Shown here: one piece after another, positions 1-64,000 of the stretch
How the letters are laid out: each line of letters opens with the position of its first letter
Position numbering within the stretch: position 1 is the first letter of the stretch
Source: a virus
Taxonomy: Duplodnaviria; Heunggongvirae; Uroviricota; Caudoviricetes
IMG/VR virus record: IMGVR_UViG_2706796742_000001
Span: 1-64,000 of that record
Reading direction: 5' to 3' (one strand)
Length of the DNA stretch: 64,000 bases
Program-made: the position numbers and the translations under genes
Notes under the pieces: generated by a model
What the model saw: only the letters and a program-made list of their open reading frames with translations
What the model was told of the DNA's origin: nothing
Databases searched by the model: none

Positions 1-2292
1 ATGACACCTGAAATGTTCAGCCTTTTGAGTTCTGGTGTATATACCTTTAAAGAAAGGGCAGTGATTCGTGAACTGTCATGTAACGCAGTAGATGCTCAGA
101 AAGAAGCTGGAAAAGAGAACATCCCGTTCCATGTGCATTTACCTACTCGTTTTGAGCCTTACTTTGAAGTTCGTGATTTTGGAACTGGATTGACTCATGA
201 TAAAGTTATGAGTTTGTATCTAAACTATGGGGCTTCTACGAAGAATGACTCTAATGACTACATTGGTGCAATGGGTATCGGTTCAAAATCTCCATTTGCA
301 ATTGCTCAGTCATTCACAGTATCTAGCTATGTTGATGGTGTTGTTAATAAGTACTCTGTTTACCTTGAGAATGGTATCCCTCAAGTAACTAAGCTGACCA
401 CCAACCCAACAAAAGAGCCTAATGGTTTAGCTGTACGTGTAGCAGTTGCTGACCATCGTATTTCAAAGTTCTTTGAAGAGGCTGGTAATGTATACTCATA
501 CTTTGCTGTAAAACCAGAAAGTAATATCGAGTATGACGATGTGTTAGCAGACATGAATGTCATTGCCCGTGAAGAAGGTGTTTATGATGCCATGATTCAC
601 AAACAAAGCTGGCGTTCTAGTGGCAACAGGACAGAGTTTAATGTGGTGATGGGTAACATTGCCTACCCAGTTAACATGGAAGCATTACTTGGTGATGATT
701 TCTTCAAAGTCTTGCCAGAGTTTTTCCGTAGGAGCGTAGACCTTGTAAACATCTACATGCCTATTGGTTCAGTTGCTATTGCAGCTTCTCGTGAAGCATT
801 GCAGATGAATGACACGACAAAAAATGTTATCATCGAGGCTACTAAAAAGATAACTGAAGCAATTACAAAGGATGTTATCAAGAAAGTTAATAGTCAACCT
901 ACACTCATGGATGCTGCACAGGCTTATGCTGAGTTACGCTTGAACTCACGAGAGATGTTTAATGCTGTGTGTCCAAAGCTAGAGTGGGGAGGCGTTAAGC
1001 TTGATTCTCTGGAAGAAGAATTACTAAACATTCGTCGTGGAATTATCTACGCAGAAGACGGCTCAGTTATCTATGAACGTGATGGTAAAGGTAATATTAA
1101 GGTTGATAGGAACGGAAACAATATCCCTAAAGTAGATTATCTTTATAATCCAGTTGCTTATGTTAAGTTCAACTCTTTAGAAAGTAAGATTCGTGCAACA
1201 GCACTTTCCTACACTCAAGAGGCAAGTATGTTCAATATCTTTGGCGCAATGCGTAAAAGCCAAATTGAACAGTTTTTGTTTGTTATCAATGACCGTCGCA
1301 ATAAAAACGGTACTGAGAAGACTGTAGGACGCAACCAAATCTTACGTGGTGCATGTCGAGACTATGCCAGTGAGTCAAGTCTGTTTCACAGATATAATGG
1401 TATTGTCTTTGTATTCTCTAATGAGGAAGAGCTAGACGACTTAATCAATCTGCACAAACTTGATAAAAGCTTGTTAAAGATTGTGAAGATGTCTGATAAG
1501 GAACATCATTATCAGCGTAAAGAAGCTGTAAGAGGTGTTGTAAAACTCTGGAAAGCTGTTCCAGCAGAAGGTGTAGCTTCATACAAAGAGGTGTCAGAAG
1601 ACTTAGATACAATTGAAGAGCCTCAGCTTTATATTAAGGCAGTAGGTGACACAGTTGATGGCGAATGTTTTTGCTCATCTCCAGAAGATGTAGCTAAGTC
1701 AGTTGCCAATGTCATTGAAAAGACAGTCTATGTTTTCCGAAAAGCAAATTGGAAAAAGATACCAGAAGACTGGATTGAAGTAGATGAGAAGCTCTTGAAC
1801 GACAGCTTAACTGATGTTCACTGGATTAATCATAACAGGTATATGACACGTATCTATATGAATGGTGTCCTTGACCTTACAAGCAGTTGGATTATTGCCA
1901 GAAACTTTACGTTCAATAACAGGAAGATTTCTCGTGGCTATTGCTATTCACGAGACACAAACAAAACTATCTTCTTAGAAGGTAATGAAGATGCTGTTGA
2001 GGCAATGTTTGGTAAAATCCAATACGTTGCTGCACCGTTTGCATACACTTACACTGTTAGTCGGTTGCAAACTTTGAAAGAATGTCTTGATAACGATACA
2101 AAGCTGTACAAGAAAATCAAAAAAGCTGGTGACCGTATGGTCATTAAGGTGACAAACTACCTTTCAAAAAGAAAACAAGAAAACTTCTTGCTTTCTCATT
2201 TAGATTGGAATAAAGTGTCACCCATCGAAGTGAGTAAGTTCTTGGGCTTTGATGTGAAGTGTGTTCCAGAAGGGACTACAATTTACGATTAA
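1..2292 (+). CDS. rIIA: rIIA-like protein with GHKL/HATPase-type ATP-binding N-terminus; true start may lie upstream of the window
   Basis: 763-aa ORF starting at the window edge; N-box-like ELSCNAVDA and G-box-like DFGTGL near the N-terminus; followed by a second large ORF as in rIIA-rIIB pairs. Confidence 0.5.
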   Translation: MTPEMFSLLSSGVYTFKERAVIRELSCNAVDAQKEAGKENIPFHVHLPTRFEPYFEVRDFGTGLTHDKVMSLYLNYGASTKNDSNDYIGAMGIGSKSPFAIAQSFTVSSYVDGVVNKYSVYLENGIPQVTKLTTNPTKEPNGLAVRVAVADHRISKFFEEAGNVYSYFAVKPESNIEYDDVLADMNVIAREEGVYDAMIHKQSWRSSGNRTEFNVVMGNIAYPVNMEALLGDDFFKVLPEFFRRSVDLVNIYMPIGSVAIAASREALQMNDTTKNVIIEATKKITEAITKDVIKKVNSQPTLMDAAQAYAELRLNSREMFNAVCPKLEWGGVKLDSLEEELLNIRRGIIYAEDGSVIYERDGKGNIKVDRNGNNIPKVDYLYNPVAYVKFNSLESKIRATALSYTQEASMFNIFGAMRKSQIEQFLFVINDRRNKNGTEKTVGRNQILRGACRDYASESSLFHRYNGIVFVFSNEEELDDLINLHKLDKSLLKIVKMSDKEHHYQRKEAVRGVVKLWKAVPAEGVASYKEVSEDLDTIEEPQLYIKAVGDTVDGECFCSSPEDVAKSVANVIEKTVYVFRKANWKKIPEDWIEVDEKLLNDSLTDVHWINHNRYMTRIYMNGVLDLTSSWIIARNFTFNNRKISRGYCYSRDTNKTIFLEGNEDAVEAMFGKIQYVAAPFAYTYTVSRLQTLKECLDNDTKLYKKIKKAGDRMVIKVTNYLSKRKQENFLLSHLDWNKVSPIEVSKFLGFDVKCVPEGTTIYD

Positions 2293-2297
2293 AGTGT

Positions 2298-2327
2298 TTG
2301 ACAAGGGGCTTCAAAGCCCCTTAGAAT
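2298..2327 (+). promoter_or_regulatory. sigma70-like promoter with palindromic spacer
   Basis: TTGACA-N18-TAGAAT; spacer contains hairpin GGGGCTTCAAAGCCCC. Confidence 0.4.
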
Positions 2328-2371
2328 AGCCTTACAAAATGATTTATTAACTAACAAGAGAGAGTAATAAG

Positions 2372-3481
2372 ATGACTACTAAAACTAAAGCACAGATTGA
2401 CGCAGAAATCTACAAACTGGTTAAAGAAGGTAAGCTGACTAAAACAGCTATTGCACAGAAGTTCAATACTTCAACCCGTTCAGTTGGTCGTGCTGTAGAG
2501 CGTCATGAAGCAACCTTAAAAGGTAAGAAAAAGGTAGCTTCTAAACCAGCTAAGAAGACTTTGAAGCAAGTTGCTAAGTCAGTTAAAAAGAAAGCTGGCA
2601 AACCAGTTGAAAAGGTTGTTAAAGAGGCTGTACAAAAGGCTCCGGTAAATAAACTACACGAAGCTATGCAGAATGGTGACCGGATTGAGTATATGATTAC
2701 TGGCGATTCTGTTATCATGACTTTCGGTGCAGATTCTGAAATCGTTGAATCTACCCATCCGAACTACAAAGAAATCGTAATGGCTGTTGTAGGTGGTGAG
2801 TACAAGAAAGCTTTCGAACTGATGAACATTCGTAAGTCTATCGAAAACTTCACTCAGGGTGCTATCACAATCAAAGGTGATAAGTTATTCTACGGTGCTG
2901 TTGAAATGCGTTCTACTCTGGTTGACCGTATCCTTCACATGATGAAGACTGGCGATAAAGGTTTTGAACGACTTGTAATGTTCTTCGAAAAACTGATGGA
3001 AAACCCATCTAAAGACTCTGTAGAACAACTTTGGGGGTTTGTATCTCACCTTGATGTTGAAATTGATGAAGAAGGCTACATCATTGGTTGGAAGAAAGTC
3101 TCTACTCGTGAAGGTAAGCTGGTTGACTCCCACACCCACAGAGTACCTAATGATTTGGGTAACATTGTAGAAATGCCACGTTGGATGGTTGATAACAACC
3201 GTAACGTAACTTGTTCTCAAGGTCTTCATGTTGGTGCTTGGGATTATGTTCGTTACTTCTCAGGTGATACCATCCTGAAGGTTCGTGTCCATCCACGAGA
3301 TGTTGTATCTGTTCCAACTGATTACAACGATATGAAGATGCGTTCATCCCGTTATGAAGTTGCAGCAATCGTTGATAATCAACGTAAAGTGCTGAAAGTA
3401 TGGGATGGTAAGACTGAAGCTTTGCATGTCATCGTTGGCACTGCTGGAGAACTCATCTCCCAACGTAAACGTGAAATCTAA
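2372..3481 (+). CDS. putative rIIB-like protein (by position after rIIA-like gene); basic Lys-rich linker
   Basis: 369-aa ORF directly downstream of the rIIA-like ORF; preceded by a TTGACA-N18-TAGAAT element and followed by a hairpin plus T-run. Confidence 0.35.
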   Translation: MTTKTKAQIDAEIYKLVKEGKLTKTAIAQKFNTSTRSVGRAVERHEATLKGKKKVASKPAKKTLKQVAKSVKKKAGKPVEKVVKEAVQKAPVNKLHEAMQNGDRIEYMITGDSVIMTFGADSEIVESTHPNYKEIVMAVVGGEYKKAFELMNIRKSIENFTQGAITIKGDKLFYGAVEMRSTLVDRILHMMKTGDKGFERLVMFFEKLMENPSKDSVEQLWGFVSHLDVEIDEEGYIIGWKKVSTREGKLVDSHTHRVPNDLGNIVEMPRWMVDNNRNVTCSQGLHVGAWDYVRYFSGDTILKVRVHPRDVVSVPTDYNDMKMRSSRYEVAAIVDNQRKVLKVWDGKTEALHVIVGTAGELISQRKREI

Positions 3482-3497
3482 TAAGTAATTTCTTAAA

Positions 3498-3522
3498 AGG
3501 CTGCTTCGGCGGCCTTTTTTAT
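3498..3522 (+). terminator. rho-independent terminator
   Basis: Hairpin AGGCTGC-TTCG-GCGGCCT followed by TTTTTT. Confidence 0.6.
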
Positions 3523-3581
3523 TTGTATTTTGTGCAGAGTGCTGTATAATTGTGGTCACGATAAACTAAACAGGAGAACCA

Positions 3582-4130
3582 ATGAAGAAGTTGATTCTAG
3601 GTTTGTGCTTAATGTTTACAGCACACTTATCTTATGCAGTTGACTGCCCAGAGCTATCAATTAGCCAAAAAGTAAACATGTTAAAAGCTTACCAGTATGG
3701 TGAGAATAATATGGGCAAAGGCTGGGGTATTACTCTAGCTGCTATAGCCTTACAAGAGTCAGAGTTAGGTCTGAATATGGAGAATAAAAAGACCCATGAC
3801 TATGGTATCTTCCAGAATCACTTGAAGACTGTTGTAAAGCGTAACAAAATTAGTCCTAATGTAGCTAAAAAGAAACTCTTAAAAGATTTTGACTATGCTG
3901 CAAAGGAAACACACAAAGAGCTTGAGTTTTGGACGAAGGTACATGGTCACCCAAAGTCAAAGAAGACTTTACAAAAAGTTTTAGCGTCATATAATGCTGG
4001 GTATTCGTACAAAATCCCTAAAGCTAAGAAATACTCTCAAGATGTCTACAACAATATGAAAGTTATTGCTCAATGTGAATTTGCAACAAACATTTCTAAG
4101 GTAAACCATGAAAAAATTAAGAAGGTTTGA
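3582..4130 (+). CDS. secreted lytic-transglycosylase-like (SLT-domain) protein
   Basis: N-terminal signal peptide MKKLILGLCLMFTAHLSYA; catalytic-Glu-like motif LQESELG and SLT-like YNAGYSY motif; RBS caggag upstream. Confidence 0.5.
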   Translation: MKKLILGLCLMFTAHLSYAVDCPELSISQKVNMLKAYQYGENNMGKGWGITLAAIALQESELGLNMENKKTHDYGIFQNHLKTVVKRNKISPNVAKKKLLKDFDYAAKETHKELEFWTKVHGHPKSKKTLQKVLASYNAGYSYKIPKAKKYSQDVYNNMKVIAQCEFATNISKVNHEKIKKV

Positions 4131-4803
4131 TGAAGTACTGTGTCATGCTTATGACTTACATCCTCATGAGTTAGGTCTTGATTCCTGTGTATGGACCCCA
4201 GAACAGTGCAGAGATTTTGAAGATACTGCAAGAGAGGTTGTATGTTCACTTGAAGAGTTCCACACATCAGAATCAATTGTGAACGTTGTGGACAAAGAGA
4301 CTGGACAATCTATAGGTGTAAGACGTGACAGTTTAGTCATAGTCAATAAAGACCTTGTAGAAAAAGGTAACCTCATCCTAGCAGATATTGATGGTGTTCT
4401 TACAAATTTTAATCACGAAGATTACTCAACAGAGTTGACTGACGGGTCATTTTCACAGTACACTAATCTTCTTGACTCTGTAAGAGCAAAACCAACATAT
4501 ATTTTCAATATCATTGATGCAATTGCTAATCATGCTGCTATCGGACTCTTGACAGCAAGAGGTGAAACTCAGAGAATACCTACTGAGATGTTCTTGAGGC
4601 ACAATATAGAACATGATTACATGCTTTTTATGCGTGGTTTTGGGACTAATTCTTTAAGTGCAGAAAGTTTAAAAGTCAGGATGATTCAGTCTTGCATTCT
4701 TCCTTACTTTAATATAGTATGTTTTATAGAAGATACAGAGAAGAATGTTCAGAAGGTTAACAGAATCCTTCCACACATCAAAACCATGTTAGTTAAACAT
4801 TGA
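4108..4803 (+). CDS. HAD-superfamily phosphatase-like protein (nucleotidase or polynucleotide 3'-phosphatase type)
   Basis: HAD motif I ILADIDGVLT, later GLLTARGE and FIEDTEKN acidic motif; overlaps upstream ORF by 23 nt. Confidence 0.45.
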   Translation: MKKLRRFDEVLCHAYDLHPHELGLDSCVWTPEQCRDFEDTAREVVCSLEEFHTSESIVNVVDKETGQSIGVRRDSLVIVNKDLVEKGNLILADIDGVLTNFNHEDYSTELTDGSFSQYTNLLDSVRAKPTYIFNIIDAIANHAAIGLLTARGETQRIPTEMFLRHNIEHDYMLFMRGFGTNSLSAESLKVRMIQSCILPYFNIVCFIEDTEKNVQKVNRILPHIKTMLVKH

Positions 4804-4813
4804 GAGAAAACTT

Positions 4814-5278
4814 ATGAACAATATCATTACGGTAGCACTGGACGTTACGGAAAACAAATCTGAAGTAGTTCGTAACATTATCAAGAGCAACTTTGAGGGT
4901 AAAATCTTCCGTGCTGTCAATGTAAAAGCAGACGGTAATATCCGAGAGTATCGTGCTCTTCTGAATGTTAAGAAACACGTCAAAGGTGCTGGTTCAACGA
5001 CTGCACACAAAGAAAACCTGATGACTATCTATGATATGGGCATGGCTTCAGAGTTAGGTGCTGAAGGTATCGTTAAAGAAGGTGCTCCGTATCGCTCTTT
5101 CAATCTGGAAACTGCTCTTATGCTTTCCTTTACAAGTGGTTCTAAAACAACTACTTATCTCTTTACTGATGCTGCAACGGTATCTGCTATTAAGGATAGC
5201 ACTGTCAAAGCTGGGGTAGCTGCTGCTGCAAAAGCTTCTTCGATGGCTGCAAATGTCCTTGCTAAAGTCCTCAGTTAA
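4814..5278 (+). CDS. hypothetical protein
   Basis: 154-aa ORF with RBS; followed by GGCTCCTTCGGGAGCC hairpin plus T-run. Confidence 0.5.
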   Translation: MNNIITVALDVTENKSEVVRNIIKSNFEGKIFRAVNVKADGNIREYRALLNVKKHVKGAGSTTAHKENLMTIYDMGMASELGAEGIVKEGAPYRSFNLETALMLSFTSGSKTTTYLFTDAATVSAIKDSTVKAGVAAAAKASSMAANVLAKVLS

Positions 5279-5290
5279 GGTTAAGATACA

Positions 5291-5312
5291 GGCTCCTTCG
5301 GGAGCCTTTTTA
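5291..5312 (+). terminator. rho-independent terminator
   Basis: GGCTCC-TTCG-GGAGCC followed by TTTTT. Confidence 0.65.
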
Positions 5313-5329
5313 AATTTCAAGGAGTATTA

Positions 5330-6214
5330 ATGAAGCCGATGTTCAAATATCTTGGTGGTAAAACAAGAATATTAAAAGAGTATGAGCGTTTAGGTGTCTT
5401 TCCAGACAACTGTAAAAACTTCTATGACCTGTTTTCAGGTGGTGGTTCAGTAGCTATCTGGGCTTATAACAGATACCCAGAGGCAAAAGTGTTTATTAAT
5501 GAGATAAATAAACATATTATAGGTCTTTACACAACTTTCAGAAATGACTATGAAAACTTCATGGAAGAGTTTGAGTACTTATCAAAGAGGTACTTAGCCT
5601 TACCTATGCAGGAAGAGTATGCCGTGAAAGGCCAGCGTCATAACCGTCTACGCTATAAGATGTATTACAGTGTAAGAGAGGAACTTCTTTTGCTTGGTGA
5701 AGAAGGAGCATATGACTACAGGTACTATGCCAGACAGTTTTTCCTTCAAAAATTAAGTTTTGGTGGTGTATGGCAGACTACTAAAGAGATGAAAGGTCAC
5801 TATGCAACACCTTGTGGGTATTTGCTGGAAGAAGAGATTTTCTTCACAAAAACTAAAGAATCACTATCCGAGTTTTACAGTTTTATCACCGATGAAAGGG
5901 TAATACTTAGCAGTGAACCTTATGACAGGGTTGACATAAAACATGGAGAAGGCACAGTTATTTACTGTGACCCCCCATATATCAACACCAACCAGAAATA
6001 TGGTGCAAAGTTTGATATTGAGATGTCTGTAAAATTATGCAAAGATATGATTTCTTGGGGGGAGTTAGGCTCTAAAGTTTTGATGTCAAACTCTCAGTGG
6101 GATGGATGGGCAAACCTAATTCCTGAAAATTTTAACTTGACAGAGGTTAGCCATTCATACACAATACATGCACAGAGAAGCAAAGATATTAACGAAGTAA
6201 TTATTCACAACTAA
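5330..6214 (+). CDS. dam: DNA N6-adenine methyltransferase, Dam family
   Basis: Dam-like N-terminus FKYLGGK, SAM-binding DLFSGGGS, catalytic DPPY motif. Confidence 0.7.
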   Translation: MKPMFKYLGGKTRILKEYERLGVFPDNCKNFYDLFSGGGSVAIWAYNRYPEAKVFINEINKHIIGLYTTFRNDYENFMEEFEYLSKRYLALPMQEEYAVKGQRHNRLRYKMYYSVREELLLLGEEGAYDYRYYARQFFLQKLSFGGVWQTTKEMKGHYATPCGYLLEEEIFFTKTKESLSEFYSFITDERVILSSEPYDRVDIKHGEGTVIYCDPPYINTNQKYGAKFDIEMSVKLCKDMISWGELGSKVLMSNSQWDGWANLIPENFNLTEVSHSYTIHAQRSKDINEVIIHN

Positions 6215-6225
6215 GGTATCAAGTT

Positions 6226-7038
6226 ATGGCAAACAGCATCAATGTAGCACTGAATGGTAAGGTTGTTAAAATTCACACTAAGATTATCAGTGTCGAGGAT
6301 TTCCTTAATGAAAAACGTTACAAAGAAAACCCTCGTCAACGAAATACACTTAAGCGTCTGAAAAGCAAACACCTTAATGGTGACGTATCACCAGACCAAA
6401 CAGTAGTCCATGTGGCTAAGTTCGGTAGTTCACTGTTCATCATTGATGGTCACTCACGTCGAGAGGCATGGAAAGTTGGTAACCTGACACGACCAGAAAA
6501 CTTGATTGCAGTTATATACCATGTGAACTCCATATTGGATGTCACAGATTTGTACACTCATTTTGACTCTGAGTTAGCAAGAGAAAAACCTTCAGAAGTT
6601 TATTACGGAAATATGAAGATGATTTCTTTCAACCCAGAGTCAGAACTGATGAAAGCATCTTGGGCAACTGCTATTAAGTATGTTGCTGCATACTACGGTG
6701 TACAACAGGTATCTAACACTGAAACAGTTAAATACCTTAATGACTTTAAAAATGAGCTGGAACAAATTGATTCTCTTGAAGTACAGCTTAAAGGTGTAGT
6801 AAACGCAAAACGGAAATATTCTTCTGGGATTCGCGCAGCAATGTTAATTACTCTACGCCTATATGGTGATGCTGCATTTTCCTTTTGGGAAGACTATAAT
6901 GACTACTGTGAAGGTATGTCTAACAAATATGTTACAGAGTTATACCAACTGGCATTACAAGCTGGTCGCGGAGCACAGGCTGATAAGTTGTTGATGAATC
7001 AAGTGATTTCACTTGTCAACTATTACAGTCAAGAATAA
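6226..7038 (+). CDS. ParB-like nuclease-domain protein
   Basis: ParB/DUF262-type motif IIDGHSRREAW in the N-terminal half; 270-aa ORF; terminator hairpin downstream. Confidence 0.45.
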   Translation: MANSINVALNGKVVKIHTKIISVEDFLNEKRYKENPRQRNTLKRLKSKHLNGDVSPDQTVVHVAKFGSSLFIIDGHSRREAWKVGNLTRPENLIAVIYHVNSILDVTDLYTHFDSELAREKPSEVYYGNMKMISFNPESELMKASWATAIKYVAAYYGVQQVSNTETVKYLNDFKNELEQIDSLEVQLKGVVNAKRKYSSGIRAAMLITLRLYGDAAFSFWEDYNDYCEGMSNKYVTELYQLALQAGRGAQADKLLMNQVISLVNYYSQE

Positions 7039-7044
7039 TACACA

Positions 7045-7066
7045 GGCTCCTTCGGGAGCCTTTTTC
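7045..7066 (+). terminator. rho-independent terminator (same hairpin as at 5291)
   Basis: GGCTCC-TTCG-GGAGCC followed by TTTTT. Confidence 0.65.
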
Positions 7067-7084
7067 ATTTCAGGAGGTTGTTAA

Positions 7085-7432
7085 ATGACATTTAAAGAGT
7101 TCTGTCAAGCTACTTTCATAATTGTTTTCTTAGTTGGGGCAGGTGTCTGGGGAGGATACTCCTACAGAGACTACCAAGTTGCTGAAGCTGAGCTAAATAA
7201 TGAGAAACTGATAAGTGTCGCTAAAGATGCTTATCAGGAAGGTTTAGTCACACTCAGCACTAATTACAAAAATGATTTGAAAGACGTGCTTGCTAAGAAT
7301 AAGCATACAAAAGAGGTACTAACATATGAAAAAACTAAGCCAGAGTTTTATAATGTTTGTGTTACTGATAATTATGTCAGGGTGTTCAACGAACAAAGTG
7401 AGCAGTACATTCAAAAACTCCCAAGTAAGTGA
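7085..7432 (+). CDS. i-spanin-like protein (N-terminal transmembrane helix, periplasmic helical domain)
   Basis: TM segment FIIVFLVGAGVWGGYSY near N-terminus; 3' end overlapped out of frame by a lipoprotein ORF. Confidence 0.4.
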   Translation: MTFKEFCQATFIIVFLVGAGVWGGYSYRDYQVAEAELNNEKLISVAKDAYQEGLVTLSTNYKNDLKDVLAKNKHTKEVLTYEKTKPEFYNVCVTDNYVRVFNEQSEQYIQKLPSK

Positions 7433-7595
7433 GAGTGACAAGTACACTCAAGAAGAATCAAGATTCACTGTCAAAGGCAACACTGGTAGTGATGTGGCAG
7501 CAGCCCTTGAGTTTTATCGTGATGGTTTTTACCAGTGCACAATCAAAGCTAATAACCTTATTGACATGATTTTATTAGGGAACAAACAGCAATGA
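7326..7595 (+). CDS. o-spanin-like outer-membrane lipoprotein
   Basis: Lipoprotein signal with lipobox IMSGC; RBS gagg upstream; starts inside the preceding ORF in a different frame. Confidence 0.4.
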   Translation: MKKLSQSFIMFVLLIIMSGCSTNKVSSTFKNSQVSESDKYTQEESRFTVKGNTGSDVAAALEFYRDGFYQCTIKANNLIDMILLGNKQQ

Positions 7596-7861
7596 CAGAG
7601 AACGAAGACACTTTCTATGTAGAAGGGTACTTACTGCTACCACGACCAAAAGAAACTTATATGCGTGTTGATTTCTCACCAACCATTATGGACAACGTGA
7701 TGTGTCATATCTTTATGCAAGGTGTCACAGCACAGCTTAAGCATGTTGGTAAAGAGTGCAAAATAAAGGTTGACACTCATCCAGAAATCAAAGAGAATCA
7801 CTACACATGGTTCTTACCAGACTCTAAAGAAATCTTAGCAGTTCTTAAAACGAGGAAGTAA
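7592..7861 (+). CDS. hypothetical protein
   Basis: 89-aa ORF, start overlaps previous stop. Confidence 0.45.
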   Translation: MTENEDTFYVEGYLLLPRPKETYMRVDFSPTIMDNVMCHIFMQGVTAQLKHVGKECKIKVDTHPEIKENHYTWFLPDSKEILAVLKTRK

Positions 7862-7863
7862 CT

Positions 7864-8190
7864 ATGCAGATTAATGGAAGAGACTTTGTAGCAGTTTACT
7901 ACGAGAAAGATAAAGAAGTTGGCGTAGCACAAATATCTTATGGTAATGGTAAGTGGTTGTATGGGACAATCGCAGTAGTCGGGACAAGGAGTGATACAAA
8001 AACTTTTAAAGATTGTGTTGACCTTCTTGAAGAATCCATCCACAATCGTTGGTGTCTGATATGGATGACTGACAACGAAGTGATAGAACGCTTCAAAAAG
8101 ATTGGTATCAACATTGATAGCATTGAGCATGTTGATTTATATGAGCTAACTGAGAAGGTAAACTATGAAAGTAATACTAGCCAGAGATAA
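7864..8190 (+). CDS. hypothetical protein
   Basis: 108-aa ORF, tightly packed. Confidence 0.45.
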   Translation: MQINGRDFVAVYYEKDKEVGVAQISYGNGKWLYGTIAVVGTRSDTKTFKDCVDLLEESIHNRWCLIWMTDNEVIERFKKIGINIDSIEHVDLYELTEKVNYESNTSQR

Positions 8191-8392
8191 AAAGACACGG
8201 AAAATTATCCGGTCAGCAGTATCTATTGGAAGAAATGAAGTGATTCCTTTTACAGCAAATGATGTGATAATCTACAGGAAAAAATTAGCATTCAGTTATT
8301 GCTTACGTGGCTTTATCTCCCAGCCATTGGAAGACTTTAAAAGTCGTTGTGGTAAAGGTATCATCATTCAAGAGGCAATTATCAATGGCTGA
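8165..8392 (+). CDS. hypothetical protein
   Basis: 75-aa ORF with aaggt RBS, overlaps neighbours. Confidence 0.35.
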   Translation: MKVILARDKKTRKIIRSAVSIGRNEVIPFTANDVIIYRKKLAFSYCLRGFISQPLEDFKSRCGKGIIIQEAIING

Positions 8393-8585
8393 CCTCTGCA
8401 AAGACTGTTCTATCGAAATGTTCGGACGTGATACAGGTGACTTAAAAGGTCTCATCACTGAGGATGATTTTAAAGCTGGCTATGCAATGCCAGTAATCTG
8501 TGAAGGTTGTGGATGTATCTGGGTAGACCACGAAGGACAACGTGTAAAACCTTCAGAAGATAAAGAATCTTGGGAGAGATGCTAA
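8385..8585 (+). CDS. small Cys-rich (zinc-ribbon-like) protein
   Basis: Internal start MADLCKDCS; paired CxxC motifs (CKDC, CEGCGC). Confidence 0.4.
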   Translation: MADLCKDCSIEMFGRDTGDLKGLITEDDFKAGYAMPVICEGCGCIWVDHEGQRVKPSEDKESWERC

Positions 8586-9371
8586 ATGGGTATTGTAAAA
8601 ATTATCAATGGTGATATCTTTGCCGCATTTGATAAAAGTAAGTTTGATGTCATTGGTCATGGCTGTAACTGTATGAATTTCATGGGTGCAGGTATTGCAG
8701 CAACTATTTCTAAGCGTTATCCAAAAGTATATGATACTGATACAGAAGTTTACCTGTTTGCAGGTGGTATTCGCCACAAACCATGTGAAAACCTACTAGG
8801 TAATTTCTCTGTAACACGCTTAAAACAAGGCCGTGTAGCTAACCTTTACACCCAACTTCATACTGGTAAAGATGCCCGATACAGTGCTTTAGAGTCATCT
8901 TTGAAGCAACTTAACAGATACTGTGAAGTTAATAAGTTGAAGAAAGTTGGTTTACCTATGATTGGTGCAGGTATCGGTGGACTAGACCCTCAAGCCGTCA
9001 CAGTTATCATTAATCAGGTGATGAAGAGCGTAGATGTTTACCTGTATGTCTACGAGACAGAGATGTACAACGAGTTACACTCAGGTTGGAAGAACTATTG
9101 CGAACCGGAATACTTTGCAGGTGTAGTAACGTTCACAGACAATACAGTTACCCTCTTCAGACGAAGAAAAGGTAAGATACATCAAAGTAACCCTCCGGTT
9201 GAAAAGATGTCCCTAAGTAACGCTCTAGTTACCCACCTGTCGAAGAGCAATCACAGAATTGCCGTGACATTTGGTAGCGATGCAGACACCTACATCTATG
9301 CAAGAACTGATGAGGATATCGAGACAGTTTTCTCATCACCGGAAGTTACCTTCTTAGACGCAAAGAACTAA
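8586..9371 (+). CDS. macro-domain protein (ADP-ribose binding or hydrolase-like) with C-terminal extension
   Basis: N-terminal pattern GDIF...DVIGHGCNCMNFMGAGIA and later LPMIGAGIGG resemble macro-domain glycine motifs. Confidence 0.5.
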   Translation: MGIVKIINGDIFAAFDKSKFDVIGHGCNCMNFMGAGIAATISKRYPKVYDTDTEVYLFAGGIRHKPCENLLGNFSVTRLKQGRVANLYTQLHTGKDARYSALESSLKQLNRYCEVNKLKKVGLPMIGAGIGGLDPQAVTVIINQVMKSVDVYLYVYETEMYNELHSGWKNYCEPEYFAGVVTFTDNTVTLFRRRKGKIHQSNPPVEKMSLSNALVTHLSKSNHRIAVTFGSDADTYIYARTDEDIETVFSSPEVTFLDAKN

Positions 9372-9439
9372 GAAACCCTGTAGAATATTCACAATAGACT
9401 AAGCCTTTCTTATCTGGTAAATTTTTCAGGTAAGGAGGG

Positions 9440-9640
9440 CTTTTTCATTTCAGGATTGTGCAGGTAGATTTCTGTAGAGAAATCTGTAGAGAGAATTTTG
9501 AACTCCAAAGAGAAAATCCATTTTCAAACTGTGCAGGTAATCTCCAAAGAGCTTTTTCATTTTCAAAACGTGCAGATAAAAATCAGGTCGGGCAAGAAAA
9601 ATCATTTTAGAATTGTGCAGGTAGGTGGGTGCAGGTGGGG
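9440..9640 (+). repeat. iteron-like array: four direct repeats of about 23 nt ending in TGTGCAGGTA plus degenerate copies
   Basis: CTTTTTCATTTCAGGATTGTGCAGGTA, TCCATTTTCAAACTGTGCAGGTA, CTTTTTCATTTTCAAAACGTGCAGATA, ATCATTTTAGAATTGTGCAGGTA, then GGTGGGTGCAGGTGGGG. Confidence 0.6.
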
Positions 9641-9799
9641 ATGTCGCCATTTCTCACAAGACTACCACATCTGAAAAGAAAAGTCAACAGAAAAATTTGT
9701 AGCGGATTGAAAAATAATTCTTGATTGTAGTTCTGTTTTGTGGTAGTCGCGTGCGCCCGTTTCATTACATTTTTGCCAAAAATATTTTTAAAATTTTTC

Positions 9800-9828
9800 T
9801 TGACTCCTCGAACGGGGTTATCTAGTAT
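9800..9828 (+). promoter_or_regulatory. sigma70-like early promoter with A/T-rich upstream region
   Basis: TTGACT-N17-TAGTAT preceded by AAAAATATTTTTAAAATTTTTC. Confidence 0.5.
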
Positions 9829-9838
9829 TTGCATCAAC

Positions 9839-9859
9839 GGGGAGGGAATGACCTTCCCC
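9839..9859 (+). repeat. class-B early cassette hairpin, copy 1
   Basis: GGGGAGGGAATGACCTTCCCC followed by conserved ..TAAACTAGGAGATTCAAAAATG leader. Confidence 0.6.
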
Positions 9860-9893
9860 ACTAAGTAAAACCCTTAAACTAGGAGATTCAAAA

Positions 9894-10085
9894 ATGGCAT
9901 CAAGAAAAATCAAAGTTGGCGACGAGGTTAACGTAAAACATGAATACTCTTACAAAATGTTAACTATTCGCTCTTACAAGGTTTATCAGGTGGAAGCTAT
10001 CCACGAAGATGGAACATTTTCACTAAAAGGATATAGCGAACGTTTCCCTGCTGAATTGTTCGAAAAATGGAGCACTAAAAAATGA
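9894..10085 (+). CDS. hypothetical early protein
   Basis: Small ORF preceded by class-B cassette hairpin and GGAG RBS. Confidence 0.5.
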   Translation: MASRKIKVGDEVNVKHEYSYKMLTIRSYKVYQVEAIHEDGTFSLKGYSERFPAELFEKWSTKK

Positions 10086-10288
10086 TTTACAGCCGTGAAT
10101 TGATGGTCACAACTAACGTTAACACAAAGGTAAAACGTTTTTATATGCAAGTATGCGGCGCATGGCGTAGAATATCAGAATCTGACTATTGCAACTATGT
10201 AGAAACGGCTATTAATTCTAATTGCTATCTTACAAAGAATACAAAGCGACATATAAAACAGACAGCGGTTTACTATTACGATATATAA
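10082..10288 (+). CDS. hypothetical early protein
   Basis: ATGA start-stop overlap with upstream ORF. Confidence 0.45.
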   Translation: MIYSRELMVTTNVNTKVKRFYMQVCGAWRRISESDYCNYVETAINSNCYLTKNTKRHIKQTAVYYYDI

Positions 10289-10302
10289 AAAGTACTTTAC
10301 AA

Positions 10303-10331
10303 GGGGCTTAAAAGCTGATATCTTAAGCCCC
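10303..10331 (+). repeat. class-A early cassette hairpin, copy 1
   Basis: GGGGCTTAAAAGCTGATATCTTAAGCCCC preceded by AAGTACTTTACAA, followed by conserved leader with GGAG. Confidence 0.6.
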
Positions 10332-10378
10332 AGATAAAAAGCTTTATCACATTAACCTTAAACTAGGAGATTCAAAAA

Positions 10379-10759
10379 ATGGCTTATCGTGCACCGAAAT
10401 TCATCAACAAAGACAACTTCCGCAACGCACTGGAGAAGTCACTTGATGAAAAATTTAACGGCAAATTGATTGTTGTTCACGCATTCAATTTTAAGTATGA
10501 TATTAACGGGAATAAAATCAACCATTACACGGCAACCATGTTAGATGGTGCGCTTTCAAGTGAAAAAGCCATTATCAATGCGCTTGCTGGACGTGGTAAA
10601 AACCTGATAAAATGCAATAAGAGACGTTATCAGGGCGGCGCATATGGTTACGATGATGCTGTTTATCATCTTGAAAATATGGGCTATTCAGTGGAAAAAG
10701 CTGGAGTGTCTCAAATAATCGGCAGTGACGGCTATGTGACAATTTTCAAAATTAACTGA
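10379..10759 (+). CDS. hypothetical early protein
   Basis: Preceded by class-A cassette and GGAG RBS. Confidence 0.5.
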   Translation: MAYRAPKFINKDNFRNALEKSLDEKFNGKLIVVHAFNFKYDINGNKINHYTATMLDGALSSEKAIINALAGRGKNLIKCNKRRYQGGAYGYDDAVYHLENMGYSVEKAGVSQIIGSDGYVTIFKIN

Positions 10760-10774
10760 TAAAGTACTTTACAA

Positions 10775-10803
10775 GGGGCTTATAGTTCGATAAAGTAAGC
10801 CCC
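10775..10803 (+). repeat. class-A cassette hairpin, copy 2 (loop variant)
   Basis: GGGGCTTATAGTTCGATAAAGTAAGCCCC. Confidence 0.6.
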
Positions 10804-10847
10804 AGATAAAGAGCTTTACCACTAAATCCTAAATTGGAGATTCTAAG

Positions 10848-11138
10848 ATGGCTATTATCAAAAACGTTGTAATTACTGCAAAAACTCGTGATGATGCTCG
10901 TGTTATGGCTAAAAAGTTATGCGGGAAAGTGATTGACAACGGGAAACAATCTGCTGTAAGGTGGGGCGTGAAGGCTGATAAACAGTTGAAGTTAAAAAAT
11001 TCACCGATAAACCTTTTTACATGTGTAAACACTATTGGGAAGACAAATGTATACACGAAAAAGGCATACATTAGACGCGTAGCATTAACATCCCCCATTC
11101 GTACAATGAGAAGTTATGCAAAGCTAAAAATTAATTAA
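10848..11138 (+). CDS. hypothetical early protein (basic)
   Basis: Preceded by class-A cassette variant and GGAG RBS. Confidence 0.5.
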   Translation: MAIIKNVVITAKTRDDARVMAKKLCGKVIDNGKQSAVRWGVKADKQLKLKNSPINLFTCVNTIGKTNVYTKKAYIRRVALTSPIRTMRSYAKLKIN

Positions 11139-11152
11139 TAAAGTACTTTACA

Positions 11153-11182
11153 GGGGGCTTAAAAGCTGATATCTTAAGCCCC
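11153..11182 (+). repeat. class-A cassette hairpin, copy 3
   Basis: GGGGGCTTAAAAGCTGATATCTTAAGCCCC. Confidence 0.6.
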
Positions 11183-11228
11183 AGATAAAGAACTTTACCA
11201 CTAAATCCTTAAACTAGGAGATTCAAAA

Positions 11229-11525
11229 ATGAAATTATCAAATAAAGTTAGGGAAAATCTAAGCAAATTACTCAACAAAATTGATTTTATCGAGACCTCA
11301 AGAAATACTCATGAGGTGATGGAATGGATACACGGCAAAATAAAAGGCCGTCGTGTAGTAATTTGCTTATGGAATAGCTGCAGGGAGTATAAGAAACCTG
11401 TTTTGCAAATTAATGTTTATGATGATACTTTTAAAAGCCCAGTAAAGTCTAAAAGTGACTTATTAGAATCTTATGAGATAACTGTAAGTGGCAAGGTATC
11501 ACGTAAAGAGGGAACACCATGCTAA
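11229..11525 (+). CDS. hypothetical early protein
   Basis: Preceded by class-A cassette. Confidence 0.5.
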   Translation: MKLSNKVRENLSKLLNKIDFIETSRNTHEVMEWIHGKIKGRRVVICLWNSCREYKKPVLQINVYDDTFKSPVKSKSDLLESYEITVSGKVSRKEGTPC

Positions 11526-11851
11526 TGACTGGCATTACTGCAATCATAGCCATTATAGCGCTATATAAGGCATATAAAGCCTATAATCTGGCAAGTAAGG
11601 CAATCACGCAGCAGGTTAATAATAGCCTTGTAGAAAGCTTTCTAGGGCGTTTAAGTGATGAGCAAATAAAGCGGCTAGAAATGAGCTTCAGATTTCAATC
11701 AAAAACTTATCAAATCAGCGACATTTTCAAAGAGGATTTTCAGCTTGTCGATGATTATAACGCCCTGATAAATGCTTTAAATATCAGTGACTTAAAAGAC
11801 TATTACACTGTAATTGTTCAAGAAATGAGCAAACGAAAAAATTCCTCTTGA
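11519..11851 (+). CDS. hypothetical early protein with N-terminal hydrophobic segment
   Basis: Start overlaps upstream stop; TM-like ITAIIAIIALY. Confidence 0.45.
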   Translation: MLMTGITAIIAIIALYKAYKAYNLASKAITQQVNNSLVESFLGRLSDEQIKRLEMSFRFQSKTYQISDIFKEDFQLVDDYNALINALNISDLKDYYTVIVQEMSKRKNSS

Positions 11852-11886
11852 TTTTGGTTTTAAAAGCAAGTAAATTACTAATCAAC

Positions 11887-11907
11887 GGGGAGGGAATGAC
11901 CTTCCCC
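11887..11907 (+). repeat. class-B cassette hairpin, copy 2
   Basis: AAGCAAGTAAATTACTAATCAAC then GGGGAGGGAATGACCTTCCCC. Confidence 0.6.
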
Positions 11908-11939
11908 ACTAAACAAAGTCCTAAACTGGAGATTCTAAA

Positions 11940-12212
11940 ATGTATACTACTAACAACGGTCGCACCTTAAACGTAACACTGCGCCACTATGTGAACGGTG
12001 TAATGCACTTCGAGGATTTACAAGCTGAACAACATATCTTGGATTGGCAACTTGCAGGATTCCAAAAAACTGCTACCGGATACGGGAAAAAGATTCCAAC
12101 TAGTTGGAAAGTATACTACAAAGGACGTTTGCGCAGAATTTATCAGGATGTTTACAGCAATAGCGCAACAAGTTACATCATGGTAAAAGGTAAAAAGCTG
12201 CATTTAGTGTAA
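11940..12212 (+). CDS. hypothetical early protein
   Basis: Preceded by class-B cassette. Confidence 0.5.
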   Translation: MYTTNNGRTLNVTLRHYVNGVMHFEDLQAEQHILDWQLAGFQKTATGYGKKIPTSWKVYYKGRLRRIYQDVYSNSATSYIMVKGKKLHLV

Positions 12213-12224
12213 AGTACTTTACAA

Positions 12225-12253
12225 GGGGCTTAAAAGCTGATATCTTAAGCCCC
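12225..12253 (+). repeat. class-A cassette hairpin, copy 4
   Basis: GGGGCTTAAAAGCTGATATCTTAAGCCCC. Confidence 0.6.
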
Positions 12254-12297
12254 AGATAAAGAGTTTTACCGCTAAATCCTAGACTGGAGATTCAAAA

Positions 12298-12702
12298 ATG
12301 GCTATCAATAAACGCGAATTATCAATTTTAAAAGCACGTTTGACCGTCAACCGGATTAATGTTATTACATCATCTGCACCAGATGAAACATTGCACAACA
12401 TTATTGGGAAGATTCAAAGTGTTATCTTGGACGTTGAAAACGTGAAAAACTCATTAACTGACGTTGCAGCAGGTATCACGCTAGACGGTGCACAATATGA
12501 AATGGCTGACATGTTAGGCAAATCTAAGGTAATGAATAAAGAGTTAGACTTGAAAATGTTTAGATTTGCTGTTAAAGTATGGTTATCCGTCGAATATGAC
12601 GCAAATTTTGCAATCGCTGACTTTTTCGCCACCTGGTTACAACGTAATTTAACAAATCACGATTTTCGTGATATCTGCGATGCAATTTATGCAGAACTAT
12701 AA
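12298..12702 (+). CDS. hypothetical early protein
   Basis: Preceded by class-A cassette. Confidence 0.5.
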   Translation: MAINKRELSILKARLTVNRINVITSSAPDETLHNIIGKIQSVILDVENVKNSLTDVAAGITLDGAQYEMADMLGKSKVMNKELDLKMFRFAVKVWLSVEYDANFAIADFFATWLQRNLTNHDFRDICDAIYAEL

Positions 12703-12711
12703 AAATTTCTC

Positions 12712-12897
12712 TTGATTTTGGTTTTAAAAGCAAGTAAATTACTAATCAACGGGGAGGGAATGACCTTCCCCACTAAACAAAGTCCTAAACTGGAGATTCT
12801 AAAATGTTTGGTTTTAAAAGCAAGTAAATTACTAATCAACGGGGAGGGAATGACCTTCCCCACTAAACAAAGTCCTAAACTGGAGATTCTAAAATGG
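12712..12897 (+). repeat. tandem duplication of class-B cassette (two complete units of about 90 bp)
   Basis: Block GGTTTTAAAAGCAAGTAAATTACTAATCAACGGGGAGGGAATGACCTTCCCCACTAAACAAAGTCCTAAACTGGAGATTCTAAAATG occurs twice in tandem; first unit has no downstream gene. Confidence 0.65.
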
Positions 12898-13097
12898 CTA
12901 TTATTAACGGTTTAAACATTGAAACTACTCACATCAAAGATATCAAAGTAGGGGATATAGTCCTTTTTCACGGCGTAGAAAAAACCGTCACGGCGAAAGA
13001 CATCAAAGAGGATTCTTTCATGGGTCGGTCTCTCTTCGGTGATTCGTATTGCTTAGGTTACCGTGCAGTTTTAAAAGTTGTAAAAAATAATAAATAA
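12894..13097 (+). CDS. hypothetical early protein
   Basis: Preceded by two tandem class-B cassettes. Confidence 0.45.
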   Translation: MAIINGLNIETTHIKDIKVGDIVLFHGVEKTVTAKDIKEDSFMGRSLFGDSYCLGYRAVLKVVKNNK

Positions 13098-13109
13098 AGT
13101 ACTTTACAA

Positions 13110-13138
13110 GGGGCTTATAGTTCGATAAAGTAAGCCCC
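13110..13138 (+). repeat. class-A cassette hairpin, copy 5
   Basis: GGGGCTTATAGTTCGATAAAGTAAGCCCC. Confidence 0.6.
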
Positions 13139-13182
13139 AGATAAAGAGCTTTACCACTAAATCCTAAACTGGAGATTCTAAA

Positions 13183-13725
13183 ATGAAATGCTTTCACGGT
13201 ACTACTCAAGAAAACTTCACCAACCTGATTAATAACGGTGATAAGCCATCAGGTGCATGGAATTGTTCGGATATGGATGGAAATTTTTACGTTTATCCAG
13301 AAAATAAAATCTATGGCGACGATGCGGAAGAGATAATCTCTGAAGGTATCCAACAAGCTCTGGGCAATGCCGCTATTACCGCAGCTTTTCAGATGAAAAC
13401 CCAAAACATTGTTATCTTGGAACTTGATATTCCAGAAGATGAGTTAAACGATGATTACTCATGTGATAATATGTCTGGCGTGGCAAGTTTTACAGAATAT
13501 TTTGATATAAGCTGGATTAAAAAAGTTTACACCACTGAATTTAATGCTATGTTTTCACCATTTTGTCTACCTTCACTGGATAACCCGAATTTAAACTATA
13601 TTGATGAGTCTCTGGAACTCCTCGCTAAAAGCGTTCAACAGTCCGACAGTATTCAGGTTTTTTGTGACATCATGGACACACTGACGGAAAACATCATAGA
13701 AAGAGATTTGAAGGGCTTTTTCTGA
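13183..13725 (+). CDS. hypothetical early protein (acidic)
   Basis: Preceded by class-A cassette variant. Confidence 0.5.
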   Translation: MKCFHGTTQENFTNLINNGDKPSGAWNCSDMDGNFYVYPENKIYGDDAEEIISEGIQQALGNAAITAAFQMKTQNIVILELDIPEDELNDDYSCDNMSGVASFTEYFDISWIKKVYTTEFNAMFSPFCLPSLDNPNLNYIDESLELLAKSVQQSDSIQVFCDIMDTLTENIIERDLKGFF

Positions 13726-13757
13726 AAACCTATACAATCACCTTATAAACACTGATT

Positions 13758-13778
13758 AGCCCCTGCAAGGGGCTTTTA
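13758..13778 (+). terminator. hairpin with short U-tract (weak terminator)
   Basis: AGCCCCTGCAAGGGGCT followed by TTTA. Confidence 0.35.
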
Positions 13779-13791
13779 GGAGGCTTTAATC

Positions 13792-14025
13792 ATGCTTACA
13801 ACCGTTTACCTTATCCTTTCCATCTGTAATGGTCATTCATGTGATTTTAAAGGTCTCGAGGAGTTTACAGGGAGTAAAGAAAATGCTATTCAGGTTTGCC
13901 AGATAGCAAGACAAGACTACCCCGCCAGTGATGATATTCAATGTTACTTTAAGACAGAAGACAGCGACGGCGTTTATTTTGACAGCGTTGATGGTCAATA
14001 TGAAATTATCATTGATAAAGACTAG
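13792..14025 (+). CDS. hypothetical early protein
   Basis: Preceded by GCCCCTGCAAGGGGC hairpin and aggagg RBS. Confidence 0.5.
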   Translation: MLTTVYLILSICNGHSCDFKGLEEFTGSKENAIQVCQIARQDYPASDDIQCYFKTEDSDGVYFDSVDGQYEIIIDKD

Positions 14026-14060
14026 ACAAGCCGGATAAAAGCCTGTAAATTGTCAATCAA

Positions 14061-14081
14061 CGGGGAGGGAATGACCTTCCC
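14061..14081 (+). repeat. class-B cassette hairpin, copy 5
   Basis: GGGGAGGGAATGACCTTCCCC. Confidence 0.6.
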
Positions 14082-14114
14082 CACTAAGTAAAGCCCTAAA
14101 CTGGAGTTCTCACA

Positions 14115-14261
14115 ATGTCAAATGCAGTTGAAACGGTTTTTAACAATCCGGTATTTTCAGAGATGATTTTCTCGTTTATCATGATGTTACTTGTTAAAAC
14201 CATGAAAAAGGCCGAAAAATTACACTCAAAGAAAAAAGCTATTGCAAACCGTTTTAAGTAA
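14115..14261 (+). CDS. small membrane protein (48 aa)
   Basis: Hand-traced ORF MSNAVETVFNNPVFSEMIFSFIMMLLVKTMKK... after class-B cassette; below the ORF-track length cutoff. Confidence 0.35.
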   Translation: MSNAVETVFNNPVFSEMIFSFIMMLLVKTMKKAEKLHSKKKAIANRFK

Positions 14262-14309
14262 AGATATAGTATCAATCAAGCCCACTTCCTAAACTGGAGA
14301 TTCAAAAAA

Positions 14310-14651
14310 ATGGCTTATGTAACCGTAGTAACCGATAAAGCGGATTCATCTTGGTCAACTCAAGTAAGTGATAAGATGACACCTATGCAGTGCCTAAAAT
14401 ACTTTGAGCAATGGAATAAAGGCGAGGATGTAAGCCCCTTCCAAGTAATGCAGATTATCCATACAGACGACGAAGGGATTAAAACGGTTTTAAATAGTGA
14501 GTACTATGCAACCAGATTTGAAACGAGATGTAAAACGATGAAACTATTACGCGAATCCGGTTATTCTCATATTGCCGCGCTAATCTGGGATGACTTGCTA
14601 AAAAATCAGCGTATCAGCTACGTAAAACCTGAAAAAATATTCATCAGTTAA
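14310..14651 (+). CDS. hypothetical early protein
   Basis: GGAG RBS with cassette-like leader. Confidence 0.5.
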   Translation: MAYVTVVTDKADSSWSTQVSDKMTPMQCLKYFEQWNKGEDVSPFQVMQIIHTDDEGIKTVLNSEYYATRFETRCKTMKLLRESGYSHIAALIWDDLLKNQRISYVKPEKIFIS

Positions 14652-14683
14652 TCAATAACTTACAAAAAACTTTCAAAAAAGTG

Positions 14684-14712
14684 TTGACAATGCCCCTTGA
14701 CATTGGTAATGT
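14684..14712 (+). promoter_or_regulatory. sigma70-like promoter
   Basis: TTGACA-N17-TAATGT with upstream A-tract. Confidence 0.5.
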
Positions 14713-14820
14713 TGTTCGAGGGGGTTTATCTTAAAGGGATTCACTTAAAAGATTTCTTTAAAGATAAGTTTAAAAAATTGCTTGCAATCAGATATCAAAG
14801 CAAGTAAATTACTAATCAAC

Positions 14821-14841
14821 GGGAAGGAAATGACCTTCCCC
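14821..14841 (+). repeat. class-B cassette hairpin, copy 6 (variant)
   Basis: GGGAAGGAAATGACCTTCCCC. Confidence 0.55.
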
Positions 14842-14873
14842 ACTAAACAAAGTCCTAAACTGGAGATTCTAAA

Positions 14874-15404
14874 ATGAACAAATTTCAAGCTATCAACTAT
14901 ATTCGTTCCGTCAATGTCATGTCAAAGCCTGTAAAAGATACGTATGAATTTCGTTGTAATGGTGTACACTTCGCAACAATCACCAAATCAGAAAACGGGG
15001 CTTATTACGTTCATCGCCGTAATGTTGCAACCGTTGTAGTCTCTCATTTTATGCAAGCTGTCGCGGAACTTCTCCCGATGTTTTTGGGTCTTTACTTGGA
15101 TGAGTGTAAAAACGTTCATAATCACGTTAAAAACCTTTTAAACAGTTATAAAATGGCTTATGAGCGTTCAATCAAGTCCTTGAACAAGTTTTATAAAGCC
15201 CCTGAAAACACCATATCAATGGCCTACGCTGAAAATGGTGAGGTCGTGAGTATCTTCGAAGTGGAAGAAATCGAACTGCATGACTTACGCCCTGAAGGTT
15301 ATTCTAAAACCATCGGCGAAGGTTTAACGTTCAATATCAAGAATTTAGAAAAAACTTTAAAAGATATCGAAAAAGATATTGACGAGACAATCAAAAGTCT
15401 GTAA
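14874..15404 (+). CDS. hypothetical early protein
   Basis: Preceded by sigma70-like promoter and class-B cassette variant. Confidence 0.5.
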   Translation: MNKFQAINYIRSVNVMSKPVKDTYEFRCNGVHFATITKSENGAYYVHRRNVATVVVSHFMQAVAELLPMFLGLYLDECKNVHNHVKNLLNSYKMAYERSIKSLNKFYKAPENTISMAYAENGEVVSIFEVEEIELHDLRPEGYSKTIGEGLTFNIKNLEKTLKDIEKDIDETIKSL

Positions 15405-15417
15405 GTTACTAATCAAC

Positions 15418-15438
15418 GGGGAGGGAATGACCTTCCCC
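15418..15438 (+). repeat. class-B cassette hairpin, copy 7
   Basis: GGGGAGGGAATGACCTTCCCC. Confidence 0.6.
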
Positions 15439-15470
15439 ACTAAACAAAGTCCTAAACTGGAGATTCTAAA

Positions 15471-15719
15471 ATGGCAACTATCCGCGCAATTGTAAATTCT
15501 TATGGCTGCTACACTCTGGATGTTAAATTTGATATTGGTGGAACTGATGAATGCTTTTCATTAGTGAAGACGGTTATCAAGCAAGTTATCCCAGATTATA
15601 ACCCTACTGATGACTTCTGGAAAGATGCCGTGAAAGAGGCGTTAAACGATGAATACCATTACCATTACTGGGGTGATTTGATTGTATCCCTGTACTACGA
15701 TAAAAAAGGTACTAACTAA
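15471..15719 (+). CDS. hypothetical early protein
   Basis: Preceded by class-B cassette; last plus-strand gene before terminator. Confidence 0.5.
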   Translation: MATIRAIVNSYGCYTLDVKFDIGGTDECFSLVKTVIKQVIPDYNPTDDFWKDAVKEALNDEYHYHYWGDLIVSLYYDKKGTN

Positions 15720-15757
15720 TCAACGCAGCGGGGCTAAATAGCCCCAGATACCTTTAA

Positions 15758-15783
15758 AGCCCCTTTATATGGGGCTTTTTTAC
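15758..15783 (+). terminator. rho-independent terminator closing the plus-strand early block
   Basis: AGCCCC-TTTATAT-GGGGCT followed by TTTTTT. Confidence 0.6.
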
Positions 15784-15785
15784 GT

Positions 15786-17369
15786 CCTATCAAATCCCTT
15801 TCCTTTCCCTTTCCAGAATCTATCCCATACCTTAAAAGGCAATAACTCTATAGCTTACTCTATAGCCCCTTATCAAATTAACTTAAATATAAGCCCATAA
15901 CCCGAAAGGGAAGGGCAACCATTTAAACGCTCTATAAAGCCCTATAACAGCCTTATCAACCCAACTTAAGGGATTGCATTACCTCACCCTTAAAAACCCT
16001 TTATAAAGCTTCTTAGAGCCTTAAAAGAGCCTTAAAAGAATCTTATAAGGGTGTAAGCTTTATCATCTCGTTAGTATCTAGTGAACTACTAGAAAGGGCT
16101 TGATAATACTTAAAAGGTATGCTATGGAAAGCTTAAAAGAGGCTATAAAGTTACGTAAATGCTAGCCCCCTTAACATTTTCTTAACAATTTCTTAACAAT
16201 CCCTACATAGTTATGCTTGTTAGTAACTTGTTAGCCCCTTGTTAAATCTCTGTTAAAACCACGTAAAAGCCTTGTAAGAGCCTTTGGCATAGCCTTTAAA
16301 GCCCCTGAAAAGCCCTATAAAGAGCCTTCTATACAGTTGGGGTGCAATTACTAGGGAGAGACTAAAAGGAGCTTATAAGGGGCTATAAAGGGCTTTTAAA
16401 AGGGCTGTTTAAAAGGTCACTAAGAGAGAAAGGGAACGATAAGAAAAGAGAAGTTGTGTTTGTTAACAACCACTGTGCCCATGTTAACAGCTTGTTAAAA
16501 AGATTAAACACTTGTTAGGAACTTGTTAATTATCTTAACAAAATAACCCTTTAAAATTAACTTGTTAGCTCCTGTTAGTCATCTGTTAAGCATCCGTAAA
16601 GACTATTAAGCACTTGTTAGAAAACTGTTACCCTCTTGTTAAAACTGTTAAGAATCTGTTAATACCTCTGAAGAGATGTTAAAAGGTTGTAAGAACTGTT
16701 AAGAGATTGTTAATGATATTTTAAAATTCTGCAAAGGGGATGTTAAGGGGATGTTAAGGGCTACCAAGCAGATATACATCATGAGGTAGATTCTACCGAA
16801 TCAACTCTACAGATATTTTTGAGTTCCTTCAAAGACCCTAAAAAATGACTTGATAGTCCTATTTTATAAAAATTTTAAAATTCTGAATAATTACCTATAC
16901 AGTCTTTTAAAAATACAGGCATAAACAGGCTTATAAGATACCTTGTTAATACCGTGTTAGACCTTGTGAGATAAGGTCTGTAAAGATATTCCTGTTAAGT
17001 TTGTTAAAACAGTCTATATAGAGGCTTAGTAATACCCAGTGAACACCTATAGAGGGTAACATAGCTAACCTAGAGATTAAGAGGTGTATAGGGGCTTCTA
17101 AGAGGCTATAGAGGGATGGTTAAGGTGATTGTATAGGTTGTTAAGAAGACTTGTTAGAAGAGTGTTTAGAAGGGCTATACAGAGGTGCTATTAAGACCAC
17201 TAGATAGATACTAAGATACTATATAGTACTATATAACTATATATAGAGAGTAAGCTTAAGAAGGATGTTAAGAAGGTTAGATATTTTTATTCACATATGA
17301 TGGTGACCCAGAGGTTGGGACAACCGATAAAATTTTATAAAAATTATAAATTTCGTAAAATTTACTCAA
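15786..17369. repeat. 1.6-kb ORF-free region densely packed with short degenerate repeats, between convergent terminators
   Basis: No ORF of 60 aa or more in any frame; sub-blocks of CCTTAAAAG/CTTATAAG/CTATAAAG (about 15790-16400), YTGTTAR such as CTTGTTAG and CTGTTAAG with at least 18 copies (about 16440-16760), and TATAG/GTTAAG (about 16980-17280). Confidence 0.7.
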
Positions 17370-17400
17370 TAAAAAGCCCCCAAATAAGGAGGCTCTTAAG
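17370..17400 (-). terminator. probable rho-independent terminator closing the minus-strand block
   Basis: On minus strand AGCCTCC-TTATTTG-GGGGCT followed by TTTTT. Confidence 0.45.
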
Positions 17401-17405
17401 ATATT

Positions 17406-17999
17406 TTAAATCAGTGTTTCCAGAACTGTCTTCAGTGATGACTTGGTTGTCTGATAAAAATGAGTAAATCCATTGTTGTTATCAAATATCTGCATCATGA
17501 TATCATCTCCCTTGATTGGGTACACTCGGATATCATAGTGGAACCCATTAAAGACAGCAGAACCATTACAGAATGCACTAAAGTCATCCACTGAGATATA
17601 CTCTTCATGACCTGTGATTTTTATACAAACACCTTTACTCGGTCTCTTAGGGTTGATATCTTCCATCACAGACATACTCTGTCCACCAAGAGATACCATA
17701 GTGACCACTTTACGGTTCTTCTGTCTAAAGTACATTTTAACTTTCTGCAAAGTGTCTTCATAGAACGGATAAGACTTCTCTACAAAGATTCCTTCAAGTG
17801 GCTCTTTACCGTTTACAATACCTCTGGTATGACGTACTGCAAAGATAATTTGTTGGAGCCAGTCAAGATTTTCTTCGGAGAGTGCTTCCCGAATATCATT
17901 CCAGTCAAGGACTAGGTAGTTGCCTTCAACTTCTTTTAAGTTATCTTTTTCCATAGCTATCATACCATTATCGTAAAACTTGGTAATCTGGTACTGCAA
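17406..17999 (-). CDS. hypothetical protein
   Basis: 197-aa ORF, first of a tightly packed minus-strand series. Confidence 0.5.
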   Translation of the reverse strand: MQYQITKFYDNGMIAMEKDNLKEVEGNYLVLDWNDIREALSEENLDWLQQIIFAVRHTRGIVNGKEPLEGIFVEKSYPFYEDTLQKVKMYFRQKNRKVVTMVSLGGQSMSVMEDINPKRPSKGVCIKITGHEEYISVDDFSAFCNGSAVFNGFHYDIRVYPIKGDDIMMQIFDNNNGFTHFYQTTKSSLKTVLETLI

Positions 18000-18432
18000 A
18001 CTTGTTGTTGTTGTTCTTAATGAGGTCTTCTTCTGTTACTAAGAATGTAAGACCACACAAGTGTGTATATCTGCTATCATACTCAAATATTTTAAGTAAG
18101 TATTTACCATCATGGTAGACAGATTCTACTACACCTTTTGCAACAATCTTTCCAGTCTTGAAGTCTTTAAGAGGGTATACGTTACCAACTTTAGGAACTG
18201 TTTTCATCTCAGGTTCTTTTAGTTTCTCACCAGCTTCTACATCACCTAGTAAGTTAGAACTTTCAAAAGCTACATGTTGCATATAAGCTTCTGAGCATTC
18301 CCAGATAAAGCAATGTACAAGAGCCTTAGCAGCATGTCTTGAACAATTCAACTTATCACAAAGCTCTTTGTACATTTCATCTTTAGTTGAGTTATCAAGC
18401 ATTGCTTTTTGAACGACTTCTTTAATTTTCAT
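17968..18432 (-). CDS. hypothetical protein
   Basis: 154-aa ORF, overlapping starts and stops with neighbours. Confidence 0.45.
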   Translation of the reverse strand: MKIKEVVQKAMLDNSTKDEMYKELCDKLNCSRHAAKALVHCFIWECSEAYMQHVAFESSNLLGDVEAGEKLKEPEMKTVPKVGNVYPLKDFKTGKIVAKGVVESVYHDGKYLLKIFEYDSRYTHLCGLTFLVTEEDLIKNNNNKFAVPDYQVLR

Positions 18433-18850
18433 AAGCTCTCCGAATAACCCTATTAAGCATCTCTAAAGTCAGCTTTCCAGATTCTAAATGTGGCATAACA
18501 AGCTTTAAAGCTTTTTCAACATCATGCACAACATCTATTATACCTTCTGCATAGGCTTCTACAAGAATATCTTTTACGCTTTGTGGTTTACCTTTTTGTG
18601 GTATCACTAGACGCATATCAAACTCATTTGCTTGAGGATGGTTCTTACCACGCCAGAAACCGTCCTTATCAAAGGTTATAAAGTTATCCTCATTAAAATT
18701 AATACCACAGACCTCAAATTTGTCTAGCACTATGCAGTAGAGAGGATAAAAATCACTCATATCACTAATTCCAAGAAACTTAACAGTGGTTATATACCTC
18801 TGTGTCTTTACATCTACAATGTCAAGCTCTTTACCTACATACTCTTTCAT
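18422..18850 (-). CDS. hypothetical protein
   Basis: 142-aa ORF. Confidence 0.45.
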   Translation of the reverse strand: MKEYVGKELDIVDVKTQRYITTVKFLGISDMSDFYPLYCIVLDKFEVCGINFNEDNFITFDKDGFWRGKNHPQANEFDMRLVIPQKGKPQSVKDILVEAYAEGIIDVVHDVEKALKLVMPHLESGKLTLEMLNRVIRRAYEN

Positions 18851-18853
18851 TTC

Positions 18854-19126
18854 TTAAACCCTATCAATTTGAAATTCTTCAGGTAACTCAGCAACCACTT
18901 TTAAATAGTAAGCATCAGAGATTGTATGCTCTGTCTCATAGCTACCATTCTTAATCCAGTTATAATTTTCTGGTACTCCATCATCATTACAGAAACCTGA
19001 GTACATAATTGCTCTGTGGATTATATTTTTATTAGAATATGCCACATCTACAATATAGTATGTTTTTTCTTTCCAACCACCTTCGGGTTTACAAATACCT
19101 GAGATACCTTCTAATTCTGGTGTCAT
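18854..19126 (-). CDS. hypothetical protein
   Basis: 90-aa ORF. Confidence 0.45.
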   Translation of the reverse strand: MTPELEGISGICKPEGGWKEKTYYIVDVAYSNKNIIHRAIMYSGFCNDDGVPENYNWIKNGSYETEHTISDAYYLKVVAELPEEFQIDRV

Positions 19127-19179
19127 TTCGCTACCTTCTAAGTTTCTACAAAGGGGCTATCAAGTAACCCCTCAAGTTA

Positions 19180-19404
19180 TTACTCAGACTTTTCAGTCTT
19201 CTTGTCGGATTTCTTACTAGTCTTCTTCTCAGCTTTCTGCTCAGGTTCCTTCTCAGAAGTTTCCTTGATAATCATATCAAGAAGCTCTGATAAGTCACTC
19301 TTCAGTAGAGTAACAGGTTGCTCATTGTAGAAGTTTTTGTCAAGATATTCTTTGAACTCTTCAATAGAAGGAAATCCAAAAATCGGTACAGGTGTCTTAA
19401 TCAT
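19180..19404 (-). CDS. hypothetical protein with Lys/Glu-rich C-terminal tail
   Basis: 74-aa ORF. Confidence 0.4.
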   Translation of the reverse strand: MIKTPVPIFGFPSIEEFKEYLDKNFYNEQPVTLLKSDLSELLDMIIKETSEKEPEQKAEKKTSKKSDKKTEKSE

Positions 19405-19480
19405 TACTTAGTTTCTCCATAAGCATCTTTCAAAATTGCCTTGTTAATCATTTCAGCGATTGCAAAACGAACACATACAG

Positions 19481-20014
19481 CTATAATTGTAGGTTGCATT
19501 CTTTACTTACCTCTTCAAGTTTAACCTCAGAGTCCTTAAGTCGTTTCTTATGAACTCTGAATCTCATTAGTGAGATGATGATACCAACTAAAGGAACAGC
19601 ATACAAGTACCAAACATCATATACCTTTGCAGTAATCTGTGTAATGGTCAAATCTTGAGCTATGGAACTGATTGCTGATACTGCTAGTAATGTTGCTAAG
19701 AAAAATGCCAGTACCATTACCGTACTTAAACAACCTCTGGCATGGTGTTCATGCTTAATACACTTGTTCTTTTCGTCAACAACCCTGTTGTAGTCATTTG
19801 TAAAGTCTCTGTAGAAGGCTTTCAAGTATTCTTGACTGTAGCCTTCAAAGCAACCTGTACCATACCAATAATCACCACCAAAATGTGCTATGATGCCAGT
19901 ATCACCATTTGGTTTGGTTACTCTCAAAGAAGTATGATGACGAGTATCCTGATAATCTATCTTATATCTTTCTTCGTAAATCATTTTCCAACCCCTCTCA
20001 ATCGTTTGTCCCAC
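19481..20014 (-). CDS. membrane protein (two predicted TM helices)
   Basis: Hydrophobic segments VMVLAFFLATLLAVSAI and YAVPLVGIIISLM. Confidence 0.45.
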   Translation of the reverse strand: MGQTIERGWKMIYEERYKIDYQDTRHHTSLRVTKPNGDTGIIAHFGGDYWYGTGCFEGYSQEYLKAFYRDFTNDYNRVVDEKNKCIKHEHHARGCLSTVMVLAFFLATLLAVSAISSIAQDLTITQITAKVYDVWYLYAVPLVGIIISLMRFRVHKKRLKDSEVKLEEVSKECNLQL

Positions 20015-20214
20015 TCAAGGTCAACAAGTCTTTGCAGGACTTTCCCTCTAGGTGTTACACCTTTTAAATCTGCATCGTAGCAACGGTAAAAGTCACCTTC
20101 AGCGTGTTTACCATAGCATTTTCTGATATTCTGACTTCTACGGTATTGTTCTAATAGGGACAGCCTGTAGTAATCTTCAACTGTAGTTAGTTTTTTCATT
20201 CTTTCACCACGCAT
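19981..20214 (-). CDS. hypothetical protein
   Basis: 77-aa ORF. Confidence 0.4.
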   Translation of the reverse strand: MRGERMKKLTTVEDYYRLSLLEQYRRSQNIRKCYGKHAEGDFYRCYDADLKGVTPRGKVLQRLVDLEWDKRLRGVGK

Positions 20215-20282
20215 CTTCTTAAGAAACTAAAAAGGGAACTACCTCTCGATAGCTCCCATCATAGTTAACATTGTATATTTGG

Positions 20283-20864
20283 TCAAGAGTATTTTTTAGG
20301 CAGTAATGCGCTTCTTTTGTTGCTCTCTTCACTCAACAGTGTGATGAAGTCATCACCTTTGCCTTTCCACGGGCTGAATGAAGGGATATGCTCACGAATA
20401 GCTTCAATCACTGTCTTCAGTGCTGTATTTTTCATCCACCAGTCAGAATCTGCTGATGCTACAACATAGTACCCGCCATCATCAGTAAGGATTGGCTCTG
20501 AGATACACGGTGAAATTAGGGTGGTGATAATTGAACCATTGTTCATGTAGTATGTACGCTTCATAACCTTTTCAAGAAGCTTGTGAAGGTCACCAAACAG
20601 TGTTACAAGTTCTTTATGGTCAATATCTTTTTCGAGACTAGCTCGATACTTCAAAAGTGCAGCATCAACTTCTCTGTCATTAAACTTGAAGTACTGGACT
20701 TCATCAACAAGGCAGACACTAATGTTATTAACATTCATAGTCAACTTGCAAACTTTTGCAGGGGAATTGATACTTGGTTGAAAAAGTGCAACACACCCTT
20801 CAATGTTTCCAAAATGTTGGACTAATGTTACTTGTGGGATGATATCCTGTTGCTCTTCGGACAT
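20283..20864 (-). CDS. hypothetical protein
   Basis: 193-aa ORF. Confidence 0.5.
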   Translation of the reverse strand: MSEEQQDIIPQVTLVQHFGNIEGCVALFQPSINSPAKVCKLTMNVNNISVCLVDEVQYFKFNDREVDAALLKYRASLEKDIDHKELVTLFGDLHKLLEKVMKRTYYMNNGSIITTLISPCISEPILTDDGGYYVVASADSDWWMKNTALKTVIEAIREHIPSFSPWKGKGDDFITLLSEESNKRSALLPKKYS

Positions 20865-21208
20865 TACAGTTTCCTCATTAAATACTTTTTAAGTTGTGTG
20901 TTAGGTTTCTCAAAAACTTCTATAGAAGATATCTTGACAGATTCGCCACGCATACCTGTATGTTTGAATATATAGTACTCTAGCATCCCTATATACTTTG
21001 CTGGTAAGTCGTGTTTGACATACACCGTTACAGAATCTTCAAATTCAACAACCTTTGTACCATCTTTGTAGTTAAACTCTTTAGGATGGTCGTAGTTGTC
21101 GATATCGTACATTAAAAAGAGTCTTTTCCGTTGCATGTCAAGCTTATTGGTTAAAGACTCTTTGATATCTGAGAAGTTTTTATAGACCGTTACGTGGAGC
21201 TTACTCAT
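20864..21208 (-). CDS. hypothetical protein
   Basis: 114-aa ORF. Confidence 0.45.
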   Translation of the reverse strand: MSKLHVTVYKNFSDIKESLTNKLDMQRKRLFLMYDIDNYDHPKEFNYKDGTKVVEFEDSVTVYVKHDLPAKYIGMLEYYIFKHTGMRGESVKISSIEVFEKPNTQLKKYLMRKL

Positions 21209-21494
21209 CGTTAAACTCTCTGACGAAGAAATAGTTGACTTTATTATTACCTACCATAAGGTCAAAGCAGGTGTTCTCAAAAGGTTTGTTGTAGGCATCA
21301 TATGAAGTGTACGTATCAGATACTTGTTTAGTGTTGAGCTTTTTACTTGATGGATTTAAGAGGCCACCATACAGTTTCTTGATAGCCTCTTCTACAACAG
21401 ACCAGATGATTTCGTCAGTAATTTCTTCGTACAGGTCAAGTTCACGCTCTAGTGAGAAGTCACAAATAGGGAAAATAACCTGTACTTTACTCAT
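21201..21494 (-). CDS. hypothetical protein
   Basis: 97-aa ORF. Confidence 0.45.
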   Translation of the reverse strand: MSKVQVIFPICDFSLERELDLYEEITDEIIWSVVEEAIKKLYGGLLNPSSKKLNTKQVSDTYTSYDAYNKPFENTCFDLMVGNNKVNYFFVREFNDE

Positions 21495-21904
21495 TAACGG
21501 ATAACCTGTGTGACTTGAATTGCTTCAGTTACGGACAATTCACCTACTTTCTCTTCTTTGATAAAAGTGAAGGTGAGTTCAACAGGTTCTTCCTCTTCTT
21601 CTTCTTCTTCTTGCTCAACTGGAACACCATTAAGCTCATCAAAGATTGATTGGGTTGTCCAGTCTTCACCACCATCTGGGTAGTGGATTGCGTAGAGAGG
21701 GAACTCCCTGTCAAACCAACCAAATACAGGGCAGCCATCTTCATCATCTCGCACTCTATGAAGGGTTCTTCCAGACCCTGTAAAACGAAGGAATAAATCT
21801 CCGTTGCACTTGAATATTACTGCGTCGGCAAAACCAATGTCTTCTCGACCATCATGACCAAATGTGTCCACCTTTACTTGGATATCTCTAACATCTTTAT
21901 TCAT
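21494..21904 (-). CDS. hypothetical protein with poly-Glu tract
   Basis: 136-aa ORF containing EQEEEEEEEEP. Confidence 0.45.
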   Translation of the reverse strand: MNKDVRDIQVKVDTFGHDGREDIGFADAVIFKCNGDLFLRFTGSGRTLHRVRDDEDGCPVFGWFDREFPLYAIHYPDGGEDWTTQSIFDELNGVPVEQEEEEEEEEPVELTFTFIKEEKVGELSVTEAIQVTQVIR

Positions 21905-22295
21905 AAAAACCTCTCTCTGCTTGTTCGATTTTCGCTTTTAGAACTTCACACCGTTCAATGTGATATCTGGCTTCATGTTCATGTGTCGCCAAAGTTCTTT
22001 CAAGAATGGTTTTATAGTAACCTGCAAGTTGCTCTCTTGTCAATGGGTTCTCTGAAATAATATCAAGACCACTTTCACCCAGAGTATTAAACTGTCCATG
22101 TTCATTTACATGATAAGTCTCAAACTTGAATAAACCGTTATTAGCAGCCTCAATAGGTGAGAGTTCAACCAACTCAACGGTGAACATTGTATGCACCCTA
22201 TCACCAACTGTAACAATGTTACTTCCAATGATGCGTACAAGCGAACCATTACGAGTGTACTTAAAAGTCCCAAAGTCACTAGCCCAAAGCTTCAT
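21897..22295 (-). CDS. hypothetical protein
   Basis: 132-aa ORF. Confidence 0.45.
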   Translation of the reverse strand: MKLWASDFGTFKYTRNGSLVRIIGSNIVTVGDRVHTMFTVELVELSPIEAANNGLFKFETYHVNEHGQFNTLGESGLDIISENPLTREQLAGYYKTILERTLATHEHEARYHIERCEVLKAKIEQAERGFYE

Positions 22296-22314
22296 AGTTT
22301 TCTCCTTAGAAAAT

Positions 22315-22336
22315 AAAAAAGGCTCCCGAAGGAGCC
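22315..22336 (-). terminator. rho-independent terminator downstream of endolysin
   Basis: On minus strand GGCTCC-TTCG-GGAGCC followed by TTTTTT. Confidence 0.6.
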
Positions 22337-22346
22337 TATGAAGATA

Positions 22347-22811
22347 TTACTTTGGATATACACTGTCAAGATAAATGTCAGCTTCCATTCTACGTCTGTT
22401 TTTCAGGCCGTTTGAAGTGACCTTCTTACCCTTGACTGTGACCTTGTTCCACCACTGCATAGCTTCTGCACAACCTACCTTATTACCAGCATTGTGGCGC
22501 TTGATAAATGTAGAATCCTGCATAGCTGTGATACCGATGTTGTATGTTTCACTTACAAGTGCATCGAATTCATTCTGAGAAGTTGGAACCTTGATAGCTT
22601 TATTCACTACTGCAACAAACTTCTCAACATCTGCAAGAAGATACTGTTCAGCTTGCTCGGCAGTGATTTTCATACCCATCTTAACAGGTTTTCCGTCAAT
22701 ACGGATTGTACCATACCCAATTGTTGGGATTCCGGCAGAGTCTTCGTAAGCCTCTAACTTCAGACCTTCGAAGAACTTAATAGCCTCTAAACCTTTTCTT
22801 GAGAGTTGCAT
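22347..22811 (-). CDS. endolysin, T4-lysozyme-like (GH24)
   Basis: Motif EGLKLEAYEDSAGIPTIGYGT with catalytic Glu/Asp spacing typical of T4-type lysozymes; terminator downstream on minus strand. Confidence 0.7.
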   Translation of the reverse strand: MQLSRKGLEAIKFFEGLKLEAYEDSAGIPTIGYGTIRIDGKPVKMGMKITAEQAEQYLLADVEKFVAVVNKAIKVPTSQNEFDALVSETYNIGITAMQDSTFIKRHNAGNKVGCAEAMQWWNKVTVKGKKVTSNGLKNRRRMEADIYLDSVYPK

Positions 22812-23443
22812 TATGCCTCCCCTGCTGGGTTAACTGTAACTGTTGCCGCATTAGATGTTACAGAGCCACCTGCACCAGTAACTACACAGGTGTAGCTTCC
22901 TGCATCAGCAGCAGTTGCACCTTCTTTGGTGTAAGTTGCAGAAGTGGCACTAGGGATGTCCTCACCATCTTTCTTCCACTGATAACCAGTGGCATTAGAC
23001 GCAACAACACTTAGAGTAAGCGTTCCACCTTCATTGACTGTTTGGTTTGTTGGTTGCTGAGTGATTGATGGTGGTGTGATGGCATCTTTCAACTTAGCAT
23101 TCAGCATTGAGAACGGTTTAACTCTTGCCAGCCATTCACAGTAAATTGTGTCAACATCTTTACCGTTGATGATTGCATACTGTAAATCCATGAAGAAATC
23201 AGAAGTCCTCATTTGAGCACCAATGCTGTAAAGAAGTTCATCACTGAAAGGAACTTTGTAGTCTGGTTTGTAGTCAAACTTCTCAACCTCTGCAATATCA
23301 GCTTCAGGCCAATACGAACTATAGGTAAGTGGTAAAATAGCCTCTTGATATGTTCTAAAATCATATCTCTTACCAGCCTTTACGTTTGCAACAAAACCTT
23401 TTACAAACTCTTTGAAGTCTGGGTAAGTCTTTGCTTTAATCAT
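22811..23443 (-). CDS. protein with C-terminal Ig-like (Big_2-type) domain
   Basis: C-terminal stretch TLTLSVVASNATGYQWKKDG...GSYTCVVTGAGGSVTSNAATVTV has the Ig-like strand pattern. Confidence 0.45.
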   Translation of the reverse strand: MIKAKTYPDFKEFVKGFVANVKAGKRYDFRTYQEAILPLTYSSYWPEADIAEVEKFDYKPDYKVPFSDELLYSIGAQMRTSDFFMDLQYAIINGKDVDTIYCEWLARVKPFSMLNAKLKDAITPPSITQQPTNQTVNEGGTLTLSVVASNATGYQWKKDGEDIPSATSATYTKEGATAADAGSYTCVVTGAGGSVTSNAATVTVNPAGEA

Positions 23444-23635
23444 TTCTTTTTATCCTCTAAATGTGCGTTTAATCTCAAATAAACTTTATGTAGTGGGACA
23501 CATCACCAACAATGACGCACTTCACTATTTTCACGGAATTGATGTGTAGTTGTGGGAGCAATAAAAGTCTTTTACACTTTTACCTTATGGGGTGTACTTA
23601 TAAACAATTAAAGGGGCATTAGCCCCTGTTTATAC

Positions 23636-24226
23636 TTAAGCTTTGGTCTTAAGTAGGTTCTTAAGTTTTTTGAGATTCATGCTCTCGTCAAACTTAAAAC
23701 CAAATCCATTGACATAATCAATGAACTCGGATTTCTTACTAAGTGATAGCGCGTAACTCATATCGAAGTTATTACTTGTTTCTGCGTCTGGACTAGAGTT
23801 CACATCAAATGAAATCTCTGTAGGCTCTTGCTTGCTACTTCTCATATTATCAATCAATAGACAGGTATAGTTAGCTGGATAGAAGTTAACACTCCCGTCA
23901 ACATACCCATACTTATTATTATGAATAAGGTTTGAAAATACCTTCAGAAATGTTTCTGAGTCGTGGCAGACAAGTTTGAATTGACTGCTTTCACCAAGAG
24001 CTACTAAAGAGTAAGGACTTTCACTATCAATGTCATAGTTTGGATTTGATGTTGTAACCGTTACACGCATCAGGTTATTGGCAATAGTCTTCTGCTTGAA
24101 AGAATTTGGAACATAGTGAAGACCTCTATCACACTGATTAACTAGCTCTTTCAATAGGTCATTTGCATATGGTGAATTAATTGATACAGAGCCATCACTA
24201 TTATAATTAAAACTTACTGTTAACAT
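23636..24226 (-). CDS. hypothetical protein
   Basis: 196-aa ORF. Confidence 0.5.
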   Translation of the reverse strand: MLTVSFNYNSDGSVSINSPYANDLLKELVNQCDRGLHYVPNSFKQKTIANNLMRVTVTTSNPNYDIDSESPYSLVALGESSQFKLVCHDSETFLKVFSNLIHNNKYGYVDGSVNFYPANYTCLLIDNMRSSKQEPTEISFDVNSSPDAETSNNFDMSYALSLSKKSEFIDYVNGFGFKFDESMNLKKLKNLLKTKA

Positions 24227-24453
24227 TTTTCAGTTCTCCTGCGATTTATGATTTTGCTGCAATAGAGAAACGAAGTAAACTCACTGGAAGAAACCATTAA
24301 GTGTTGTTCACTAGATTGAGCCATTGCCCTGAAATACATTCCAGTCAAAGCATCGTAGTGACTATTCTTTCCAATTGAGGTTATATAGCCATGACTCTTT
24401 GCAGTTTTATATAAATCTATAATATCTGCGATTTCTAATTGGGAACTACACAT
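24220..24453 (-). CDS. hypothetical protein
   Basis: 77-aa ORF. Confidence 0.4.
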   Translation of the reverse strand: MCSSQLEIADIIDLYKTAKSHGYITSIGKNSHYDALTGMYFRAMAQSSEQHLMVSSSEFTSFLYCSKIINRRRTEKC

Positions 24454-24617
24454 AGATAATCCTCTTGTCTTCTGTAATTTTGAAAGAACAGGTACAGACC
24501 AATTTCAGAGGATGAATAGTAGAGTAACTCTACCCTTTTTGATTCCTTACAGTGATTGGTATTTTTACCTTTCTTCGGGTTGTTTGATTTTCTCATTAAG
24601 TCTCCTTTGTAGAACAA
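24435..24617 (-). CDS. hypothetical protein (basic)
   Basis: 60-aa ORF, first gene of the leftward block. Confidence 0.35.
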   Translation of the reverse strand: MFYKGDLMRKSNNPKKGKNTNHCKESKRVELLYYSSSEIGLYLFFQNYRRQEDYLCVVPN

Positions 24618-24845
24618 GGCAGACCTACAGCTTTAAGTAAGATGGTACAGTAATCCATACAACAAGTCAAGAACTATTGCAAGTTAAAAAAGTTGTTGAC
24701 AAAGGACTTGACAAGGTGTAGGCTTATAAATACTTAGAAGATAACTTAAAAGGTTCCTCTAAAAAGGCTATTTAAACAGATATCTTTCTGGATATCTATC
24801 TTTTATCTTAAAAGCCTTTTAAGAGGTCTTATAAGAGGCATACCA

Positions 24846-25217
24846 ATGAAAAACAGAACAAACAAAGGCCAGTTTAAAAAAGGCCAGTCTGGAAACCCAT
24901 CTGGAAGACCAAAAGGCTCTCGTAACAAAAGCTCACTCGTAAAAGCTCAACTGACCATTGATAATTCTGCTGAGTTTGCTGCAAAGTTGTTTGAGGCGAT
25001 TGTTACAAGGGACGCTGCTAAGCTTGCAGAGTTCGGTTTGACGACTGACGATGTAAACCTGAAGTCAATGATGGAAGCTGGTAAAACTATCATGACCCAC
25101 TCAGCAGGTGAGATGAAAGCAATTGCAGCAGACACTAAGAAGACTCCTGATAACGGTGGTCAGTCTCAGACAGATAACAAACCAACGTTCTCTGCTGTTG
25201 CAACCCTCAAAAAATAA
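24846..25217 (+). CDS. hypothetical protein with conserved basic Gly-rich N-terminal motif
   Basis: Motif KGQSGNPSGRPKG at the N-terminus. Confidence 0.45.
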   Translation: MKNRTNKGQFKKGQSGNPSGRPKGSRNKSSLVKAQLTIDNSAEFAAKLFEAIVTRDAAKLAEFGLTTDDVNLKSMMEAGKTIMTHSAGEMKAIAADTKKTPDNGGQSQTDNKPTFSAVATLKK

Positions 25218-25229
25218 TTTTAAAAGGTG

Positions 25230-25259
25230 TTGACAGGCTCTACAAAGTTGCTCTAAAGT
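25230..25259 (+). promoter_or_regulatory. sigma70-like promoter upstream of vWA-protein gene
   Basis: TTGACA-N18-TAAAGT preceded by TTTTAAAAGGTG. Confidence 0.45.
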
Positions 25260-25298
25260 CTGTCACATCAAACAACAAATGAGAGAAGAGAGTAAAAT

Positions 25299-26714
25299 AT
25301 GAGCGAATTATTTAAACATGCGCACCTTCATGCAGGTCGAACTGAAAATGGTGCTATAAACCATACTTCACCAATGTCTGCTCTGGTAGACTTCTACAAA
25401 GCCGCTGGCTCAAGCCGTAGCAATGTAGAAATCTTACCAGACCTGTTCTACAAAGCTTTGCGTGAGGATGTTGATGTTGCAGTTCGTATTTTACTGCATA
25501 TGCGAGATGTACGAGAAGGTATGGGTGAGCGTAAAGCTTTCCGAACTGTTTTACTTCAAGCAATTGAAGATAAAGTTTTAGAGCCTACACAGGTTCTTCG
25601 TATTATGGATAAGATTGCAGAACTTGGTCGTTTTGATGACTTCAAAATCTTCGTAGGTACTCGTTTTGAGACAGATGCCTTCAAACATTTAGAAACAGCA
25701 TTACTAGACCCTGCAACAGCAGGTTTAGCAGCTAAGTGGTTACCACGAGTAAAACCACGCCACAAACAGTTTGTAAAACGTTTCTGTAAGTTTGCAAACT
25801 TAAGTGAGAAGGAGTATCGCACACTGTTATCTGCACTGTCTGATACGGTTGAGCAAAAAATCTCTGCTAATGAGTTTGGTAAGATTGACTACAGCAAGAT
25901 TCCTTCACTCGCTGCTGCACGTTACCAAAAACTCTTTAACCGTAAAGATGGGGAACGTTACAAAGCTTACATCGAGTCACTCTCAAAAGGTGAGGCTAAG
26001 ATTAATGCTGGTGCTGTTTACCCATACGATGTGATTAAATCTATTAAATATGGTAATGCAGATGTTGCTAATGAGCAGTGGAAAGCACTACCAAACTGGA
26101 TGGCAGAAGGTGAAAACATCCTGTGTATGACTGATGTTTCAAGCTCAATGTCTTGGGTGAATCTTGGCTCAATCACTGCCCTTGATATTGGTGTATCACT
26201 TGCCTTGTATGTAGCAGAACGCAATACAGGTTGCTTTAAAGATGAGTTAATGGTTTATTCAACAAACCCTCACTTCATCGAACTGAGTGGTGATTTACGA
26301 AACCGTCATCGTCAGGTAATGCGTCATGTTGAATATGGCTCAACTAACTTACAAGCAGCTTTTGACCGCATTCTTGAGACAGGTAAGAGAAACAACTTGA
26401 CTCAGAAAGATATGCCAAGTAAGCTTATCATCTTCTCTGATATGGAGTTTAATCAGGTTGATGGTGCAAATGGTCGTACAAACTTTGAAGCAATTCGTAG
26501 TAAGTACAAAAAAGCTGGATACGAAATGCCACAACTAGTATTCTGGTACTTAGCAAACCGTAATGGTACTTGCGAAGTATCTGTTAAGGATAATGGTGTA
26601 GCAATGGTATCAGGGTTCTCTCCAGCTACTTTAAAAGCTCTGCTTGGTGGTGAGAAGTTTGACCCAATCAGTGTAATGCTCAAAGCAGTAATGATTGACC
26701 GTTACATCTGGTAA
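25299..26714 (+). CDS. vWA-domain protein with alpha-helical N-terminal domain (possible TROVE/Ro60-like or DUF2828-type)
   Basis: MIDAS-like motif CMTDVSSSMS (DxSxS) with downstream Thr and IIFSDMEF acidic motif; preceded by TTGACA-N18-TAAAGT promoter; immediately upstream of tRNA cluster. Confidence 0.5.
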   Translation: MSELFKHAHLHAGRTENGAINHTSPMSALVDFYKAAGSSRSNVEILPDLFYKALREDVDVAVRILLHMRDVREGMGERKAFRTVLLQAIEDKVLEPTQVLRIMDKIAELGRFDDFKIFVGTRFETDAFKHLETALLDPATAGLAAKWLPRVKPRHKQFVKRFCKFANLSEKEYRTLLSALSDTVEQKISANEFGKIDYSKIPSLAAARYQKLFNRKDGERYKAYIESLSKGEAKINAGAVYPYDVIKSIKYGNADVANEQWKALPNWMAEGENILCMTDVSSSMSWVNLGSITALDIGVSLALYVAERNTGCFKDELMVYSTNPHFIELSGDLRNRHRQVMRHVEYGSTNLQAAFDRILETGKRNNLTQKDMPSKLIIFSDMEFNQVDGANGRTNFEAIRSKYKKAGYEMPQLVFWYLANRNGTCEVSVKDNGVAMVSGFSPATLKALLGGEKFDPISVMLKAVMIDRYIW

Positions 26715-26732
26715 AAAGTTTTAAAAAGGGTA

Positions 26733-26761
26733 TTGACAATGTGTTTGATACCCTTTAATAT
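26733..26761 (+). promoter_or_regulatory. strong sigma70-like promoter upstream of tRNA cluster
   Basis: TTGACA-N17-TAATAT preceded by AAAAAGTTTTAAAAAGGG. Confidence 0.6.
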
Positions 26762-26823
26762 GTTCTACATAGAAACGAAATGAGAGCTTTTCTAAGATAC
26801 TGAAAAATATTTTAAAAAAGTTC

Positions 26824-26853
26824 TTGACAACCACTAAAAAATAATGTTAAAGT
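26824..26853 (+). promoter_or_regulatory. second sigma70-like promoter upstream of tRNA cluster
   Basis: TTGACA-N18-TAAAGT, about 27 nt before first tRNA. Confidence 0.5.
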
Positions 26854-26879
26854 GGTTACATAGAGTTTGAAAAGTTTAT

Positions 26880-26956
26880 CTCTGTTTAGCTCAGCTTGGT
26901 AGAGCGTTCCGTTTGGGGCGGTAAGGCCGGAGGTTCAAGTCCTCCAACAGAGACCA
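26880..26956 (+). tRNA. tRNA-Pro (anticodon TGG)
   Basis: Hand-folded cloverleaf: acceptor CTCTGTT/AACAGAG, T-arm GGAGG-TTCAAGT-CCTCC, anticodon loop TTTGGGG, CCA encoded. Confidence 0.6.
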
Positions 26957-26963
26957 AATTAAT

Positions 26964-27040
26964 GTTCCAGTAGACAAAATGGTATAGTCACCACTCTTTC
27001 AAAGTGGATATTTGAGGGTTCAAATCCCTTCTGGAACGCC
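26964..27040 (+). tRNA. tRNA-Glu (anticodon TTC)
   Basis: Acceptor GTTCCAG/CTGGAAC, anticodon stem CCACT/AGTGG, loop CTTTCAA, T-arm GAGGG-TTCAAAT-CCCTT. Confidence 0.65.
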
Positions 27041-27044
27041 AGTT

Positions 27045-27122
27045 TTGACAGAAGACCAATTACAGCAAACTTAATCTTATACATCTGAAGGTAAATCGGA
27101 CAAAGAAGAGATTTGGTCTGGT
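27045..27122 (+). other. conserved inter-tRNA element E1
   Basis: 5' box CAGAAGACCAATTACAGCAAACTTAA and 3' TTTGGTCTGG able to pair with the 5' AGACCAAA; no T-loop. Confidence 0.5.
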
Positions 27123-27131
27123 CATTAAGAA

Positions 27132-27208
27132 TTGCGGGTATAGAGAAAGGGCGTCTCACATGTCTCATTAGCATGGTATCGGCAGGTTCGACTCCTGCAC
27201 CCGCCTCC
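27132..27208 (+). tRNA. tRNA with CAT anticodon (Met, initiator or Ile-lysidine type); 1-72 mismatch
   Basis: T-arm GCAGG-TTCGACT-CCTGC, anticodon stem CATGT/GCATG, loop CTCATTA; U1-C72 unpaired. Confidence 0.45.
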
Positions 27209-27211
27209 AAT

Positions 27212-27277
27212 TTTGCAGAAGACCGTATGCAGCAATAAACTACTTTTTGCGGATAAAAGAAAAAAACACGGTCTGGC
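27212..27277 (+). other. conserved inter-tRNA element E2
   Basis: CAGAAGACCGTATGCAGCAATAAACT ... CGGTCTGG. Confidence 0.5.
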
Positions 27278-27286
27278 AATGTATTA

Positions 27287-27363
27287 AGGTTAGGAAGCAC
27301 ATAAGGTATGTGCGGTCGCCTGTTAAGCGAATGGCACAGGGTTCGAATCCCTGACTAACCGCC
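27287..27363 (+). tRNA. tRNA-Asn (anticodon GTT)
   Basis: D-stem GCAC/GTGC, anticodon loop CTGTTAA, T-arm CAGGG-TTCGAAT-CCCTG. Confidence 0.65.
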
Positions 27364-27432
27364 AAATTTAGGAGAGAAGCGATTGCTCACCGATTTGTAA
27401 GGTGCAAGTCCTTAGCCTGAATAGAAATTAAA

Positions 27433-27520
27433 TGTGTCGTTATCCCGTAGATGGTAGCGGTGGGGACTGTAAATCCCTTGTCATTGAGACTCGGTAGGTT
27501 CGACTCCTACACGGCACACC
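27433..27520 (+). tRNA. tRNA-Tyr (anticodon GTA), long variable arm
   Basis: 88 nt; acceptor GTGTCGT/ACGGCAC, anticodon loop CTGTAAA, T-arm GTAGG-TTCGACT-CCTAC. Confidence 0.6.
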
Positions 27521-27525
27521 AATAA

Positions 27526-27603
27526 AGGCTATGTAGTTTAATAGGGTTAAAATACTCCCCTGTCACGGGAGATGATGTGAGTTCAAGTCTCATCGTAGCC
27601 GCC
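27526..27603 (+). tRNA. tRNA-Asp (anticodon GTC)
   Basis: Anticodon stem CTCCC/GGGAG, loop CTGTCAC, T-arm GTGAG-TTCAAGT-CTCAT. Confidence 0.6.
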
Positions 27604-27635
27604 AATTTTGAGAGGGCTATTTAGCCCCTCCCTTA

Positions 27636-27668
27636 AAGGGTTCTTACGAGTATCCTTTAAAGGGGCAG
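27636..27668 (+). other. conserved hairpin element, copy 1
   Basis: TTAAAGGGTTCTTACGAGTATCCTTTAA (7-bp stem, 14-nt loop). Confidence 0.45.
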
Positions 27669-27741
27669 AAGACCAAATTCAGCAAGTTACTTAAAATTTC
27701 AAGCCAATTCAATTTTGAAAAAATTTAAAACTTGGTCTGGC
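27662..27741 (+). other. conserved inter-tRNA element E3
   Basis: CAGAAGACCAAATTCAGCAAGTTACTTAA ... TTGGTCTGG. Confidence 0.5.
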
Positions 27742-27750
27742 TCAACAAAT

Positions 27751-27835
27751 TTACAGAAGACCGTTTACAGCAAAACTTAAACAATCTATTTCTCGGTAAA
27801 GAAAAGGCGAAGGTTCGATTCCCTCCACTTCTACC
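27751..27835 (+). other. conserved element E4 with tRNA-like 3' half
   Basis: CAGAAGACCGTTTACAGCAAAACTTAA then GAAGG-TTCGATT-CCCTC T-arm-like hairpin and CCA; only 5 acceptor pairs and no convincing D or anticodon arm. Confidence 0.4.
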
Positions 27836-27839
27836 AATA

Positions 27840-27916
27840 TGGTTCAGTCGCAGATAAGGTAATGCAAGGGTTTCATAAGCCCTATGAATGTGGGTTCGAA
27901 TCCCATCTGAACCTCC
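27840..27916 (+). tRNA. tRNA-Met (anticodon CAT)
   Basis: Acceptor GGTTCAG/CTGAACC, anticodon loop TTCATAA with three G-C pairs in stem, T-arm GTGGG-TTCGAAT-CCCAT. Confidence 0.6.
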
Positions 27917-27918
27917 AA

Positions 27919-27993
27919 TTGTGGGTTAGCATAAATGGTAATGCAAACGGCTGATAACCGTTAGAAGAGGGTTCGATACCCTCACCTACAACC
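27919..27993 (+). tRNA. tRNA-Ile (anticodon GAT)
   Basis: Anticodon stem AACGG/CCGTT, loop CTGATAA, T-arm GAGGG-TTCGATA-CCCTC. Confidence 0.65.
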
Positions 27994-28008
27994 AATTTTA
28001 ATAAAGTT

Positions 28009-28037
28009 GTTGACATTGAGATGTGACCACTTTATAG
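28009..28037 (+). promoter_or_regulatory. strong internal sigma70-like promoter in tRNA cluster
   Basis: TTGACA-N17-TATAGT preceded by A/T-rich tract. Confidence 0.6.
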
Positions 28038-28330
28038 TAACTAAAATACTTCATAATATGTATAATTCAAACACCAATACATGAGCATTAGACGTAATGC
28101 AATGTGGGGAAATTTGTTGTACATATTCTGAATAGTTTTCGTTGCGTAGCGTCTATTTTGCAAATTTAAAATAAATGCAAACGACAATGTTTTTCTGGCA
28201 GTAGCTTGATAGGCTAAACACCAGTGAGGTCTTCCAATCCCTCATCAAAGAATTTGGCGTACTAGCCCACGGTATGATTAATAAGGTGGGCATCTTTAAG
28301 GGCTTTCTAAGAGAGTCTTTAAAGATTAAT

Positions 28331-28407
28331 GCACCCTTAGTTCAACTGGACAGAACAAATGACTTCTAATCATTAGGTTACAGGTTCGAATCCTGTAGGG
28401 TGTGCCA
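28331..28407 (+). tRNA. tRNA-Arg (anticodon TCT)
   Basis: D-stem GTTC/GAAC, anticodon stem AATGA/TCATT, loop CTTCTAA, T-arm ACAGG-TTCGAAT-CCTGT. Confidence 0.7.
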
Positions 28408-28549
28408 AATAGTTAGCAGATTGCTTAGACGACCTTATCGGGTCTCCGTGTAGGGAGGTGGTCTGTATCTCATGTTTTCCAGAACATGTAAATAATCTGA
28501 GAAGGGGCTTTACAGTGTTGTGAAAATACGGTAAGCTTCGAATTATAGT

Positions 28550-28632
28550 GTGGGACGATGTTAAGACTCTAAGGCATGAGCAACGGCCTCCAAAACCGTT
28601 TCAAAGTGGTTCAACTCCTCCGTCCCATGCCA
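28550..28632 (+). tRNA. atypical tRNA-like gene, possibly tRNA-Trp (anticodon CCA) with expanded D region
   Basis: 7-bp acceptor GTGGGAC/GTCCCAT plus CCA; candidate loop CTCCAAA; T-arm weak; D region about 7 nt too long. Confidence 0.3.
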
Positions 28633-28645
28633 AAGTCTTATTAGG

Positions 28646-28733
28646 GGTAGGTAGCGGCTAATGGTAGCCAAACAGTCTTGAAAACTGTTGCCACTGTAGA
28701 GATACGGTGAGGGTTCGACTCCTTTACTTACCG
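28646..28733 (+). tRNA. tRNA-Ser (anticodon TGA), long variable arm
   Basis: Anticodon stem ACAGT/ACTGT, loop CTTGAAA, long variable arm, discriminator G; CCA not fully encoded. Confidence 0.6.
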
Positions 28734-28987
28734 CCTAATAAGATTTAGACCGTCATGCTCGCTCGCATTTTCGGTTTATCCCTCGTGTGTTGTCGTACAC
28801 AAGTAAAGCACCTAGTAGGTGTCACGGAGAAGAGATAATATCAAGCTCTCCAAAGGTTCTAGTCACCGGATTAAACAAGACTATGCAAAGACCTATTTAG
28901 GTCTTTTTAGAGAACTTCTAAGGTTATTACAGCTTGTTGTGGAACCTTGTTGCTTAGGTTCTTAGAAGTTCTCTAAAAAGATTTAAT

Positions 28988-29064
28988 GCACCTATAGCCC
29001 AACTGGTAGAGGCAGCAGACTTAGAATCTGCTCAGTGTGAGTTCGAATCTCTCTAGGTGTACCA
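28988..29064 (+). tRNA. tRNA with anticodon TAG (Leu by code) but short variable loop
   Basis: Leu-like D-arm GCC-CAACTGGTAGA-GGC, anticodon stem GCAGA/TCTGC, loop CTTAGAA, 5-nt variable loop, discriminator A. Confidence 0.45.
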
Positions 29065-29071
29065 AATTAAT

Positions 29072-29147
29072 GCAGGTGTAGCAAAATGGTTATGCGGCTG
29101 ACTCTTAATCAGTAAGACGATGGGTTCAATTCCCTCCACCTGTACCA
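29072..29147 (+). tRNA. tRNA-Lys (anticodon CTT)
   Basis: Anticodon stem GCTGA/TCAGT, loop CTCTTAA; T-arm has two mismatches. Confidence 0.5.
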
Positions 29148-29153
29148 GACATT

Positions 29154-29229
29154 GGGGATGTAGTTTACATGGTTAAAACATAAGTTTTGCAAACTTAAGT
29201 ACAGGGTTCAATTCCCTGCTTCTCCACCA
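29154..29229 (+). tRNA. tRNA-Ala (anticodon TGC)
   Basis: G3-U70 wobble pair in acceptor (Ala identity), D-stem GTTT/AAAC, loop TTTGCAA, T-arm CAGGG-TTCAATT-CCCTG. Confidence 0.7.
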
Positions 29230-29235
29230 ATTAGT

Positions 29236-29310
29236 GCATCCATAGTTTAAACGGGAAAATTACAGTCTTCCAAACTGAGGTTGAGGGTTCGATTCCCTCT
29301 GGATGCTCCA
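29236..29310 (+). tRNA. tRNA-Gly (anticodon TCC)
   Basis: Acceptor GCATCCA/TGGATGC, loop CTTCCAA, T-arm GAGGG-TTCGATT-CCCTC. Confidence 0.6.
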
Positions 29311-29317
29311 AATTAAT

Positions 29318-29394
29318 GCTGCTTTCGTATAATTGGCTATTACACATCCATTGTAAGGATGGAAATGCAGGTTCGAGTCCTGTGAGCAGCACCA
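29318..29394 (+). tRNA. tRNA-Thr (anticodon TGT)
   Basis: Anticodon stem CATCC/GGATG, loop ATTGTAA, T-arm GCAGG-TTCGAGT-CCTGT. Confidence 0.65.
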
Positions 29395-29489
29395 ATTCAG
29401 AGGTCAAGTGAAAGACCGCTGGTGTCAACTGAAGACCGTAACAAATTCCACGGAGTTGAGTTAGCGGCACAACTTCAGACCTCTTTCAC
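29395..29489 (+). other. divergent copy E5 of the inter-tRNA element
   Basis: CTGAAGACCGTAACAAATTCCA; flanking inverted repeat CAGAGGTC ... GACCTCT. Confidence 0.35.
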
Positions 29490-29564
29490 ACTCGCTTAGT
29501 TTATATGGTAAAACATCACCCTTACAAGATGAAGAAAAAGGTTCAAGTCCTTTAGTGAGTACCA
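29490..29564 (+). tRNA. tRNA-Val (anticodon TAC)
   Basis: D-stem GTTT/AAAC, loop CTTACAA, T-arm AAAGG-TTCAAGT-CCTTT; one C-A mismatch in anticodon stem. Confidence 0.55.
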
Positions 29565-29565
29565 T

Positions 29566-29643
29566 GTTCCAGTATCCCAATTGGCAGAGGATGCAAGCTC
29601 AAACCTTGTATTAGTGACGGTTCGAATCCGTCTTGGAACACCA
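29566..29643 (+). tRNA. tRNA with anticodon CAA (Leu by code) but short variable loop
   Basis: Leu-like D-arm TCC-CAATTGGCAGA-GGA, anticodon stem GCAAG/CTTGT, loop CTCAAAC, 6-nt variable loop, T-arm GACGG-TTCGAAT-CCGTC. Confidence 0.45.
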
Positions 29644-29659
29644 ATTTTAGGAGAACACT

Positions 29660-29767
29660 ATGAGTGATAAATCAATTGCAAAAAAGTTTATAGCGTCATT
29701 CAAAAATAGGCGTAAAAACAAAGATTGTGAAAATCTGTATGGTGTTCTTGTAGGTAAGCAGGATTAG
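29660..29767 (+). CDS. possible small basic protein (35 aa) inside the tRNA cluster
   Basis: AGGAG RBS 6 nt before ATG; ORF MSDKSIAKKFIASFKNRRKNKDCENLYGVLVGKQD; 3' end overlaps start of a tRNA. Confidence 0.25.
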   Translation: MSDKSIAKKFIASFKNRRKNKDCENLYGVLVGKQD

Positions 29768-29833
29768 TTCAAATGGATAGAGCAGCAGTCTACGAAGCTG
29801 TTAATAGGGGTTCGAATCCCTTATCCTGCGCCA
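29758..29833 (+). tRNA. tRNA-Arg (anticodon ACG)
   Basis: Acceptor GCAGGAT/ATCCTGC, loop CTACGAA, T-arm AGGGG-TTCGAAT-CCCTT. Confidence 0.65.
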
Positions 29834-29852
29834 ATTTAAAGAGGCTATTTAG

Positions 29853-30410
29853 ATGAGATATTTGAAGTATGCTTCATGGATTTTCCTAGCTTTGCTAGAA
29901 CCATTTGCAGCAATCCTAGCAGTCATCTTAGCACCTTTTGTAGTTCCATTCTACAGTGAGAAGAAAGGGCACTTACCTTTCGGCTTCAGATGGATGGAGA
30001 CATATGACAACCCAATTGATGGTGATAAAGGTCATGTTGAACGATGGGCTAAGATTAGAAAGGTTGGTAAGCTTGGTGTCTATATGCAGAGAGTCGGTTG
30101 GCTCTGGAGAAACAAAGCTTATAACTTCTCTTACCATGTGTTAGGAAGAGATGTAAAAGATGTTACTAAGTGGAAAGGTAATATCAATGTAAGTTCTGAC
30201 CCTGAAGATAATCAGACAGGTTATCTCCTAATGTGGAACAGCAATGCTTGGGGATTATTTGCTTTTGTACCATCAATTAAAGTCTTTGGTAAACAGTTTT
30301 ACTGGAGAATTTATATTGGATGGAAACTTAAAAGTGTTGTCCCAGAAGAAAGAGCATTCTCAAGGGAAAGAGTTATGTTGGCATTCTTTATTCATCCACT
30401 AAGAAAATAA
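29853..30410 (+). CDS. membrane protein embedded in tRNA cluster
   Basis: N-terminal hydrophobic stretch WIFLALLEPFAAILAVILAPFVVPF; RBS agagg; flanked by tRNAs. Confidence 0.5.
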   Translation: MRYLKYASWIFLALLEPFAAILAVILAPFVVPFYSEKKGHLPFGFRWMETYDNPIDGDKGHVERWAKIRKVGKLGVYMQRVGWLWRNKAYNFSYHVLGRDVKDVTKWKGNINVSSDPEDNQTGYLLMWNSNAWGLFAFVPSIKVFGKQFYWRIYIGWKLKSVVPEERAFSRERVMLAFFIHPLRK

Positions 30411-30418
30411 AGATTTAA

Positions 30419-30494
30419 AGGGGATTAGTTTACAAGGTTAAAACCTCGGTCTTTGAAATCGAAGAAGTTGGTTCAATTCCAACATCCCCCGCCA
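30419..30494 (+). tRNA. tRNA-Gln (anticodon TTG)
   Basis: D-stem GTTT/AAAC, loop CTTTGAA, T-arm GTTGG-TTCAATT-CCAAC; unpaired 1-72 position. Confidence 0.6.
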
Positions 30495-30496
30495 AT

Positions 30497-30575
30497 GCTC
30501 CATTACTCCAATTGGCAGAGAGGCCAGACTTAAAATCTGTGTTATGTATCGGTTCGAATCCGATATGGAGTACCA
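30497..30575 (+). tRNA. tRNA with anticodon TAA (Leu by code) but short variable loop
   Basis: Leu-like D-arm CTC-CAATTGGCAGA-GAG, loop CTTAAAA, 7-nt variable loop, T-arm ATCGG-TTCGAAT-CCGAT, discriminator A. Confidence 0.45.
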
Positions 30576-30580
30576 AATTT

Positions 30581-30656
30581 AGCGGTATAGCATAACTGGC
30601 AATGCAGCAGTCTCTGAAGCTGTCTTATTAAGGTTCAAATCCTTATGCCGCTGCCA
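30581..30656 (+). tRNA. tRNA-Gln (anticodon CTG)
   Basis: Anticodon stem GCAGT/GCTGT, loop CTCTGAA, T-arm TAAGG-TTCAAAT-CCTTA, weak A1-U72 pair. Confidence 0.6.
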
Positions 30657-30657
30657 C

Positions 30658-30690
30658 TTCTAAGGGTTCTTACGAGAGTCCTTAAATGTG
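30658..30690 (+). other. conserved hairpin element, copy 2
   Basis: CTAAGGGTTCTTACGAGAGTCCTTAAA, same loop core GGGTTCTTACGAG as copy 1. Confidence 0.45.
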
Positions 30691-30763
30691 GCCTTATCAT
30701 AAATGGTAATGACCCATGCTGTGAACATGGTCTATACGGGTTCAAATCCCGTAGGTCACCCCA
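30688..30763 (+). tRNA. tRNA-His (anticodon GTG)
   Basis: Anticodon stem CCATG/CATGG, loop CTGTGAA, T-arm ACGGG-TTCAAAT-CCCGT, discriminator C. Confidence 0.65.
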
Positions 30764-30768
30764 ATTTA

Positions 30769-30843
30769 TAGTCCAAGTAGCTTATATGGTTAAAGCGCGT
30801 GTCTGAAAAACATGAGAAGAGGGTTCAAATCCCACTGGACTAC
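30769..30843 (+). tRNA. tRNA-Phe (anticodon GAA)
   Basis: Acceptor TAGTCCA/TGGACTA, D-stem GCTT/AAGC, anticodon stem CGTGT/ACATG, loop CTGAAAA; two extra nt before D-stem. Confidence 0.5.
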
Positions 30844-30861
30844 CAATTTCAAAGGTGCTTA

Positions 30862-31596
30862 ATGAAAGAGATGACAGAACAAGGTAAGGAGATTTTTAAT
30901 CTCTTAAAAACCGGTAGAGGGTTTTCTAATCCCCTTATTACTGGTGCAGCAGTTCTCGGTGGAACCGTAGCTGCCTCTACATCACTTGTAAGCTCTATTA
31001 GCTCTGTAACAGACCCTACAATAAAGGATAAGCTTATTGCTGCTGGACTTACAACAGTTCTACTTAGCAGCTTTACAACGAGTCTGACAAGCACTACATC
31101 AACCACTAAAACACTGACAGATTACGGTCAAAAGTCCATTGATGAGTTTTCATCACGTATGCAGGTAGCAAAAGGATATTCTAATGCTATGGGTGCAGCA
31201 GGAGAGCAAGTCGGTTGTACACCTTTTAGTGGTATTATGGGTGTTGCTACAGAATATGGTCAAAAAGCTATTGACACAATTAACAGTGCACTAGATAGTG
31301 TTAACGGTGTGTTAAGTGACTTACAGGATGCTATTGACGAAGGTCTTGATACTATTTCTGATTTAGCTAACCAAGCTGTTAGCAAGATTAATGAAGGTAT
31401 CTCGAAGATTACAGCTTATGCAGACGAAGTTGTGCAGATGATTGAAGAAGAAGCTGCCCTTATTGCAGAGTACCTTAAAACGAATATCAATGGGTTCTTA
31501 GCAGGTATCTTACCAGACTGGTTTGATGATGCTTGTAAAACTGGTGTAATTGACACTATTGCAACACCAGAAATGAAGAACGCATTACAGAAATAA
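30862..31596 (+). CDS. hypothetical Ser/Thr-rich protein
   Basis: Start moved from track ATG 30799 (which overlaps a tRNA) to in-frame ATG at 30862 with aaagg RBS. Confidence 0.45.
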   Translation: MKEMTEQGKEIFNLLKTGRGFSNPLITGAAVLGGTVAASTSLVSSISSVTDPTIKDKLIAAGLTTVLLSSFTTSLTSTTSTTKTLTDYGQKSIDEFSSRMQVAKGYSNAMGAAGEQVGCTPFSGIMGVATEYGQKAIDTINSALDSVNGVLSDLQDAIDEGLDTISDLANQAVSKINEGISKITAYADEVVQMIEEEAALIAEYLKTNINGFLAGILPDWFDDACKTGVIDTIATPEMKNALQK

Positions 31597-31597
31597 T

Positions 31598-31690
31598 GGA
31601 AGATTAACCCTAAAAGGTAAGGGAGCAGTTTGCTAAACTGCCAGTAGCTGAGAAATCGGTGTACCAGTTCAAGTCTGGTATCTTCCTCCA
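31598..31690 (+). tRNA. tRNA-Ser (anticodon GCT), long variable arm
   Basis: 93 nt; acceptor GGAAGAT/ATCTTCC, anticodon stem GCAGT/ACTGC, loop TTGCTAA, T-arm ACCAG-TTCAAGT-CTGGT, CCA encoded. Confidence 0.55.
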
Positions 31691-31694
31691 ATTT

Positions 31695-31770
31695 GAATCC
31701 GTGACAGAAATGGCTATGTGCCTGTCTGCAAAACAGGTTTATAAGGGTTCGAGTCCCTTCGGATTCTCCA
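31695..31770 (+). tRNA. tRNA-Cys (anticodon GCA)
   Basis: Acceptor GAATCCG/CGGATTC, anticodon stem CCTGT/ACAGG, loop CTGCAAA, T-arm AAGGG-TTCGAGT-CCCTT, discriminator T. Confidence 0.65.
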
Positions 31771-31807
31771 AGTTATTTTACTCTCTCTCAATTAAAATAA
31801 TAATAAT

Positions 31808-31868
31808 GCCCTGCTATAAGTATTCTTCCTTTCGCTACCGAAGAGTATTTTTAGACAGGGCTTTTTTA
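31808..31868 (+). terminator. long-hairpin terminator after tRNA cluster
   Basis: GCCCTG...CAGGGC imperfect long stem followed by TTTTTT. Confidence 0.5.
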
Positions 31869-31932
31869 CAGAGTTATACTTTATAAGAAGCCTTATACAG
31901 TATGTCTCTGACGTACATTGTGGTTTCTCCTT

Positions 31933-31957
31933 GACGGTCTCTGTACCGTCTTTTTTA
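31933..31957 (+). terminator. rho-independent terminator
   Basis: GACGGTCTCTGTACCGTC followed by TTTTTT. Confidence 0.5.
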
Positions 31958-31992
31958 AGGGGGAACATGATTAATTATTTGGAGAAAACATA

Positions 31993-32193
31993 ATGAGCGA
32001 AAACATCTATAAAGAACTTTATGAAGCTAATAAGAAGCTAGAATTTATGCAGAACACTATCATGGCAATTGCAGATAGATTGTCTGTAGCAACAGGTATT
32101 GATATCAAAGAAGCCTCTATGGATGCACTTCTTGATGCTGTTGATGCAAAGTTCGAAGTTAAGAAAGAAGAGACTGCTACAGACTCTGAATAA
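31993..32193 (+). CDS. hypothetical small protein preceding terminase
   Basis: 66-aa acidic ORF directly upstream of the large terminase gene. Confidence 0.4.
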   Translation: MSENIYKELYEANKKLEFMQNTIMAIADRLSVATGIDIKEASMDALLDAVDAKFEVKKEETATDSE

Positions 32194-32199
32194 TTCTAT

Positions 32200-33816
32200 T
32201 TGCGGAGGTGCTTAATGGATTTAAATGCTGTTAAGCAGAAGCGAGTGGAAGATGTTAGGAAAGTCCTAGCTGGAGAGTTGGGGCTTTCTGATGAAGTAAA
32301 AGAAATTATTAAATCATTCGGTAAAGACCCCTCTAAATTCCTTCCAACTCAAATTCTGACTTTATTAAGATACACACCAGACCAAGTTAGGCTTATCTTC
32401 AAATTAATGACTGATAAGAACTATGTAGCACCTCAACCGGGTTCTCAAGAGGTGTTTTTAAATACTAATGCTGACTTGGTTTTATATGGTGGTGCTGCTG
32501 GTGCTGGTAAAACTGCTGCATTGTTAATGGACTCCTTAAGGTTTATTGAAGACCCTAACTATAATGCTGTATATTTCCGTCGAAATACAACACAGTTACA
32601 AGGTGGTTTATGGCCTGCTGCAAAGAAACTATTTGGTAAGTTTGGCGGGGTTCCTCACGAGCAGAAGATGACTATCACATTCCCTTCTGGGGCAACTATC
32701 AAGTTCACCTACCTAGAACTTGAAAAGCACGCTGAAGGTCATCAGGGTATTGAATACTCAGCTATCTACTTTGACGAAGGTACACACTTCTCTGCTTCAC
32801 AGATTTCATACCTACAGACCCGTCTGCGTTCTGGTGCTGAAGGTGATTCATACATGAAGATTTCTATGAACCCAGATAGAGACCACTTCATTTATGATTG
32901 GGTAGAGCCATTCTTAGATGAAGAAGGTTACCCAGACCCTGAGAAATGTGGTCGTATTCGTTGGTATGTTATGAATGATGGTGTGATGGTTTCTGATTGG
33001 GAGAGAGACAAGATTCTTGAAATGTTCCCTCTTGAGATTCCTCAGACATACACCTTCATCTCTGGTACGATTGATGATAACCCAATTCTTGACTTCTTAG
33101 AGCCTAAATATCGTGGTAAGTTGGAAAACAACACACCTGTAAACGTTGCAAGACTTCGTTTCGGTAACTGGAAGGCTCGTGCAGAAGGTTCAAACTATTG
33201 GCAAAGACAATGGTGTGAGATTGTTGATTCACTACCAGAAGATGTGTTTGATGTCAGAGCATGGGACTTAGCAGCAACTTTACCATCTGAAATTAACCCT
33301 AACCCAGACTGGACAGCGGGTGTTAAGATGGGTAAATCTAAAAAAGACGGTTGCTATTATATCATTGATGTAGTAAGATTTAGAGATAGACCCTCTGGAG
33401 TCGAAACACAAATTAATTTGACTGCTGAAAGTGACGGTAAGCGAACTGGTATTTTTATCCCTCAAGACCCAGGCGCTGCTGGTAAATCCTATGCAACATC
33501 CCTCATCAGGAAACTTGCCGAGAAAGGTTATCGCGCAAGAGCTAAACCAACAAATAAAGATAAAGTTACCCGCTTTGCGGGATTTTCTGCTGCTTCTGAA
33601 GCTGGACTTGTAAAAGTCTTGAGAGGCAGTTGGAACGAAGCTTACTTTCAAGAACTTGAAGGTTTTTGTGGTGATGGTAAAACTAAAGATGACCAAGTGG
33701 ATGCTACCAGTGATGCTTTCAACAGTCTTAACGAAGTTAAATTATTCAAGCCACCATCAATGGGTGCTCATACAGACTTAGTGAGAGGAAACCCATATGA
33801 GGGGCTTAGACGTTGA
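32200..33816 (+). CDS. terL: terminase large subunit
   Basis: Walker A LYGGAAGAGKT near N-terminus, Walker B-like IYFDEG, C-terminal acidic nuclease-like residues; first gene of structural module. Confidence 0.75.
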   Translation: MRRCLMDLNAVKQKRVEDVRKVLAGELGLSDEVKEIIKSFGKDPSKFLPTQILTLLRYTPDQVRLIFKLMTDKNYVAPQPGSQEVFLNTNADLVLYGGAAGAGKTAALLMDSLRFIEDPNYNAVYFRRNTTQLQGGLWPAAKKLFGKFGGVPHEQKMTITFPSGATIKFTYLELEKHAEGHQGIEYSAIYFDEGTHFSASQISYLQTRLRSGAEGDSYMKISMNPDRDHFIYDWVEPFLDEEGYPDPEKCGRIRWYVMNDGVMVSDWERDKILEMFPLEIPQTYTFISGTIDDNPILDFLEPKYRGKLENNTPVNVARLRFGNWKARAEGSNYWQRQWCEIVDSLPEDVFDVRAWDLAATLPSEINPNPDWTAGVKMGKSKKDGCYYIIDVVRFRDRPSGVETQINLTAESDGKRTGIFIPQDPGAAGKSYATSLIRKLAEKGYRARAKPTNKDKVTRFAGFSAASEAGLVKVLRGSWNEAYFQELEGFCGDGKTKDDQVDATSDAFNSLNEVKLFKPPSMGAHTDLVRGNPYEGLRR

Positions 33817-33823
33817 TAGCTAG

Positions 33824-35299
33824 GTGAGAAGAATGGCAGAAATTACAGAAACACAAGAAAGCTTACCACCATTTAGAATGGGTGAAGTAGGTTCTTTGGG
33901 TCTGAAGGTTAAGAGTGGTAGAATCTATGAAGAACCTCGTCAGGCACTAAGGTTCCCTGAAAGTATTAAAACTTTCCAACTAATGATGCGTGACCCTGCT
34001 GTAGCAGCATCTGTAAATATTATTAAGATGTTTGTCAGAAAAGTCAACTGGAGATTCGTACCTCCAAAGGGAAAAGAGCAAGACCCTAAAATGCTTGAAA
34101 GAGCAGACTTCTTTAATTCTTTAATGGATGACATGGAGCATGATTGGGCAGATTTTATTAACTCTGTAATGTCATTCTGCACTTATGGATTCTGTGTTAA
34201 CGAAAAGGTTTATAAGAAACGTCAGGGTAAAAAAGGAAAGTACCAGTCAAAATTTGATGATGGTCTAATTGGGTGGGCTAAATTACCAATCAGAAACCAG
34301 TCAACACTTGATAAGTGGTATTTTGACGAAGACTTTAGAAAAGTTACTGGTGTCAGACAAAATCTAAGAAATGTTTCACATATTGCTGGAGCAATTAATC
34401 TTGGAGAAAGACCACTAACAAGAAAACTCCCACGAGCTAAATTCATGCTGTTTAAGTATGATGATGAGTATGGTAACCCAGAAGGTCGTTCACCATTACT
34501 TAACGCTTATGTACCGTGGAAGTATAAAGTACAGATTGAAGAGTATGAAGCTGTTGGTGTTTCAAGAGACTTAGTAGGTATGCCAAAAATTGGTTTACCA
34601 CCAGATTATCTGGATGAAAATGCAGAACCTGAAAAGAAAGCTTTCGTACAATACTGCAAAACTGTTGTTAATGATATGATTGCTAATGACAGAGCAGGTT
34701 TAATCTGGCCTAGATATATCGACCCAGATACTAAAGAGGATATTTTTGAGTTCTCATTAGTTTCTAGACAGGGTGCTAAAGCATATGACACAGGTTCTAT
34801 CATTGACAGATATTCCAAGCAAATTATGATGGCATTTATGTCAGATATTCTTGCTATGGGTCAGTCAAAATATGGTTCATTCTCTCTTGCAGATTCTAAG
34901 ACAAGCCTATTGGCTATGTCAGTAGATATTCTGCTGAAGCAAATTAAGAACGTAATTAACCGTGATTTAGTTGCACAGACTTATGCTCTTAATATGTGGG
35001 ATGATGAAGAACATGTACAAATCACATATGATGATATCGAAACTCCAGACCTTGAAGCAATTGGTTCTTATATTCAGAAGACTGTTGCAGTAGGTGCTTT
35101 GGAAGTTGACAAAGAGCTATCTAACAAACTTAGAGAGCATATTGGTCTTCCTCCTGCTGATGAGTCTCAGCCAGTATCTGAAAAGCTTTCTCCGAATAGC
35201 CAAAGCCGTTCAGGAGACGGTTATAAGACCGCTGGAGAAGGTACTGCAAAGACACCTTCAGCGAAAGACCCAAGCACAGCAAATAAGGCAAATAAATAA
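33824..35299 (+). CDS. portal protein (by position and size)
   Basis: 491-aa ORF immediately after terminase large subunit. Confidence 0.55.
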   Translation: MRRMAEITETQESLPPFRMGEVGSLGLKVKSGRIYEEPRQALRFPESIKTFQLMMRDPAVAASVNIIKMFVRKVNWRFVPPKGKEQDPKMLERADFFNSLMDDMEHDWADFINSVMSFCTYGFCVNEKVYKKRQGKKGKYQSKFDDGLIGWAKLPIRNQSTLDKWYFDEDFRKVTGVRQNLRNVSHIAGAINLGERPLTRKLPRAKFMLFKYDDEYGNPEGRSPLLNAYVPWKYKVQIEEYEAVGVSRDLVGMPKIGLPPDYLDENAEPEKKAFVQYCKTVVNDMIANDRAGLIWPRYIDPDTKEDIFEFSLVSRQGAKAYDTGSIIDRYSKQIMMAFMSDILAMGQSKYGSFSLADSKTSLLAMSVDILLKQIKNVINRDLVAQTYALNMWDDEEHVQITYDDIETPDLEAIGSYIQKTVAVGALEVDKELSNKLREHIGLPPADESQPVSEKLSPNSQSRSGDGYKTAGEGTAKTPSAKDPSTANKANK

Positions 35300-35799
35300 T
35301 GGCTGAAGTTATCTCTATTTCAAATGCTACACGAGTGCATTCGTATAGAGGTGTCCTTATCATTACTGATAAGTTATCTGTAGAGGCTGGCTCAAGGGTC
35401 AGCCTTTCAGGTTATGTTAGTGATGGTGGAATCTCTGACGTTTTCACTATTTGTAGGTTACTTGATGCACCAATGAGTGGAAAACCGTTTATTTCAGGAA
35501 ATTGTAGTGAAATTGTTAAAATTCCATTTGACAGTTCATGCCTTTTGGGTGTAAAGTTATATAACTGCGAGAATAAACGTATCAATGTTAATAGCATTGA
35601 AGCCGCTTTCATTACCCTCGACACTGCATTTCAATCTCCAATGACAGTTAACAAAGAAACAAACAGACTTGAATACATTTTTTCACAAAATGATTACAAA
35701 GTACTTGTCAAAGGTAAAGTATATGATATGATTGTAAATGTGGTAGATGAATCTGGTAACCATTCAACAGTCCTTAAACAAAAAGTAAGGTTTAATTAA
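35299..35799 (+). CDS. head morphogenesis protein (hypothetical)
   Basis: 166-aa ORF between portal and protease. Confidence 0.35.
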   Translation: MAEVISISNATRVHSYRGVLIITDKLSVEAGSRVSLSGYVSDGGISDVFTICRLLDAPMSGKPFISGNCSEIVKIPFDSSCLLGVKLYNCENKRINVNSIEAAFITLDTAFQSPMTVNKETNRLEYIFSQNDYKVLVKGKVYDMIVNVVDESGNHSTVLKQKVRFN

Positions 35800-36131
35800 T
35801 GGGAACATTAACTATTGATGGTAAGAATAAAATCCTCGCCACGCTAACCCCAACGACTATTATTTTACACAATGTAGACCCAACGGCAGACCCTACAGCA
35901 AATAAGGTTACTCAGCCAGTGGCTATTTATTTTTCTGAACCGGATAATGGCTTAATTGCCTCAGAAGACACAGTTAATATTACTGTCCCAGCTTCTGCAA
36001 CGGTCTCACACTATAGCTTGTGGGATGCTAACGATAAATGCGTGGCAACTGGTGCTCTTAGCAAACCTCAATTCTTTGCTGAAGAAGGTATCTATGTTAT
36101 CTCTTCAGTCTCTGTAGATTTAAACAAATAG
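35799..36131 (+). CDS. hypothetical structural-module protein
   Basis: 110-aa ORF. Confidence 0.35.
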   Translation: MGTLTIDGKNKILATLTPTTIILHNVDPTADPTANKVTQPVAIYFSEPDNGLIASEDTVNITVPASATVSHYSLWDANDKCVATGALSKPQFFAEEGIYVISSVSVDLNK

Positions 36132-36142
36132 GGTGAGTAAAA

Positions 36143-37489
36143 ATGAGTTCGAATATCTTCAGACTTGCTGATAGATTATTCAACCAACCTTTACTAGCCA
36201 CTGAATCATTAGCTCACTCAGCAGCAACTTATGTGAATAACAGATTGCTGGGTGATGTCCAAGCAGCAGTAAACTTTGATAAACCCAAAGGTGAAGCAAG
36301 AAGTCTTTTAAAAGTAAAAGATGACATTGCTATTATCCCTATTATGGGTGGTTTAACTCATCGTATGACATTCATTGATGCAATGTGTACAGGTGGTTTA
36401 AGCTCTTATGAAGGTTTACGTAGAGGCTTTGACGAAGCTTTAGCAGATGAGTCAATCAAGACTATTGTTCTGCATATTGATTCTGGTGGTGGTGAAGCTT
36501 CAGGTTGCTTTGAATTAGCACGTCACATTATGGCTTCAAGAGGCCAAAAGAAAATTATTGCTTATGTAGATGAGTTCGCTTGTTCCGCTGCATATGCTCT
36601 TGCATCTTCTGCTGAAGAAATTATTGCATCACCAGATGCAGATGTTGGTTCTATTGGTGTAATCATGGTTCATCAGGAATTAACTAAGGCATTTGAAAAG
36701 AATGGCGTAACAATTAACGTCATCAAAGCTGGTGAGTTTAAAGGTATGGGTTCACCATTCCAAGCACTTTCAGAAGAAAGCAAAGAAAGACTTCAAAAGA
36801 GAATTAATGATACCTACGCAACCTTTACAGGTTTTGTAGCCGAATCTCGTAATCTCTCTGAAGAAGCTGTAAAGAATACTGAGGCGAATGTTTATTCTGC
36901 TCAGGAAGCTCTTGAACTTGGTTTAATTAACTCAATCATGTCTCAAGATGATTTCTTAAATTACTTACAAGGTTCTGAAGAGGCTCCTGTAAGTTTAAAC
37001 GTTAACAATTCAGGTGAAGAAATGACTGAACAAGAAAAGCAAGAACTAGAAGCTTTGCGTCTTCAGGTTGCTCAAATGAAAGCTAAAGAACAGGAAGCTG
37101 CTTTGTCAGATTTGACTAATAAGATTTCTGCTTCTGCTGAAGCTTTTGGATTTGATGCAAAAGAAGCTGCAACGACTATTTTAGGTGCTGGTCTTGATAA
37201 CCCTCTGAGTGTTCTGTTTATGAATGCTATGGAAGGTGCTAACCAGAAACTTAATGAAACTATCGCATCCCATGCTTCTGCAATGGAAGAAAAAGAATCA
37301 GAAATTACCAAGCTGAAAGAAACTGCTGGTGCTGTTCTTGAACATTCCAACGCTATGGAAGAAGTGGGTAATGACGGCGAAGCTGATTTGGTTGAAGAAG
37401 AAAAAGAACCAGCTAAGAATGCTTCCGAAGACACCGCTGAACAACGCAAACTGGCTCTCCAGAATGCTCTAAAATCTCTTATCAAATAA
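36143..37489 (+). CDS. prohead protease (S49/ClpP-like) fused to scaffold-like C-terminal domain
   Basis: S49-type core LHIDSGGGEASG...CSAAYALASSAEEI...GSIGVIMVHQE; C-terminal acidic, low-complexity tail. Confidence 0.65.
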   Translation: MSSNIFRLADRLFNQPLLATESLAHSAATYVNNRLLGDVQAAVNFDKPKGEARSLLKVKDDIAIIPIMGGLTHRMTFIDAMCTGGLSSYEGLRRGFDEALADESIKTIVLHIDSGGGEASGCFELARHIMASRGQKKIIAYVDEFACSAAYALASSAEEIIASPDADVGSIGVIMVHQELTKAFEKNGVTINVIKAGEFKGMGSPFQALSEESKERLQKRINDTYATFTGFVAESRNLSEEAVKNTEANVYSAQEALELGLINSIMSQDDFLNYLQGSEEAPVSLNVNNSGEEMTEQEKQELEALRLQVAQMKAKEQEAALSDLTNKISASAEAFGFDAKEAATTILGAGLDNPLSVLFMNAMEGANQKLNETIASHASAMEEKESEITKLKETAGAVLEHSNAMEEVGNDGEADLVEEEKEPAKNASEDTAEQRKLALQNALKSLIK

Positions 37490-37500
37490 GGAACACAATA

Positions 37501-37878
37501 ATGGCATATCAAGGTTTTACTAAGTTAGGTAAAAGAGAACCTCTGAATGATATCATTCTTTGGGAACAGGTTACCCCAACAGGCCACTCTCGTAAAGAGT
37601 ACACCCCAGTTGCTTCAACAGAATATCGTGTAGGTGAAGTTCTGAAAGCAGACGGTACTAAAGTTACAGCAGGACAAGAAGCTCAGGCTGATTCAGTATG
37701 TATCGTTAATTTCTACGCAGACCTGCAACTGTCTTACCACAGTCAGTTGAAAGTTGTTGGTATTTACCGTGACGCAGAACTGAAAGACATGCTGACTCTT
37801 GAATCAGGTGTTGATGCTGCCGCAGTCAAGACAGCTCTGGCTGCTAAAGGTATTGATTTTGTACCAACTGGCCTGTAA
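37501..37878 (+). CDS. head decoration or accessory protein (hypothetical)
   Basis: 125-aa ORF between protease and major capsid gene. Confidence 0.35.
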   Translation: MAYQGFTKLGKREPLNDIILWEQVTPTGHSRKEYTPVASTEYRVGEVLKADGTKVTAGQEAQADSVCIVNFYADLQLSYHSQLKVVGIYRDAELKDMLTLESGVDAAAVKTALAAKGIDFVPTGL

Positions 37879-37911
37879 TAACAATAATAAGACATTCTGG
37901 AGAATTTTACA

Positions 37912-39018
37912 ATGTTGACTAATTCTGAAAAAAGCAGATTTTTCCTTGCTGACCTGACTGGTGAAGTCCAGTCTATCCCAAATACTTATGGGTATATTTC
38001 CAACTTAGGTCTGTTCCGTTCAGCACCAATCACCCAAACTACTTTCCTTATGGACTTGACTGATTGGGATGTTAGCTTGCTTGATGCGGTAGACCGTGAT
38101 AGCCGTAAAGCAGAGACTAGCGCACCTGAGCGTGTTCGTCAAATCAGCTTCCCAATGATGTATTTCAAAGAAGTTGAAAGCATCACTCCTGATGAGATTC
38201 AGGGTGTACGTCAGCCAGGCACTGCAAACGAACTGACTACTGAAGCTGTAGTACGTGCTAAGAAGCTGATGAAGATTCGTACCAAGTTCGATATTACTCG
38301 TGAGTTCCTGTTTATGCAAGCTCTGAAGGGTAAAGTTGTTGATGCTCGTGGCACTCTGTATGCTGACCTGTACAAGCAGTTCGACGTTGAGAAGAAGACT
38401 ATTTACTTCGACCTTGACAACCCTAATGCTGACATCGACGCTTCTATCGAAGAACTGCGTATGCACATGGAAGACGAAGCTAAGACTGGCACTGTAATCA
38501 ACGGTGAAGAAATTCACGTAGTTGTTGACCGTGTATTCTTCAGCAAACTGACTAAACATCCTAAGATTCGTGACGCTTATCTTGCACAGCAGACTCCGCT
38601 GGCTTGGCAACAGATTACTGGTTCTCTGAGAACTGGTGGTACTGACGGCGTTCAGGCTCATATGAACACCTTCTACTACGGTGGTGTTAAGTTTGTCCAG
38701 TACAACGGTAAGTTCAAAGACAAGCGTGGTAAGGTTCACACTCTGGTGAGCATTGATAGCGTGGCAGCAACTGTTGGTGTAGGTCATGCTTTCCCTAACG
38801 TTTCTATGCTGGGTGAAGCAAACAACATCTTCGAAGTGGCATATGGTCCATGTCCTAAGATGGGTTATGCAAATACACTTGGTCAGGAACTATACGTATT
38901 CGAATACGAAAAAGACCGTGATGAAGGTATTGACTTTGAAGCTCACTCTTACATGCTGCCATACTGTACTCGTCCTCAGTTGCTGGTAGACGTTCGTTCT
39001 GACGCTAAACCAAACTAA
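37912..39018 (+). CDS. major capsid protein (by position and size)
   Basis: 368-aa ORF downstream of protease/scaffold; strong RBS. Confidence 0.55.
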   Translation: MLTNSEKSRFFLADLTGEVQSIPNTYGYISNLGLFRSAPITQTTFLMDLTDWDVSLLDAVDRDSRKAETSAPERVRQISFPMMYFKEVESITPDEIQGVRQPGTANELTTEAVVRAKKLMKIRTKFDITREFLFMQALKGKVVDARGTLYADLYKQFDVEKKTIYFDLDNPNADIDASIEELRMHMEDEAKTGTVINGEEIHVVVDRVFFSKLTKHPKIRDAYLAQQTPLAWQQITGSLRTGGTDGVQAHMNTFYYGGVKFVQYNGKFKDKRGKVHTLVSIDSVAATVGVGHAFPNVSMLGEANNIFEVAYGPCPKMGYANTLGQELYVFEYEKDRDEGIDFEAHSYMLPYCTRPQLLVDVRSDAKPN

Positions 39019-39039
39019 TATTCTTAAGGAGGGTTATGA

Positions 39040-39489
39040 ATGTGTTATACAGGCGACCCAGCCAATAACCCTCTTGATAGAGTAAGAATCCTCTGCACAG
39101 ACACCAATAATGATGAAATTCTTATTGAACAGTCTGTGCTAGAGTGGTTCTATCTAGAATCTGGAAAGGATGAAAAGAAAGCAGCCATCAAAGCTCTTAA
39201 ATATTTACTCTTTCAAGTAGCCAAGATGGGAGATGAGAAGGTTGGTGGTGTTTACTTACGTAACTCTTCCAGATTCAAATCTCTGAAAGCTGTTTATGAC
39301 GACCTTGTTAAAAGCTCTGTTTCAGGACTGCCCTATGCAGGTGGTATCAATCAGTGTGACATTGACATGCGTCGTCAGAATCCTTGCTCTGTCAAGAAAT
39401 ACACAGAATATGGTGATGCTGCCAGATACGAAGGCAGAGATTACTGCAACCGTGTTAATGGCGTATTTATTATCGAGCGAGATGAATAA
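39040..39489 (+). CDS. head completion/connector protein (hypothetical)
   Basis: 149-aa ORF in head-tail joining block. Confidence 0.35.
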   Translation: MCYTGDPANNPLDRVRILCTDTNNDEILIEQSVLEWFYLESGKDEKKAAIKALKYLLFQVAKMGDEKVGGVYLRNSSRFKSLKAVYDDLVKSSVSGLPYAGGINQCDIDMRRQNPCSVKKYTEYGDAARYEGRDYCNRVNGVFIIERDE

Positions 39490-39971
39490 TGGTTAAAAGG
39501 GTTATTCACCCCGCTAGAGCAAAATTAGTCGGGGCTATGAAGAACTTGCACACGGCTAATGCTCAAGTTGGGTATTTTCAAGAACAAGGTCAACATAGCT
39601 CTGGTTTTTCTTATCCTGCTTTAATGTATTTGCAAGAAGTTATTGGGGTTCCTTCAGCTTCTGGTAAAGTATATCGTAGGTTGTTTGAAATCACTATGAT
39701 GCTAAACAAACAGACCTTGTTAGAGCAGACTAAGAAGAATCTATATAAGCAACTTAGCAGTCTCAACACAGACCCTTCAAATACCTTAGAAGCATTTGCA
39801 AAGAATGCTCAGAAGGTAATTAAAAGAGGTTTTGGTAATTCTGCTATCCTCCCTCCTAACGCACCTTCCACAGTCAAGAAAAAAGGTTTTAATGCACCTC
39901 TTGTTGAGACAGGTGACTTAAGAGATAACCTTGCTTATAAAATTTCTACTAAGAAGGGTATTAAAAAATGA
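39489..39971 (+). CDS. head-tail connector protein (hypothetical)
   Basis: 160-aa ORF, start/stop overlap. Confidence 0.35.
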   Translation: MVKRVIHPARAKLVGAMKNLHTANAQVGYFQEQGQHSSGFSYPALMYLQEVIGVPSASGKVYRRLFEITMMLNKQTLLEQTKKNLYKQLSSLNTDPSNTLEAFAKNAQKVIKRGFGNSAILPPNAPSTVKKKGFNAPLVETGDLRDNLAYKISTKKGIKK

Positions 39972-40369
39972 GGCTCTTAAACAGACACAGCTTTGTAGTA
40001 AAGCGTAAAGTCTCTGAAGATGGTTACTATAATGATGATGGTGATTGGGTAGCTTCACAAGATATTGTTGAGGTTAACTGTAAAGGTAATATCCAGCCAT
40101 ACATCAAAGGTTCTGTAAAGAACGGTACACAGATTGCTTTACCAGAAGGTATTAGACTCACTGATACGAGAATCTTGTATACCACATATAAACTTAGAAC
40201 TTCAGATGATGTAGAGTGGAATGAGTCTGACATTGTTATGATTGATGGCCATGAGTATGAAGTATTTATGACTATGGATTGGTCACAGCAATTAGCCCAT
40301 ACGTCCCATTATGAATATATCATTATTAGAAGGGATAAAATGAATGCAGTTAGAAACAGCAGAACTTGA
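39968..40369 (+). CDS. head-tail joining protein (hypothetical)
   Basis: 133-aa ORF. Confidence 0.35.
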   Translation: MRLLNRHSFVVKRKVSEDGYYNDDGDWVASQDIVEVNCKGNIQPYIKGSVKNGTQIALPEGIRLTDTRILYTTYKLRTSDDVEWNESDIVMIDGHEYEVFMTMDWSQQLAHTSHYEYIIIRRDKMNAVRNSRT

Positions 40370-40943
40370 AAAAGGTCTAGTTAGAACCTTAGTGGATGTT
40401 ATTGGTCACAGACTAGCTCGTGATAAAAATAATAGACCAAATGTAATTAGAGCTTACCCTTCTGATAACTCAAATGACAAAGGTTTAAAACCTGACCAGC
40501 CATTTATTACCGTATATTGTCAAGATGCTGCAACACCTTATGGTTGGGTTCTTGATAAGTTTGTTGAGGATGATGTAGTTTGCTACAGAATTGCTTTTCA
40601 GATTCCTGTACTGATTACGGTAAATGGTAAAGGTGCTCATAGTATTATGCTTGAGCTTAAACAACGATTAGAGATGAGTTCAGTAAGAGATTTAATCCTT
40701 GAAGAAACAGGAGCTACAGTACTAGACACTGGAGCAATCCCTAATGATTATACTTATCTCAATACAGATTTCGAAAATTCTGCACCTCTTGTTGTAACTC
40801 TTGTAAAAAACTCAGTCCTGAAAGATGAACGTGGAAGTATTATTGAGCGTGTCATTGTTGATGGTGAGTTAGTTTATGAAGAAGGACAAGAGCCACCAGA
40901 ATATACTATCCATCTAGATGTAGACTCCAAAGGGGTAAAATAA
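40344..40943 (+). CDS. tail completion protein (hypothetical)
   Basis: 199-aa ORF. Confidence 0.35.
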   Translation: MQLETAELEKGLVRTLVDVIGHRLARDKNNRPNVIRAYPSDNSNDKGLKPDQPFITVYCQDAATPYGWVLDKFVEDDVVCYRIAFQIPVLITVNGKGAHSIMLELKQRLEMSSVRDLILEETGATVLDTGAIPNDYTYLNTDFENSAPLVVTLVKNSVLKDERGSIIERVIVDGELVYEEGQEPPEYTIHLDVDSKGVK

Positions 40944-42296
40944 ATGTGGAATCCAATTGTTAATGTAGATATTACATTGAACACCGCAGGAACTACAAGA
41001 GAAGGTTTTGGCTTACCACTATTCTTAGCTTCAACAGATAACTTTGAAGAAAGAGTCCGTGGTTACACTTCCTTAACTGAAGTTGCTGAAGATTTCGATG
41101 AAAATTCTGCTGCATATAAGGCTGCTAAACAACTTTGGAGTCAAACTCCTAAAGTAACTCAGCTTTATATTGGTAGACGTGCTATGCAGTATACTGTATC
41201 AATTCCTGATGCCGTTACTGAAAGTACAGACTACTCAATTACTGTAGCTGCTGGCGGTGGAATTTCTCAACCATACCAGTATACAGCGCAAAGCTCAGAC
41301 ACTGCCGAAAATGTGTTGCAACAGTTTAAAACACAGATTGAAGCTGACCCAGCAATTAAAGATAAAGTTTCTGTGAACGTAACTGGTAGTGGTGCTTCTG
41401 CCACAATGATTATTACCAAAGCTGGTGATAATGACTTTGTGAAAGTAACAACTACAGCGCAGACTGTGTATGTTGCAAGCACAACTGCTGATACAGCATC
41501 AACTGCTCTGGCAGCCATTGAAGCTTATTCAACTGACTGGTATTTCATTGCAGCAGAAGATAGAACTCAACAGTTTGTCTTAGCAATGGCTTCTGAGATT
41601 CAGGCTCGTAAGAAAATCTTCTTCACTGCCAACTCTGATGTATCAGCACTACAAGGTACAGAATTAAACAGTGCAAATGATGTTCCAGCACAGCTTGCTA
41701 AGAGTATGTACACCCGCACAGTTTGCTTGTGGCATCACACAGCAGCAGAAGATTACCCAGAGATGGCATACATCGCTTATGGTGCTCCATATGATGCGGG
41801 TTCAATTGCTTGGGGTAATGCACAGTTAACTGGTGTAGCTGCTTCTCTACAGCCATCTAATCACAGACCTTTGACAAGTATTCAGAAGTCTGCTTTAGAT
41901 GCACGTCACTGTAACTTTATTGACCTTGATGGTGGTGTTCCAGTGGTTCGTAGAGGGATTACTTCTGGTGGGGAATGGATTGACATCATCCGTGGCGTTG
42001 ACTGGTTAGAATCAGACCTGAAAACTTCTCTGAGAGACTTGCTAATTAACCAGAAGGGTGGTAAGATTACTTATGATGATACTGGTATTACCCGTATTCG
42101 TCAAGTCATTGAAACCTCTCTACAAAGAGCAGTTAACAGAAACTTCCTGTCATCTTACACAGTTAATGTTCCTAAAGCCTCTCAAGTTGCTTTGGCAGAC
42201 AAGAAAGCTCGTATCCTGAAAGATGTTACCTTCGCAGGTATCTTAGCAGGTGCTATCTTGGATGTTGACTTGAAAGGTACAGTGGCTTACGAATAA
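40944..42296 (+). CDS. tail sheath protein (by position and size)
   Basis: 450-aa ORF immediately upstream of a 148-aa tube-sized ORF. Confidence 0.5.
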   Translation: MWNPIVNVDITLNTAGTTREGFGLPLFLASTDNFEERVRGYTSLTEVAEDFDENSAAYKAAKQLWSQTPKVTQLYIGRRAMQYTVSIPDAVTESTDYSITVAAGGGISQPYQYTAQSSDTAENVLQQFKTQIEADPAIKDKVSVNVTGSGASATMIITKAGDNDFVKVTTTAQTVYVASTTADTASTALAAIEAYSTDWYFIAAEDRTQQFVLAMASEIQARKKIFFTANSDVSALQGTELNSANDVPAQLAKSMYTRTVCLWHHTAAEDYPEMAYIAYGAPYDAGSIAWGNAQLTGVAASLQPSNHRPLTSIQKSALDARHCNFIDLDGGVPVVRRGITSGGEWIDIIRGVDWLESDLKTSLRDLLINQKGGKITYDDTGITRIRQVIETSLQRAVNRNFLSSYTVNVPKASQVALADKKARILKDVTFAGILAGAILDVDLKGTVAYE

Positions 42297-42311
42297 TAGA
42301 GGTAAATTGGA

Positions 42312-42758
42312 ATGGCTATGTATCAGCAATATTCCCCTAAAGACGTTGTATGTAGCTGGAATGGCATTGCTATTGAAGGCTTTGCCCCAGACTCATTCTT
42401 ACGTCTACAGAGAACATCACCACTTATTACACCAGTTGTAGGTGCAGGTGGTCAAGTTGCTCTGACAAGAAATGCAGACAAGACAGGTACTATTGAGATT
42501 GAGCTAATGCAGACTTCTCTCTCTAACCAGATGCTTTCTGCAATTCAAGCTAAACAAGACAATATGGAACTTGAAGAAGATATCTCTTCTAACTTCGTAA
42601 TCTACGACCCATCAGGCTCTGTTCTGGCAACTGGTATTAATGCTTGGTTGCAGGAATTACCACAGATTGAACTTGGTCGTGACCAGAACTCTAAGACTTG
42701 GATTTTTGGTTGTGAGAAGCTAGACTACACTTCTACAATTCCAGCGTCAAGTGTTTAA
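42312..42758 (+). CDS. tail tube protein (by position and size)
   Basis: 148-aa ORF followed by strong terminator hairpin. Confidence 0.5.
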   Translation: MAMYQQYSPKDVVCSWNGIAIEGFAPDSFLRLQRTSPLITPVVGAGGQVALTRNADKTGTIEIELMQTSLSNQMLSAIQAKQDNMELEEDISSNFVIYDPSGSVLATGINAWLQELPQIELGRDQNSKTWIFGCEKLDYTSTIPASSV

Positions 42759-42770
42759 TATATCCTATAA

Positions 42771-42803
42771 GGGGGAGACTTTAAAAGGTCTTCCCCTTTT
42801 TTG
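42771..42803 (+). terminator. rho-independent terminator after tail tube gene
   Basis: GGGGGAGACTTTAAAAGGTCTTCCCC followed by TTTTTT. Confidence 0.6.
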
Positions 42804-42831
42804 TTTCTTTTGAAAGTATTAAGGAATCACA

Positions 42832-43230
42832 ATGAAAACAGAATCTAGAGTAATTAACGGTAAGAAAGTAAATATCATTCTGCTTGGGGCAAGAGATGGT
42901 ATTAAGATGTCTATGAAGTTGGGTAAAATTGTTGTTCCAACTTTTGCACAGATGCTATCAAGTCTGACTGATAAAGATAAGAAAGAGGCTCCAACGGTTC
43001 CATTTAAAGAACTTGTTGAGGCTTGTTTTGACAGAATTGAAGAAATTAACCTTGAAGAAATGGCTACCCTACTATTTCAAGGGGCAACTGTTGATGACTT
43101 CCCACTTAATATTGATACGTACTTCCAAGCAAACTATGGTGAATTTATTGATTACTTAGCATTTGCGCTGGAGGCAAACTTCGGAAGTTTTTTCGAAGCA
43201 AGCATTTTCAAAAGCCTAACTTCTCAGTAA
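42832..43230 (+). CDS. tail assembly chaperone (putative)
   Basis: ORF between tube and tape-measure genes. Confidence 0.4.
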   Translation: MKTESRVINGKKVNIILLGARDGIKMSMKLGKIVVPTFAQMLSSLTDKDKKEAPTVPFKELVEACFDRIEEINLEEMATLLFQGATVDDFPLNIDTYFQANYGEFIDYLAFALEANFGSFFEASIFKSLTSQ

Positions 43231-43232
43231 AC

Positions 43233-43471
43233 ATGGGTAACACTCTACAGACACCACTAACTGATGCTGCTGTAGAGTCAACCTATGAAGAAGCAGACGA
43301 GATGAAATTTGTGCTTGCTATTTATGGTATGGAAGGGTGTAAAGAAACACTTGACCAACTCTTTGCTATGACATTCTCTGATTTATTATCATTGAGACAA
43401 TTTCTTGAAATTCAGAGGTCGTATAAAGAGGAAATTGCTTACAACGAACTTAGAAGAGCAGGAAAAATGTA

Positions 43472-43472
<1 letters not shown>
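43233..43472 (+). CDS. tail assembly chaperone, second ORF (putative)
   Basis: Small ORF directly upstream of tape measure. Confidence 0.35.
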
Positions 43473-51506
<8,034 letters not shown>

Positions 51507-51508
51507 TA

Positions 51509-52675
51509 ATGGCAGTAGGTGAAATTCAAATTAGTGCCTTGCCTCAAGCAGCCTTACCAATTGACCTTAGTGATATCTTCCATCTTAAGCAGGGTATTGA
51601 GGATAAGAGATGCACTCTTGAGCAACTACTTGCTCCACACTCAAGCCTAAGAAACAACCCTCATGGTGTTACTAAGACACAGATTGGTTTAGATAATGTT
51701 ATTAATGCTCTTCAGTTAGTTGCTGCAAATAACTTATCAGATGTTACTAATGTTGATGAGGCAAGAGCAAATCTACAGATTATGTCTTCAGAAGAGGTTA
51801 ATAACCTTGTTCAACAGCATATTAATGATAAGAGTAACCCACACAACACAACTAAGGCACAGGTTGGTTTAAGTAATGTTCAGAACTGGACAACATCTAA
51901 CCTTTATAATGAAGATGCAGATAAGTACGCTACAGCAAGAGCAGTAAATAACTTGTACAAGGCTGTTCAGGCTTCTTACCCTGTCGGTACATTACATCTC
52001 TCTATGAATCCTGCAAACCCTTCTACATATTTAATTTGTGGGGGCACTTGGGAGTTAGTATCAAAAGGGCGAGCATTAGTAGGTTACGGTGATAACTCAA
52101 GGCCAGTTGGTAGTAACTTTGGCTCTAGTAGTGTTAGTTTGTCTAGTAACAATTTACCATCACACAGTCATTCAATCTATCTAACTGGTGGTGGGCATAC
52201 ACATGGTGCTGCCATTGCTATTGATAGCTTTGATTATGGTACTAAGGGTACAAGCAGTTTCGATTATGGAACAAAAAACACTAATACTACAGGGAATCAC
52301 TCACACTCAGTCAGTGGTTCTACCAATACCACTGGTAACCACCAGCATAGTGTAGGTGGTCGTTACGGTGGTGACTCTATCGGTGGTAAACAGCGTGTTC
52401 AGGTATCAGGAACAAACCAGATTTCAAGTGTTGCTGGTGACCACTCCCATACTATTAGCGGCTCAACTAATACAGTTGGTGACCACTACCATAGTGTTGC
52501 AATTGGGGCTCATACACATACGGTTGGGATTGGTGCTCATACACATAAAGGCACAGTAACTTTGCAGTCATCTGAACATACTCACTCAGGTACTACGGGT
52601 GCTACTGGTGCTGGTCAAGCATTTAGTATTGAACAACCATCTTTTGTTGTTTATGTGTGGCAAAGAACCGCTTAA
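51509..52675 (+). CDS. tail fiber protein with His-rich HxH repeat C-terminal domain
   Basis: C-terminal repeats HSHS, GNHSHSVSG, GNHQHSVGG, GDHSHTISG, GDHYHSVAIGAHTHTVGIGAHTHKG; terminator downstream. Confidence 0.6.
   Translation: MAVGEIQISALPQAALPIDLSDIFHLKQGIEDKRCTLEQLLAPHSSLRNNPHGVTKTQIGLDNVINALQLVAANNLSDVTNVDEARANLQIMSSEEVNNLVQQHINDKSNPHNTTKAQVGLSNVQNWTTSNLYNEDADKYATARAVNNLYKAVQASYPVGTLHLSMNPANPSTYLICGGTWELVSKGRALVGYGDNSRPVGSNFGSSSVSLSSNNLPSHSHSIYLTGGGHTHGAAIAIDSFDYGTKGTSSFDYGTKNTNTTGNHSHSVSGSTNTTGNHQHSVGGRYGGDSIGGKQRVQVSGTNQISSVAGDHSHTISGSTNTVGDHYHSVAIGAHTHTVGIGAHTHKGTVTLQSSEHTHSGTTGATGAGQAFSIEQPSFVVYVWQRTA
52351..52419 (+). repeat. 69-bp near-identical repeat in tail fiber gene (copy 1)
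   Basis: TGTAGGTGGTCGTTACGGTGGTGACTCTATCGGTGGTAAACAGCGTGTTCAGGTATCAGGAACAAACCA matches 54800-54868 with one mismatch. Confidence 0.75.
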
Positions 52676-52684
52676 TTTCTTTAC

Positions 52685-52706
52685 AGGGGCTTTATAGCCC
52701 CTTTTA
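52685..52706 (+). terminator. hairpin terminator after first tail fiber gene
   Basis: AGGGGCTTTATAGCCCCT followed by TTT. Confidence 0.45.
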
Positions 52707-52721
52707 AGAGGAAAATTTATA

Positions 52722-55064
52722 ATGGTAGATTACAAGTTGAGTGAATTAAACTCAATCGACACAATCCGTTCAGACGACCTTCTTCATGTCAGAGTTAAAA
52801 AGAGACCTGAAATGCTGGGTGATGAAGACCGTCGAATGACCTATCAAGATTTCTTAGCATCTTTTAAACTTGAAAGATTTGTTCAGATTGCTGGTAGTAC
52901 TATGACTGGTGACTTAGGGATTGTTAAGTTACTTTATGGTGGTAAGTCAGTATTTGACCCAACAGGTTCTTCTGAGATTACTATTGGGGATGTTTTAAAG
53001 ACTTTTAAAATTAACGCAAATGGTCTTAAGCTAACCATTGCAGATGCTTCGAGGTCAGCAACTGTTTATCATACTCTTAATAAACCAAGCCCTAATGAAC
53101 TTGGGATGAGAACTAATGAAGAGAATGATGCAAGATATGCAAGGCTTGCTGTCACAAACACATTCTCTGGAACTCAGAACATTCAAGGTGATGTTAACTT
53201 ACTTCGCCTTAGAAACCAAAATGCAAACAATGCACAATATATTGAAGGTGTAAACCTAGATGGTTCAGCTAGATGGTTGGTTGGTATTAGTAAAAATGGC
53301 TCTGATGCAGTGCAACTGTACAATAATAAATATGACTCAGCTTTGACTATTGCAAGCAATGTCTCTGTTAATAAGTCTTTAGCAATCACTGGTCAAGTTC
53401 AACCATCAGATTTCTCTAACTTAGATGCTAGATACTTTACTCAGACAGCAGCTAATCAGAGATTTGCACAGTTAGCTGGCAATAACACTTTTAGTGGCTC
53501 GAACACATTTATTAACAGACTAAGTGTTTTCAAAAAAGATGGTGAGGCAATTAGGCTACAGAATAACAATGCTACACGGCCATTGTACATTATGGCGATT
53601 GATAGCGAAGGTGCCAAAAGATGGTACGTTGGTAATACTGATACAAGTGATAACGTAGTTCTAGAAAACTACAAAACTGGTGGAAAAATTACTGTAGGTA
53701 CAAGTGTTAATATCAATAAAACACTAACTGTAACTGGTCAAGTTCAACCTTCTGATTGGACTAATATTGATTCAAGATATATTCCGGTAGGAACTTTGAG
53801 TAATCTTGCTAAACTTAATGTTAAGAATACTTTTTCTCAAGGCCAGATTATCAATGCTGATGGGGAAGGTCTTAAGATTCAAGGTGTAAAAGATACTGGT
53901 GGATTGTTCTTGCAAGGTTGTACTTCTTCTGGTGCTAAGAAGTGGTTTATGGGTACTAATGATGCAGGTAACTTCACTATCAGGGAGATGGTGCTAGGCA
54001 CTGAACTGTCTCTTAGGGAGAACTATATTCAGTTTAATAAGAATGTGACAATCAATGGTCAAGTTCAACCTTCAGATTTCTCTAACTTAGATGCCAGATA
54101 CTACGTTAAATCGGCAACCGATGCGAAGTACATCTGGTCAGCAGTCAGGGAGACAGTAAGAGAGGAGGATGGTGGTGTAGCTTGGAATAAACCTTCAGGA
54201 ATCTATCTGTGGATGCGCAAGGGTGGTGGGTCAAACCGTTTAGTCTCGCACATGTTCGTTAATACGGGAGCATCAACACCTGCTGCACAATTGATGTTTG
54301 ATTATAGAAATGGTGGGATGTGGTACAGAACAGCCAGAGACGCACATGGTTTTGAGCAGGACTGGGCTAAGGTTTATACAGAGGCTCAGAAGCCAACCCC
54401 TTCAGAAATTGGTGCATACACTAAAGCTGAAACTGACCAGAAGATTGCAACAGCAATTACTAATTCTACAGACCTTAATAAAATCTATCCAGTAGGTATT
54501 GTAACGTGGTTTAACAGTAATGTTGACCCTAATACTGCACTTCCTGGATTAACTTGGACGTACCTGAACAATGGTGTTGGCAGAACTATTAGAATTGCAG
54601 CAGCAAATGGTTCAGATGTTGCTACAACTGGTGGTTCAGACTCTGTAACGTTATCTGTTGGTAACTTGCCTTCACACACTCATAGTTTCTCTGCGACTAC
54701 TTCATCATTTGACTATGGTACAAAGACCACTAACAGTACTGGTGCTCATACACACTCGGTCAGTGGTTCTACTAACAACACTGGTGCTCATACACACACT
54801 GTAGGTGGTCGTTACGGTGGTGACTCCATCGGTGGTAAACAGCGTGTTCAGGTATCAGGAACAAACCAAGTTTCAAGCTCTGCTGGTGCTCACGCTCACA
54901 CTGTGTCTGGTACTGCTGCTTCTGCTGGTGCTCATGCTCACACAGTAGGTATTGGTGCTCACAGCCACACAGTATCTGGTAACACAGGTGGTACAGGTTC
55001 TGGTTCAGCGTTTAGTGTTACTAATCAGTTCTACAAGTTAATGGCTTGGGTAAGGACTGCTTAA
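52722..55064 (+). CDS. long tail fiber protein, paralogous C-terminal His-rich domain
   Basis: 780-aa ORF; internal repeats GQVQPSDFSNLDARY (x3); C-terminus shares GGRYGGDSIGGKQRVQVSGTNQ and HxH motifs with upstream fiber. Confidence 0.6.
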   Translation: MVDYKLSELNSIDTIRSDDLLHVRVKKRPEMLGDEDRRMTYQDFLASFKLERFVQIAGSTMTGDLGIVKLLYGGKSVFDPTGSSEITIGDVLKTFKINANGLKLTIADASRSATVYHTLNKPSPNELGMRTNEENDARYARLAVTNTFSGTQNIQGDVNLLRLRNQNANNAQYIEGVNLDGSARWLVGISKNGSDAVQLYNNKYDSALTIASNVSVNKSLAITGQVQPSDFSNLDARYFTQTAANQRFAQLAGNNTFSGSNTFINRLSVFKKDGEAIRLQNNNATRPLYIMAIDSEGAKRWYVGNTDTSDNVVLENYKTGGKITVGTSVNINKTLTVTGQVQPSDWTNIDSRYIPVGTLSNLAKLNVKNTFSQGQIINADGEGLKIQGVKDTGGLFLQGCTSSGAKKWFMGTNDAGNFTIREMVLGTELSLRENYIQFNKNVTINGQVQPSDFSNLDARYYVKSATDAKYIWSAVRETVREEDGGVAWNKPSGIYLWMRKGGGSNRLVSHMFVNTGASTPAAQLMFDYRNGGMWYRTARDAHGFEQDWAKVYTEAQKPTPSEIGAYTKAETDQKIATAITNSTDLNKIYPVGIVTWFNSNVDPNTALPGLTWTYLNNGVGRTIRIAAANGSDVATTGGSDSVTLSVGNLPSHTHSFSATTSSFDYGTKTTNSTGAHTHSVSGSTNNTGAHTHTVGGRYGGDSIGGKQRVQVSGTNQVSSSAGAHAHTVSGTAASAGAHAHTVGIGAHSHTVSGNTGGTGSGSAFSVTNQFYKLMAWVRTA
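54800..54868 (+). repeat. 69-bp near-identical repeat in long tail fiber gene (copy 2)
   Basis: Same sequence as 52351-52419 with T to C at one position. Confidence 0.75.
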
Positions 55065-55143
55065 TACCTTGTTGACTGATTATTAAGATGGTGTTAATAT
55101 TCTTTATAGGTATTCTCACCATCTTGGCTGGTAAGGTGATTAA

Positions 55144-55338
55144 ATGCCTACAATCCTAGCAATTCTTCTAAAAAATCTAGGTAGCTTCTTCTGGAAACTC
55201 ATTTTATCCCTTCTAAGTGAATACATGATTGAGAAAGTGTTCTTTAGGCTTGCAAGATACCTTGCGAGTAAAACAGACACACCTATTGATGATGAGTTCG
55301 TAGATAACTTAGAAAAAGCTTTTAAGGGGGAGAAATAA
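55144..55338 (+). CDS. small membrane protein
   Basis: 64-aa ORF with hydrophobic N-terminus. Confidence 0.35.
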   Translation: MPTILAILLKNLGSFFWKLILSLLSEYMIEKVFFRLARYLASKTDTPIDDEFVDNLEKAFKGEK

Positions 55339-55710
55339 ATGAAGTGGCTAGAGGAAGCTTTTAAAAATAATATTGGTGCAATTGTAGTTGGTATTTTTAG
55401 TGTTATTGGGACATTTACCACGATGCAGGTTTCAAGTGGTAAACAAGAAGTGTCTGTCACAACGAAATTACAGCAGTTAGATAGTTATTCAAAAAGTAAC
55501 TACTCAGCTATTCGTGATTTACAATCTGACATGAGACTACTCCAGCTAGGGATGGAGAACCAGAAAGTCCAGTTAGAGAATGTTAAGGGTGAGAACGCAA
55601 AACTTACCAAAACCCTTGATAAATTCTCTGATAGCGTGAACAATCTGGCTCAATCAGTATCAGCCCTCCAAGCTATTACTGAGAAGAACACAAAGAATAC
55701 TGAAAAATAA
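55339..55710 (+). CDS. membrane-anchored coiled-coil protein
   Basis: TM segment IGAIVVGIFSVIGTF then heptad-like Gln/Leu-rich region. Confidence 0.4.
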   Translation: MKWLEEAFKNNIGAIVVGIFSVIGTFTTMQVSSGKQEVSVTTKLQQLDSYSKSNYSAIRDLQSDMRLLQLGMENQKVQLENVKGENAKLTKTLDKFSDSVNNLAQSVSALQAITEKNTKNTEK

Positions 55711-55716
55711 AATTTT

Positions 55717-55747
55717 AAGGCTCCCGTAAAAAGGAGCCTTTTTTTGT
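55717..55747. terminator. terminator between convergent late and replication blocks (possibly bidirectional)
   Basis: AAGGCTCC-CGTAAAAA-GGAGCCTT followed by TTTTTTTG; A-rich on other side. Confidence 0.55.
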
Positions 55748-55749
55748 TT

Positions 55750-56649
55750 TCACTTACCTACTGATAGAGGTGCTTCAATCTTCCCTGCATGTTGGTAGTT
55801 GTTAATGCCACCAATAAAATCACTTGCAGTGAGATGTTTTAAGTCACTTAAAGTGTTAAGTGGGACACCAATCTCAAAAGTTGGTGCATGGAACTCTTCA
55901 TTGTTCATCAGTTCATAAACCTGCTTCATATGGTTCTGATAAATCTGAGTATCTCCAAAGACACCTATCAAGTACCGTGGAGTGTATCCAGTCATCTTAC
56001 AAAGAACTTCCAGAATAAAACCGTAAGATGCAATATTAAACGGAAGTCCTAAAAAGGTGTCTACTGAACGCTGATACCATTGTAAGTCAACTTCACCCTC
56101 GTTAGTAATATAAATCTGAAACAGAACATGACAAGGTGCTAAAGCCATTGAGTTTGCTGCAATATCTGCTGCATTCCAAGCATTAACAAGCATGTAACGG
56201 TCTGTGATATCACCCTTCATCTTTGTTACTAAGGTCTCTAACTGGTCTACAACACAACCATTATGACCTTCAAAGTTTCTCCACTGAACCCCGTAGATTC
56301 TTCCACCTGCATCTTCTAACCAATCTTGTTCAGAAGAATAATTAGAGCTTAACCAGCGTTTAAAATCATCTGACCAGATAGTCCAACGTTCCCCATCATT
56401 TTCACCCCAAGTACGATAACGGAGTTCACCCAGCTTATTCTCTCCGTTCAGGAACCATAGAGCTTCCCCAATAACTTGCCGTGTAAACACCTGTTTAGAT
56501 GTTAAGAGTGGGAAACCAGTTCGCATATCAAAACGAAACTGAGGTGGAGCAAATGCAGAGATAACATCTCCAGTTCGTGTAGTACGCAGTTCACCAACGG
56601 ATAAAACATGGCTCAGGATATTTTTGTAACTTGTATCTGCTTGTGACAT
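55750..56649 (-). CDS. thyA: thymidylate synthase
   Basis: Active-site motif ALAPCHVLFQIY (PCH...QFY); 299 aa. Confidence 0.75.
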   Translation of the reverse strand: MSQADTSYKNILSHVLSVGELRTTRTGDVISAFAPPQFRFDMRTGFPLLTSKQVFTRQVIGEALWFLNGENKLGELRYRTWGENDGERWTIWSDDFKRWLSSNYSSEQDWLEDAGGRIYGVQWRNFEGHNGCVVDQLETLVTKMKGDITDRYMLVNAWNAADIAANSMALAPCHVLFQIYITNEGEVDLQWYQRSVDTFLGLPFNIASYGFILEVLCKMTGYTPRYLIGVFGDTQIYQNHMKQVYELMNNEEFHAPTFEIGVPLNTLSDLKHLTASDFIGGINNYQHAGKIEAPLSVGK

Positions 56650-56650
56650 A

Positions 56651-57196
56651 TCAAAAGTGTCCTTTTACTTGTGGAACATAAATTTCAAAAGTTGCTTTAC
56701 CATCCTCTGATGGTTTTGACTGTACCTTTGTAAATACACGGTTATCATACAACTTATCAAAGAAGTTTTCAAAAGGTAAATGCACAGTGGCCTCTTCAGT
56801 AACTTTATGAAAGACTGTATGGAAAACTACATCAGCATACGGTAAAGCATTGACAAGGACACCTGCACCACCAATTACAAAGACATCTTCATCAATAGAG
56901 CTATCAAGATACTTCAAAAATGCTCCAAATGACTCTTTACTGGCTTTAGCATACATCACATCATCTTTTCCAAAGTCTATGCCTAAGTATGGTACAGAAT
57001 TTGTTAAGATGAGGTTTGCACGTTCTGGTAAAGGTTTACTACCCAGAGTCTTAAAAGTTTCGTTACCCATCACTACTAAGTTATTTTTAGTGAGTCTCTT
57101 AAACTCTTGCATGTCCTGTTTATGTCGAGGCCACGGCATACCAGTTGGAGTACCAAACTCACCATTTTCACCACTTGCAAAGATTAATTTAATCAT
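56651..57196 (-). CDS. folA: dihydrofolate reductase
   Basis: N-terminal MIKLIFASGENGEFG...MPW and VVMGNETFKTLG match DHFR motifs; adjacent to thymidylate synthase. Confidence 0.7.
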   Translation of the reverse strand: MIKLIFASGENGEFGTPTGMPWPRHKQDMQEFKRLTKNNLVVMGNETFKTLGSKPLPERANLILTNSVPYLGIDFGKDDVMYAKASKESFGAFLKYLDSSIDEDVFVIGGAGVLVNALPYADVVFHTVFHKVTEEATVHLPFENFFDKLYDNRVFTKVQSKPSEDGKATFEIYVPQVKGHF

Positions 57197-57453
57197 TTTG
57201 TAAACCCTTTCTTAATAAACCAGTTGATAACATTCTTCACAGCTTTATTGCTATGGTAGATTAAGTGTGGTGTAGGTTGGTATGAACCGTAAGCCCAGAA
57301 AGCAATAATTTCACTACACCCTGTACATCTTGTACTCTCTTCCGCAATATGACCGTTGACTATTTCACTTACCTCACCTTGTAAGTCTGTACATCCACAA
57401 TGTGGACAACGGATAGGTGCTCCGTCAGACTCATAGCAGTGTTCAATTTTCAT
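57193..57453 (-). CDS. small zinc-ribbon protein
   Basis: CPHCGC and CTGC pairs. Confidence 0.4.
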   Translation of the reverse strand: MKIEHCYESDGAPIRCPHCGCTDLQGEVSEIVNGHIAEESTRCTGCSEIIAFWAYGSYQPTPHLIYHSNKAVKNVINWFIKKGFTK

Positions 57454-57969
57454 TTATTTAACCTCAAAAACTGGCTCAAGAGCCAATATAAAATCTACAC
57501 AGTCATCTTCTTCATCCAGAATACCATCAAAGTTCTTAGGAACGAAGTCGAAGAGGCTCATAGAGTAGCGGTCAGAAGTAATCCTGATAGTTCCTCCGAT
57601 ATTCTCTACAGTTAATATTGTACGGCTTTCTGTTACCTCACTAAGAAGATTACTTACAAAGTCATCTAAGAAGTGCTTCATCAGTGATTTAAAACCTTTA
57701 GGGTAATCTGTACCAGAGTATGTTTCAATCTGAGGTACAAGCTTAACATTTATACTAGTCTTTGTTAAGAATGTGTTAGAGAACATACTATCAGGTAACT
57801 TACAAACAGTCTTTCCAGTACCTTCATGTTCAATCTCAACAAAACCAGCTTCATCGCCACATGTAACTATTTTAAAAGATGCTTCATTATCACCCTGTGA
57901 AGCCATAAACTTTTTAAGCATCACTTTAAGGAAATCTGCATGAGCATCTTGTAAGTAGATATCAATCAT
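57454..57969 (-). CDS. hypothetical protein
   Basis: 171-aa ORF. Confidence 0.45.
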   Translation of the reverse strand: MIDIYLQDAHADFLKVMLKKFMASQGDNEASFKIVTCGDEAGFVEIEHEGTGKTVCKLPDSMFSNTFLTKTSINVKLVPQIETYSGTDYPKGFKSLMKHFLDDFVSNLLSEVTESRTILTVENIGGTIRITSDRYSMSLFDFVPKNFDGILDEEDDCVDFILALEPVFEVK

Positions 57970-57982
57970 AGTTAATCACCTA

Positions 57983-58342
57983 TTATGGGAACAAACATTT
58001 AATGTCATCGTTTTTGAAAACGAAGCTTGTGTAGTTGTGACCGTCAACATCCAACCAAACAGCCTGAACATCTACACCATCAAGATTGTGGTAAAGCTCT
58101 TTGATGAAGTGGTCTTTCACAATCTGGCTGCTAGTTGTTTCCAGCTTAATGTTTGAGATTGCTGAACCTACAGCCATATAACCCATGACTCGCTTCTTCT
58201 CAGTATGCTTAATCTTACCATCTTTGTAAGCCATAATGAGATTGGAGAGAATCTTTACACCATAATACTTTTCAAGGTGAGTAGGTGCACCATAAAAGCC
58301 TAATGCGAAGTTTTCAGAGTGGATAATGTTTTCACGTTTCAT
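57983..58342 (-). CDS. hypothetical protein
   Basis: 119-aa ORF. Confidence 0.45.
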   Translation of the reverse strand: MKRENIIHSENFALGFYGAPTHLEKYYGVKILSNLIMAYKDGKIKHTEKKRVMGYMAVGSAISNIKLETTSSQIVKDHFIKELYHNLDGVDVQAVWLDVDGHNYTSFVFKNDDIKCLFP

Positions 58343-58343
58343 A

Positions 58344-58673
58344 TTAATCTGCCAACCTTAAATTAAAATTAACACCAAATTTTTCACATACTTCCAACAT
58401 AAACTCAAGAGAGACATTACCAGTGAGGTTGATTATGTTGGATACACGAGCCTGAGAGATACCACAAATTTTAGCAACTTGCTCTTGAGAAAGACCTCTG
58501 GATTTAATCTCTCTCTTAAAACGATGTGCAACGAAATCTCTCATTTCGTCTACATCCATTGGACAAATATAACTTTCCATTTCAGCCTCTCTGTCAGCCT
58601 CCCAATCATCTTGTGGAGCATAAGGGTCAAAAACCTCATTCATCTTTCTTCTTCCGTTTTCGTGAAGTGTCAA
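58344..58673 (-). CDS. XRE-family helix-turn-helix DNA-binding protein
   Basis: HTH segment LSQEQVAKICGISQARVSNI. Confidence 0.55.
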   Translation of the reverse strand: MTLHENGRRKMNEVFDPYAPQDDWEADREAEMESYICPMDVDEMRDFVAHRFKREIKSRGLSQEQVAKICGISQARVSNIINLTGNVSLEFMLEVCEKFGVNFNLRLAD

Positions 58674-58848
58674 TCAATGAATCTATGTTTGTAGCTCTAA
58701 CCTTTTCACGTTCATCGTTAAGATAATCATCAAGAGCCTTCTCAATCTGTGAATCATCTTGACAGATAACTGTAAAGACTGTAAAGCCATCTGTATCATC
58801 AATTATCTTACCATAACCGCTTCTGGGATGTAACTTTTTAAGAGCCAT
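58636..58848 (-). CDS. hypothetical protein
   Basis: 70-aa ORF. Confidence 0.35.
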   Translation of the reverse strand: MALKKLHPRSGYGKIIDDTDGFTVFTVICQDDSQIEKALDDYLNDEREKVRATNIDSLIDTSRKRKKKDE

Positions 58849-58849
58849 A

Positions 58850-59233
58850 TCAAATACCTGTGCAGCTTCTGTTTTCTAAGAAATACTCAACACCATACAT
58901 AGCTTTTTGCATCAAATCTTCTTTAAACTGGATGCGATGATTGAGCATAGCTTGTACATCAATATCCTCATGGTGCTTCTCTTTAATGTTTGCAGATTGC
59001 AGGAAATACTCTGCAAGAACGCGATACTGATAGTCAGTTACCTTATCAGTCATCTCTGTTAAAGACTCTTCAGAGATTGGTTTAAGCAACTCACCATTAG
59101 ATATAGCAACACCTTTTACAATCTGGCAAGTGTCTTCTGGAACACCTGACAAGTCCACATTTGGGAGTTCTGTTGCATTGACTGGTAAATTCATTGCCAT
59201 AACCATTGCAGCAGCTAATAAAATCTTTTTCAT
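58850..59233 (-). CDS. secreted/periplasmic protein
   Basis: Signal peptide MKKILLAAAMVMAMNLPVNA; repeat-rich leader upstream. Confidence 0.45.
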   Translation of the reverse strand: MKKILLAAAMVMAMNLPVNATELPNVDLSGVPEDTCQIVKGVAISNGELLKPISEESLTEMTDKVTDYQYRVLAEYFLQSANIKEKHHEDIDVQAMLNHRIQFKEDLMQKAMYGVEYFLENRSCTGI

Positions 59234-59349
59234 AATGACCTCAAAGTTATATTAAATTTTGTATTACGTTGAGTATAAAAATAAGCTATAACACCTGACT
59301 TGTCAACAGATTTTATAGCTTATTTGGCAGATTTTTTATAAGGCTACTG

Positions 59350-59606
59350 CCATCCTTCCATACCATACTAAACCCGACCTTACCTCACCTTACCTAACCT
59401 TACCCCAACCTATCCTACCAGACCAAACCTTATTAAAAGACCCTGTTTAAAGACCTTTTAAAAAGGTAAGTCTCATTTTAATGTAGCTGAGACTAACTAC
59501 CCGCACCGAACCTAACCGGACCCGACCTGACATAACCGGACCTAGCCTTGCATTGCCGTACATCACTTAAAAATCCTCTTAGAAGACTCTTAAGTGATGC
59601 TGGTGA
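59350..59606. repeat. intergenic region with tandem ACCTTACC-type repeats and two inverted repeats
   Basis: GACCTTACCTCACCTTACCTAACCTTACCCCAACCTATCCTACCAGACC; CCGAACCTAACCGGACCCGACCTGACATAACCGGACC; inverted repeats GTCTCA...TGAGAC and CATCACTTAA...TTAAGTGATG. Confidence 0.6.
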
Positions 59607-59663
59607 GTACCCGTTGGTTTATGCTGCTCAGTATACTCACCAAATTTTCTATGTCAACAACTT

Positions 59664-60764
59664 TTATTCATAATCCCTAATAACTAACCCAACAGGGAAC
59701 TGTAAAGAACCCTTACGAGTCATCTTCTGGAACTGAACCGTTAAAGGTTTCCCGATAAACTCTTCAGGATGCTCAGCAAGATACTGTTTCTTCTCATGGG
59801 TAGTCTTCCATGAGACATCCACAAAGACGTTAGGAAGAGTCTCTACAACGAACTTGCCATGACCACGTTTATCGGTCTTTACACCAGTAACTTTAAACTC
59901 TTCAGTGTGCATCTTCTTGTGCTTAATCAAGAAGTATGAACGGTGACAACACTCATAGAAGGAGTCTTCAGAGATTGAGCGGTACATTGCACCTTCAAAC
60001 TGAGCTTCAACCCACTTATCATGGGCTTCATCAAACTCTTCCCAAGAATTTACACGACGAGACTTAACAGGGACAACTTTACAGCCGTCTCTGAAGTCAT
60101 TCAATGGTGAAGTCTCAATAATATCTCTACGCTCAGGCCACGTCATAGTACTGTCACAGATATCGTACCAGTAGAACTGGAGTAGATGTCGGTCTGGATT
60201 GTCAGCATTCTTAATCATAGACACAATATCTTCTAAGTCCCAACCATGAGCATAAATCTCACCATCAAAGTCTTCGACTTGTGGATGTAATTTAAGCAAC
60301 AAAAGCAAATCTGGGATTAGTTCTGCTGGGACGTTGTAAATAGTATTCTCACGAGAATAAGCCGTGAAGCTAACTAAATCAGCGTCTCTTGAAATTCTAC
60401 AACGAACACCATCAAGCTTCGGTTGAGCATCAGCAGGGAACTTCAGATACTTTGCATGGCTAACCTTTGCAGCATCATGAGCAAGCTGTACACCTACCTT
60501 CTCAGTATTCTGTGCAGACTCTTTTGTGTAAGCATAACCTTTACGGTCAACTTGCTTTTTATACTTAGCAGCAACTTCAAAGAGAGCTTGCTGTTCAGCG
60601 TTACGCTCATTCTTTTTACCGATGTTCTTAGGCTCTGCTGTATACTCTTCAAACATCATCTTGCCATTCTCTTTACCGTAGGTTGTAATAACTTTGTCAC
60701 CTACAGCAACACATGACCAGACGTTGAAAGAGCCGTCTTTATTTTGTTTGTACAGAATTGTCAT
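59664..60764 (-). CDS. ATP-dependent DNA ligase
   Basis: Adenylation motif KLDGVRC (KxDG); 366 aa. Confidence 0.7.
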   Translation of the reverse strand: MTILYKQNKDGSFNVWSCVAVGDKVITTYGKENGKMMFEEYTAEPKNIGKKNERNAEQQALFEVAAKYKKQVDRKGYAYTKESAQNTEKVGVQLAHDAAKVSHAKYLKFPADAQPKLDGVRCRISRDADLVSFTAYSRENTIYNVPAELIPDLLLLLKLHPQVEDFDGEIYAHGWDLEDIVSMIKNADNPDRHLLQFYWYDICDSTMTWPERRDIIETSPLNDFRDGCKVVPVKSRRVNSWEEFDEAHDKWVEAQFEGAMYRSISEDSFYECCHRSYFLIKHKKMHTEEFKVTGVKTDKRGHGKFVVETLPNVFVDVSWKTTHEKKQYLAEHPEEFIGKPLTVQFQKMTRKGSLQFPVGLVIRDYE

Positions 60765-60958
60765 TTTTTAACCTCTGAGTGATACCAAGTGTAACAAGCA
60801 TTACATGCGTAAAGCTCTAAGTCATTTTTATCTGGTTTATGGAAACAGTTTGACCCACAACGACACCGGAATAGCTTACCATCAACACGAAGAATGAATG
60901 TTTCAAGCTCACCATCTTCTGTAAGAACTGCGTTCTTAAATTTATCTTCTACAGTCAT
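60761..60958 (-). CDS. small zinc-finger protein
   Basis: CRCGSNC...CNAC Cys pairs. Confidence 0.4.
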   Translation of the reverse strand: MTVEDKFKNAVLTEDGELETFILRVDGKLFRCRCGSNCFHKPDKNDLELYACNACYTWYHSEVKK

Positions 60959-61161
60959 TTTCTCTTACCACCAATCTCTACGTCGATAACCTGAACATCA
61001 CCAGCAACATCGAACTTATGGATGATGCTTTCCACAGTGTAAGTCCAACCCTCGATTCGAACTAACTCACCTTCTCGTGGGACGATTGGGTTACGTTGAG
61101 CTACGGTTGTAGTGGAGTGAACAACATCATAACAGTGGATATAGTTTACTAGGACTTCCAT
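60955..61161 (-). CDS. hypothetical protein
   Basis: 68-aa ORF. Confidence 0.4.
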   Translation of the reverse strand: MEVLVNYIHCYDVVHSTTTVAQRNPIVPREGELVRIEGWTYTVESIIHKFDVAGDVQVIDVEIGGKRK

Positions 61162-61170
61162 ATCTTCACC

Positions 61171-61425
61171 TTAAAAGAATAAGTCAGATGCTTTTGGGTT
61201 TCTAAAACTCATGCAGTTTTGAAGCATGGCTTCATTGTACCCATCTTGACAAACTACGTAGAGTTTATCGAAAGTTTCTTTTGATACTGGGGAGACTGAT
61301 AAATCTTGGCATACACTAAGATACCATTCGTAATCTAAGCCTCTGCTCCAAGCATCAGCGATTAGGGCTGTAGCTTTGTCTTTGCTTCTGATAACTTCAT
61401 CAGACTTTTCAATTTTACTGTTCAC
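61171..61425 (-). CDS. hypothetical protein
   Basis: 84-aa ORF. Confidence 0.4.
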   Translation of the reverse strand: MNSKIEKSDEVIRSKDKATALIADAWSRGLDYEWYLSVCQDLSVSPVSKETFDKLYVVCQDGYNEAMLQNCMSFRNPKASDLFF

Positions 61426-61587
61426 GATGTTCTACCTCTCTGTACGTTCGTCGATAGTATATAATAAGCTGTGCTAACTCGTTGCTTTTAACATCTGAAC
61501 GTAGCAGTTGCCAATCAAAACCTTTACCGACTCTTCCATATAAGCTAAATAATTTTACTTTGCGTTTCATTTTGGTACTCCCAATAC

Positions 61588-61800
61588 TCAGAGGACAATA
61601 CTAATACGTTCACCCTTGAGGACCCCTGTACGGTCTCTTGCAATCTTACCATCAACAATAAGGATATGCGCAGACTTTAAAGATTCACTATTAAAACCTT
61701 TTACGAACTTACTAGGCATCACCACAATAAGCATCTCCTGAATCAACTCTGGAGTATAGCAATTGTCGTGAAGTTGCTGGATAACGTCTGCAAGTTTCAT
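61588..61800 (-). CDS. hypothetical protein
   Basis: 70-aa ORF. Confidence 0.4.
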   Translation of the reverse strand: MKLADVIQQLHDNCYTPELIQEMLIVVMPSKFVKGFNSESLKSAHILIVDGKIARDRTGVLKGERISIVL

Positions 61801-61851
61801 ATAACCTCCTATATAAGATATTGTATAAGGTACTCTTCCCTGAGCACCTTG

Positions 61852-62367
61852 TCAAGATAGTTTTGCAAACTCTCCGTGGAGTTTTATAGCAGCTTCACAG
61901 TAAGCTTTATGGGCTTCTTCTTCTGTTGTGTACGTCCCGATATGTATAGTCTTACCATTATGGTTAATCTGGGCTTTCCACTTACCAGACTTACTTCTAC
62001 TTGTACCTTTTAAGTTTTTTGATGTTCTAGGTTGCCTCCTATTAGACATGTTCTGTTCTTTTGTGGCCTCTCTAAGATTGTCCCAAGCATTATTCAAACC
62101 GTTCCCGTCTTTGTGGTCAATATGATTGTCAGGCCACTTACCTGTCATCCAGAACCAAGCAATTCGGTGATTGCCTGTCCTGTATCCTAAAATCTGGGTT
62201 TGCATATACACACCAGACCTTGTGCGCTTGATTGTACCAGCCTGTCTTCCAATTACCACCCTACTGCTATGTGGAGGTCTGCCAATCCAAGTCAAGACCC
62301 CTGTTTCGGGGTCGTAGTCTAACCAAGATTTTAACTGTTCATGTGTGAATCCACAATCTCTCATCAA
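61852..62367 (-). mobile_element. free-standing HNH homing endonuclease with AP2-like DNA-binding domain
   Basis: HNH motif HIDHKDGNGLNNAWDNL; C-terminal AP2-like GKWKAQINHNGKTIHIGTYTTEEEAHKAY; start overlaps polymerase stop by 4 nt. Confidence 0.65.
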
Positions 62368-64000
62368 TGTACCTCATACCACGATTTACCAACCTTTGCT
62401 GTACCAGTTACAAGTGTTTCTTTCCTCAAACCTAAGTTTTTTGAAGCTTGCCCATACATCCAGTCAGCAATTGCTTTCATATCATGTGTCATACCCTCTG
62501 GACATTCCCAACTATTTTCATCGTGATATGCCAGAAGTAACCTTGCTCCGATAGCTGGTTTTCGAGCATTCAGTTTTGTCAGGCCATCTTCACAGGCTTT
62601 TCTTGCTGCTAGGTTGATGGCCTCATTCTGAATCTGTGCTTCCGAACTCATCAGGAGGTAGTTCAGCAGTTTATGTGGAGATTTGCACCATATCCATGCT
62701 CCAGCGACCCTGATATAACCACCTTTAGCAATTGAAGAATTCTTCCCAAAAACCTCTTCCAGAGCCTTTTTAGACGCCTTAAAATCGGCTTCTAAGCTAT
62801 CAAGTAACTTCTTAATCTTTGGCAGACGCATATAGTAAGTTTGTTTAGTCAATGCACCTTCTTCCGTAGATGATGCCTTGATAGTTTTTGCAAACTTCTC
62901 GTCTCCGGCTCCAAATAACAGGGCGTAGATGCCATTTTTGCTCTTCTTACGACCTTTTGTAATCTCGTGGAGAAGTTCCTCATCCTGTGTCTCCCTACAA
63001 CGAACAATGTCTTCTTCCTTGTTCAGACCAAAGTAAATACTGTTCAGTGTATGCGCATCAGTCCCTGTGTAGACTTCATAGAGGTCATTTTCAGCATCAT
63101 AACGCAGATACTTGTCAGTTTCTGGATTTAGGTACTTATCAAGATGCTTGCAGTAGTATCGTCCATCATCCTGTTTAGTGAACTCTACAAACTCTTTACC
63201 TTCAGTTACCGCTTTGGTGAAGTCTTTATCACCCATAAAGTTACACAGTAAAACAAGCTGTGCAGAGTTCTGGTCAACTGAAACGATATTAGTTCCTTCC
63301 TCGCAAATCCAAACCTCCCTCATAGGTGCTCCATAGACAGCAGCACCGGACGGTACGTTTACAATACCATATTGTGTCATACGTCCAGTTGAAGTACCAA
63401 ACACCATTGCACCAGCACTAAGGCGACCATCAGGACGAATCTGGTTCAACCAACCTTTTTCATCATCCTTTGAGTTCTCAATAGTTCTGCGTCGGTGCAT
63501 CAAAGTATAGTATTTAGCAATCTTCTGTCCAAGCTCACCTTCAATCGTATCATAAGATGATTCGGTAAGTTTTGGTGAAGTCCTAATCAGACAAGGTTCA
63601 AGCAAATCTGTGTACTTCTTCACAGACCAGTTATGCTCAATGTACTGGACACCTTCATGTTCAACATAACTCAAACCACACCGTTCCACCATTTCATCCC
63701 ATTTAGGATGCTTGGTAATCATCTTTTTGTTGTCTTTGAAACGACAAACCTTAACAGGACGACCATCTGAGTCTTTCTTGTAGTTCCAGTCATCTGGAAT
63801 CCAACCAACTGATTTCAAGTAGTCTTTAACAACTGCTACCTGAGTCATACGAGAAACTTCGAACTCAATTGGTGTATATGGTGCATCAATCAAACCTGTG
63901 TAGCGACTTGACTCAAGTTCAAAGTGGTTAACAACATGGCTGTTATAGTACTTCACAGTTTTAACTGTTTTTACTGGCTTCCAGTCTTTGCACTTCTTAC
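62364..64000 (-). CDS. DNA polymerase, family A, C-terminal polymerase domain (partial)
   Basis: Motif C-like LLAYHDEN, motif B-like KSKNGIYALLFGAG, C-terminus SWYEVH; reading frame stays open upstream to the window end. Confidence 0.65.
   Translation of the reverse strand, partial: KKCKDWKPVKTVKTVKYYNSHVVNHFELESSRYTGLIDAPYTPIEFEVSRMTQVAVVKDYLKSVGWIPDDWNYKKDSDGRPVKVCRFKDNKKMITKHPKWDEMVERCGLSYVEHEGVQYIEHNWSVKKYTDLLEPCLIRTSPKLTESSYDTIEGELGQKIAKYYTLMHRRRTIENSKDDEKGWLNQIRPDGRLSAGAMVFGTSTGRMTQYGIVNVPSGAAVYGAPMREVWICEEGTNIVSVDQNSAQLVLLCNFMGDKDFTKAVTEGKEFVEFTKQDDGRYYCKHLDKYLNPETDKYLRYDAENDLYEVYTGTDAHTLNSIYFGLNKEEDIVRCRETQDEELLHEITKGRKKSKNGIYALLFGAGDEKFAKTIKASSTEEGALTKQTYYMRLPKIKKLLDSLEADFKASKKALEEVFGKNSSIAKGGYIRVAGAWIWCKSPHKLLNYLLMSSEAQIQNEAINLAARKACEDGLTKLNARKPAIGARLLLAYHDENSWECPEGMTHDMKAIADWMYGQASKNLGLRKETLVTGTAKVGKSWYEVH

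What the first reader, a model, noticed from the sequence alone, without database searches (positions are those of the whole stretch)
27045..29489. Family of five paralogous non-tRNA elements interspersed in the tRNA cluster
Between canonical tRNAs there are five elements sharing a 5' box CAGAAGACC(A/G)...CAGCAA...CTTAA (E1 27045, E2 27212, E3 27662, E4 27751, E5 29395). Three end in GGTCTGG, which can pair with the 5' AGACC to close a 60-80-nt domain. E4 additionally carries a tRNA-like T-arm and CCA but does not fold into a cloverleaf. They are not canonical tRNAs or ORFs. They could be structured small RNAs, degenerate tRNA derivatives, processing signals or internal promoters (E1 and E2 contain TTGACA/TTGCAG-like hexamers).
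Basis: seen in the sequence. Interest (0 to 1): 0.7.

Follow-up and report, generated by a model that had tools for sequence, protein, structure and literature searches.

The report
Phage Y-RNA-like partners of Ro60-like protein
Four small non-tRNA elements in this Felix O1-like phage's tRNA cluster belong to a widespread, undescribed family of structured RNAs found beside a Ro60-like protein gene, so they are most likely that protein's "Y RNA" partners.

Summary
E1 (27049-27121), E2 (27216-27276) and E3 (27666-27740) each have a 7-bp terminal stem (AGACCRW/WYGGUCU), 3 nt, an invariant CAGCAA, a variable hairpin and a 3' GG.

E4 is a remnant. A ~270-nt deletion between two T-loop sequences fused its 5' half to the 3' end of tRNA-Lys(UUU). 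In relatives E4 is 125-130 nt and carries a YrlA-like tRNA-mimic module.

The same RNA design occurs on the gene strand next to DUF2828 genes in unrelated phages and bacterial contigs. A covariance model built without any Felix-like sequence ranks E2, E1 and E3 as the three best hits in the 64-kb window (E 2e-8 to 6e-5). In 80 independent bacterial loci, all 52 hits lie on the gene strand.

Best reading: these are Y-RNA-like subunits of a phage Ro60-like RNP, co-transcribed with the tRNAs. Expression and protein binding are inferred, not shown.

The design differs from canonical YrlA (no GNCGAA motif) and closely resembles Dictyostelium Class I RNAs. I rate it a new variant of a known kind.

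The parts
25299..26714 (+). Ro60-like protein gene (471 aa; Pfam DUF2828 + DUF7788; PHROG 850 'RNA-binding protein'); proposed protein partner of the RNAs
26733..26853 (+). Two strong sigma-70-like promoters (26733-26761 and 26824-26853) that head the transcription unit holding tRNA-Pro to tRNA-Ile and E1-E4
   Evidence: 10 of 12 consensus matches each. The next + strand promoter is at 28010.
27049..27121 (+). E1: short stem-UACAGCAA RNA. 5' strand 27053-27059, CAGCAA 27063-27068, 3' strand 27113-27119, GG tail.
   Evidence: Model R1 scores it 38.4 bits, E 1.3e-7.
27216..27276 (+). E2: short stem-CAGCAA RNA. 5' strand 27220-27226, CAGCAA 27230-27235, 3' strand 27268-27274.
   Evidence: Model R1 scores it 41.5 bits, E 2e-8; it is the best hit in the window.
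27666..27740 (+). E3: short stem-CAGCAA RNA. 5' strand 27670-27676, CAGCAA 27680-27685, 3' strand 27732-27738.
   Evidence: Model R1 scores it 28.4 bits, E 5.9e-5.
27754..27822 (+). E4 remnant: 5' half of a YrlA-like long form. It keeps the 5' strand (27758-27765), CAGCAA (27768-27773), the V-like hairpin (27789-27804) and the 5' part of the T-arm. The acceptor-like and D arms and the 3' strand are deleted.
   Evidence: Alignment with full-length E4 of Mushroom, Sf17, Mijalis and others. Fold of full-length E4. Pair counts. Partial R1 hit of 12.7 bits.
27823..27836 (+). 3' end of the deleted tRNA-Lys(UUU): T-stem 3' side, acceptor 3' strand and CCA, fused to E4. The junction lies within GGTTCGATTCC|CTCC.
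   Evidence: ARAGORN finds no tRNA-Lys(UUU) in the window, while relatives have one. In every listed top record the flanks are ~390 nt apart instead of 116.
29395..29489 (+). E5: NOT part of the family. It is a separate conserved ~85-nt hairpin between tRNA-Thr and tRNA-Val.
   Evidence: Fold z-score -2.96. Near-invariant in relatives, with no covariation. No R1 hit.

Best explanation
E1, E2 and E3 are Y-RNA-like small non-coding RNAs, and so was E4 before it was truncated in this genome. They are transcribed from the two promoters at 26733 and 26824 as part of the polycistronic tRNA precursor. Ordinary tRNA processing would release them: RNase P at the 5' end of the next tRNA, and endo- and exonucleolytic trimming back to the terminal helix.

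Each RNA has two parts. The first is a constant 'handle': a 7-bp helix joining the 5' and 3' ends, a single-stranded U-A/U-CAGCAA that starts 3 nt after the 5' strand, an A-rich run before the 3' strand, and a 3' G. The second is a variable 'cargo', either a small hairpin (E1-E3) or a tRNA-mimic T/acceptor-like/D module (full-length E4).

The handle is proposed to be the binding site for the Ro60-like ring protein encoded 335 nt upstream (25299-26714). By analogy with Ro60/Y-RNA particles, the cargo would gate the protein or tether it to other factors such as host exoribonucleases or tRNA enzymes. The resulting RNP would act in RNA surveillance, RNA repair or anti-defence during infection.

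Shown here: the sequence family, its helix, its genomic linkage to the protein family, and the protein's Ro60 fold. Inferred: expression as stable RNAs, the processing route, direct binding, and the downstream function.
For: 1. The family exists in the window far beyond chance.

3. The same design lies next to the homologous gene in unrelated phages. Klebsiella phage KP13-16 has 5 copies, Mycobacterium phage LeBron has 3 and Aeromonas phage LAh_6 has about 9. Their stem sequences differ completely.

4. I scanned 72 non-Ounavirinae viral loci with a structural descriptor. It hits 0.60 times per kb on the gene strand within 900 nt of the gene, against 0.03 per kb on the opposite strand. 55 of the 72 loci have at least one hit.

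5. Covariance model R1 was built only from non-Ounavirinae elements. It ranks E2, E1 and E3 as the top three hits in the 64-kb window, with E 2e-8, 1.3e-7 and 5.9e-5.

6. In 80 independent bacterial or MAG loci around DUF2828 genes, all 52 hits at E<=0.01 are on the gene strand, mostly within ~700 nt upstream and all within ~1.8 kb of the gene.

7. Long-form sister elements match Rfam YrlA at 37-43 bits, E 1e-7 to 1e-4. Full-length E4 folds into V, T, acceptor-like and D hairpins inside the terminal helix. Its acceptor-like stem shows compensatory changes across genera.

8. Known biology fits. Y RNAs are encoded within 4 kb of Ro60 genes on the same strand, including in phages (PMC4201824). 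Phage phiLo Ro60 binds two adjacent Y-like RNAs (PMC12135203). The Bas63 orthologue gp130 is Ro60-like and counters the Ppl defence, and its authors guessed that Y RNAs hide in the tRNA cluster (bioRxiv 10.1101/2024.10.10.617714).
Against: - No expression, end-mapping or binding data exist for these elements.
- The protein resembles Ro60 only at the fold level. Pfam TROVE is not hit, and a sequence profile finds no Ro60 chain in the PDB.
- The elements lack the GNCGAAN0-1G motif that defines YrlA/YrlB, and they get no Rfam YrlA hit. Even full-length E4 of a relative gets none.
- Within Ounavirinae the outer five base pairs of the helix are nearly invariant. Covariation there is limited to the two inner pairs (AA/UU versus GU/AC) plus wobble variants.
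- The training set of R1 was chosen with a descriptor that requires a stem, so the 100% pairing is circular. The non-circular support comes from the strand and position bias and from the independent hits.
- The CAGCAA motif could instead be read by another factor, or act by base pairing.
Confidence: 0.7

Rival explanations
1. The elements are stand-alone regulatory or decoy RNAs that work without the Ro60-like protein. They might base-pair through the single-stranded CAGCAA 'seed', or act as decoys for host nucleases or defence systems that attack tRNAs.
For: The invariant motif is predicted to be single-stranded. The elements sit among tRNAs, and phage tRNA clusters are linked to evasion of tRNA-targeting defences (context cited). 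Binding to the protein has not been shown.
Against: The tight same-strand adjacency to DUF2828 genes holds in very diverse genomes, including loci with no adjacent tRNAs such as LeBron. Co-inheritance of this kind is what is expected for an RNA-protein pair. A 6-nt seed conserved from actinophages to enterophages would need a universal target, and none was identified.
Confidence: 0.12
2. The elements are cis-acting processing or spacer structures that guide maturation of the polycistronic tRNA precursor, for example as RNase entry or stop sites. They would not accumulate as functional RNAs.
For: They lie between tRNAs in one transcription unit. The 5' flank is A/U-rich and single-stranded.
Against: Most tRNA-tRNA junctions in the same cluster are 2-10 nt and need no such element. 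The same family occurs next to Ro-like genes away from any tRNA (L010 and L009). The cargo modules, including a complete tRNA mimic, have no obvious use as spacers.
Confidence: 0.08
3. The elements are decayed tRNA pseudogenes or recombination scars with no present function.
For: The window's E4 really is a recombination scar that fuses an element to a tRNA remnant. YrlA-type RNAs probably descend from tRNAs (PMC4201824).
Against: E1-E3 have no tRNA features at all. The design is conserved with compensatory stem changes across phyla, and it is detected by an independent model at E down to 2e-8.
Confidence: 0.03
4. The elements are internal sigma-70 promoters within the tRNA cluster.
For: E1 contains TTGACA (27045-27050).
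Against: The promoter scan finds no site in E1-E4. The hexamer is absent from E2, E3 and E4, and from the family in other phages.
Confidence: 0.02

Closest known systems
Bacterial and phage Y RNAs: YrlA and YrlB (Rfam RF02553; Chen et al. 2014, PMC4201824) and the Yrl1/Yrl2 RNAs of Thermus phage phiLo (PMC12135203)
   Same: They are encoded next to a Ro60-type ring protein gene, on the same strand and often in several copies. The 5' and 3' ends pair into a helix, with a conserved single-stranded motif just inside it. The build is modular. Long forms carry a tRNA-mimic module in the order V, T, acceptor-like, D, as full-length E4 and its sister elements do. Short forms lack that module, as YrlB does.
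   Different: The conserved motif is U(A/U)CAGCAA rather than GNCGAAN0-1G. The partner protein belongs to Pfam DUF2828/DUF7788 and is recognisable as Ro60 only by fold. The elements are not detected by the Rfam YrlA model; sister long forms reach only 37-43 bits against a gathering score of 69. In Felix-like phages they are embedded in the tRNA cluster.
Dictyostelid Class I RNAs (Rfam RF01414; Kjellin et al. 2021, PMC7919456)
   Same: The design is nearly identical. Both have a 6-7-bp helix joining the ends and CAGCAA starting 10 nt after the first paired base, inside (C)UUACAGCAA. Both have a variable middle, an A-rich run before the 3' strand, a 3' (C/U)UG tail and a size of 45-75 nt. The Rfam Class I model scores LAh_6 phage elements at 28-30 bits.
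   Different: Class I RNAs are eukaryotic nuclear genes with a DUSE promoter, and they were reported as unique to Dictyostelia. Their known direct binder is the RRM protein Rnp1A. No window element reaches E<=1 with the Rfam model; E3 of a relative scores 15 bits against a gathering score of 41.5. I could not test whether Dictyostelium has a DUF2828 or Ro-like partner.
Stable non-tRNA RNAs in phage tRNA clusters (for example T4 species 1 and 2 / RNA C and D; recalled from my own knowledge, not tested here)
   Same: They are small stable RNAs of unknown function, co-transcribed and co-processed with phage tRNAs.
   Different: I know of no Ro60-like partner or CAGCAA design for the T4 RNAs. No comparison was run.

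Membership tests
Y RNA / YrlA-YrlB class | Encoded within ~4 kb of a Ro60 orthologue and on the same strand | tested here: met
   E1 starts 335 nt after the stop of ORF 25299-26714, and all the elements are on the + strand. The criterion comes from PMC4201824.
Y RNA / YrlA-YrlB class | Partner protein is a Ro60 (TROVE HEAT ring + vWA) | tested here: inconclusive
Y RNA / YrlA-YrlB class | 5' and 3' ends pair into a terminal helix that encloses the rest of the RNA | tested here: met
   E1-E3 have a 7-bp helix. Across the wider family, 6 of the 7 pairs change on both sides (note that the set was selected for pairing).
Y RNA / YrlA-YrlB class | GNCGAAN0-1G motif near the 5' end | tested here: not met
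   The motif is absent. The conserved motif at that place is U(A/U)CAGCAA.
Y RNA / YrlA-YrlB class | tRNA-like domain (T, acceptor-like, D and V arms) in at least one RNA per genome | tested here: inconclusive
   E1-E3 have none. Full-length E4 in relatives has all four arms with a canonical UUCGAUU T-loop and a GG D-loop. In this window E4 is truncated after the T-loop.
Y RNA / YrlA-YrlB class | Rfam RF02553 score at or above the gathering score (69 bits) | tested here: not met
   There is no YrlA hit in the window or on full-length E4. Sister long forms in other phages score 37-43 bits.
Y RNA / YrlA-YrlB class | Physical association with the Ro60 protein | not testable with these tools
   This needs RIP, CLIP or EMSA.
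Stem-UACAGCAA RNAs beside DUF2828 Ro-like genes (family defined here) | Significant match to covariance model R1, which was built without any Ounavirinae sequence | tested here: met
   E2 scores 41.5 bits, E1 38.4 and E3 28.4. They are the top three hits in 64 kb. E4 gives only a partial hit (12.7 bits) and E5 gives none.
Dictyostelid Class I RNA (RF01414) | Short terminal stem plus the 11-nt motif CCUUACAGCAA adjacent to the 5' strand, and a CUG(U) 3' end | tested here: inconclusive
   The stem is present. The motif reads UUACAGCAA in E1, AUGCAGCAA in E2 and AUUCAGCAA in E3, at the same offset. The 3' end is UCUGG.
Dictyostelid Class I RNA (RF01414) | Rfam score at or above the gathering score (41.5 bits) | tested here: not met
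   No hit at E<=1 in the window. E3 of Mushroom scores 15.3 bits. The best phage elements (LAh_6) score 28-30 bits.
tRNA | Cloverleaf recognised by ARAGORN or Rfam RF00005 | tested here: not met
   The only near miss is the 5' part of E4 in Sf17, at 28.8 bits against a gathering score of 29.
Sigma-70 promoter | Conserved -35 and -10 hexamers at 16-18 nt spacing | tested here: not met
   One search finds none within 27040-27840.

The most novel reading that the evidence does not exclude
The stem-UACAGCAA RNAs of phages and bacteria and the Class I RNAs of dictyostelid amoebae may be one RNA family, or convergent ligands of one protein family. Class I RNAs are abundant, developmentally important, of unknown mechanism, and were reported as unique to Dictyostelia. 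On this reading they would be Y-RNA-like ligands of a Ro/TROVE-like (DUF2828-type) protein. The RNP would then span viruses, bacteria and eukaryotes, and Felix O1-like phages would offer a tractable system for working out what the conserved CAGCAA handle does.
Probability: 0.35. Interest if true: 0.9.

Novelty: new variant of a known kind. Interest (0 to 1): 0.75.

Why it matters
- **Candidate RNA partners for a known protein.** It proposes specific RNA subunits for a phage Ro60-like protein. In the close relative Bas63 this protein has a measured anti-defence phenotype, but no RNA partner had been pinpointed. That makes deletion, binding and structural experiments possible at once.
- **A family missing from Rfam.** It defines a large structured-RNA family that Rfam 15 does not hold. 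Copies were found beside about 90 DUF2828 genes in the phage, viral-contig and bacterial/MAG loci examined.
- **Ro-type proteins may read different handles.** If these RNAs do bind the protein, Ro-type proteins read at least two different RNA handles: GNCGAA and UACAGCAA.
- **A recurring module.** Ro-like gene, Y-like RNAs and tRNA array keep turning up together, which points to a role in tRNA or RNA homeostasis during infection.
- **A testable lead for Dictyostelium.** The near-identity of design with Class I RNAs gives a concrete hypothesis for a 20-year-old orphan RNA class.

Tried and rejected
- **Rfam.** Six E-value-threshold searches gave no family for E1-E4 themselves. The only results were sub-threshold YrlA and Dicty_Class_I hits on sister elements.
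- **Promoter reading.** Rejected.
- **E5 as a fifth member.** Rejected.
- **Other model R1 hits in the window.** 58122-58179 on the - strand (21 bits) and 12142-12184 (16 bits) both lie inside ORFs. I judged them chance matches.
- **Sequence-level link from the protein to Ro60.** None found.
- **A second covariance model for the long, tRNA-mimic forms.** Abandoned. MAFFT could not align the length-variable acceptor-like and D arms; only the terminal helix and the T-arm came out.
- **Dictyostelium protein side.** The afdb50 fold library was unavailable, so I could not ask whether Dictyostelium or other eukaryotes carry the protein.
- **Papers not held.** Avesson 2011, Aspegren 2004, Sim 2018 and Sim 2020.
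- **Supplements.** The supplementary tables of Chen 2014, which list its 22 phages, are not held.
- **Expression data.** A literature search for expression data on Felixounavirus non-coding RNAs found nothing relevant.
- **Second Rfam check on bacterial loci.** It gave no Dicty_Class_I hits at E<=1. The Dictyostelium link therefore rests on shared design, not on a significant model score.
Full report
**What the window is.** The region is 93-96% identical to the tRNA clusters of many Felixounavirus phages, the Felix O1-like phages of E. coli and Salmonella. ARAGORN finds 25 tRNAs on the + strand between 26880 and 31770. Sigma-70-like promoters lie at 26733, 26824 and 28010.

**Checking the observation.** The exact 9-mer CAGAAGACC occurs four times in 64 kb, all within 27049-27762 on the + strand. 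Each copy is followed 5 nt later by CAGCAA (repeat family D10). The pattern AGACC...GGTCTGG has 4 matches against 0.13 expected, and three of them are E1-E3.
- Read precisely, E1 (27049-27121), E2 (27216-27276) and E3 (27666-27740) are built the same way. Each has a 7-bp terminal helix (AGACCAA/UUGGUCU or AGACCGU/ACGGUCU), 3 nt, CAGCAA, a variable A/U-rich hairpin, the 3' strand and GG.
- None is called as a tRNA.
- E5 shares only an internal GAAGACCGT. It lacks CAGCAA and GGTCTGG and is a separate, near-invariant long hairpin. It is not a fifth copy.

**E4 is a deletion chimera.**
- In Mushroom, pinkbiff, Si3, Sf17, Sf16 and Mijalis, E4 is 125-130 nt and ends in GGTCTGG.
- About 150 nt further on, those phages carry a tRNA-Lys(UUU) that the window lacks.
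- The window copy is identical to full-length E4 up to GGTTCGATTCC. It then continues with CTCCACTTCTACCA, which is the 3' end of tRNA-Lys(UUU), and runs straight into the next tRNA-Met.
- Recombination between the two T-loop sequences therefore removed about 270 nt.
- In every one of the 15 listed top phage records the two flanks are ~390 nt apart rather than 116, so the deletion looks rare.

**Full-length E4 has the YrlA layout.**
- Inside the terminal helix it folds into a small V-like hairpin (UUUCU/AGAAA), a canonical T-arm (GAAGG-UUCGAUU-CCUUC), a closed acceptor-like hairpin and a D-arm (GGUGU-AAUGGUA-GCACU).
- The acceptor-like stem reads ACUCG/CGAGU in Felix-like phages, ACACG/CGUGU in Sf17 and ACCCUUC/GAAGGGU in Mijalis. 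It is 100% paired, with two pairs changed on both sides.
- The order V, T, acceptor-like, D inside an end-to-end helix is exactly the layout described for bacterial YrlA Y RNAs (PMC4201824).

**The neighbouring gene.**
- ORF 25299-26714 ends 335 nt before E1. Pfam sees only DUF2828 and DUF7788, and PHROGs calls it an 'RNA-binding protein'.
- An AlphaFold model built on 34 homologues has pLDDT 82.6.
- Its 11 best Foldseek matches in the PDB are all Ro60 proteins, matched over their full length.
- Sequence methods do not see this relationship.
- By tblastn the protein has homologues in 708 phage records. These include mycobacteriophages, where it is annotated 'Ro-like RNA binding protein'.
- A preprint on Bas63, a Felixounavirus, reports that the orthologue gp130 is Ro60-like and counters the Ppl defence system. 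Its authors speculated that some 'tRNA genes' downstream might be Y RNAs, but they did not identify any.

**The same RNA design travels with the gene.**
- Klebsiella phage KP13-16 (protein 51% identical) has five elements directly after the homologous gene. Three of them carry T/acceptor-like/D modules.
- Mycobacterium phage LeBron (31% identical, high GC) has three.
- Aeromonas phage LAh_6 has about nine upstream of the gene.
- All have a 6-8-bp terminal helix of unrelated sequence, then 2-4 nt, CAGCAA, variable cargo, the 3' strand and a G.
- I wrote a descriptor for this design: a 7-bp stem, 2-4 nt, CAGCAA, then 12-150 nt. I ran it on 72 non-Ounavirinae IMG/VR loci fetched through the protein.
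- It hits 0.60 times per kb on the gene strand within 900 nt of the gene. It hits 0.03 per kb on the opposite strand, and 0.08 and 0.03 per kb further away. 55 of the 72 loci have at least one hit.
- The base two positions before CAGCAA is U in 94% of the elements.

**An independent model.** I aligned 43 short elements, none from Ounavirinae (A2), and built covariance model R1 from them.
- In the window its three best hits are E2 (41.5 bits, E 2e-8), E1 (38.4 bits, 1.3e-7) and E3 (28.4 bits, 5.9e-5).
- The next hits, at 21 and 16 bits, lie inside ORFs and are probably chance. The E4 remnant gives a partial hit and E5 gives none.
- On 80 bacterial or MAG loci around DUF2828 genes, which were not used to build the model, all 52 hits at E<=0.01 are on the gene strand. 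Most lie within ~700 nt upstream of the gene and all within ~1.8 kb of it.
- In A2, six of the seven helix pairs change on both sides. That set was selected for pairing, so the strand and position bias and the two independent searches are the real tests.

**Relation to known families.**
- Rfam 15 has no family for E1-E4.
- Long-form sister elements match Rfam YrlA at 37-43 bits, E 1e-7 to 1e-4, below the gathering score of 69. The YrlA consensus has GgCGAAuG where these RNAs have UACAGCAA.
- They are therefore Y-RNA-like in layout, genomic linkage and cargo, but they use a different handle and a very divergent Ro-type protein.
- Unexpectedly, the Rfam consensus for Dictyostelium Class I RNAs (GaUcuC-CUUACAGCAA...A-rich...GagAuC-UG) has the same design at the same offsets. 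That model scores three LAh_6 elements at 28-30 bits.
- Real Class I sequences from the supplement of PMC7919456, such as DdR-21 (GUUGACCUUACAGCAA...GUCAACUG), align column for column with the phage 5' halves. In one search I added AA at the 5' end and U at the 3' end of the Dictyostelium sequences, following the paper's stated consensus termini.
- That paper reports Class I RNAs as unique to Dictyostelia.
- No window element reaches significance with the Dictyostelium model, and a second check on bacterial loci gave no hits. I could not test whether Dictyostelium has the protein. The link is a lead, not a finding.

**How it most likely works.** Shown here:
- a conserved structured-RNA family;
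- its covarying terminal helix;
- its same-strand linkage to a protein family;
- the Ro60 fold of that protein;
- the position of E1-E4 inside a tRNA transcription unit with no promoter of their own.

Inferred:
- The RNAs are cut out of the tRNA precursor by ordinary tRNA processing.
- The helix plus single-stranded UACAGCAA is the handle bound by the Ro60-like ring.
- The cargo gates the protein or tethers it to host factors. The precedents are Deinococcus and Salmonella Ro60-Y RNA-PNPase complexes and phage phiLo Ro60-Yrl-PNPase.
- The RNP serves RNA surveillance, RNA repair or anti-defence. The Ppl phenotype of Bas63 gp130 supports this. So does the repeated co-location of Ro-like genes, these RNAs and large tRNA arrays.

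**Rivals.**
- A protein-independent seed or decoy RNA: possible, but it explains the co-inheritance poorly.
- Mere processing spacers: other tRNA junctions need none, and the family occurs away from tRNAs.
- tRNA pseudogenes: true only of the window's E4 scar.
- Promoters: no conserved hexamers.

**Verdict.** Three members are intact and one is truncated. The family is best described as a new, CAGCAA-type variant of Y-RNA-like RNAs partnered with a DUF2828-type Ro60-like protein. A preprint anticipated the general idea, but neither it nor Rfam identifies the RNAs, their motif or their wide distribution.

Noticed in passing
window 28553-28635 (+): A tRNA-like remnant (GTGGGAC...GGTTCAACTCC...GTCCCATGCCA) has an acceptor-like pairing and a CCA, but neither ARAGORN nor Rfam calls it. 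It may be a degenerate tRNA or another tRNA mimic.
   Followed up: no
window 28040-28330 (+); also L007 8390-8465 and L065 4664-4740: About 290 nt of non-coding sequence follow the strong promoter at 28010. They give weak Rfam tmRNA and permuted-tmRNA hits (E 0.005-0.1). In other Ro-like loci, tmRNA tRNA-like-domain hits are stronger (31-34 bits, E 1e-9), which suggests further tRNA-like RNAs in this module.
   Followed up: no
window 29395-29489 (+): E5 is a stable ~85-nt hairpin (z -2.96) between tRNA-Thr and tRNA-Val. It is nearly invariant between the Felixounavirus and Mooglevirus genera. Its function is unknown and it is not part of the CAGCAA family.
   Followed up: partly
window 27605-27665 and 30662-30692 (+): A hairpin-forming spacer (AAGGGTTCTTACGAG(T/A)(A/G)TCCTT(T)AAA...) is repeated at two places in the tRNA cluster with 84% identity (D19). 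At the first site a G+C-rich hairpin (GAGAGGGCTATTTAGCCCCTC) precedes it.
   Followed up: no
window 27365-27433 (+): The 69-nt spacer between tRNA-Asn and tRNA-Tyr contains a T-arm-like hairpin (AAGGTGCAAGTCCTT). It is conserved in relatives and no tool calls it.
   Followed up: no
window 27754-27836 (+): In the E4/tRNA-Lys chimera, the 5' AGAAG of the box is complementary to CUUCU of the tRNA-Lys acceptor 3' strand. The scar could therefore still close into a 5-bp terminal helix ending in ACCA. Whether it is functional is unknown.
   Followed up: no
L022 5276-5370, L023 3133-3232, L029 149-280, L038 1265-1373, L062 5734-5828: A second kind of long-form cargo, ...GAACCUUUCUGGAGGGGAAAGCAAAAACUCGCCAAAA..., sits on the same stem-UACAGCAA chassis in several viral contigs. 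The handle therefore appears to carry at least three different cargo modules.
   Followed up: no
L008 5964-6089 (Vibrio phage KVP40); also L028 5950-5985 and L031 5946-5986: In some phages a stem-UUACAGCAA element ends only a few to ~20 nt before, or overlaps, the start codon of the Ro-like gene. This might allow autoregulation of the protein by its own RNA handle.
   Followed up: no
L121 and L148 (Chloroflexota MAG contigs); also L074, L025 and L065: DUF2828 Ro-like genes are repeatedly flanked by very large tRNA arrays, with 20-30 tRNAs within 3 kb. This matches the arrangement in the window.
   Followed up: partly
window 58122-58179 (-) and 12142-12184 (+): These are weak hits to family model R1 (21 bits, E 0.005, and 16 bits, E 0.08). 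Both lie inside ORFs (57983-58342 on the - strand; 11940-12212 on the + strand). They are probably chance matches.
   Followed up: partly

Follow-up and report, generated by a model that had tools for sequence, protein, structure and literature searches.

What is encoded in a gap of about 290 bp that follows a strong promoter inside the tRNA gene cluster of a tailed phage and appears to hold neither a tRNA nor a protein gene? The gap lies in a window of 64,000 nucleotides (the whole stretch of DNA analysed here, positions 1 to 64,000 of IMG/VR record IMGVR_UViG_2706796742_000001), and a preliminary description had proposed it as a candidate small RNA, together with a second non-tRNA gap further downstream, both likely to be transcribed along with the tRNAs. 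The promoter itself is real, matching 11 of the 12 consensus positions and being the top-scoring site in a promoter scan of 7.5 kb; it had, however, been placed one base off (Table 1). Promoter-like sites as a class showed no enrichment (17 found against 17.3 expected), and the gap promoter is part of a block repeated three times (at 26713, 26804 and 27990; family D8). A TTGACA promoter is found directly 5' of the element in Erwinia, Shigella and siphovirus homologues as well, and many Felixounavirus relatives carry the same −10 hexamer 8 nt 5' of TAGTTTTCG. From the promoter and its conservation we infer that the gap is transcribed.

Behind the promoter, ARAGORN finds nothing between tRNA-Ile (27920–27994) and tRNA-Arg (28331–28407), which agrees with the tRNA-free stretch described previously, and no overlooked tRNA cloverleaf with an anticodon was detected in the gap by either ARAGORN or Rfam (RF00005). 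The largest ORFs there, of 48 and 46 aa, are both on the minus strand and, as described, below 60 codons. At the gathering score Rfam matched tRNAs only and no family in the gap; at E≤10 it returned nothing there beyond weak sub-threshold matches to tmRNA families. These were RF00023 at 28141–28330 (15.2 bits, E = 0.004, gathering score 47; homologues of the gap score 11–13 bits) and RF04321 at 27937–28209 (23.4 bits against a gathering score of 47), a match that spans tRNA-Ile and the promoter. Its predicted fold is much more stable than that of shuffled sequence (z = −5.5; 0 of 200 shuffles equalled it).

Comparison with other genomes delimited a conserved module at 28132–28291 of the window, which is present, without annotation, in Felix O1-like, Vi01-like and N4-like phages, in Chaseviridae and in several siphovirus lineages. 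Its core (28168–28292) is 72–87% identical to unannotated DNA of unrelated phage families, and there was no T4-like phage among the BLAST matches listed. Further copies are carried by lambdoid prophages, in 329 of 5,426 E. coli genomes, and by about 750 plasmids of roughly 100–120 kb, Yersinia pestis records among them; altogether, 72 unique sequences of the homologous element were recovered. It is always found on the tRNA strand, either adjoining tRNA genes or within a late-operon leader, the latter being the position of the lambdoid copies, which lie between Q and the holin gene with no adjacent tRNAs. A scan of IMG/VR with the pattern ATAAATGCAAAYGA-N9-YTG gave 28 loci, all of them chance matches within unrelated coding sequence, and the element seems to be absent from that collection. 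No description of it was found in the literature on phage, viral or antisense tmRNA, and no tmRNA was found reported in surveys and genome announcements of Enterobacterales phages and plasmids.

The comparison of structure and covariation with related phages, which the preliminary description had recommended, was carried out on 47 non-redundant homologues. In 95.9% of the cells a standard pair is present, compared with 27–45% when the 3' partners were slid by 1–3 columns as a control; nine pairs display compensatory changes on both sides, and 124 cells are doubly changed, against 41.7 in shuffles. At the closing pair of the helix-5-like hairpin, 23 sequences have A-U and 23 have G-C; at one of the inner pairs, 23 have U-A and 13 have C-G. 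The two helices of pseudoknot A are 100% and 99.5% paired, with five pairs changed on both sides (UGAGG/CCUCA versus CAAGG/CCUUG; CCAA/UUGG versus CCAG/CUGG versus CCGA/UCGG). In pseudoknot B one helix covaries (C-G versus U-A; C-G versus G-C versus U-A), and stem 2 occurs as GCCC/GGGC, GCCCAC/GTGGGC, GCCCTGA/TCAGGGC, ATCC/GGAT, TCCCTGA/TCAGGGA, GACGGGAG/CTCCCGTC and GCCCCG/CGGGGC. Judged from these sequence comparisons, the first gap is a conserved structured RNA and not spacer. The proposal of a small RNA is strongly supported by this conserved, covarying fold together with the tmRNA-like template and the arm antisense to ssrA that are considered below.

Table 1. Features of the two non-tRNA gaps, with positions in the 64,000-nt window.
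Feature	Position	Strand	Description
Promoter, sigma-70-type	28010–28038	+	TTGACA-17-TATAGT; 11/12 consensus positions; predicted start near 28045
Leader hairpin module (optional)	28050–28132	+	Predicted fold; outer stem AATATGTATAA/TTGTACATATT, inner hairpin GCATTA-GACG-TAATGC
5' arm	28132–28162	+	AUAGUUUUCGUUGCGUAGCGUCUAUUUUGCA; collinear antisense to host ssrA nt 76–107; UAGUUUU at 28133–28139 predicted single-stranded ('toehold')
Predicted 'closed' hairpin, P1 + extension	28140–28189	+	3' two-thirds of the arm paired with own −10..+13 around the resume codon; MFE and centroid
tmRNA-like template	28171–28212	+	AUAAAU; resume codon GCA at 28177; ORF 28177–28206; stops TGA TAG at 28207–28212
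Helix-5-like hairpin	28195–28224	+	CUGG...CCAG, inner UAGC/GCUA; stop codons in or near the loop
Pseudoknot A	28225–28257	+	Stem 1 UGAGG/CCUCA; loop CCAA pairs with downstream UUGG
Pseudoknot B	28258–28291	+	Stem 1 CGUAC/GUAUG; loop GCCCAC pairs with GUGGGC 3' of conserved UGAUUAAUAA
3' hairpin, ~16 bp	28292–28326	+	Predicted fold; tRNA-Arg(UCU) at 28331, 4 nt further
Second non-tRNA gap	28737–28985	+	Central part ~28805–28910 near-invariant among the Ounavirinae genera compared
Terminator-like hairpin	end of ~28805–28910 part	+	AAAGACC..GGUCUUUUU; in the second gap
Long inverted-repeat hairpin	28909–28974	+	Arms 28909–28923 and 28954–28974; folds into an extended hairpin

The predicted transcript would be about 286 nt long including the leader, driven by the promoter, with the module 28132–28291 as its conserved core. 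Felix O1 has the leader hairpin module, and so does Chaseviridae phage SKA49, with compensatory changes in both of its stems (CCTTC/GAAGG and AATTTGTACA/TGTACAAATT). Many Felixounaviruses lack the module, their matches consisting of two pieces that together cover only 73% of the query. In leaderless lineages the transcript is predicted to start at the arm, and in some relatives the promoter abuts it. Upstream of the template only the hairpin P1 is found, with no PK1, and downstream there are two H-type pseudoknots with covariation. A layout related to that at the 3' end, a hairpin followed by a tRNA, recurs in Sf18 and in Erwinia phage Pistou.

The tmRNA–SmpB system is the universal bacterial system for ribosome rescue and protein tagging, and it is the template of tmRNA that the middle of the gap resembles. 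In the window, AUAAAU-GCA AAC GAC AAU GUU UUU CUG GCA GUA GCU UGA UAG encodes ANDNVFLAVA, to be compared with the E. coli tag ANDENYALAA, and 15 of the 18 nt around the resume codon are identical to ssrA 80–98. In all 72 unique homologues (31 distinct tag-region DNAs) the ORF is exactly 10 codons long, closes with a stop and is preceded by the equivalent of tmRNA A86; as in a tmRNA template, it has no start codon and its stops fall at the helix-5-like hairpin. The tag consensus is AN[DE]xx[FYV]L[AMI][VAS]A, with variants that include ANDDVVLMAA and ANEEMYLAVA, and the template also varies synonymously (GTT/GTA/GTC, TTT/TTC, GCT/GCC/GCG, AAC/AAT, GAT/GAC). On direct reading, the GCA frame has an in-frame stop upstream and is without an in-frame start codon. 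U−5, A−4, A−3 and A−2 are invariant among the aligned homologues; A−4 is the equivalent of A86 of tmRNA, which is critical for function, U85 being important as well (PMC2481249). A micro-ORF in the overlapping AUG(−2) frame was rejected, since its length is not kept (5, 7 or 9 codons, or open) and synonymous changes in the GCA frame create premature stops in it. No conserved ORF with a start codon was found on either strand of the gap.

The 5' arm is collinear antisense to nt 68–107 of E. coli ssrA, a region that comprises the 3' strand of PK1, the resume codon and codons 2–6. RNAduplex predicts 24 bp between the window arm and ssrA 76–107 (−27.2 kcal/mol), and the Smith-Waterman score of the window arm against antisense ssrA, 31, is reached by 0 of 500 shuffles. 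Extended and conserved complementarity to a defined host RNA, as expected of a trans-acting antisense RNA, is seen throughout: all arms map to one common site within ssrA 59–107, and 44 of the 47 beat all 500 shuffles. Homology of the arm to the 5' region of ssrA (GGAUUCGACGGGAUUUGCG) was considered and dropped, the antisense match being much better and the sense-strand ssrA control scoring at the shuffle mean. The mean energy of the arm:ssrA duplex is −24.2 kcal/mol, versus −12.9 kcal/mol when the arm pairs with the part of the phage RNA that lies downstream of it; relative to shuffles the advantage in duplex energy is modest (z = −1.1 to −5.5), and alignment score together with target position discriminated better. 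In cofolds with full-length ssrA, which are favourable by 7–16 kcal/mol, the arm switches to ssrA, and the phage resume site is opened, with −6..+2 of the phage RNA left unpaired.

Of the 47 aligned homologues, 46 carry GUUUUCG at the 5' end of the arm, while codons 4–6 of the phage ORF vary; variants of the arm include UAGUUUU, AGGUUUU and UGGUUUU. In some lineages the linker is longer (CACGUUA, GACGUUAA) and gains further complementarity, to ssrA AAACG, and the GCGAC-block variants GCGAU, GCGGC and GUGAC still pair with ssrA GUCGC via wobble pairs. Much of the complementarity of the arm to ssrA (−14..+8) would arise equally if selection acted on the hairpin within the RNA, since the phage resume region is itself homologous to ssrA, and the strictly host-specific part of the arm amounts to about 7–10 nt, namely UAGUUUU and 2–3 positions of GCGAC. 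Salmonella ssrA, which presumably encodes ANDETYALAA, would introduce one mismatch or bulge into the toehold. Taken at the level of sequence, the gap RNA is related to the mRNA-like domain of tmRNA, lacks the tRNA-like domain and is fused to a 5' arm antisense to host tmRNA.

Such an RNA probably tampers with host ribosome rescue, and we tentatively infer that it docks on host tmRNA, masks the template of the latter and offers its own. When free, the RNA would have most of its arm closed on its own resume region, with UAGUUUU left single-stranded, and this toehold could pair with codons 4–6 (GAA AAC UAC) of host tmRNA. The duplex would then extend over the host resume codon, the A-rich linker and the 3' strand of PK1, and would need to disrupt stem 2 of PK1; the host template would be masked and the phage AUAAAU-GCA resume site freed beside host PK1. 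Ribosomes rescued by host alanyl-tmRNA–SmpB might in that state read the phage tag, ANDNVFLAVA in the present case, and not ANDENYALAA, and the phage would re-code, or at least disable, proteolysis tagging while ribosome rescue goes on. The 3' end of the RNA would probably be produced by RNase P cleavage at the downstream tRNA-Arg. Strand exchange in trans from a toehold, with host Ala-tmRNA–SmpB still rescuing and appending a tag specified by the phage, is conceivable and the more doubtful part of this scheme; we know of no earlier case in which a ribosome resumes translation on a template bound in trans to tmRNA.

An arm complementary to ssrA 68–107 is also what a pure inhibitor or decoy of tmRNA might carry. 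In that case the arm would block the host template, or the tmRNA-like part would titrate S1, SmpB or RNase R, the ORF would never be translated, and its conservation would reflect mimicry and structure. ORF codons 7–10 do lie within the covarying helix-5-like hairpin, so that stem covariation explains some of the 'synonymous' variation, and there is a precedent in phage DS6A, which keeps a partial tmRNA consisting of the tRNA-like domain alone, reported and proposed as an inhibitor of host tmRNA (PMC4131195). However, for inhibition the antisense arm alone would suffice, whereas the 72 unique sequences without exception keep the 10-codon length, the stops, the A−4 context and the tag-like chemistry (N-terminal AND/ANE, a hydrophobic residue at position 6, L7 and a C-terminal A). 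Moreover, codons 4–6, which are outside the hairpin, vary freely yet always in frame, and the synonymous changes GTT/GTA/GTC at codon 5 and TTT/TTC at codon 6 fall outside any helix. An RNA that acts by inhibition only seems to us unlikely.

A self-contained system is hinted at by the tRNA-like domain that siphoviruses, lambdoid prophages and Vi01-likes have 3' of the core. The element might be an unconventional tmRNA, with its acceptor in cis in these three groups or, in Ounavirinae, split, with the acceptor supplied by another piece of the tRNA cluster; the window has an odd tRNA-like element at 28551–28633. The cloverleaves in question have a T-arm-like hairpin and a stem resembling an acceptor (GUUGUGGUG/CACCACAAC), and some of them encode CCA (in the Vi01 type, GGGTTCGACTCCC is followed by AACGGC-U-CCA); their D-like hairpin covaries (GCGCA/UGCGC versus AGUAC/GUACU), and the long 'module' helix that links core and tRNA-like domain recalls helix 2 of two-piece tmRNA. 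Beside the window core, however, there is no such domain, and ARAGORN, which detects permuted tmRNA too, and Rfam at the gathering score found no tRNA-like domain with a 7-bp acceptor stem including G3:U70, a T-arm and a 3' CCA in the 64-kb window. In the N4-like phage SP076 a terminator lies immediately 3' of the core. Direct reading of the tRNA-like domains revealed no G3:U70 alanine identity pair in any register tried, both acceptor strands are 3' of the template, where RNase P would detach the domain, and the arm antisense to host ssrA would be left unexplained. This makes an autonomous or split tmRNA rather improbable. The heptamer TGTGGTG in the promoter spacer of some siphoviruses was rejected as a 5' acceptor strand; it is missing in other lineages and lies 5' of the predicted start. 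An ARAGORN tmRNA call in L004 (tag AKAVRLRKCSFRCGECAG) was treated as spurious, its 3' end coinciding with the neighbouring tRNA-Met.

About equally improbable, in our estimate, is an RNA derived from tmRNA that does not pair with host tmRNA and has another role, either as a processing or stability element of the tRNA operon or as a regulator whose arm closes its own hairpin. The arm does pair with its own resume region in the predicted fold, the element is constantly associated with tRNA genes, and variable hairpin modules travel with it. Against this, the best-conserved stretch of the arm, UAGUUUU, has no partner in the self-fold and corresponds to host codons 4–6, not to the variable codons of the phage, and the lambdoid copies in late-operon leaders are without tRNA neighbours. 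That the gap is a decaying ssrA fragment, ordinary spacer or a minus-strand gene for a small protein (46 aa, 28153–28293) is very improbable and was already disfavoured, for although some phage records have a 'hypothetical protein' annotated over the element and the minus-strand ORF overlaps the conserved stretch in the window, this ORF is missing or falls short of 20 aa in 30 of 48 homologues and was rejected as a gene, the element is conserved with compensatory changes across unrelated virus families, and the promoter is kept directly upstream in several lineages.

The likeness to bacterial tmRNA (ssrA; RF00023, clan CL00001) extends from a tag ORF that lacks a start codon, opens with GCA AAC GA and is preceded by an A-rich tract with U−5 and A−4, through a 10-codon tag of the AND...LAA type with stops in a helix-5-like hairpin, to the H-type pseudoknots that come next. 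Unlike bacterial tmRNA, the gap RNA has no acceptor stem, G3:U70, T-arm or CCA, a simple hairpin takes the place of PK1, two downstream pseudoknots are present versus three, the core is ~160 nt versus 363 nt, and the RNA carries an arm antisense to ssrA itself. Genes derived from tmRNA are known from phages, including mycobacteriophages Bxz1, Catera and others and Bacillus phage G; those tmRNAs are complete and detectable with ARAGORN or Rfam. In relation to the DS6A RNA it is the complementary fragment (template and pseudoknots), joined to an antisense arm and found in Enterobacterales phages and plasmids.

In the two-piece tmRNAs of alpha- and beta-proteobacteria and cyanobacteria (RF01849, RF01850, RF04321), as in the docking on host tmRNA that we tentatively favour, the template is on an RNA separate from the acceptor and base-pairing joins the two; the weak Rfam matches to the two-piece models fall on the template of the gap RNA. 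Two-piece tmRNAs, however, come from one permuted gene and their coding piece gives the 5' acceptor strand, while in the window there is no acceptor piece and the arm of the gap RNA is directed to the template region of a one-piece host tmRNA. The EHEC prophage anti-sRNAs AgvB and AsxR reportedly sponge Hfq-dependent sRNAs. With these the gap RNA shares its carriage by a phage or prophage, its lambdoid copies lying downstream of Q, the predicted pairing with a host non-coding RNA, and the combination of antisense and mimicry; it differs in that its target would be tmRNA and in that it adds a replacement template that looks translatable. The tRNA cluster of T4 gives rise to the non-tRNA stable RNAs species 1 and 2 (rnaC/rnaD), presumably released by tRNA-processing enzymes. 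Like these, the gap RNA is a non-tRNA RNA embedded in a phage tRNA operon; we know of no link between the T4 stable RNAs and tmRNA having been made.

If the docking on host tmRNA is true, it would be the first natural instance of tmRNA being re-coded by another RNA. Its carriers would comprise phages of the Felix O1, Vi01, N4 and HK620 types, lambdoid prophages and ~750 plasmids, and many phages, prophages and plasmids of Enterobacterales (Felix O1, Vi01 and HK620 among them) would have in it a direct, RNA-level handle on tmRNA–SmpB. The known relatives of tmRNA would gain a new kind, one that ARAGORN, Rfam and PGAP miss, and some of the non-tRNA sequence in phage tRNA clusters that has so far lacked an explanation could be accounted for. 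It has long been known that tmRNA affects how lambdoid/P22-type hybrid phages grow, and the lambda-immP22 plaque assay scores tmRNA function (PMC2481249).

The second gap had likewise been proposed as a small RNA, and here the support is weaker. The long inverted repeat described in it is real, except that the right arm had been quoted with one base wrong and reads GCTTAGGTTCTTAGAAGTTCTCT, not CCTTAGG. The gap is highly conserved, with matches in 252 records, all Ounavirinae-type, but an alignment of four genera (four sequences) contains only one compensatory pair, and the core shows no similarity to E. coli genomes. It folds much better than shuffled sequence (z = −4.5, 0 of 200 as good) and is a structured element restricted to Ounavirinae.

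The part of the window at 27900–29100 is 90–96% identical to Felix O1-like phages of E. coli and Salmonella (Felixounavirus, Ounavirinae) and lies within a cluster of 25 tRNA genes, located by ARAGORN. In the interval from the end of tRNA-Ile (27994) to the start of tRNA-Arg (28331), nothing was found by either ARAGORN or Rfam at the gathering score, and the largest ORFs (48 and 46 aa) are both on the minus strand, in agreement with the preliminary description of a gap free of tRNAs and long ORFs. The promoter from which a small RNA had been proposed to be transcribed is present, matching 11 of 12 consensus positions, although its coordinates had been placed one base off. Two more promoters, at the head of the cluster, share its upstream A/T-rich block and its −35 hexamer (repeat family D8), which suggests that one promoter class drives the tRNA cluster in segments. 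The gap has a predicted folding energy of −83 kcal/mol (z = −5.5 versus shuffled sequence).

In the alignment of homologues the string AUAAAU|GCA AAC GA is invariant. The GCA codon opens a frame specifying ANDNVFLAVA, and the tag region of E. coli ssrA, the sequence of which was checked, reads GCA AAC GAC GAA AAC UAC GCU UUA GCA GCU UAA UAA, for the tag ANDENYALAA (PMC2481249). Each of the 72 unique homologues, which comprise 31 distinct tag-region DNAs, has exactly 10 codons followed by a stop; the tags include ANDDVVLMAA, ANEEMYLAVA, ANDNVFLAVA, ANEERFLMAA and ANDDQFLAVA. Read directly, the GCA frame has no start codon and, a few codons before it, an in-frame stop. The frame of an overlapping AUG at −2 varies in length (5, 7 or 9 codons, or open) and is cut short by substitutions synonymous for the GCA frame. 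Template positions −5 to −2 (U A A A) do not vary in the 47-sequence alignment; in tmRNA, A86 (−4) is the key determinant of frame selection (PMC2481249). Rfam repeatedly returned sub-threshold matches, to tmRNA families only. We class the element as a tmRNA-derived RNA. A 'tmRNA' called by ARAGORN in one homologous locus (L004 1616–1990; tag AKAVRLRKCSFRCGECAG) looks spurious, its 3′ end coinciding with the neighbouring tRNA-Met; the call does not include the real tmRNA-like template, which lies 100 nt upstream.

The core of the element consists of a 5′ arm, hairpin P1, the template, helix 5 and two pseudoknots. In an alignment of 47 non-redundant sequences (A2), pairs were counted over five helices, namely those of the stop-containing, helix-5-like hairpin, of pseudoknot A (both stems) and of pseudoknot B (stem 1). 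Standard pairs occupied 95.9% of cells, as opposed to 27–45% when the 3′ partners were slid by 1–3 columns; 124 cells were changed on both sides (shuffled mean, 41.7), and 9 pairs showed such changes, compared to 0–2 in the slid controls. In stem 2 of pseudoknot B, length and sequence vary while complementarity stays (GCCC/GGGC, GCCCAC/GTGGGC, GCCCTGA/TCAGGGC, ATCC/GGAT and GACGGGAG/CTCCCGTC, among others). The minus-strand ORF in the gap is not conserved among the homologues. Therefore, the comparison with related phages suggested in the preliminary description shows the core to be a genuine structured RNA. Vi01-type copies carry an insertion, CUAAAAAUAGACG, in the loop of pseudoknot B, which repeats, in the sense orientation, the ssrA sequence (CAAAAAAUAGUCG) immediately 5′ of the resume codon.

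The consensus 5′ domain, AUAGUUUUCGU-(AA)-GCGAC-UUUGCGG-UUUUUA, is the collinear reverse complement of E. coli ssrA UAAAAAGCCGCAAA...GUCGC...ACGAAAACUA (nt 68–107), a stretch that takes in PK1 (its loop and 3′ strand), the A-rich linker, the resume codon (G90) and codons 2–6; lineages with a longer linker add CGUU, complementary to ssrA AAACG. The window arm is predicted to form a duplex of 24 bp with ssrA 76–107 (−27.2 kcal/mol). Local alignment to antisense ssrA placed all 47 arms at nt 59–107, and the score exceeded that of all 500 shuffles for 44 of them, whereas the sense-strand control scored at the shuffle mean. Since the resume region of the RNA itself shares homology with ssrA, the arm is also predicted to close on itself, and this self-closure accounts for part of the ssrA complementarity; the mean duplex energy is −24.2 kcal/mol with ssrA versus −12.9 kcal/mol with the arm's own downstream region. 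The host-specific part is the 5′ UAGUUUU together with 2–3 of the GCGAC positions. Kept in 46 of the 47 homologues aligned, the 5′ motif has no partner in the predicted self-fold and matches codons 4–6 of host ssrA, whereas the phage's own codons 4–6 are different and variable.

No tRNA-like domain was detected in the window by ARAGORN or Rfam. Leaderless relatives have a −10 hexamer 8 nt upstream of UAGUUUUCG, and homologues from Erwinia, Shigella and siphoviruses a TTGACA promoter directly upstream of the element, leaving no room for a 5′ acceptor strand before the arm. The window copy ends in a 16-bp hairpin followed by a normal tRNA-Arg, and that of N4-like SP076 in an intrinsic terminator. 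In siphoviruses, lambdoid prophages and Vi01-likes the core is followed by 'module' hairpins (GGUAAGAGCA...UGCUCUUUCC), which are conserved, and by a tRNA-like cloverleaf. Besides an acceptor-like stem, the cloverleaves have a D-like hairpin that covaries and a T-arm that is degenerate, and some also have an encoded CCA; none contains G3:U70 in any register tried, and none is called by a tRNA finder. We read these 3′ parts as interchangeable accessory or 3′-processing modules. The window's 89-nt leader hairpin is another optional module, common to the window and Chaseviridae phage SKA49 (element tag ANDSEMRVAA), with compensatory changes. Apical inserts of the module hairpins, which flank the core in lambdoid prophages and siphoviruses, are swapped between elements, one (CCCTTATGGGGCTTGGCTTAAATGCA) being common to Felix O1 and an E. 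coli prophage.

Coordinates of features in the window and in homologous loci fetched from other genomes (L-numbers)
Feature	Position	Strand	Remarks
tRNA cluster	26880–31770	+	
Promoters with common A/T-rich block and TTGACA	26713–26739, 26804–26830, 27990–28016		
Gap promoter	28010–28038	+	TTGACA-17-TATAGT
Leader hairpin	28050–28132		
Core	28132–28291		
Arm	28132–28162		
Predicted self-closing hairpin	28140–28189		
Template	28177–28212	+	GCA AAC GAC AAU GUU UUU CUG GCA GUA GCU UGA UAG, two stops
Second gap	28737–28985		
Spacer motif	27041–27068, 27208–27235, 27658–27685, 27746–27773		ACAGAAGACC-N5-CAGCAA
Lone tRNA 3′ half	27806–27838		GGCGAAGGTTCGATTCCCTCCACTTCTACCA
Odd tRNA-like element	28551–28633		T-loop GGTTCAACTCC
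Pseudoknot B insertion	L002 1594–1606; L011 1601–1610		
Module hairpins flanking core	L040 2865–2955, 3118–3225; L041 2870–2945, 3118–3230; L005 1622–1735; L118 about 250–315		..CAACAGGTAAGAGCA...TGCTCTTTCCGTTGTG..
Cloverleaves 3′ of core	L004 about 1725–1810; L005 about 1725–1855; L040/L041 about 3225–3320; L002 about 1800–1935		

The geometry would be that of a toehold switch. The free toehold would pair with host GAAAACUAC, and by strand exchange the arm would leave the phage resume region for the identical host GCAAACGA and upstream tract, so that the host template would be masked and the phage resume site freed beside host PK1. Predicted cofolding with full-length ssrA is favourable by 7–16 kcal/mol and shows the phage resume site opening. 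Because the phage ORF looks translation-selected yet lacks a start codon and a tRNA-like domain, it is read most economically as a template on which a ribosome brought by host Ala-tmRNA-SmpB resumes. It is also possible that the RNA is purely an inhibitor or decoy of host tmRNA, that it belongs to an unconventional split tmRNA in which, for example, the 3′ modules and cloverleaves have a role, or that it serves some other role. Template swapping in trans, if true, would be categorically new. In the 2014 survey behind the tmRNA Website, phage ssrA was confined to mycobacteriophages and Bacillus phage G, plus a DS6A fragment consisting of the tRNA-like domain alone (PMC4131195). Genome announcements, including those of a Felixounavirus and a Kuttervirus phage, report no tmRNAs, and no matching description was found in the full-text literature on phage, viral or antisense tmRNA, the coverage of which was incomplete, so that an earlier account may exist elsewhere.

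Sensitive BLAST with 27995–28330 matched 613 phage records. Outside Ounavirinae, 28168–28292 is 72–87% identical to unannotated DNA of Ackermannviridae (Vi01), Schitoviridae (FSL SP-076), Jedunavirus, Swiduovirus, Buchananvirus, Sashavirus, Roufvirus (Aeromonas) and the 108-kb phage Cyrano; in every phage locus fetched, tRNA genes adjoin the match on the same strand. Among 5,426 complete E. coli genomes, 329 carry the element, at 97 places on chromosomes and 237 on plasmids; in the two chromosomal cases inspected it lies between the Q antiterminator and holin genes of lambdoid prophages. The element is also present in phage HK620. It further occurs in 754 plasmids of about 100–120 kb from Klebsiella, Escherichia, Enterobacter, Salmonella, Yersinia (including Y. 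pestis) and Citrobacter, which may be phage-plasmids. These copies are of the Cyrano-type variant, and the plasmids are mostly non-mobilizable (matches H193–H204, e.g. NZ_CP045259.1, Yersinia pestis, 100,984 bp). A gapped-pattern scan added 3 species genomes and 69 metagenome contigs. In the records inspected the element has no RNA annotation, being either unannotated or under 'hypothetical protein'. GU169904.1 (Staphylococcus phage SA1, 147 kb; matches H13/H34) contains Felix O1-like tRNA-cluster DNA at 92–97% identity and is probably a chimeric or contaminated record.

The second gap of the cluster is plausibly another small RNA. It and its inverted repeat are real, one base of the repeat having been misquoted in the preliminary description. 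Conservation is confined to Ounavirinae (252 records), and a search of E. coli genomes found no counterpart. The centre (roughly 28805–28910) is almost invariant across Felixounavirus, Suspvirus and Mooglevirus and has a terminator-like hairpin at its end. Next comes the long inverted repeat, with one covarying pair.

Elsewhere in the cluster, a motif occurs in four copies between tRNAs, three of them with a GGTCTGG partner 50–70 nt downstream; its flanks co-vary among copies (CCAA/TTGG versus CCGT/ACGG), suggesting a repeated spacer hairpin. Directly 3′ of the fourth copy, a T-arm, acceptor 3′ strand and CCA without a 5′ half appear to be a tRNA remnant. An odd tRNA-like element has an acceptor GTGGGAC/GTCCCAT followed by G and CCA, and an anticodon-like stem AACGG/CCGTT with CCA inside a 9-nt loop; tRNA-Trp is otherwise missing from the cluster. 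It is called neither by ARAGORN nor by RF00005 (tRNA-Sec model, 21 bits, E=1), and its 5′ portion is similar to the tmRNA-like RNA's leader (repeat family D16).

Follow-up and report, generated by a model that had tools for sequence, protein, structure and literature searches.

Short-armed (type I) leucine tRNAs in the tRNA array of a Felix O1-like phage

Can a phage tRNA that has a leucine anticodon, and yet lacks the long variable arm, still be a leucine tRNA? In the textbook view, a long extra arm is present in all bacterial-type tRNA-Leu (PMC9976931), and the one studied bacterial exception that we found is a Streptomyces tRNA (PMC6614811). The 64,000-nt stretch of DNA analyzed here (the window) is that of a Felix O1-like phage (Felixounavirus), and three of the 25 tRNA genes in its array carry Leu anticodons. 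A preliminary description had left two readings: either these are tRNA-Leu of a class-I-like kind, or folding by hand had produced an artefact. Homologous arrays occur in Felix O1, FG1m, and Michonne. In public records the three genes are already given as tRNA-Leu, and some records put the label tRNA-OTHER on tRNAs in the array. A promoter scan of the array returned 14 sites against 13.9 expected by chance, a result that says nothing on transcription units.

ARAGORN placed the three genes at coordinates identical to those first proposed and read the same anticodons, TAG, CAA, and TAA (Table 1); it found no other tRNA-Leu in the array. Each gene matches Rfam RF00005 over the full length of the model (positions 1-71 of 71), above the gathering threshold of 29 bits. 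The ARAGORN drawings and the RF00005 alignments agree on a 3-bp D stem, on the 11-nt D loop and A73 of the Leu type, and on variable regions, from anticodon stem to T stem, of only 5, 6, and 7 nt, all as described earlier; the 13:22 pair of the D stem is non-standard in each gene, and CCA is encoded in all three. The D loops, CAACTGGTAGA in tRNA-Leu(UAG) and CAATTGGCAGA in each of the others, give the consensus CAAYTGGYAGA. In tRNA-Leu(UAG), a 7-bp acceptor stem with G1-U72 is followed by U8 and A9, a GCC/GGC D stem, the anticodon loop CUUAGAA (A37), and a T arm with one U-U mismatch. The corresponding parts of tRNA-Leu(CAA) are a TCC/GGA D stem and the anticodon loop CUCAAAC, and those of tRNA-Leu(UAA) are a CTC/GAG D stem and the anticodon loop CUUAAAA (A36A37A38), with a C27-U43 mismatch and G1-U72. 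The tRNA-Tyr and the two tRNA-Ser of the same cluster, which serve as internal controls, are indeed long-armed.

Table 1. Window coordinates of the tRNA array, the three leucine tRNA genes with their variable loops, and the long-armed controls.
Feature	Position	Strand	Evidence or detail
tRNA array, 25 genes including three Leu	26880..31770	+	ARAGORN
tRNA-Tyr(GUA), 88 nt, long variable arm, internal control	27434..27521	+	ARAGORN
tRNA-Ser(UGA), 90 nt, long variable arm, internal control	28646..28735	+	ARAGORN
tRNA-Leu(UAG), type I, 77 nt	28988..29064	+	ARAGORN (tag); Rfam RF00005 57.3 bits and alignment; compared by segments to E. coli leuW
Variable loop of tRNA-Leu(UAG)	29032..29036	+	TCAGT, 5 nt, last base U48
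tRNA-Leu(CAA), type I, 78 nt	29566..29643	+	ARAGORN (caa); Rfam RF00005 44.0 bits and alignment
Variable loop of tRNA-Leu(CAA)	29610..29615	+	ATTAGT, 6 nt, last base U48
tRNA-Leu(UAA), type I, 79 nt	30497..30575	+	ARAGORN (taa); Rfam RF00005 47.5 bits and alignment
Variable loop of tRNA-Leu(UAA)	30541..30547	+	GTTATGT, 7 nt, last base U48
tRNA-Ser(GCU), 93 nt, long variable arm, internal control	31598..31690	+	ARAGORN

The three genes belong to a known kind, the type I tRNA-Leu described from Streptomyces in 2019. All have what defines that type: a Leu anticodon, a 3-bp D stem, A14, and a short variable loop, for which PMC6614811 sets a minimum of 5 nt with nucleotide 48 counted in. Type II tRNA-Leu are marked by a stem-loop arm longer than 10 nt, of which the loops of 5, 6, and 7 nt fall short, and the 3-bp D stem and the loop lengths depart from the 4-bp D stem and 4-5-nt variable loop of canonical class I tRNA; these genes are class-I-like in arm length only. 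The loop has 5 nt in 86% of short viral tRNA-Leu, and the 6- and 7-nt loops of the window are longer than is typical. The short form is also not a simple deletion: a re-wired core replaces G9, G12-C23, and R13. These three features occur in 98-99% of 212 long-armed viral tRNA-Leu and are absent from all three window genes. All three instead have the core A9/C12-G23/C13, which is shared by 71 of 133 short viral tRNA-Leu and by 0 of the 212 long ones; in actinobacterial loci, A9 occurs in 78%, C13 in 87%, and C12-G23 in 79%. In the window genes C13 stands opposite A22, and the D arm is YCCCAAYTGGCAGAGGR-like, as in the type I kind of Streptomyces and other Actinomycetota.

The genes were compared segment by segment with the three E. 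coli K-12 genes that have the same anticodons: leuW (UAG, 85 nt), leuX (CAA, 85 nt), and leuZ (UAA, 87 nt). Both sets have the layout 7/2/3/11/3/1/5/7/5/.../5/7/5/7/1/CCA and share U8, A14, A15, G18G19, A20a, U48, A73, and CCA. They differ in the variable arm (13-15 nt in the host, 5-7 nt in the phage) and in the core (host G9, G12-C23, and R13; phage A9, C12-G23, and C13); leuW has G37 whereas the phage tRNA-Leu(UAG) has A37. The phage D loops correspond position for position to the host consensus RAAYYGGTAGA, with G18G19 and A20a at host-like positions, and the T loop is TTCGAAT. The sequence of all three genes is compatible with U8-A14 and with a trans-Levitt A15-U48 pair, and the set G18-U55, G19-C56, and U54-A58 is present. 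Leucine identity in E. coli is assigned to A73, A15-U48, G18G19, A20a, and the D/T tertiary pairs (PMC9976931), and a role of the tertiary core is also put forward in PMC2377443. At the level of gene sequence, every E. coli LeuRS identity element of the 2023 review is present, and the long arm alone is missing. The A15-U48 pair was rejected as a Leu-specific marker: A15 and U48 occur in 94-96% of tRNA-Leu and also in 10-67% of other phage isotypes, so the pair is necessary but not discriminating.

The literature on the arm itself is split. According to one review, the anticodon and the long arm are both dispensable for Leu identity in E. coli, and a truncated tRNA-Leu without both arms is still charged (PMC9976931). 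In structural papers, the arm is reported to contact the C-terminal domain of E. coli LeuRS (K809, R811) and is treated as a recognition element (PMC12360207; PMC3561953). Furthermore, E. coli LeuRS failed on a transcript of the S. coelicolor type I tRNA-Leu(CAA), and the authors stated that this enzyme charges type II tRNA-Leu only (PMC6614811). The S. coelicolor tRNA cannot form the A15-U48 pair because its position 48 is C; this failure is still a warning. Among the host enzymes that act on the anticodon loop, E. coli TrmL ignores the long arm (PMC4615657), and such enzymes need not see it.

Several known systems can be set beside the phage genes. The type I tRNA-Leu of Streptomyces and other Actinomycetota share with them the short variable loop (5 nt in Streptomyces), the 3-bp D stem, A73, the A9/C12-G23/C13 core, and a near-identical D arm, NCCCAAYTGGCAGAGGN. 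The Streptomyces tRNA is a proven LeuRS substrate, its tRNA-Leu(CAA) having been leucylated in vitro (Fan et al., 2019; PMC6614811). It has C48 where the window genes have U48; the window genes are phage-borne, lie in a 25-tRNA array, and in two of three cases have the longer loops. In the mycobacterial tRNA clusters of Behra et al. (2019; PMC6582537), a short-loop tRNA-Leu(TAG) sits in a horizontally transferred array bearing an HNH endonuclease and contrasts with the host's own long-armed copy; the paper mentions this only in passing, for a single isoacceptor of an actinobacterial host, and analyzes neither identity elements nor distribution. Animal mitochondrial tRNA-Leu also combine a short variable loop with the identity elements A73 and A14 (PMC9976931), but they have degenerate D and T loops and a dedicated LeuRS, whereas the elbow of the phage tRNAs is fully canonical (G18G19, TTCGAAT) and the LeuRS that they must rely on is bacterial. 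A further comparison is the engineered minimalist E. coli tRNA-Leu, which, in the account given by the review, lacked the variable and anticodon arms, had A73 and the D/T tertiary pairs, and was both charged and edited by E. coli LeuRS (Larkin et al., 2002, via PMC9976931); it is artificial, while the window genes are natural, bear an anticodon, and have a re-wired core.

The short form is widespread among phages. In 233 viral contigs, 144 of 364 tRNA-Leu are short (≤80 nt) versus 0 of 112 tRNA-Ser, and a pattern search neutral to arm length returned 92 short genes among 254 matches; the two counts put the short share of viral tRNA-Leu at about 36-40%. Carriers include KVP40, Aeromonas phage AhP_Mru1, Lactobacillus phage LpeD, and the Tequintavirus HdH2, from another coliphage family, with a 77-nt tRNA-Leu(UAA). 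T5 itself and Listeria phage A511 were examined as carriers and discarded. Their tRNA-Leu(UAG) (85 nt each) resemble the window genes in being phage-encoded within tRNA arrays; the D loop (GAACTGGTAGA) is of the Leu type, A73 is present, and A37 follows the UAG anticodon, but they retain a long arm of ∼13 nt and the G9/G12-C23-type core. A restriction to actinophages was likewise discarded: the viral loci with the short form span <30% to >65% GC and lie mostly at 35-50%. Actinomycetota natively carry short tRNA-Leu(UAA/CAA/UAG) of this architecture and core as single chromosomal genes; the enterobacterial hosts of the window phage have long-armed tRNA-Leu only and no similar gene. When all three were searched with blastn, none of 5,426 complete E. 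coli genomes gave a match, which removes a host origin or host copy from consideration. The class-I-like set is thus less isolated than was first supposed, since phage tRNA arrays often contain this architecture and Actinomycetota have it natively. Full-text literature searches for arm-less tRNA-Leu as a trait of phages found nothing beyond a one-sentence remark on a mycobacterial tRNA cluster.

The most probable explanation, to which we give a probability of roughly 0.78, is that the three genes are functional type I leucine tRNAs for UUA, UUG, and CUN codons, most likely leucylated by the host LeuRS. LeuRS is about 860 aa in length. The window, which is part of the genome, has nine ORFs of at least 450 aa, and none is of LeuRS size, as the longest has 780 aa. 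Leucylation would fall to the LeuRS of E. coli, Salmonella, Shigella, or Citrobacter: the elements that the E. coli enzyme reportedly reads are all kept in the sequence (A73, U8-A14, A15-U48, G18G19, A20a, and the G18-U55/G19-C56/U54-A58 elbow), and the arm that is lost is one that this enzyme reportedly does not need. SerRS and TyrRS use the long arm. The fact that these enzymes read the arm, together with the reported tolerance of LeuRS, would explain why arm loss is confined to Leu. The UAA anticodon would decode UUA and UUG, CAA would decode UUG, and UAG would decode CUA and CUG, possibly all CUN. Leu codon shares in the 65 ORFs of the window, in which GC is 38.8%, are TTA 0.29, CTT 0.26, CTG 0.14, TTG 0.13, CTA 0.11, and CTC 0.07; the tRNAs would serve this virulent, AT-rich phage, in which Leu codon usage differs widely from the host's. 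Fold, core signature, covariation, conservation, shared identity elements, codon usage, and distribution are results of the analysis; that the phage Leu tRNAs are expressed, charged by the host LeuRS, and used by the ribosome is what we infer.

Conservation bears on whether these genes are real and intact. The preliminary description had named a software fold with a long arm, or with other anticodons, as fatal to its reading; ARAGORN and Infernal/Rfam, independently of each other, gave neither, so the reading stands. Across 49 homologous short tRNA-Leu, 97.8% of the alignment cells are paired and 383 changes are double-sided, and the covariation score of 1.047 compares with at most 0.2 in slid controls and was reached by 0 of 500 shuffles. 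Additionally, at 77-79 nt the genes have no space for a long arm. Of the two readings first offered, the class-I-like set therefore survives; an artefact of hand folding is excluded by the two programs and the covariation, and its chance is negligible. Minimum-free-energy folding of the single sequences, a method uninformative for tRNAs, gave z-scores between only -0.16 and -1.78, and tRNA-Leu(UAA) did not fold into a cloverleaf. Hardly more probable is that the genes are decaying remnants of long-armed tRNA-Leu after deletion of the arm, for which one could cite the single mismatches in the T stem of tRNA-Leu(UAG) and the anticodon stem of tRNA-Leu(UAA), as well as a plastic array that in FG1m has lost tRNA-Leu(UAA) and contains a chimeric Leu(CAA/UAA). 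Against such decay, both the CAA and the UAA gene are 100% identical across the window, Felix O1, and Citrobacter phage Michonne, which is of a different genus, while the DNA flanking them is only 80-86% identical; in 214 of 262 phage records the identity of tRNA-Leu(UAA) is 99% or more, and the genes are conserved in >250 genomes. The figures for the CAA and UAA genes indicate purifying selection. The compensatory covariation of the family, the intact CCA ends, and a core signature that is distinct and recurrent, unlike a random deletion scar, also speak against decay.

That the short tRNAs accept another amino acid (recoding), or act uncharged as decoys or regulators outside translation, is improbable. 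The failure of E. coli LeuRS on one natural type I tRNA-Leu (PMC6614811) would fit such a role, and class-switching tRNAs of unexpected identity do exist, such as the nematode nev-tRNAs (PMC3333845). The window genes, however, have all of the E. coli Leu identity elements aligned with those of the host isoacceptors, and they show neither G3-U70 nor any other foreign determinant. A73 is present in 100% and U48 in 98% of the 133 short viral tRNA-Leu, and among 989 viral tRNAs, tRNA-Leu (short and long pooled) makes up 30 to 39 of the 40 nearest neighbours of the window genes. They are also the only Leu tRNAs of the phage in the window and fit its most used non-CUG Leu codons, and an actinobacterial member of the class is leucylated. 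Somewhat less remote, though still unlikely, is that arm loss was adaptive: factors of host or phage origin that read the class II arm would miss short tRNA-Leu, and leucine decoding would survive inactivation of the host tRNA-Leu. There are tRNA toxins and nucleases that read the arm, and eukaryotic Schlafen11 cleaves type II tRNAs. A Schlafen11 paper mentions both type I tRNA and tRNA-Leu (PMC10359600). The abundance of the short form in viruses, far above the textbook view of cells (PMC9976931), and its absence from the 5,426 E. coli genomes would also be in line with selection. Several observations count against it: the Ser and Tyr tRNAs of the phage are still long-armed, the same class forms ordinary chromosomal genes in Actinomycetota that no defence argument explains, and the tolerance of LeuRS alone accounts for the loss of the arm in Leu only. 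In Enterobacteria, moreover, we know of no toxin that targets tRNA-Leu via the arm.

These data extend well past the Streptomyces case: about one third or more of the sampled phage tRNA-Leu genes are arm-less, classical phages (Felix O1, KVP40, T5-like coliphages) are among the carriers, the class has a conserved core signature of its own, and in Actinomycetota several isoacceptors have this form natively. If the LeuRS of E. coli and Salmonella charge natural arm-less tRNA-Leu, this would settle the dispute on the role of the arm for bacterial LeuRS; if they do not, the role of these highly conserved genes is a different one. The arm-less class may also provide compact natural scaffolds for tRNA engineering, and the tRNA-OTHER labels on array tRNAs in some public records call for caution in annotation pipelines. 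A bolder proposal, which we regard as doubtful, is that phages repeatedly adopted or exchanged the A9/C12-G23/C13 class and thereby made leucine decoding immune to factors that read the class II arm. Were it true, the Leu set of Felix O1 would be part of a counter-defence or host-takeover toolkit, beyond codon supplementation, and E. coli LeuRS would charge a natural type I tRNA-Leu in vivo, against the published type II-only statement.

ARAGORN places 25 tRNA genes on the plus strand of the window between 26880 and 31770, and only three of these are tRNA-Leu, at exactly the positions where the preliminary description had folded them by hand. The ARAGORN structures and the alignments to the Rfam covariance model RF00005 give the same fold for all three: an acceptor stem of 7 bp followed by U8 and A9, a D stem of 3 bp with a non-standard pair flagged at 13:22, a D loop of 11 nt (CAACTGGTAGA or CAATTGGCAGA), an anticodon stem of 5 bp, a variable region of 5 nt (UAG, TCAGT), 6 nt (CAA, ATTAGT), or 7 nt (UAA, GTTATGT), and, on the 3' side, the T loop TTCGAAT, the discriminator A73, and a gene-encoded CCA end. 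The D arm, discriminator base, and short variable regions proposed in that description are all recovered, and neither ARAGORN nor RF00005 yields a long arm or a different anticodon. In the same array, long arms are present in the tRNA-Tyr (88 nt) and in the two tRNA-Ser (90 and 93 nt), again as described.

Features of the tRNA array in the window and of its flanks
Feature	Position	Strand	Remarks
471-aa ORF	25299-26714	+	DUF2828 + DUF7788; upstream, ends ~165 nt before first tRNA
Promoter-like site	26824-26853	+	TTGACA-18-TAAAGT, extended TG; directly upstream of first tRNA
tRNA-Leu, anticodon tag	28988-29064	+	77 nt (ARAGORN); RF00005 57.3 bits
tRNA-Leu, anticodon caa	29566-29643	+	78 nt (ARAGORN); RF00005 44.0 bits
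DUF7338 family protein, 185 aa	29853-30410	+	inside array; "putative membrane protein" in one relative
tRNA-Leu, anticodon taa	30497-30575	+	79 nt (ARAGORN); RF00005 47.5 bits
DUF7217 protein, 265 aa	30799-31596	+	inside array
Terminator-like hairpin + T run	31933-31950	+	after last tRNA

The window genes and the E. coli K-12 isoacceptors leuW (UAG, 85 nt), leuZ (UAA, 87 nt), and leuX (CAA, 85 nt) were split into cloverleaf segments, and phage and host tRNA-Leu match segment by segment. Both sets have U8, A14, A15, G18G19, A20a, A73, and CCA, as well as U48 as the final variable nucleotide. They differ in the variable region (5–7 nt in the phage versus 13–15 nt in the host), at position 9 (A versus G), in the 12-23 pair (C-G versus G-C), and at position 13 (C versus A or G). 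The UAG isoacceptors also differ at position 37: the anticodon loop of the window gene (CUUAGAA, 29021-29027) has A37, whereas leuW has G37, an m1G37 site; A37 also occurs in T5 tRNA-Leu(UAG) and in many viral tRNA-Leu(UAG) of either arm class. A blastn search with the three window genes found no match in 5,426 complete E. coli genomes.

Together, the three anticodons would read the UUR box and, among the CUN codons, at least CUA and CUG. In 65 long window ORFs (GC of this codon-usage set, 38.8%), Leu is encoded by TTA (29%), CTT (26%), CTG (14%), TTG (13%), CTA (11%), and CTC (7%); in E. coli, about half of the Leu codons are CUG.

Escherichia coli LeuRS requires A73, A15-U48, G18G19, A20a, and the D/T tertiary pairs, the anticodon and the long arm are dispensable to it, and tRNA-Leu constructs without both arms retain charging and editing (Giegé and Eriani, PMC9976931). 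In the segment comparison, every element listed as required is present in the window tRNA-Leu, and on this sequence evidence they are most likely charged by the host LeuRS through the retained identity elements, with no need of the long arm. Contacts of the arm with the LeuRS C-terminal domain in structural work (PMC12360207, PMC3561953) count against charging without it. Furthermore, a type I (short-loop) transcript from S. coelicolor was not charged by E. coli LeuRS, and its authors generalise that the enzyme accepts type II (long-armed) tRNA only (PMC6614811). That tRNA has C48 and the loop ACAGC (PMC6614811) and, because of C48, lacks the U48 partner of A15; this failure may not be transferable to the U48-bearing window tRNAs. 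The E. coli enzyme TrmL recognizes the anticodon loop irrespective of the arm (PMC4615657), and the A36A37A38 motif required by its pathway is present in Leu(UAA); modification of Leu(CAA) would be less certain because of C38.

The window region is 94–98% identical to more than 250 genomes of Felix O1-like phages (Felixounavirus and relatives), the hosts of which are Escherichia, Salmonella, Shigella, and Citrobacter. The Felix O1 record already annotates all three as tRNA-Leu, so the genes were known; what had gone undiscussed is their architecture. The window, Felix O1, and Citrobacter phage Michonne (genus Mooglevirus) share Leu(CAA) and Leu(UAA) at 100% identity, while the DNA around them is only 80–86% identical in the same three phages, a sign of purifying selection on the two genes. 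For Leu(UAA), 214 of the 262 matching phage records reach an identity of 99% or more. The tRNA-Leu(UAG) slot holds two alleles: GCACCTA..., common to the window and Michonne, and a 78-nt form, GGGAGAT..., also short-armed, in Felix O1 (L001, 3089-3166) and Salmonella phage FG1m (L005, 5421-5498), a difference suggestive of one cassette having replaced another at this slot. Between Felix O1 and FG1m, the 78-nt gene shows several changes, which fall on both anticodon-stem strands and leave one FG1m position mispaired. FG1m lacks tRNA-Arg(ACG), the DUF7338 ORF, tRNA-Gln(UUG), and tRNA-Leu(UAA), and its tRNA-Leu(CAA) (L005, 5999-6076) is a chimera, Leu(CAA) in its 5' part and Leu(UAA) 3' of the T loop, which looks like the product of a deletion via recombination between identical T loops. 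The chimera has acceptor- and T-stem mismatches and no tRNA annotation in the FG1m record.

HNH endonuclease genes lie between tRNA genes of Felix O1 (L001, 1144-1629, 2117-2509, and 3427-3840) and Michonne (L249, 3050-3502), and none was found in the matching window intervals (e.g., Gly-Thr, 29310-29318); such insertions in some relatives are consistent with a mobile, plastic tRNA array. The DUF7338 and DUF7217 genes are both conserved in Felix O1 and Michonne. Homologs of the 471-aa ORF are called "RNA-binding protein" in Michonne and FG1m, and its array-adjacent position is conserved. The array region has no excess of promoter-like sites (14 found, 13.9 expected).

Weak BLAST matches led to a UAG/CAA/UAA triplet of short tRNA-Leu (74–77 nt) in Aeromonas phage AhP_Mru1 (Demerecviridae) and in Lactobacillus phage LpeD (Herelleviridae). 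Vibrio phage KVP40 has two short tRNA-Leu genes (77 nt each) and the T5-like coliphage HdH2 has a short tRNA-Leu (77 nt), whereas the tRNA-Leu of T5 itself and that of Listeria phage A511 are long-armed (85 nt). Further matches, many annotated as tRNA-Leu and with lengths unchecked, come from phages of Mycobacterium, Streptomyces, Gordonia, Myxococcus, and Pseudomonas. AhP_Mru1 additionally encodes a tRNA with anticodon UCA that is recorded as a suppressor (L002, 796-875), and LpeD encodes a tRNA with a four-base anticodon (tttg) according to ARAGORN (L004, 5574-5645) and a 92-nt tRNA-Ile(UAU) (4296-4387).

IMG/VR was scanned with two patterns in which the Leu-type D loop, its distance to an NAR anticodon, and the T loop were fixed and the variable region could be anything from ∼4 to 21 nt; each matched at least 120 contigs. 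Among the matches listed, the D-loop pattern TGGCAKA gave 63 short and 67 long tRNAs and TGGTAKA gave 29 short and 95 long, fractions which hold for tRNAs matching the two patterns rather than for all viral tRNA-Leu; lengths fall into two modes with a nearly empty gap between them. ARAGORN analysis of 233 viral loci among the matches listed yielded genes of 80 nt or less for 144 of 364 tRNA-Leu (40%), 0 of 112 tRNA-Ser, and 6 of 47 tRNA-Tyr. Arm size is read by SerRS (PMC9976931), which fits with the loss of the arm by Leu alone in this census; judging by the 6 short genes, the long arm usual in bacteria may also be missing from a minor share of phage tRNA-Tyr. The short viral tRNA-Leu among the matches listed have mostly taa, caa, or tag anticodons, and the GC content of their loci ranges from <30% to >65%, mostly 35–50%; the carriers are therefore not just actinophages.

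A short-loop cloverleaf in which 18 or more of the 20 stem pairs form accommodates 94 of the 96 unique short viral tRNA-Leu among the matches listed in the first IMG/VR scan. When 49 of these, including the window UAG gene, are aligned without gaps, 97.8% of cells are paired, a value inflated by the fold filter, and 383 double-sided changes are seen. The covariation score, which is not inflated in this way, is 1.047; slid partners score at most 0.2, and none of 500 shuffles reached it. The fold of the short class is real and under selection, and its core is distinctive. Position 9 is G in 99% of long viral tRNA-Leu (n = 212) versus A in 67% of short ones (n = 133), the 12-23 pair is G-C in 98% versus C-G in 68%, and position 13 is G or A in 96% versus C in 65%. 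The joint state A9/C12-G23/C13 occurs in 71 of the 133 short and 0 of the 212 long tRNAs (Fisher p ∼1e-46, an indication of effect size only, since the sequences are related), and is found in all three window genes and most native actinobacterial short tRNA-Leu. A minority of short tRNA-Leu has a long-arm-like core (e.g., G9/G12-C23/G13 in the three Aeromonas phage genes), which suggests more than one origin. In tRNA-Leu, position 9 joins the 12-23 pair in a base triple (PMC12360207), and re-wiring of this triple is therefore plausible as compensation for the absent arm.

A short-only pattern gave at least 120 matches in a species-representative set of bacterial genomes. Among the 80 titled matches listed, single-tRNA loci are nearly all from Actinomycetota, including Nocardia, Gordonia, Mycobacterium, Rhodococcus, Arthrobacter, Corynebacterium, Amycolatopsis, and Pseudonocardia; these are single chromosomal genes with taa, caa, or tag as anticodon and a D arm (GCCCAAYTGGCAGAGGC) nearly identical to that of the window tRNA-Leu. 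The non-Actinomycetota matches listed belong to MAGs of Acidobacteriota, Planctomycetota, Elusimicrobia, and others, where they lie in arrays of 2–29 tRNAs per 8 kb; these arrays are probably mobile or phage-derived. The actinobacterial matches agree with the leucylation of type I tRNA-Leu(CAA) by the organism's own LeuRS in S. coelicolor (Fan et al., 2019, PMC6614811) and with long loops only in tRNA-Leu-2, -3, and -5 of M. tuberculosis (PMC11541572). Short tRNA-Leu is far wider in Actinomycetota than the single Streptomyces case in the literature found.

Pseudogenes are ruled out by conservation and covariation. These tRNAs are unlikely to carry another amino acid or to act outside translation, in view of the Leu identity elements in the window genes and their nearest neighbors, 30–39 of the top 40 being tRNA-Leu, short and long together. 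It is conceivable that arm loss is an adaptive escape from toxins that read the long arm, in the way that MenT3 recognizes tRNA-Ser by its long loop (PMC11541572), although escape would leave the native actinobacterial short genes unexplained.

Type I tRNA-Leu was already known from animal mitochondria (PMC9976931) and, since 2019, from S. coelicolor (PMC6614811), and one published sentence mentions a short-loop tRNA-Leu(TAG) within a transferred tRNA cluster of Mycobacterium (PMC6582537); a 2023 review describes tRNA-Leu as long-armed everywhere but in animal mitochondria (PMC9976931). We found no account in the full-text literature of short tRNA-Leu as a general phage feature. The present analysis adds that the short class is frequent in phages and has a specific core signature, and the short tRNA-Leu of coliphages offer a clean test of the need of bacterial LeuRS for the arm.

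Follow-up and report, generated by a model that had tools for sequence, protein, structure and literature searches.

Probable gene conversion between the receptor-binding heads of two tandem tail fibers in a Felixounavirus

Phages of the Felix O1 type serve in the diagnostics and biocontrol of Salmonella, and how they recognise their hosts is still called poorly understood (PMC8594841). Tandem short and long tail fibers (STF and LTF) have been described in Felixounavirus as gp26/gp27 of Bas63 (PMC12609058), gp76/gp77 of Felix O1 (PMC3185647), and gp74/gp75 of VpaE1 (PMC4690856). On the Bas63 virion, STF trimers sit on wedge 2A and LTF trimers on the platform, and the collar, needle, and head of both tips were described from cryo-EM (PMC12609058). 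In the tip of T4 gp37, HxH motifs coordinate seven iron ions along the needle and are structural elements of its shaft, whereas the receptor is contacted by the small head between them (PMC12609058, PMC6957217); the boundaries used here are residues 882-931 for the stem and 932-959 for the tip subdomain (PMC6957217).

We analysed a stretch of 64,000 nucleotides, hereafter the window, from a Felixounavirus; its fiber locus was matched by 281 phage records, and those fetched were classed as Felixounavirus. The window shares with Bas63, Felix O1, and VpaE1 the same genes in the same order, a gp37-like tip on both fibers, and repeated shaft domains in the long fiber. By homology, the pair is the well-known Felix O1 gp76/gp77 (Bas63 gp26/gp27), an identity missed by an earlier, sequence-only reading of this DNA. 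The STF is 71% identical to Bas63 gp26 over the full length (E=0; nearly identical in aa 1-215), and the LTF is 70% identical to gp27 (full-length, E=0). As the tips of these Bas63 proteins are published, the core of the finding is known biology, and the basic picture is unchanged, since fiber mosaicism and both fibers with their gp37-like tips were already established. What is added here is the indication, from sequence comparison, that a DNA block shared by the two genes corresponds to the whole head and that the heads are homogenised within genomes by gene conversion. In Bas63 the two heads are mutually unrelated, whereas in the window they have the same peptide and nearly the same DNA; additionally, the window STF has nine HxH motifs against seven reported for the Bas63 STF.

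The likeness to T4 gp37 785-1026 (2XGF) comprises significant homology, a gp10/gp12-related collar, and HxH motifs on both strands around a central tip insert. However, the head of the window is shorter (24 aa; 28 in T4) and differs in sequence, the window fibers are not followed by a chaperone gene of the gp38/gp57A type, and each window fiber is a single protein directly on the baseplate, in contrast to the four-protein jointed fiber of T4. Iron is present in the T4 needle, whereas metal binding in the window is predicted by homology only. Haggard-Ljungquist et al. in 1992 reportedly described modular tip exchange through conserved motifs among fibers of P2, Mu, P1, T4, and lambda, and Tetart et al. 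in 1998 are said to have described T-even 'His boxes' and modular fiber-tip exchange. The window resembles these systems in the variable receptor-binding segment between conserved Gly/His-rich motifs (FDYGTK..., GxHxH, GIGAHSHTV) and in the nearly identical cassettes found in Felixounavirus, Tequatrovirus, and Peduovirus fibers; the difference is that in the window the exchange also appears to link two fiber genes of one genome, making them alike.

The fiber locus and its tip domains

The gene order is wedge 2, wedge 1, a ~100-aa platform, short fiber, long fiber, two small ORFs, convergent thyA, and frd; comparing the ORF map with Felix O1, Bas63, and 19 other annotated relatives, we found the same order and equal gene lengths in Felix O1 and Bas63. 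The genes and domains given below with coordinates all lie on the + strand. Baseplate wedge protein 2 (48875..50344, 489 aa; Pfam Baseplate_J, E=2.3e-16; phrog_6) has the length of Bas63 wedge 2 gp23 (PMC12609058), and baseplate wedge protein 1 (50347..51204, 285 aa; phrog_4017 baseplate protein, E=3.7e-175) that of Bas63 wedge 1 gp24. The 100-aa protein (51204..51506; phrog_4141, E=2.9e-62) occupies the slot of bas63_0025 (the Bas63 gp25 position) and is probably the long-fiber platform, a function assigned only from its synteny between wedge 1 and the short fiber. Over the structural module, identity to Salmonella phage vB Seyj1-1 is 97.8%. The best single record covers at most 90% of the fiber locus at ~92% identity, and the best-matching relative switches every few hundred nt, a fine-scale mosaic; to judge from these matches, the fiber alleles of the window are a new mosaic.

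The STF gene (51509..52675; 388 aa; phrog_2097 tail fiber, E=2.9e-137) encodes a collar domain at aa 157-218 (51977..52162), which matched Pfam Gp10_C (E=2e-16; 61.6 bits, cut-off 27) and the T4 gp10 chains 5HX2/2FKK (E=4e-7). The descending needle strand (aa 219-280; 52163..52348) carries four HxH motifs, at aa 219, 230, 264, and 278, and the ascending strand (aa 305-362; 52421..52594) carries five, at aa 312, 326, 335, 344, and 357; both align to the T4 gp37 stem. The Pfam family Phage_fiber (PF03335) scored 19.5 bits on this protein, slightly below its 20-bit cut-off. Between the strands lies the head, or distal tip, subdomain (aa 281-304; 52349..52420), which the phmmer alignment sets against residues 932-959 of the T4 gp37 tip and which is bracketed by H278/H280 and H312/H314, which are nearly invariant among 57 homologues. 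The head is the most variable STF segment, with 15% identity to the window against 54-71% elsewhere in the protein (56 homologues). Although it varies most across the genus, the head segment is where the two genes of the window resemble each other most.

The LTF gene (52722..55064; 780 aa; phrog_4277, E=0, full length) encodes three tandem shaft repeats of ~107-115 aa (aa 126-238, 239-353, and 354-460; 53097..54101), recognised from Pfam gp37_trimer in three stretches (E=2.7e-63), the DNA repeat family D2, and unit alignment. The units close with GQVQPSD(F/W)(S/T)N(L/I)D(A/S)RY at 53391-53435, 53736-53780, and 54057-54101. Three internal copies of a peptide had been noted in the long fiber; three ~110-aa repeats are indeed present, but only two copies are exact, GQVQPSDFSNLDARY at aa 224-238 and 446-460, and the third, at aa 339-353, is the variant GQVQPSDWTNIDSRY. 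The gp37_C domain that follows (aa 482-579; 54165..54458) is related to the phage Mu tail fiber S (Pfam gp37_C, E=2e-13; PDB 8JU3, E=1.5e-22). It is of the Bas63 type, with 94% nt identity, and is less than 80% identical in all sampled loci and in 85 of 105 matching phage records. The LTF collar (aa 589-651; 54486..54674) aligns with its STF counterpart, starting at YPVG, and its Gp10_C match is weak (E=0.0029, 19 bits, under the family cut-off of 27).

The LTF tip carries three HxH motifs on the strand that descends the needle (aa 652-692; 54675..54797; motifs at aa 652, 676, and 690), which aligns to 2XGF, and three on the ascending strand (aa 717-751; 54870..54974; motifs at aa 724, 738, and 747), where the Phage_fiber repeat matched with E=3.1e-11 and 42.7 bits, above the cut-off. 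The LTF head (aa 693-716; 54798..54869) is in register with the STF head and starts directly past the HxH aligned to the one that the Bas63 authors call head-proximal. In total, nine HxH motifs in the STF (4+5) and six in the LTF (3+3) flank the 24-aa insert, all within the last ~180 aa. The HxH peptides listed previously were found as read, GNHSHSVSG and GDHSHTISG in the short fiber and GAHTHTVGG in the long fiber.

Homology to T4 gp37 (2XGF) was detected at STF aa 228-359 (E=2.1e-26) and LTF aa 639-758 (E=5.9e-15), so that both fibers, as far as homology goes, end in a T4-gp37-type receptor-binding tip with collar, needle, and head. From the 2XGF alignment and the published Bas63 models, we infer a trimeric needle fold with the block at the distal pole. 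Each tip would run from the collar as a strand down a long needle to a small distal head and return as a strand up the needle; by analogy with T4, the HxH motifs of both strands would face the inside of the trimer and coordinate a column of metal ions, which in T4 are iron, stiffening the needle rather than contacting the receptor. The proposal of metal-binding, receptor-binding tips is thus of the right kind, given the gp37 homology of both C-termini, but in the T4 structure the HxH motifs belong to the shaft and not to the contact surface. An AlphaFold2 monomer model of the STF (57-sequence alignment) reached pLDDT 64 and pTM 0.25, with head residues below 50, so the block was not placeable in it.

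A 69-bp block encodes the head in both genes

The two copies of the block, at 52351..52419 (STF V282-N303) and 54800..54868 (LTF V694-N715), are offset by 2449 nt and match at 68 of 69 bases. Pairwise alignment returned exactly the coordinates and the single mismatch read before, with a repeat neither shorter nor more divergent. It consists of exact runs of 27 and 41 nt separated by one synonymous TCT/TCC difference, the LTF copy carrying TCC. By its position in the alignments, the block codes for practically the entire head of each fiber, VGGRYGGDSIGGKQRVQVSGTN.

The surroundings of the block are far less alike. It sits within a 266-nt homologous stretch of only 74% identity, and the aligned C-terminal 588 nt of the two genes are 60% identical. 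Between the proteins, homology was detectable only in the C-terminal ~185 aa (52% identity, E=3e-48); the fibers are paralogous over this part, as had been claimed, but not along their whole length. When the mismatch positions were shuffled 100,000 times, no trial gave 69 consecutive nt with one mismatch or none (P<=1e-5). Where the two proteins have the same residue, the genes share its codon in 21 of 22 cases within the block against 34 of 87 outside it (Fisher P=1.2e-6).

Gene conversion and its alternatives

To judge from these comparisons, recent gene conversion, a non-reciprocal recombination, between the tandem STF and LTF genes is the best explanation for the identity of the block DNA, and the process would have recurred in related Salmonella phages. 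We give a probability of roughly 75% to the overall reading, in which a Felix O1-like STF/LTF pair carries gp37-type tips, the block is the head, gene conversion made its copies alike, and a shared receptor is implied. The evidence across genomes comes from 17 that have this head in both fibers, which are interrelated, so that independent conversion events are fewer than genomes. The exact STF/LTF tracts in these genomes extend over 14-141 nt, and their end points differ. Block differences per 69 nt were 7.3 for STF-STF, 7.9 for LTF-LTF, and 7.8 for between-genome STF-LTF comparisons; being equal, they reveal no gene-specific signal in the block. Within genomes, the STF-LTF difference was 5.0 per 69 nt (pairing permutation P=0.00025). 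Both flanks of the block, as a negative control, retain gene-specific signal and have no within-genome excess. Additionally, in three genomes (L003, L041, and L051), a block haplotype private to the genome is common to both paralogues. The variable tract ends, together with private haplotypes shared by both genes, indicate recurrent gene conversion. The homogenisation is episodic rather than constant, since five genomes with the same head (L001, L008, L036, L049, and L050) have little within-genome identity, with exact runs of 14-32 nt.

Alternatively, each gene may have acquired its head separately from outside donors, namely co-infecting Felixounaviruses or T4-like/P2-like Salmonella phages or prophages, which we consider unlikely as the main explanation. 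The mosaic structure of the whole locus agrees with such import, and the cassettes are clearly mobile: the LTF tip of SP4 is 95.8% identical over 237 nt to the fiber of Peduovirus STYP1, and that of L008 is 95.3% identical over 279 nt to gp37 of Tequatrovirus GRNsp7. The STF block haplotype of the window itself recurs in the LTF or STF of L034, L036, and L037, so that for the window phage import from a co-infecting relative and copying within the genome are inseparable. However, only in the block do STF and LTF resemble each other more within than between genomes (P=0.00025), and the private haplotypes and genome-specific tract ends point to local copying. Import and local copying are compatible, and both are probably at work.

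Strong purifying selection on the head peptide in both fibers, combined with biased codon usage, would dispense with recombination, and we hold it to be highly improbable. All 22 fully encoded block residues are identical in the two proteins and GGxYGGDSIGG is kept in all carriers examined, in line with this explanation, but the sharing of codons at identical residues falls from 95% inside the block to 39% outside. The codons are moreover unconstrained, because 23 nucleotide haplotypes with many synonymous differences occur among 34 block sequences, and selection on the peptide alone cannot yield the private haplotypes that both genes of one genome share (L003, L041, and L051).

An assembly artefact, in which short-read assemblers merged reads from two similar tips, can hardly account for the pattern. 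One relative, vB_Si_35FD (MZ327261), has its genes joined out of register inside the block, which could be a mis-join; against this, the tracts, at 41-141 nt, fall below typical read length, the pattern recurs with other boundaries in many independently sequenced genomes, including Felix O1, and the flanks in the window are cleanly gene-specific.

Conservation of a nucleotide-level signal needed in both genes (RNA structure, promoter, or recoding site) has next to no likelihood, as no supporting point was found, both copies, with or without 20-nt flanks, fold no better than shuffled sequence (z -0.43 to +0.16), synonymous sites vary freely in related genomes, scans for promoter-like and terminator-like sites gave chance-level results with none inside the block, and an Rfam search had no match inside the fiber genes, its sole hit being a chance-level IMES-5 at 55525-55627 (26 bits against a 96-bit threshold).

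A structural cause was also considered. The Bas63 STF head sits between sheath domains, and most other structural proteins differ by little more than 5% (PMC12609058). Docking of retracted fibers on the tail sheath was rejected as the main cause of the likeness of the heads, because the heads are hypervariable across the genus whereas most other structural proteins differ little.

Under gene conversion, the part that contacts the receptor would be the same head on both fibers, and a mutation in the head of either fiber could be copied to its partner. The recombination substrate proposed by the sequence-only reading is thus matched by a conversion signature, but its effect is to make the two heads of one phage alike and not to swap differing tips between them.

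Host association and tip cassettes across phages

Of 76 records carrying the block, 70 are named as Salmonella phages, and most carry it twice, whereas Escherichia phages make up 139 of the 281 records that match the entire fiber locus. Only one Escherichia-named record has the block, and to judge from its 168-kb genome it is probably a T4-like phage rather than a Felixounavirus. The block is thus almost confined to Salmonella phages. The same head on both fibers suggests that the same Salmonella surface structure is probably recognised by both, with the LPS core as the likeliest candidate; in Salmonella, resistance to related phages has been mapped to rfaK and rfaB, two genes of the LPS core (PMC6669636).

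Outside the genus, the block was found in Peduovirus STYP1 and Tequatrovirus GRNsp7, and two T4-size phages of ~168-170 kb, Lv5cm and PTE-Eco15, carry it too, all at 87-90% identity. The comparison with related phages that had been suggested did reveal fiber mosaics: tip swapping between phages occurs, and in relatives the cassette exchanged is longer than the block, comprising 237-279 nt of needle plus head that P2-like and T4-like phages have at ~95% identity. The window LTF itself is 82% identical to GRNsp7 over 267 nt. A degenerate 32-nt block pattern had no matches in genome_contigs (one genome per species) and matched only four Felixounavirus contigs in viral_contigs; a search of a large protein database with a 91-aa tip peptide gave just 15 short fragments, which yielded no host distribution of use.

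A broader proposal, for and against which we find the balance about even, is that the heads of the two fibers in Salmonella Felixounavirus evolve in concert by repeated gene conversion, so that both would always have the same receptor and escape or adaptive mutations would spread between them, the ~24-aa head being a portable Salmonella-specific cassette that is also present in T4-like and P2-like phages. If true, this would be a tidy case of a phage matching two attachment organs to one receptor. Literature searches in a limited collection, where absence is not proof, found no description of STF/LTF gene conversion or of coupled fiber specificity in Felixounavirus. If the 24-residue head is the Salmonella determinant on both fibers, it would be an obvious small target for host-range engineering and for host prediction from sequence. 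Within the head, the residue after GGK varies among phages (Q, H, P, or L), and this position is a candidate contact residue.

Fiber genes and their known relatives

The two fiber genes lie side by side on the + strand, with the short tail fiber (STF) ORF of 388 aa at 51509-52675 and the long tail fiber (LTF) ORF of 780 aa at 52722-55064. They follow a Baseplate_J wedge protein (489 aa), a 285-aa wedge protein, and a 100-aa protein, and precede two small ORFs and then thymidylate synthase and dihydrofolate reductase, both convergent. Felix O1 and Bas63 have the same gene order, from the wedge protein through the dihydrofolate reductase; Bas63 gp26 is 71% identical to the STF, and Bas63 gp27 is 70% identical to the LTF. 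The fiber locus matched 281 phage records, and those fetched were classified as Felixounavirus. None of these records was identical; the best matched at 92% identity with 90% of the locus covered. The structural module beside the fibers had 97.8% identity to Salmonella phage vB Seyj1-1.

The T4 gp37 tip (2XGF) matched both the STF (E=2e-26) and the LTF (E=6e-15). Further matches were the T4 gp10 collar (E=4e-7), phage Mu fiber S (8JU3) at LTF aa 482-579 (E=1.5e-22), and the Pfam domains Gp10_C, gp37_trimer (three times), gp37_C, and Phage_fiber. The cryo-EM study of Bas63 found that STF and LTF both end in a T4-gp37-like tip (PMC12609058), and the gp37 similarity of the C-termini was reported in 2010 and 2015 for Felix O1 gp76 and gp77 and VpaE1 gp74 and gp75 (PMC3185647, PMC4690856). 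Given these reports and the agreeing homology searches, the core of the finding is known biology; the fibers and their tips were already known, and the alleles of the window are a new mosaic member.

After the LTF, 55144-55710 holds only a 64-aa and a 123-aa ORF, both lacking a significant Pfam match, and relatives are alike. In contrast, T4-like and P2-like phages with the same head carry a tail-fiber assembly (chaperone) gene directly 3' of the fiber gene (4804-5355 in the Tequatrovirus GRNsp7 locus, L039, and 4762-5340 in the Peduovirus STYP1 locus, L040). The Sf14 paper remarks on the same lack of a chaperone gene. A GC-rich hairpin at 55717-55740, with T-runs on both strands and resembling a bidirectional terminator, separates the + strand fiber operon from the convergent - strand thyA-frd.

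The shared block and the head it encodes

The sequence-only reading described a 69-bp stretch with one mismatch in the two genes, and direct comparison of the copies (52351-52419 and 54800-54868) bore this out: one base differs, the change is synonymous (TCT/TCC), and the exact runs are 27 and 41 nt. The block is embedded in a 266-nt homologous stretch of only 74% identity, and the proteins can be aligned only in their C-terminal ~185 residues (52% identity, E=3e-48). There are nine HxH motifs in the STF and six in the LTF, including all three peptides quoted in that reading (GNHSHSVSG, GAHTHTVGG, and GDHSHTISG). The LTF has three internal repeats of ~107-115 aa; their end motif, of which that reading listed three copies, is exact in two, GQVQPSDFSNLDARY at aa 224-238 and 446-460, and variant in one, GQVQPSDWTNIDSRY at aa 339-353.

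In T4 gp37, residues 882-931 plus 960-1009 form the stem, and 932-959 form the tip subdomain (PMC6957217). The phmmer alignment to 2XGF placed STF S281-Q304 opposite T4 932-959, and the block codes for STF V282-N303 and LTF V694-N715. The Bas63 alignment gave the same boundary, because the authors' head-proximal motif aligns with LTF H690/H692. By alignment, therefore, the block is predicted to be the whole head, starting shortly past the last descending HxH (STF H278/H280, LTF H690/H692) and stopping shortly ahead of the first ascending HxH (STF H312/H314, LTF H724/H726).

Conservation among 56 STF homologues is lowest in the head, with 15% identity to the window as opposed to 54-71% in other segments, and the histidines flanking the head are nearly invariant. 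Yet the STF and LTF heads of the window are nearly identical; thus, the most variable segment of the genus is here the segment most alike in the pair. In the head, the position following GGK (STF 295, 52391-52393; LTF 707, 54840-54842) holds Q, H, P, or L depending on the phage and is usually equal in the two fibers of a genome (Q/Q in most, H/H in Felix O1, P/P in PMBT20), making it a candidate receptor-contact position.

Probable gene conversion between the two fiber genes

Both fibers of the window have gp37-type tips, and their genes share an identical segment coding for the head and show a gene-conversion signature. RNA structure, an Rfam family, or a promoter or terminator signal did not account for the block. 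Protein constraint does not account for the DNA identity either: residues identical in both proteins used the same codon at 21 of 22 positions within the block versus 34 of 87 outside it (Fisher P=1.2e-6), and shuffling of the mismatch positions never reproduced the block run (P<=1e-5).

The comparison set comprised 52 related loci, whose head inserts were of many unrelated types. Most genomes, chiefly of E. coli phages, had different heads in STF and LTF and no long tract in common. The conversion sample was the 17 genomes with a GGxYGGDSIGGK head in both fibers, where exact STF/LTF tracts ranged from 14 to 141 nt with differing end points (141 nt in L041, 115 in L051, 113 in L003, and 69 in L043, all related fiber loci, and 27+41 nt in the window). 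Within the block, differences per 69 nt were 7.3 for STF-STF, 7.9 for LTF-LTF, and 7.8 for between-genome STF-LTF comparisons; these values are equal, and therefore the gene-specific signal is gone from the block. The within-genome STF-LTF difference was only 5.0 (permuted LTF/STF pairing, P=0.00025). In the flanks, the gene-specific signal was strong (19-25 versus 7-13 differences), and the within-genome excess similarity was absent from both (P=0.93 and 0.23; 17 genomes).

The block of the window may have been imported from a co-infecting relative, and its STF haplotype is indeed found in other genomes too. L003, L041, and L051 each have their own private haplotype common to both fiber genes. 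Together, the tract, haplotype, and pairing pattern is the signature of recurrent conversion between tandem genes. The literature searched described neither the match between block and head subdomain nor evidence that the two heads evolve in concert; both would be a modest addition.

By analogy with T4, a metal-ion column held by the HxH histidines would rigidify the trimeric needle, and the head would make the receptor contact. Since they carry the same head, the two fibers may bind one and the same surface structure of Salmonella, probably the LPS core, and conversion would spread changes from one head to the other. The earlier observation stands, and its interpretation is partly supported: the block is a recombination substrate, but the main visible outcome is two heads made alike, not swapped fiber tips. 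When tips are replaced between phages, the unit is a longer cassette of needle plus head, with conserved motifs at its borders.

Host association and exchange of tips

The block was found in 76 phage records. Of these, 70 are named Salmonella phages, and most have two copies; in contrast, Escherichia phages make up 139 of the 281 records matching the fiber locus. The head type is associated with Salmonella phages. LPS is the accepted receptor of Felix O1, and in Salmonella, resistance to related Felixounaviruses has been mapped to rfaK and rfaB, genes of the LPS core (PMC6669636). GU169904.1 (Staphylococcus phage SA1) contains the block twice at 98.6% identity, at ~86294-86362 and a second place; Felixounavirus fiber genes are therefore present, and the record looks chimeric or mislabelled.

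Along the fiber locus, the best-matching relative switches every few hundred nt. The LTF gp37_C segment (54080-54420) is of Bas63 type (94% to Bas63, 98.5% to GLBO_sp7) and is <80% identical in all loci sampled for mosaic comparison and in 85 of 105 matching phage records. Within this single gene it is joined to a Salmonella-type tip, a clear mosaic junction. The Mu-S-like domain type is that of E. coli phage Bas63, and few Salmonella phages have it.

The block also occurs at 87-90% in fibers of Tequatrovirus GRNsp7, Peduovirus STYP1, and two T4-size phages of ~168-170 kb (Lv5cm, PTE-Eco15). In relatives, the cassette is nearly identical across phage families: the SP4 LTF tip matched the STYP1 fiber at 95.8% over 237 nt, with protein identical over 73 aa, and the LTF of related locus L008 matched GRNsp7 gp37 at 95.3% over 279 nt. 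The window LTF was 82% identical to GRNsp7 over 267 nt. Two E. coli Felixounaviruses from IMG/VR (L010 and L011; 87.4 and 88.4 kb) have an LTF head/needle, HSHYIEAWNGTG..GGSNTNAAGNHSHTFSF, almost equal to the T4 gp37 tip, which shows tip exchange between Felixounavirus and T-even phages of E. coli.

Salmonella phage vB_Si_35FD (MZ327261.1; L048:3563-4765) has a single 400-aa fiber gene, with the STF N-terminus fused to the LTF C-terminus. The junction lies inside the block, out of register, with 40 nt of block doubled 56 nt apart, and the LTF shaft is absent elsewhere in the 85.8-kb record. The fusion reflects a genuine deletion between the repeats or else a mis-join that they provoked during assembly.

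Outside the fiber locus, 25 tRNA genes are clustered at 26880-31770, all on the + strand (22 are reported for Felix O1), with protein ORFs inside the cluster at 29853-30410 (DUF7338) and 30799-31596 (DUF7217).
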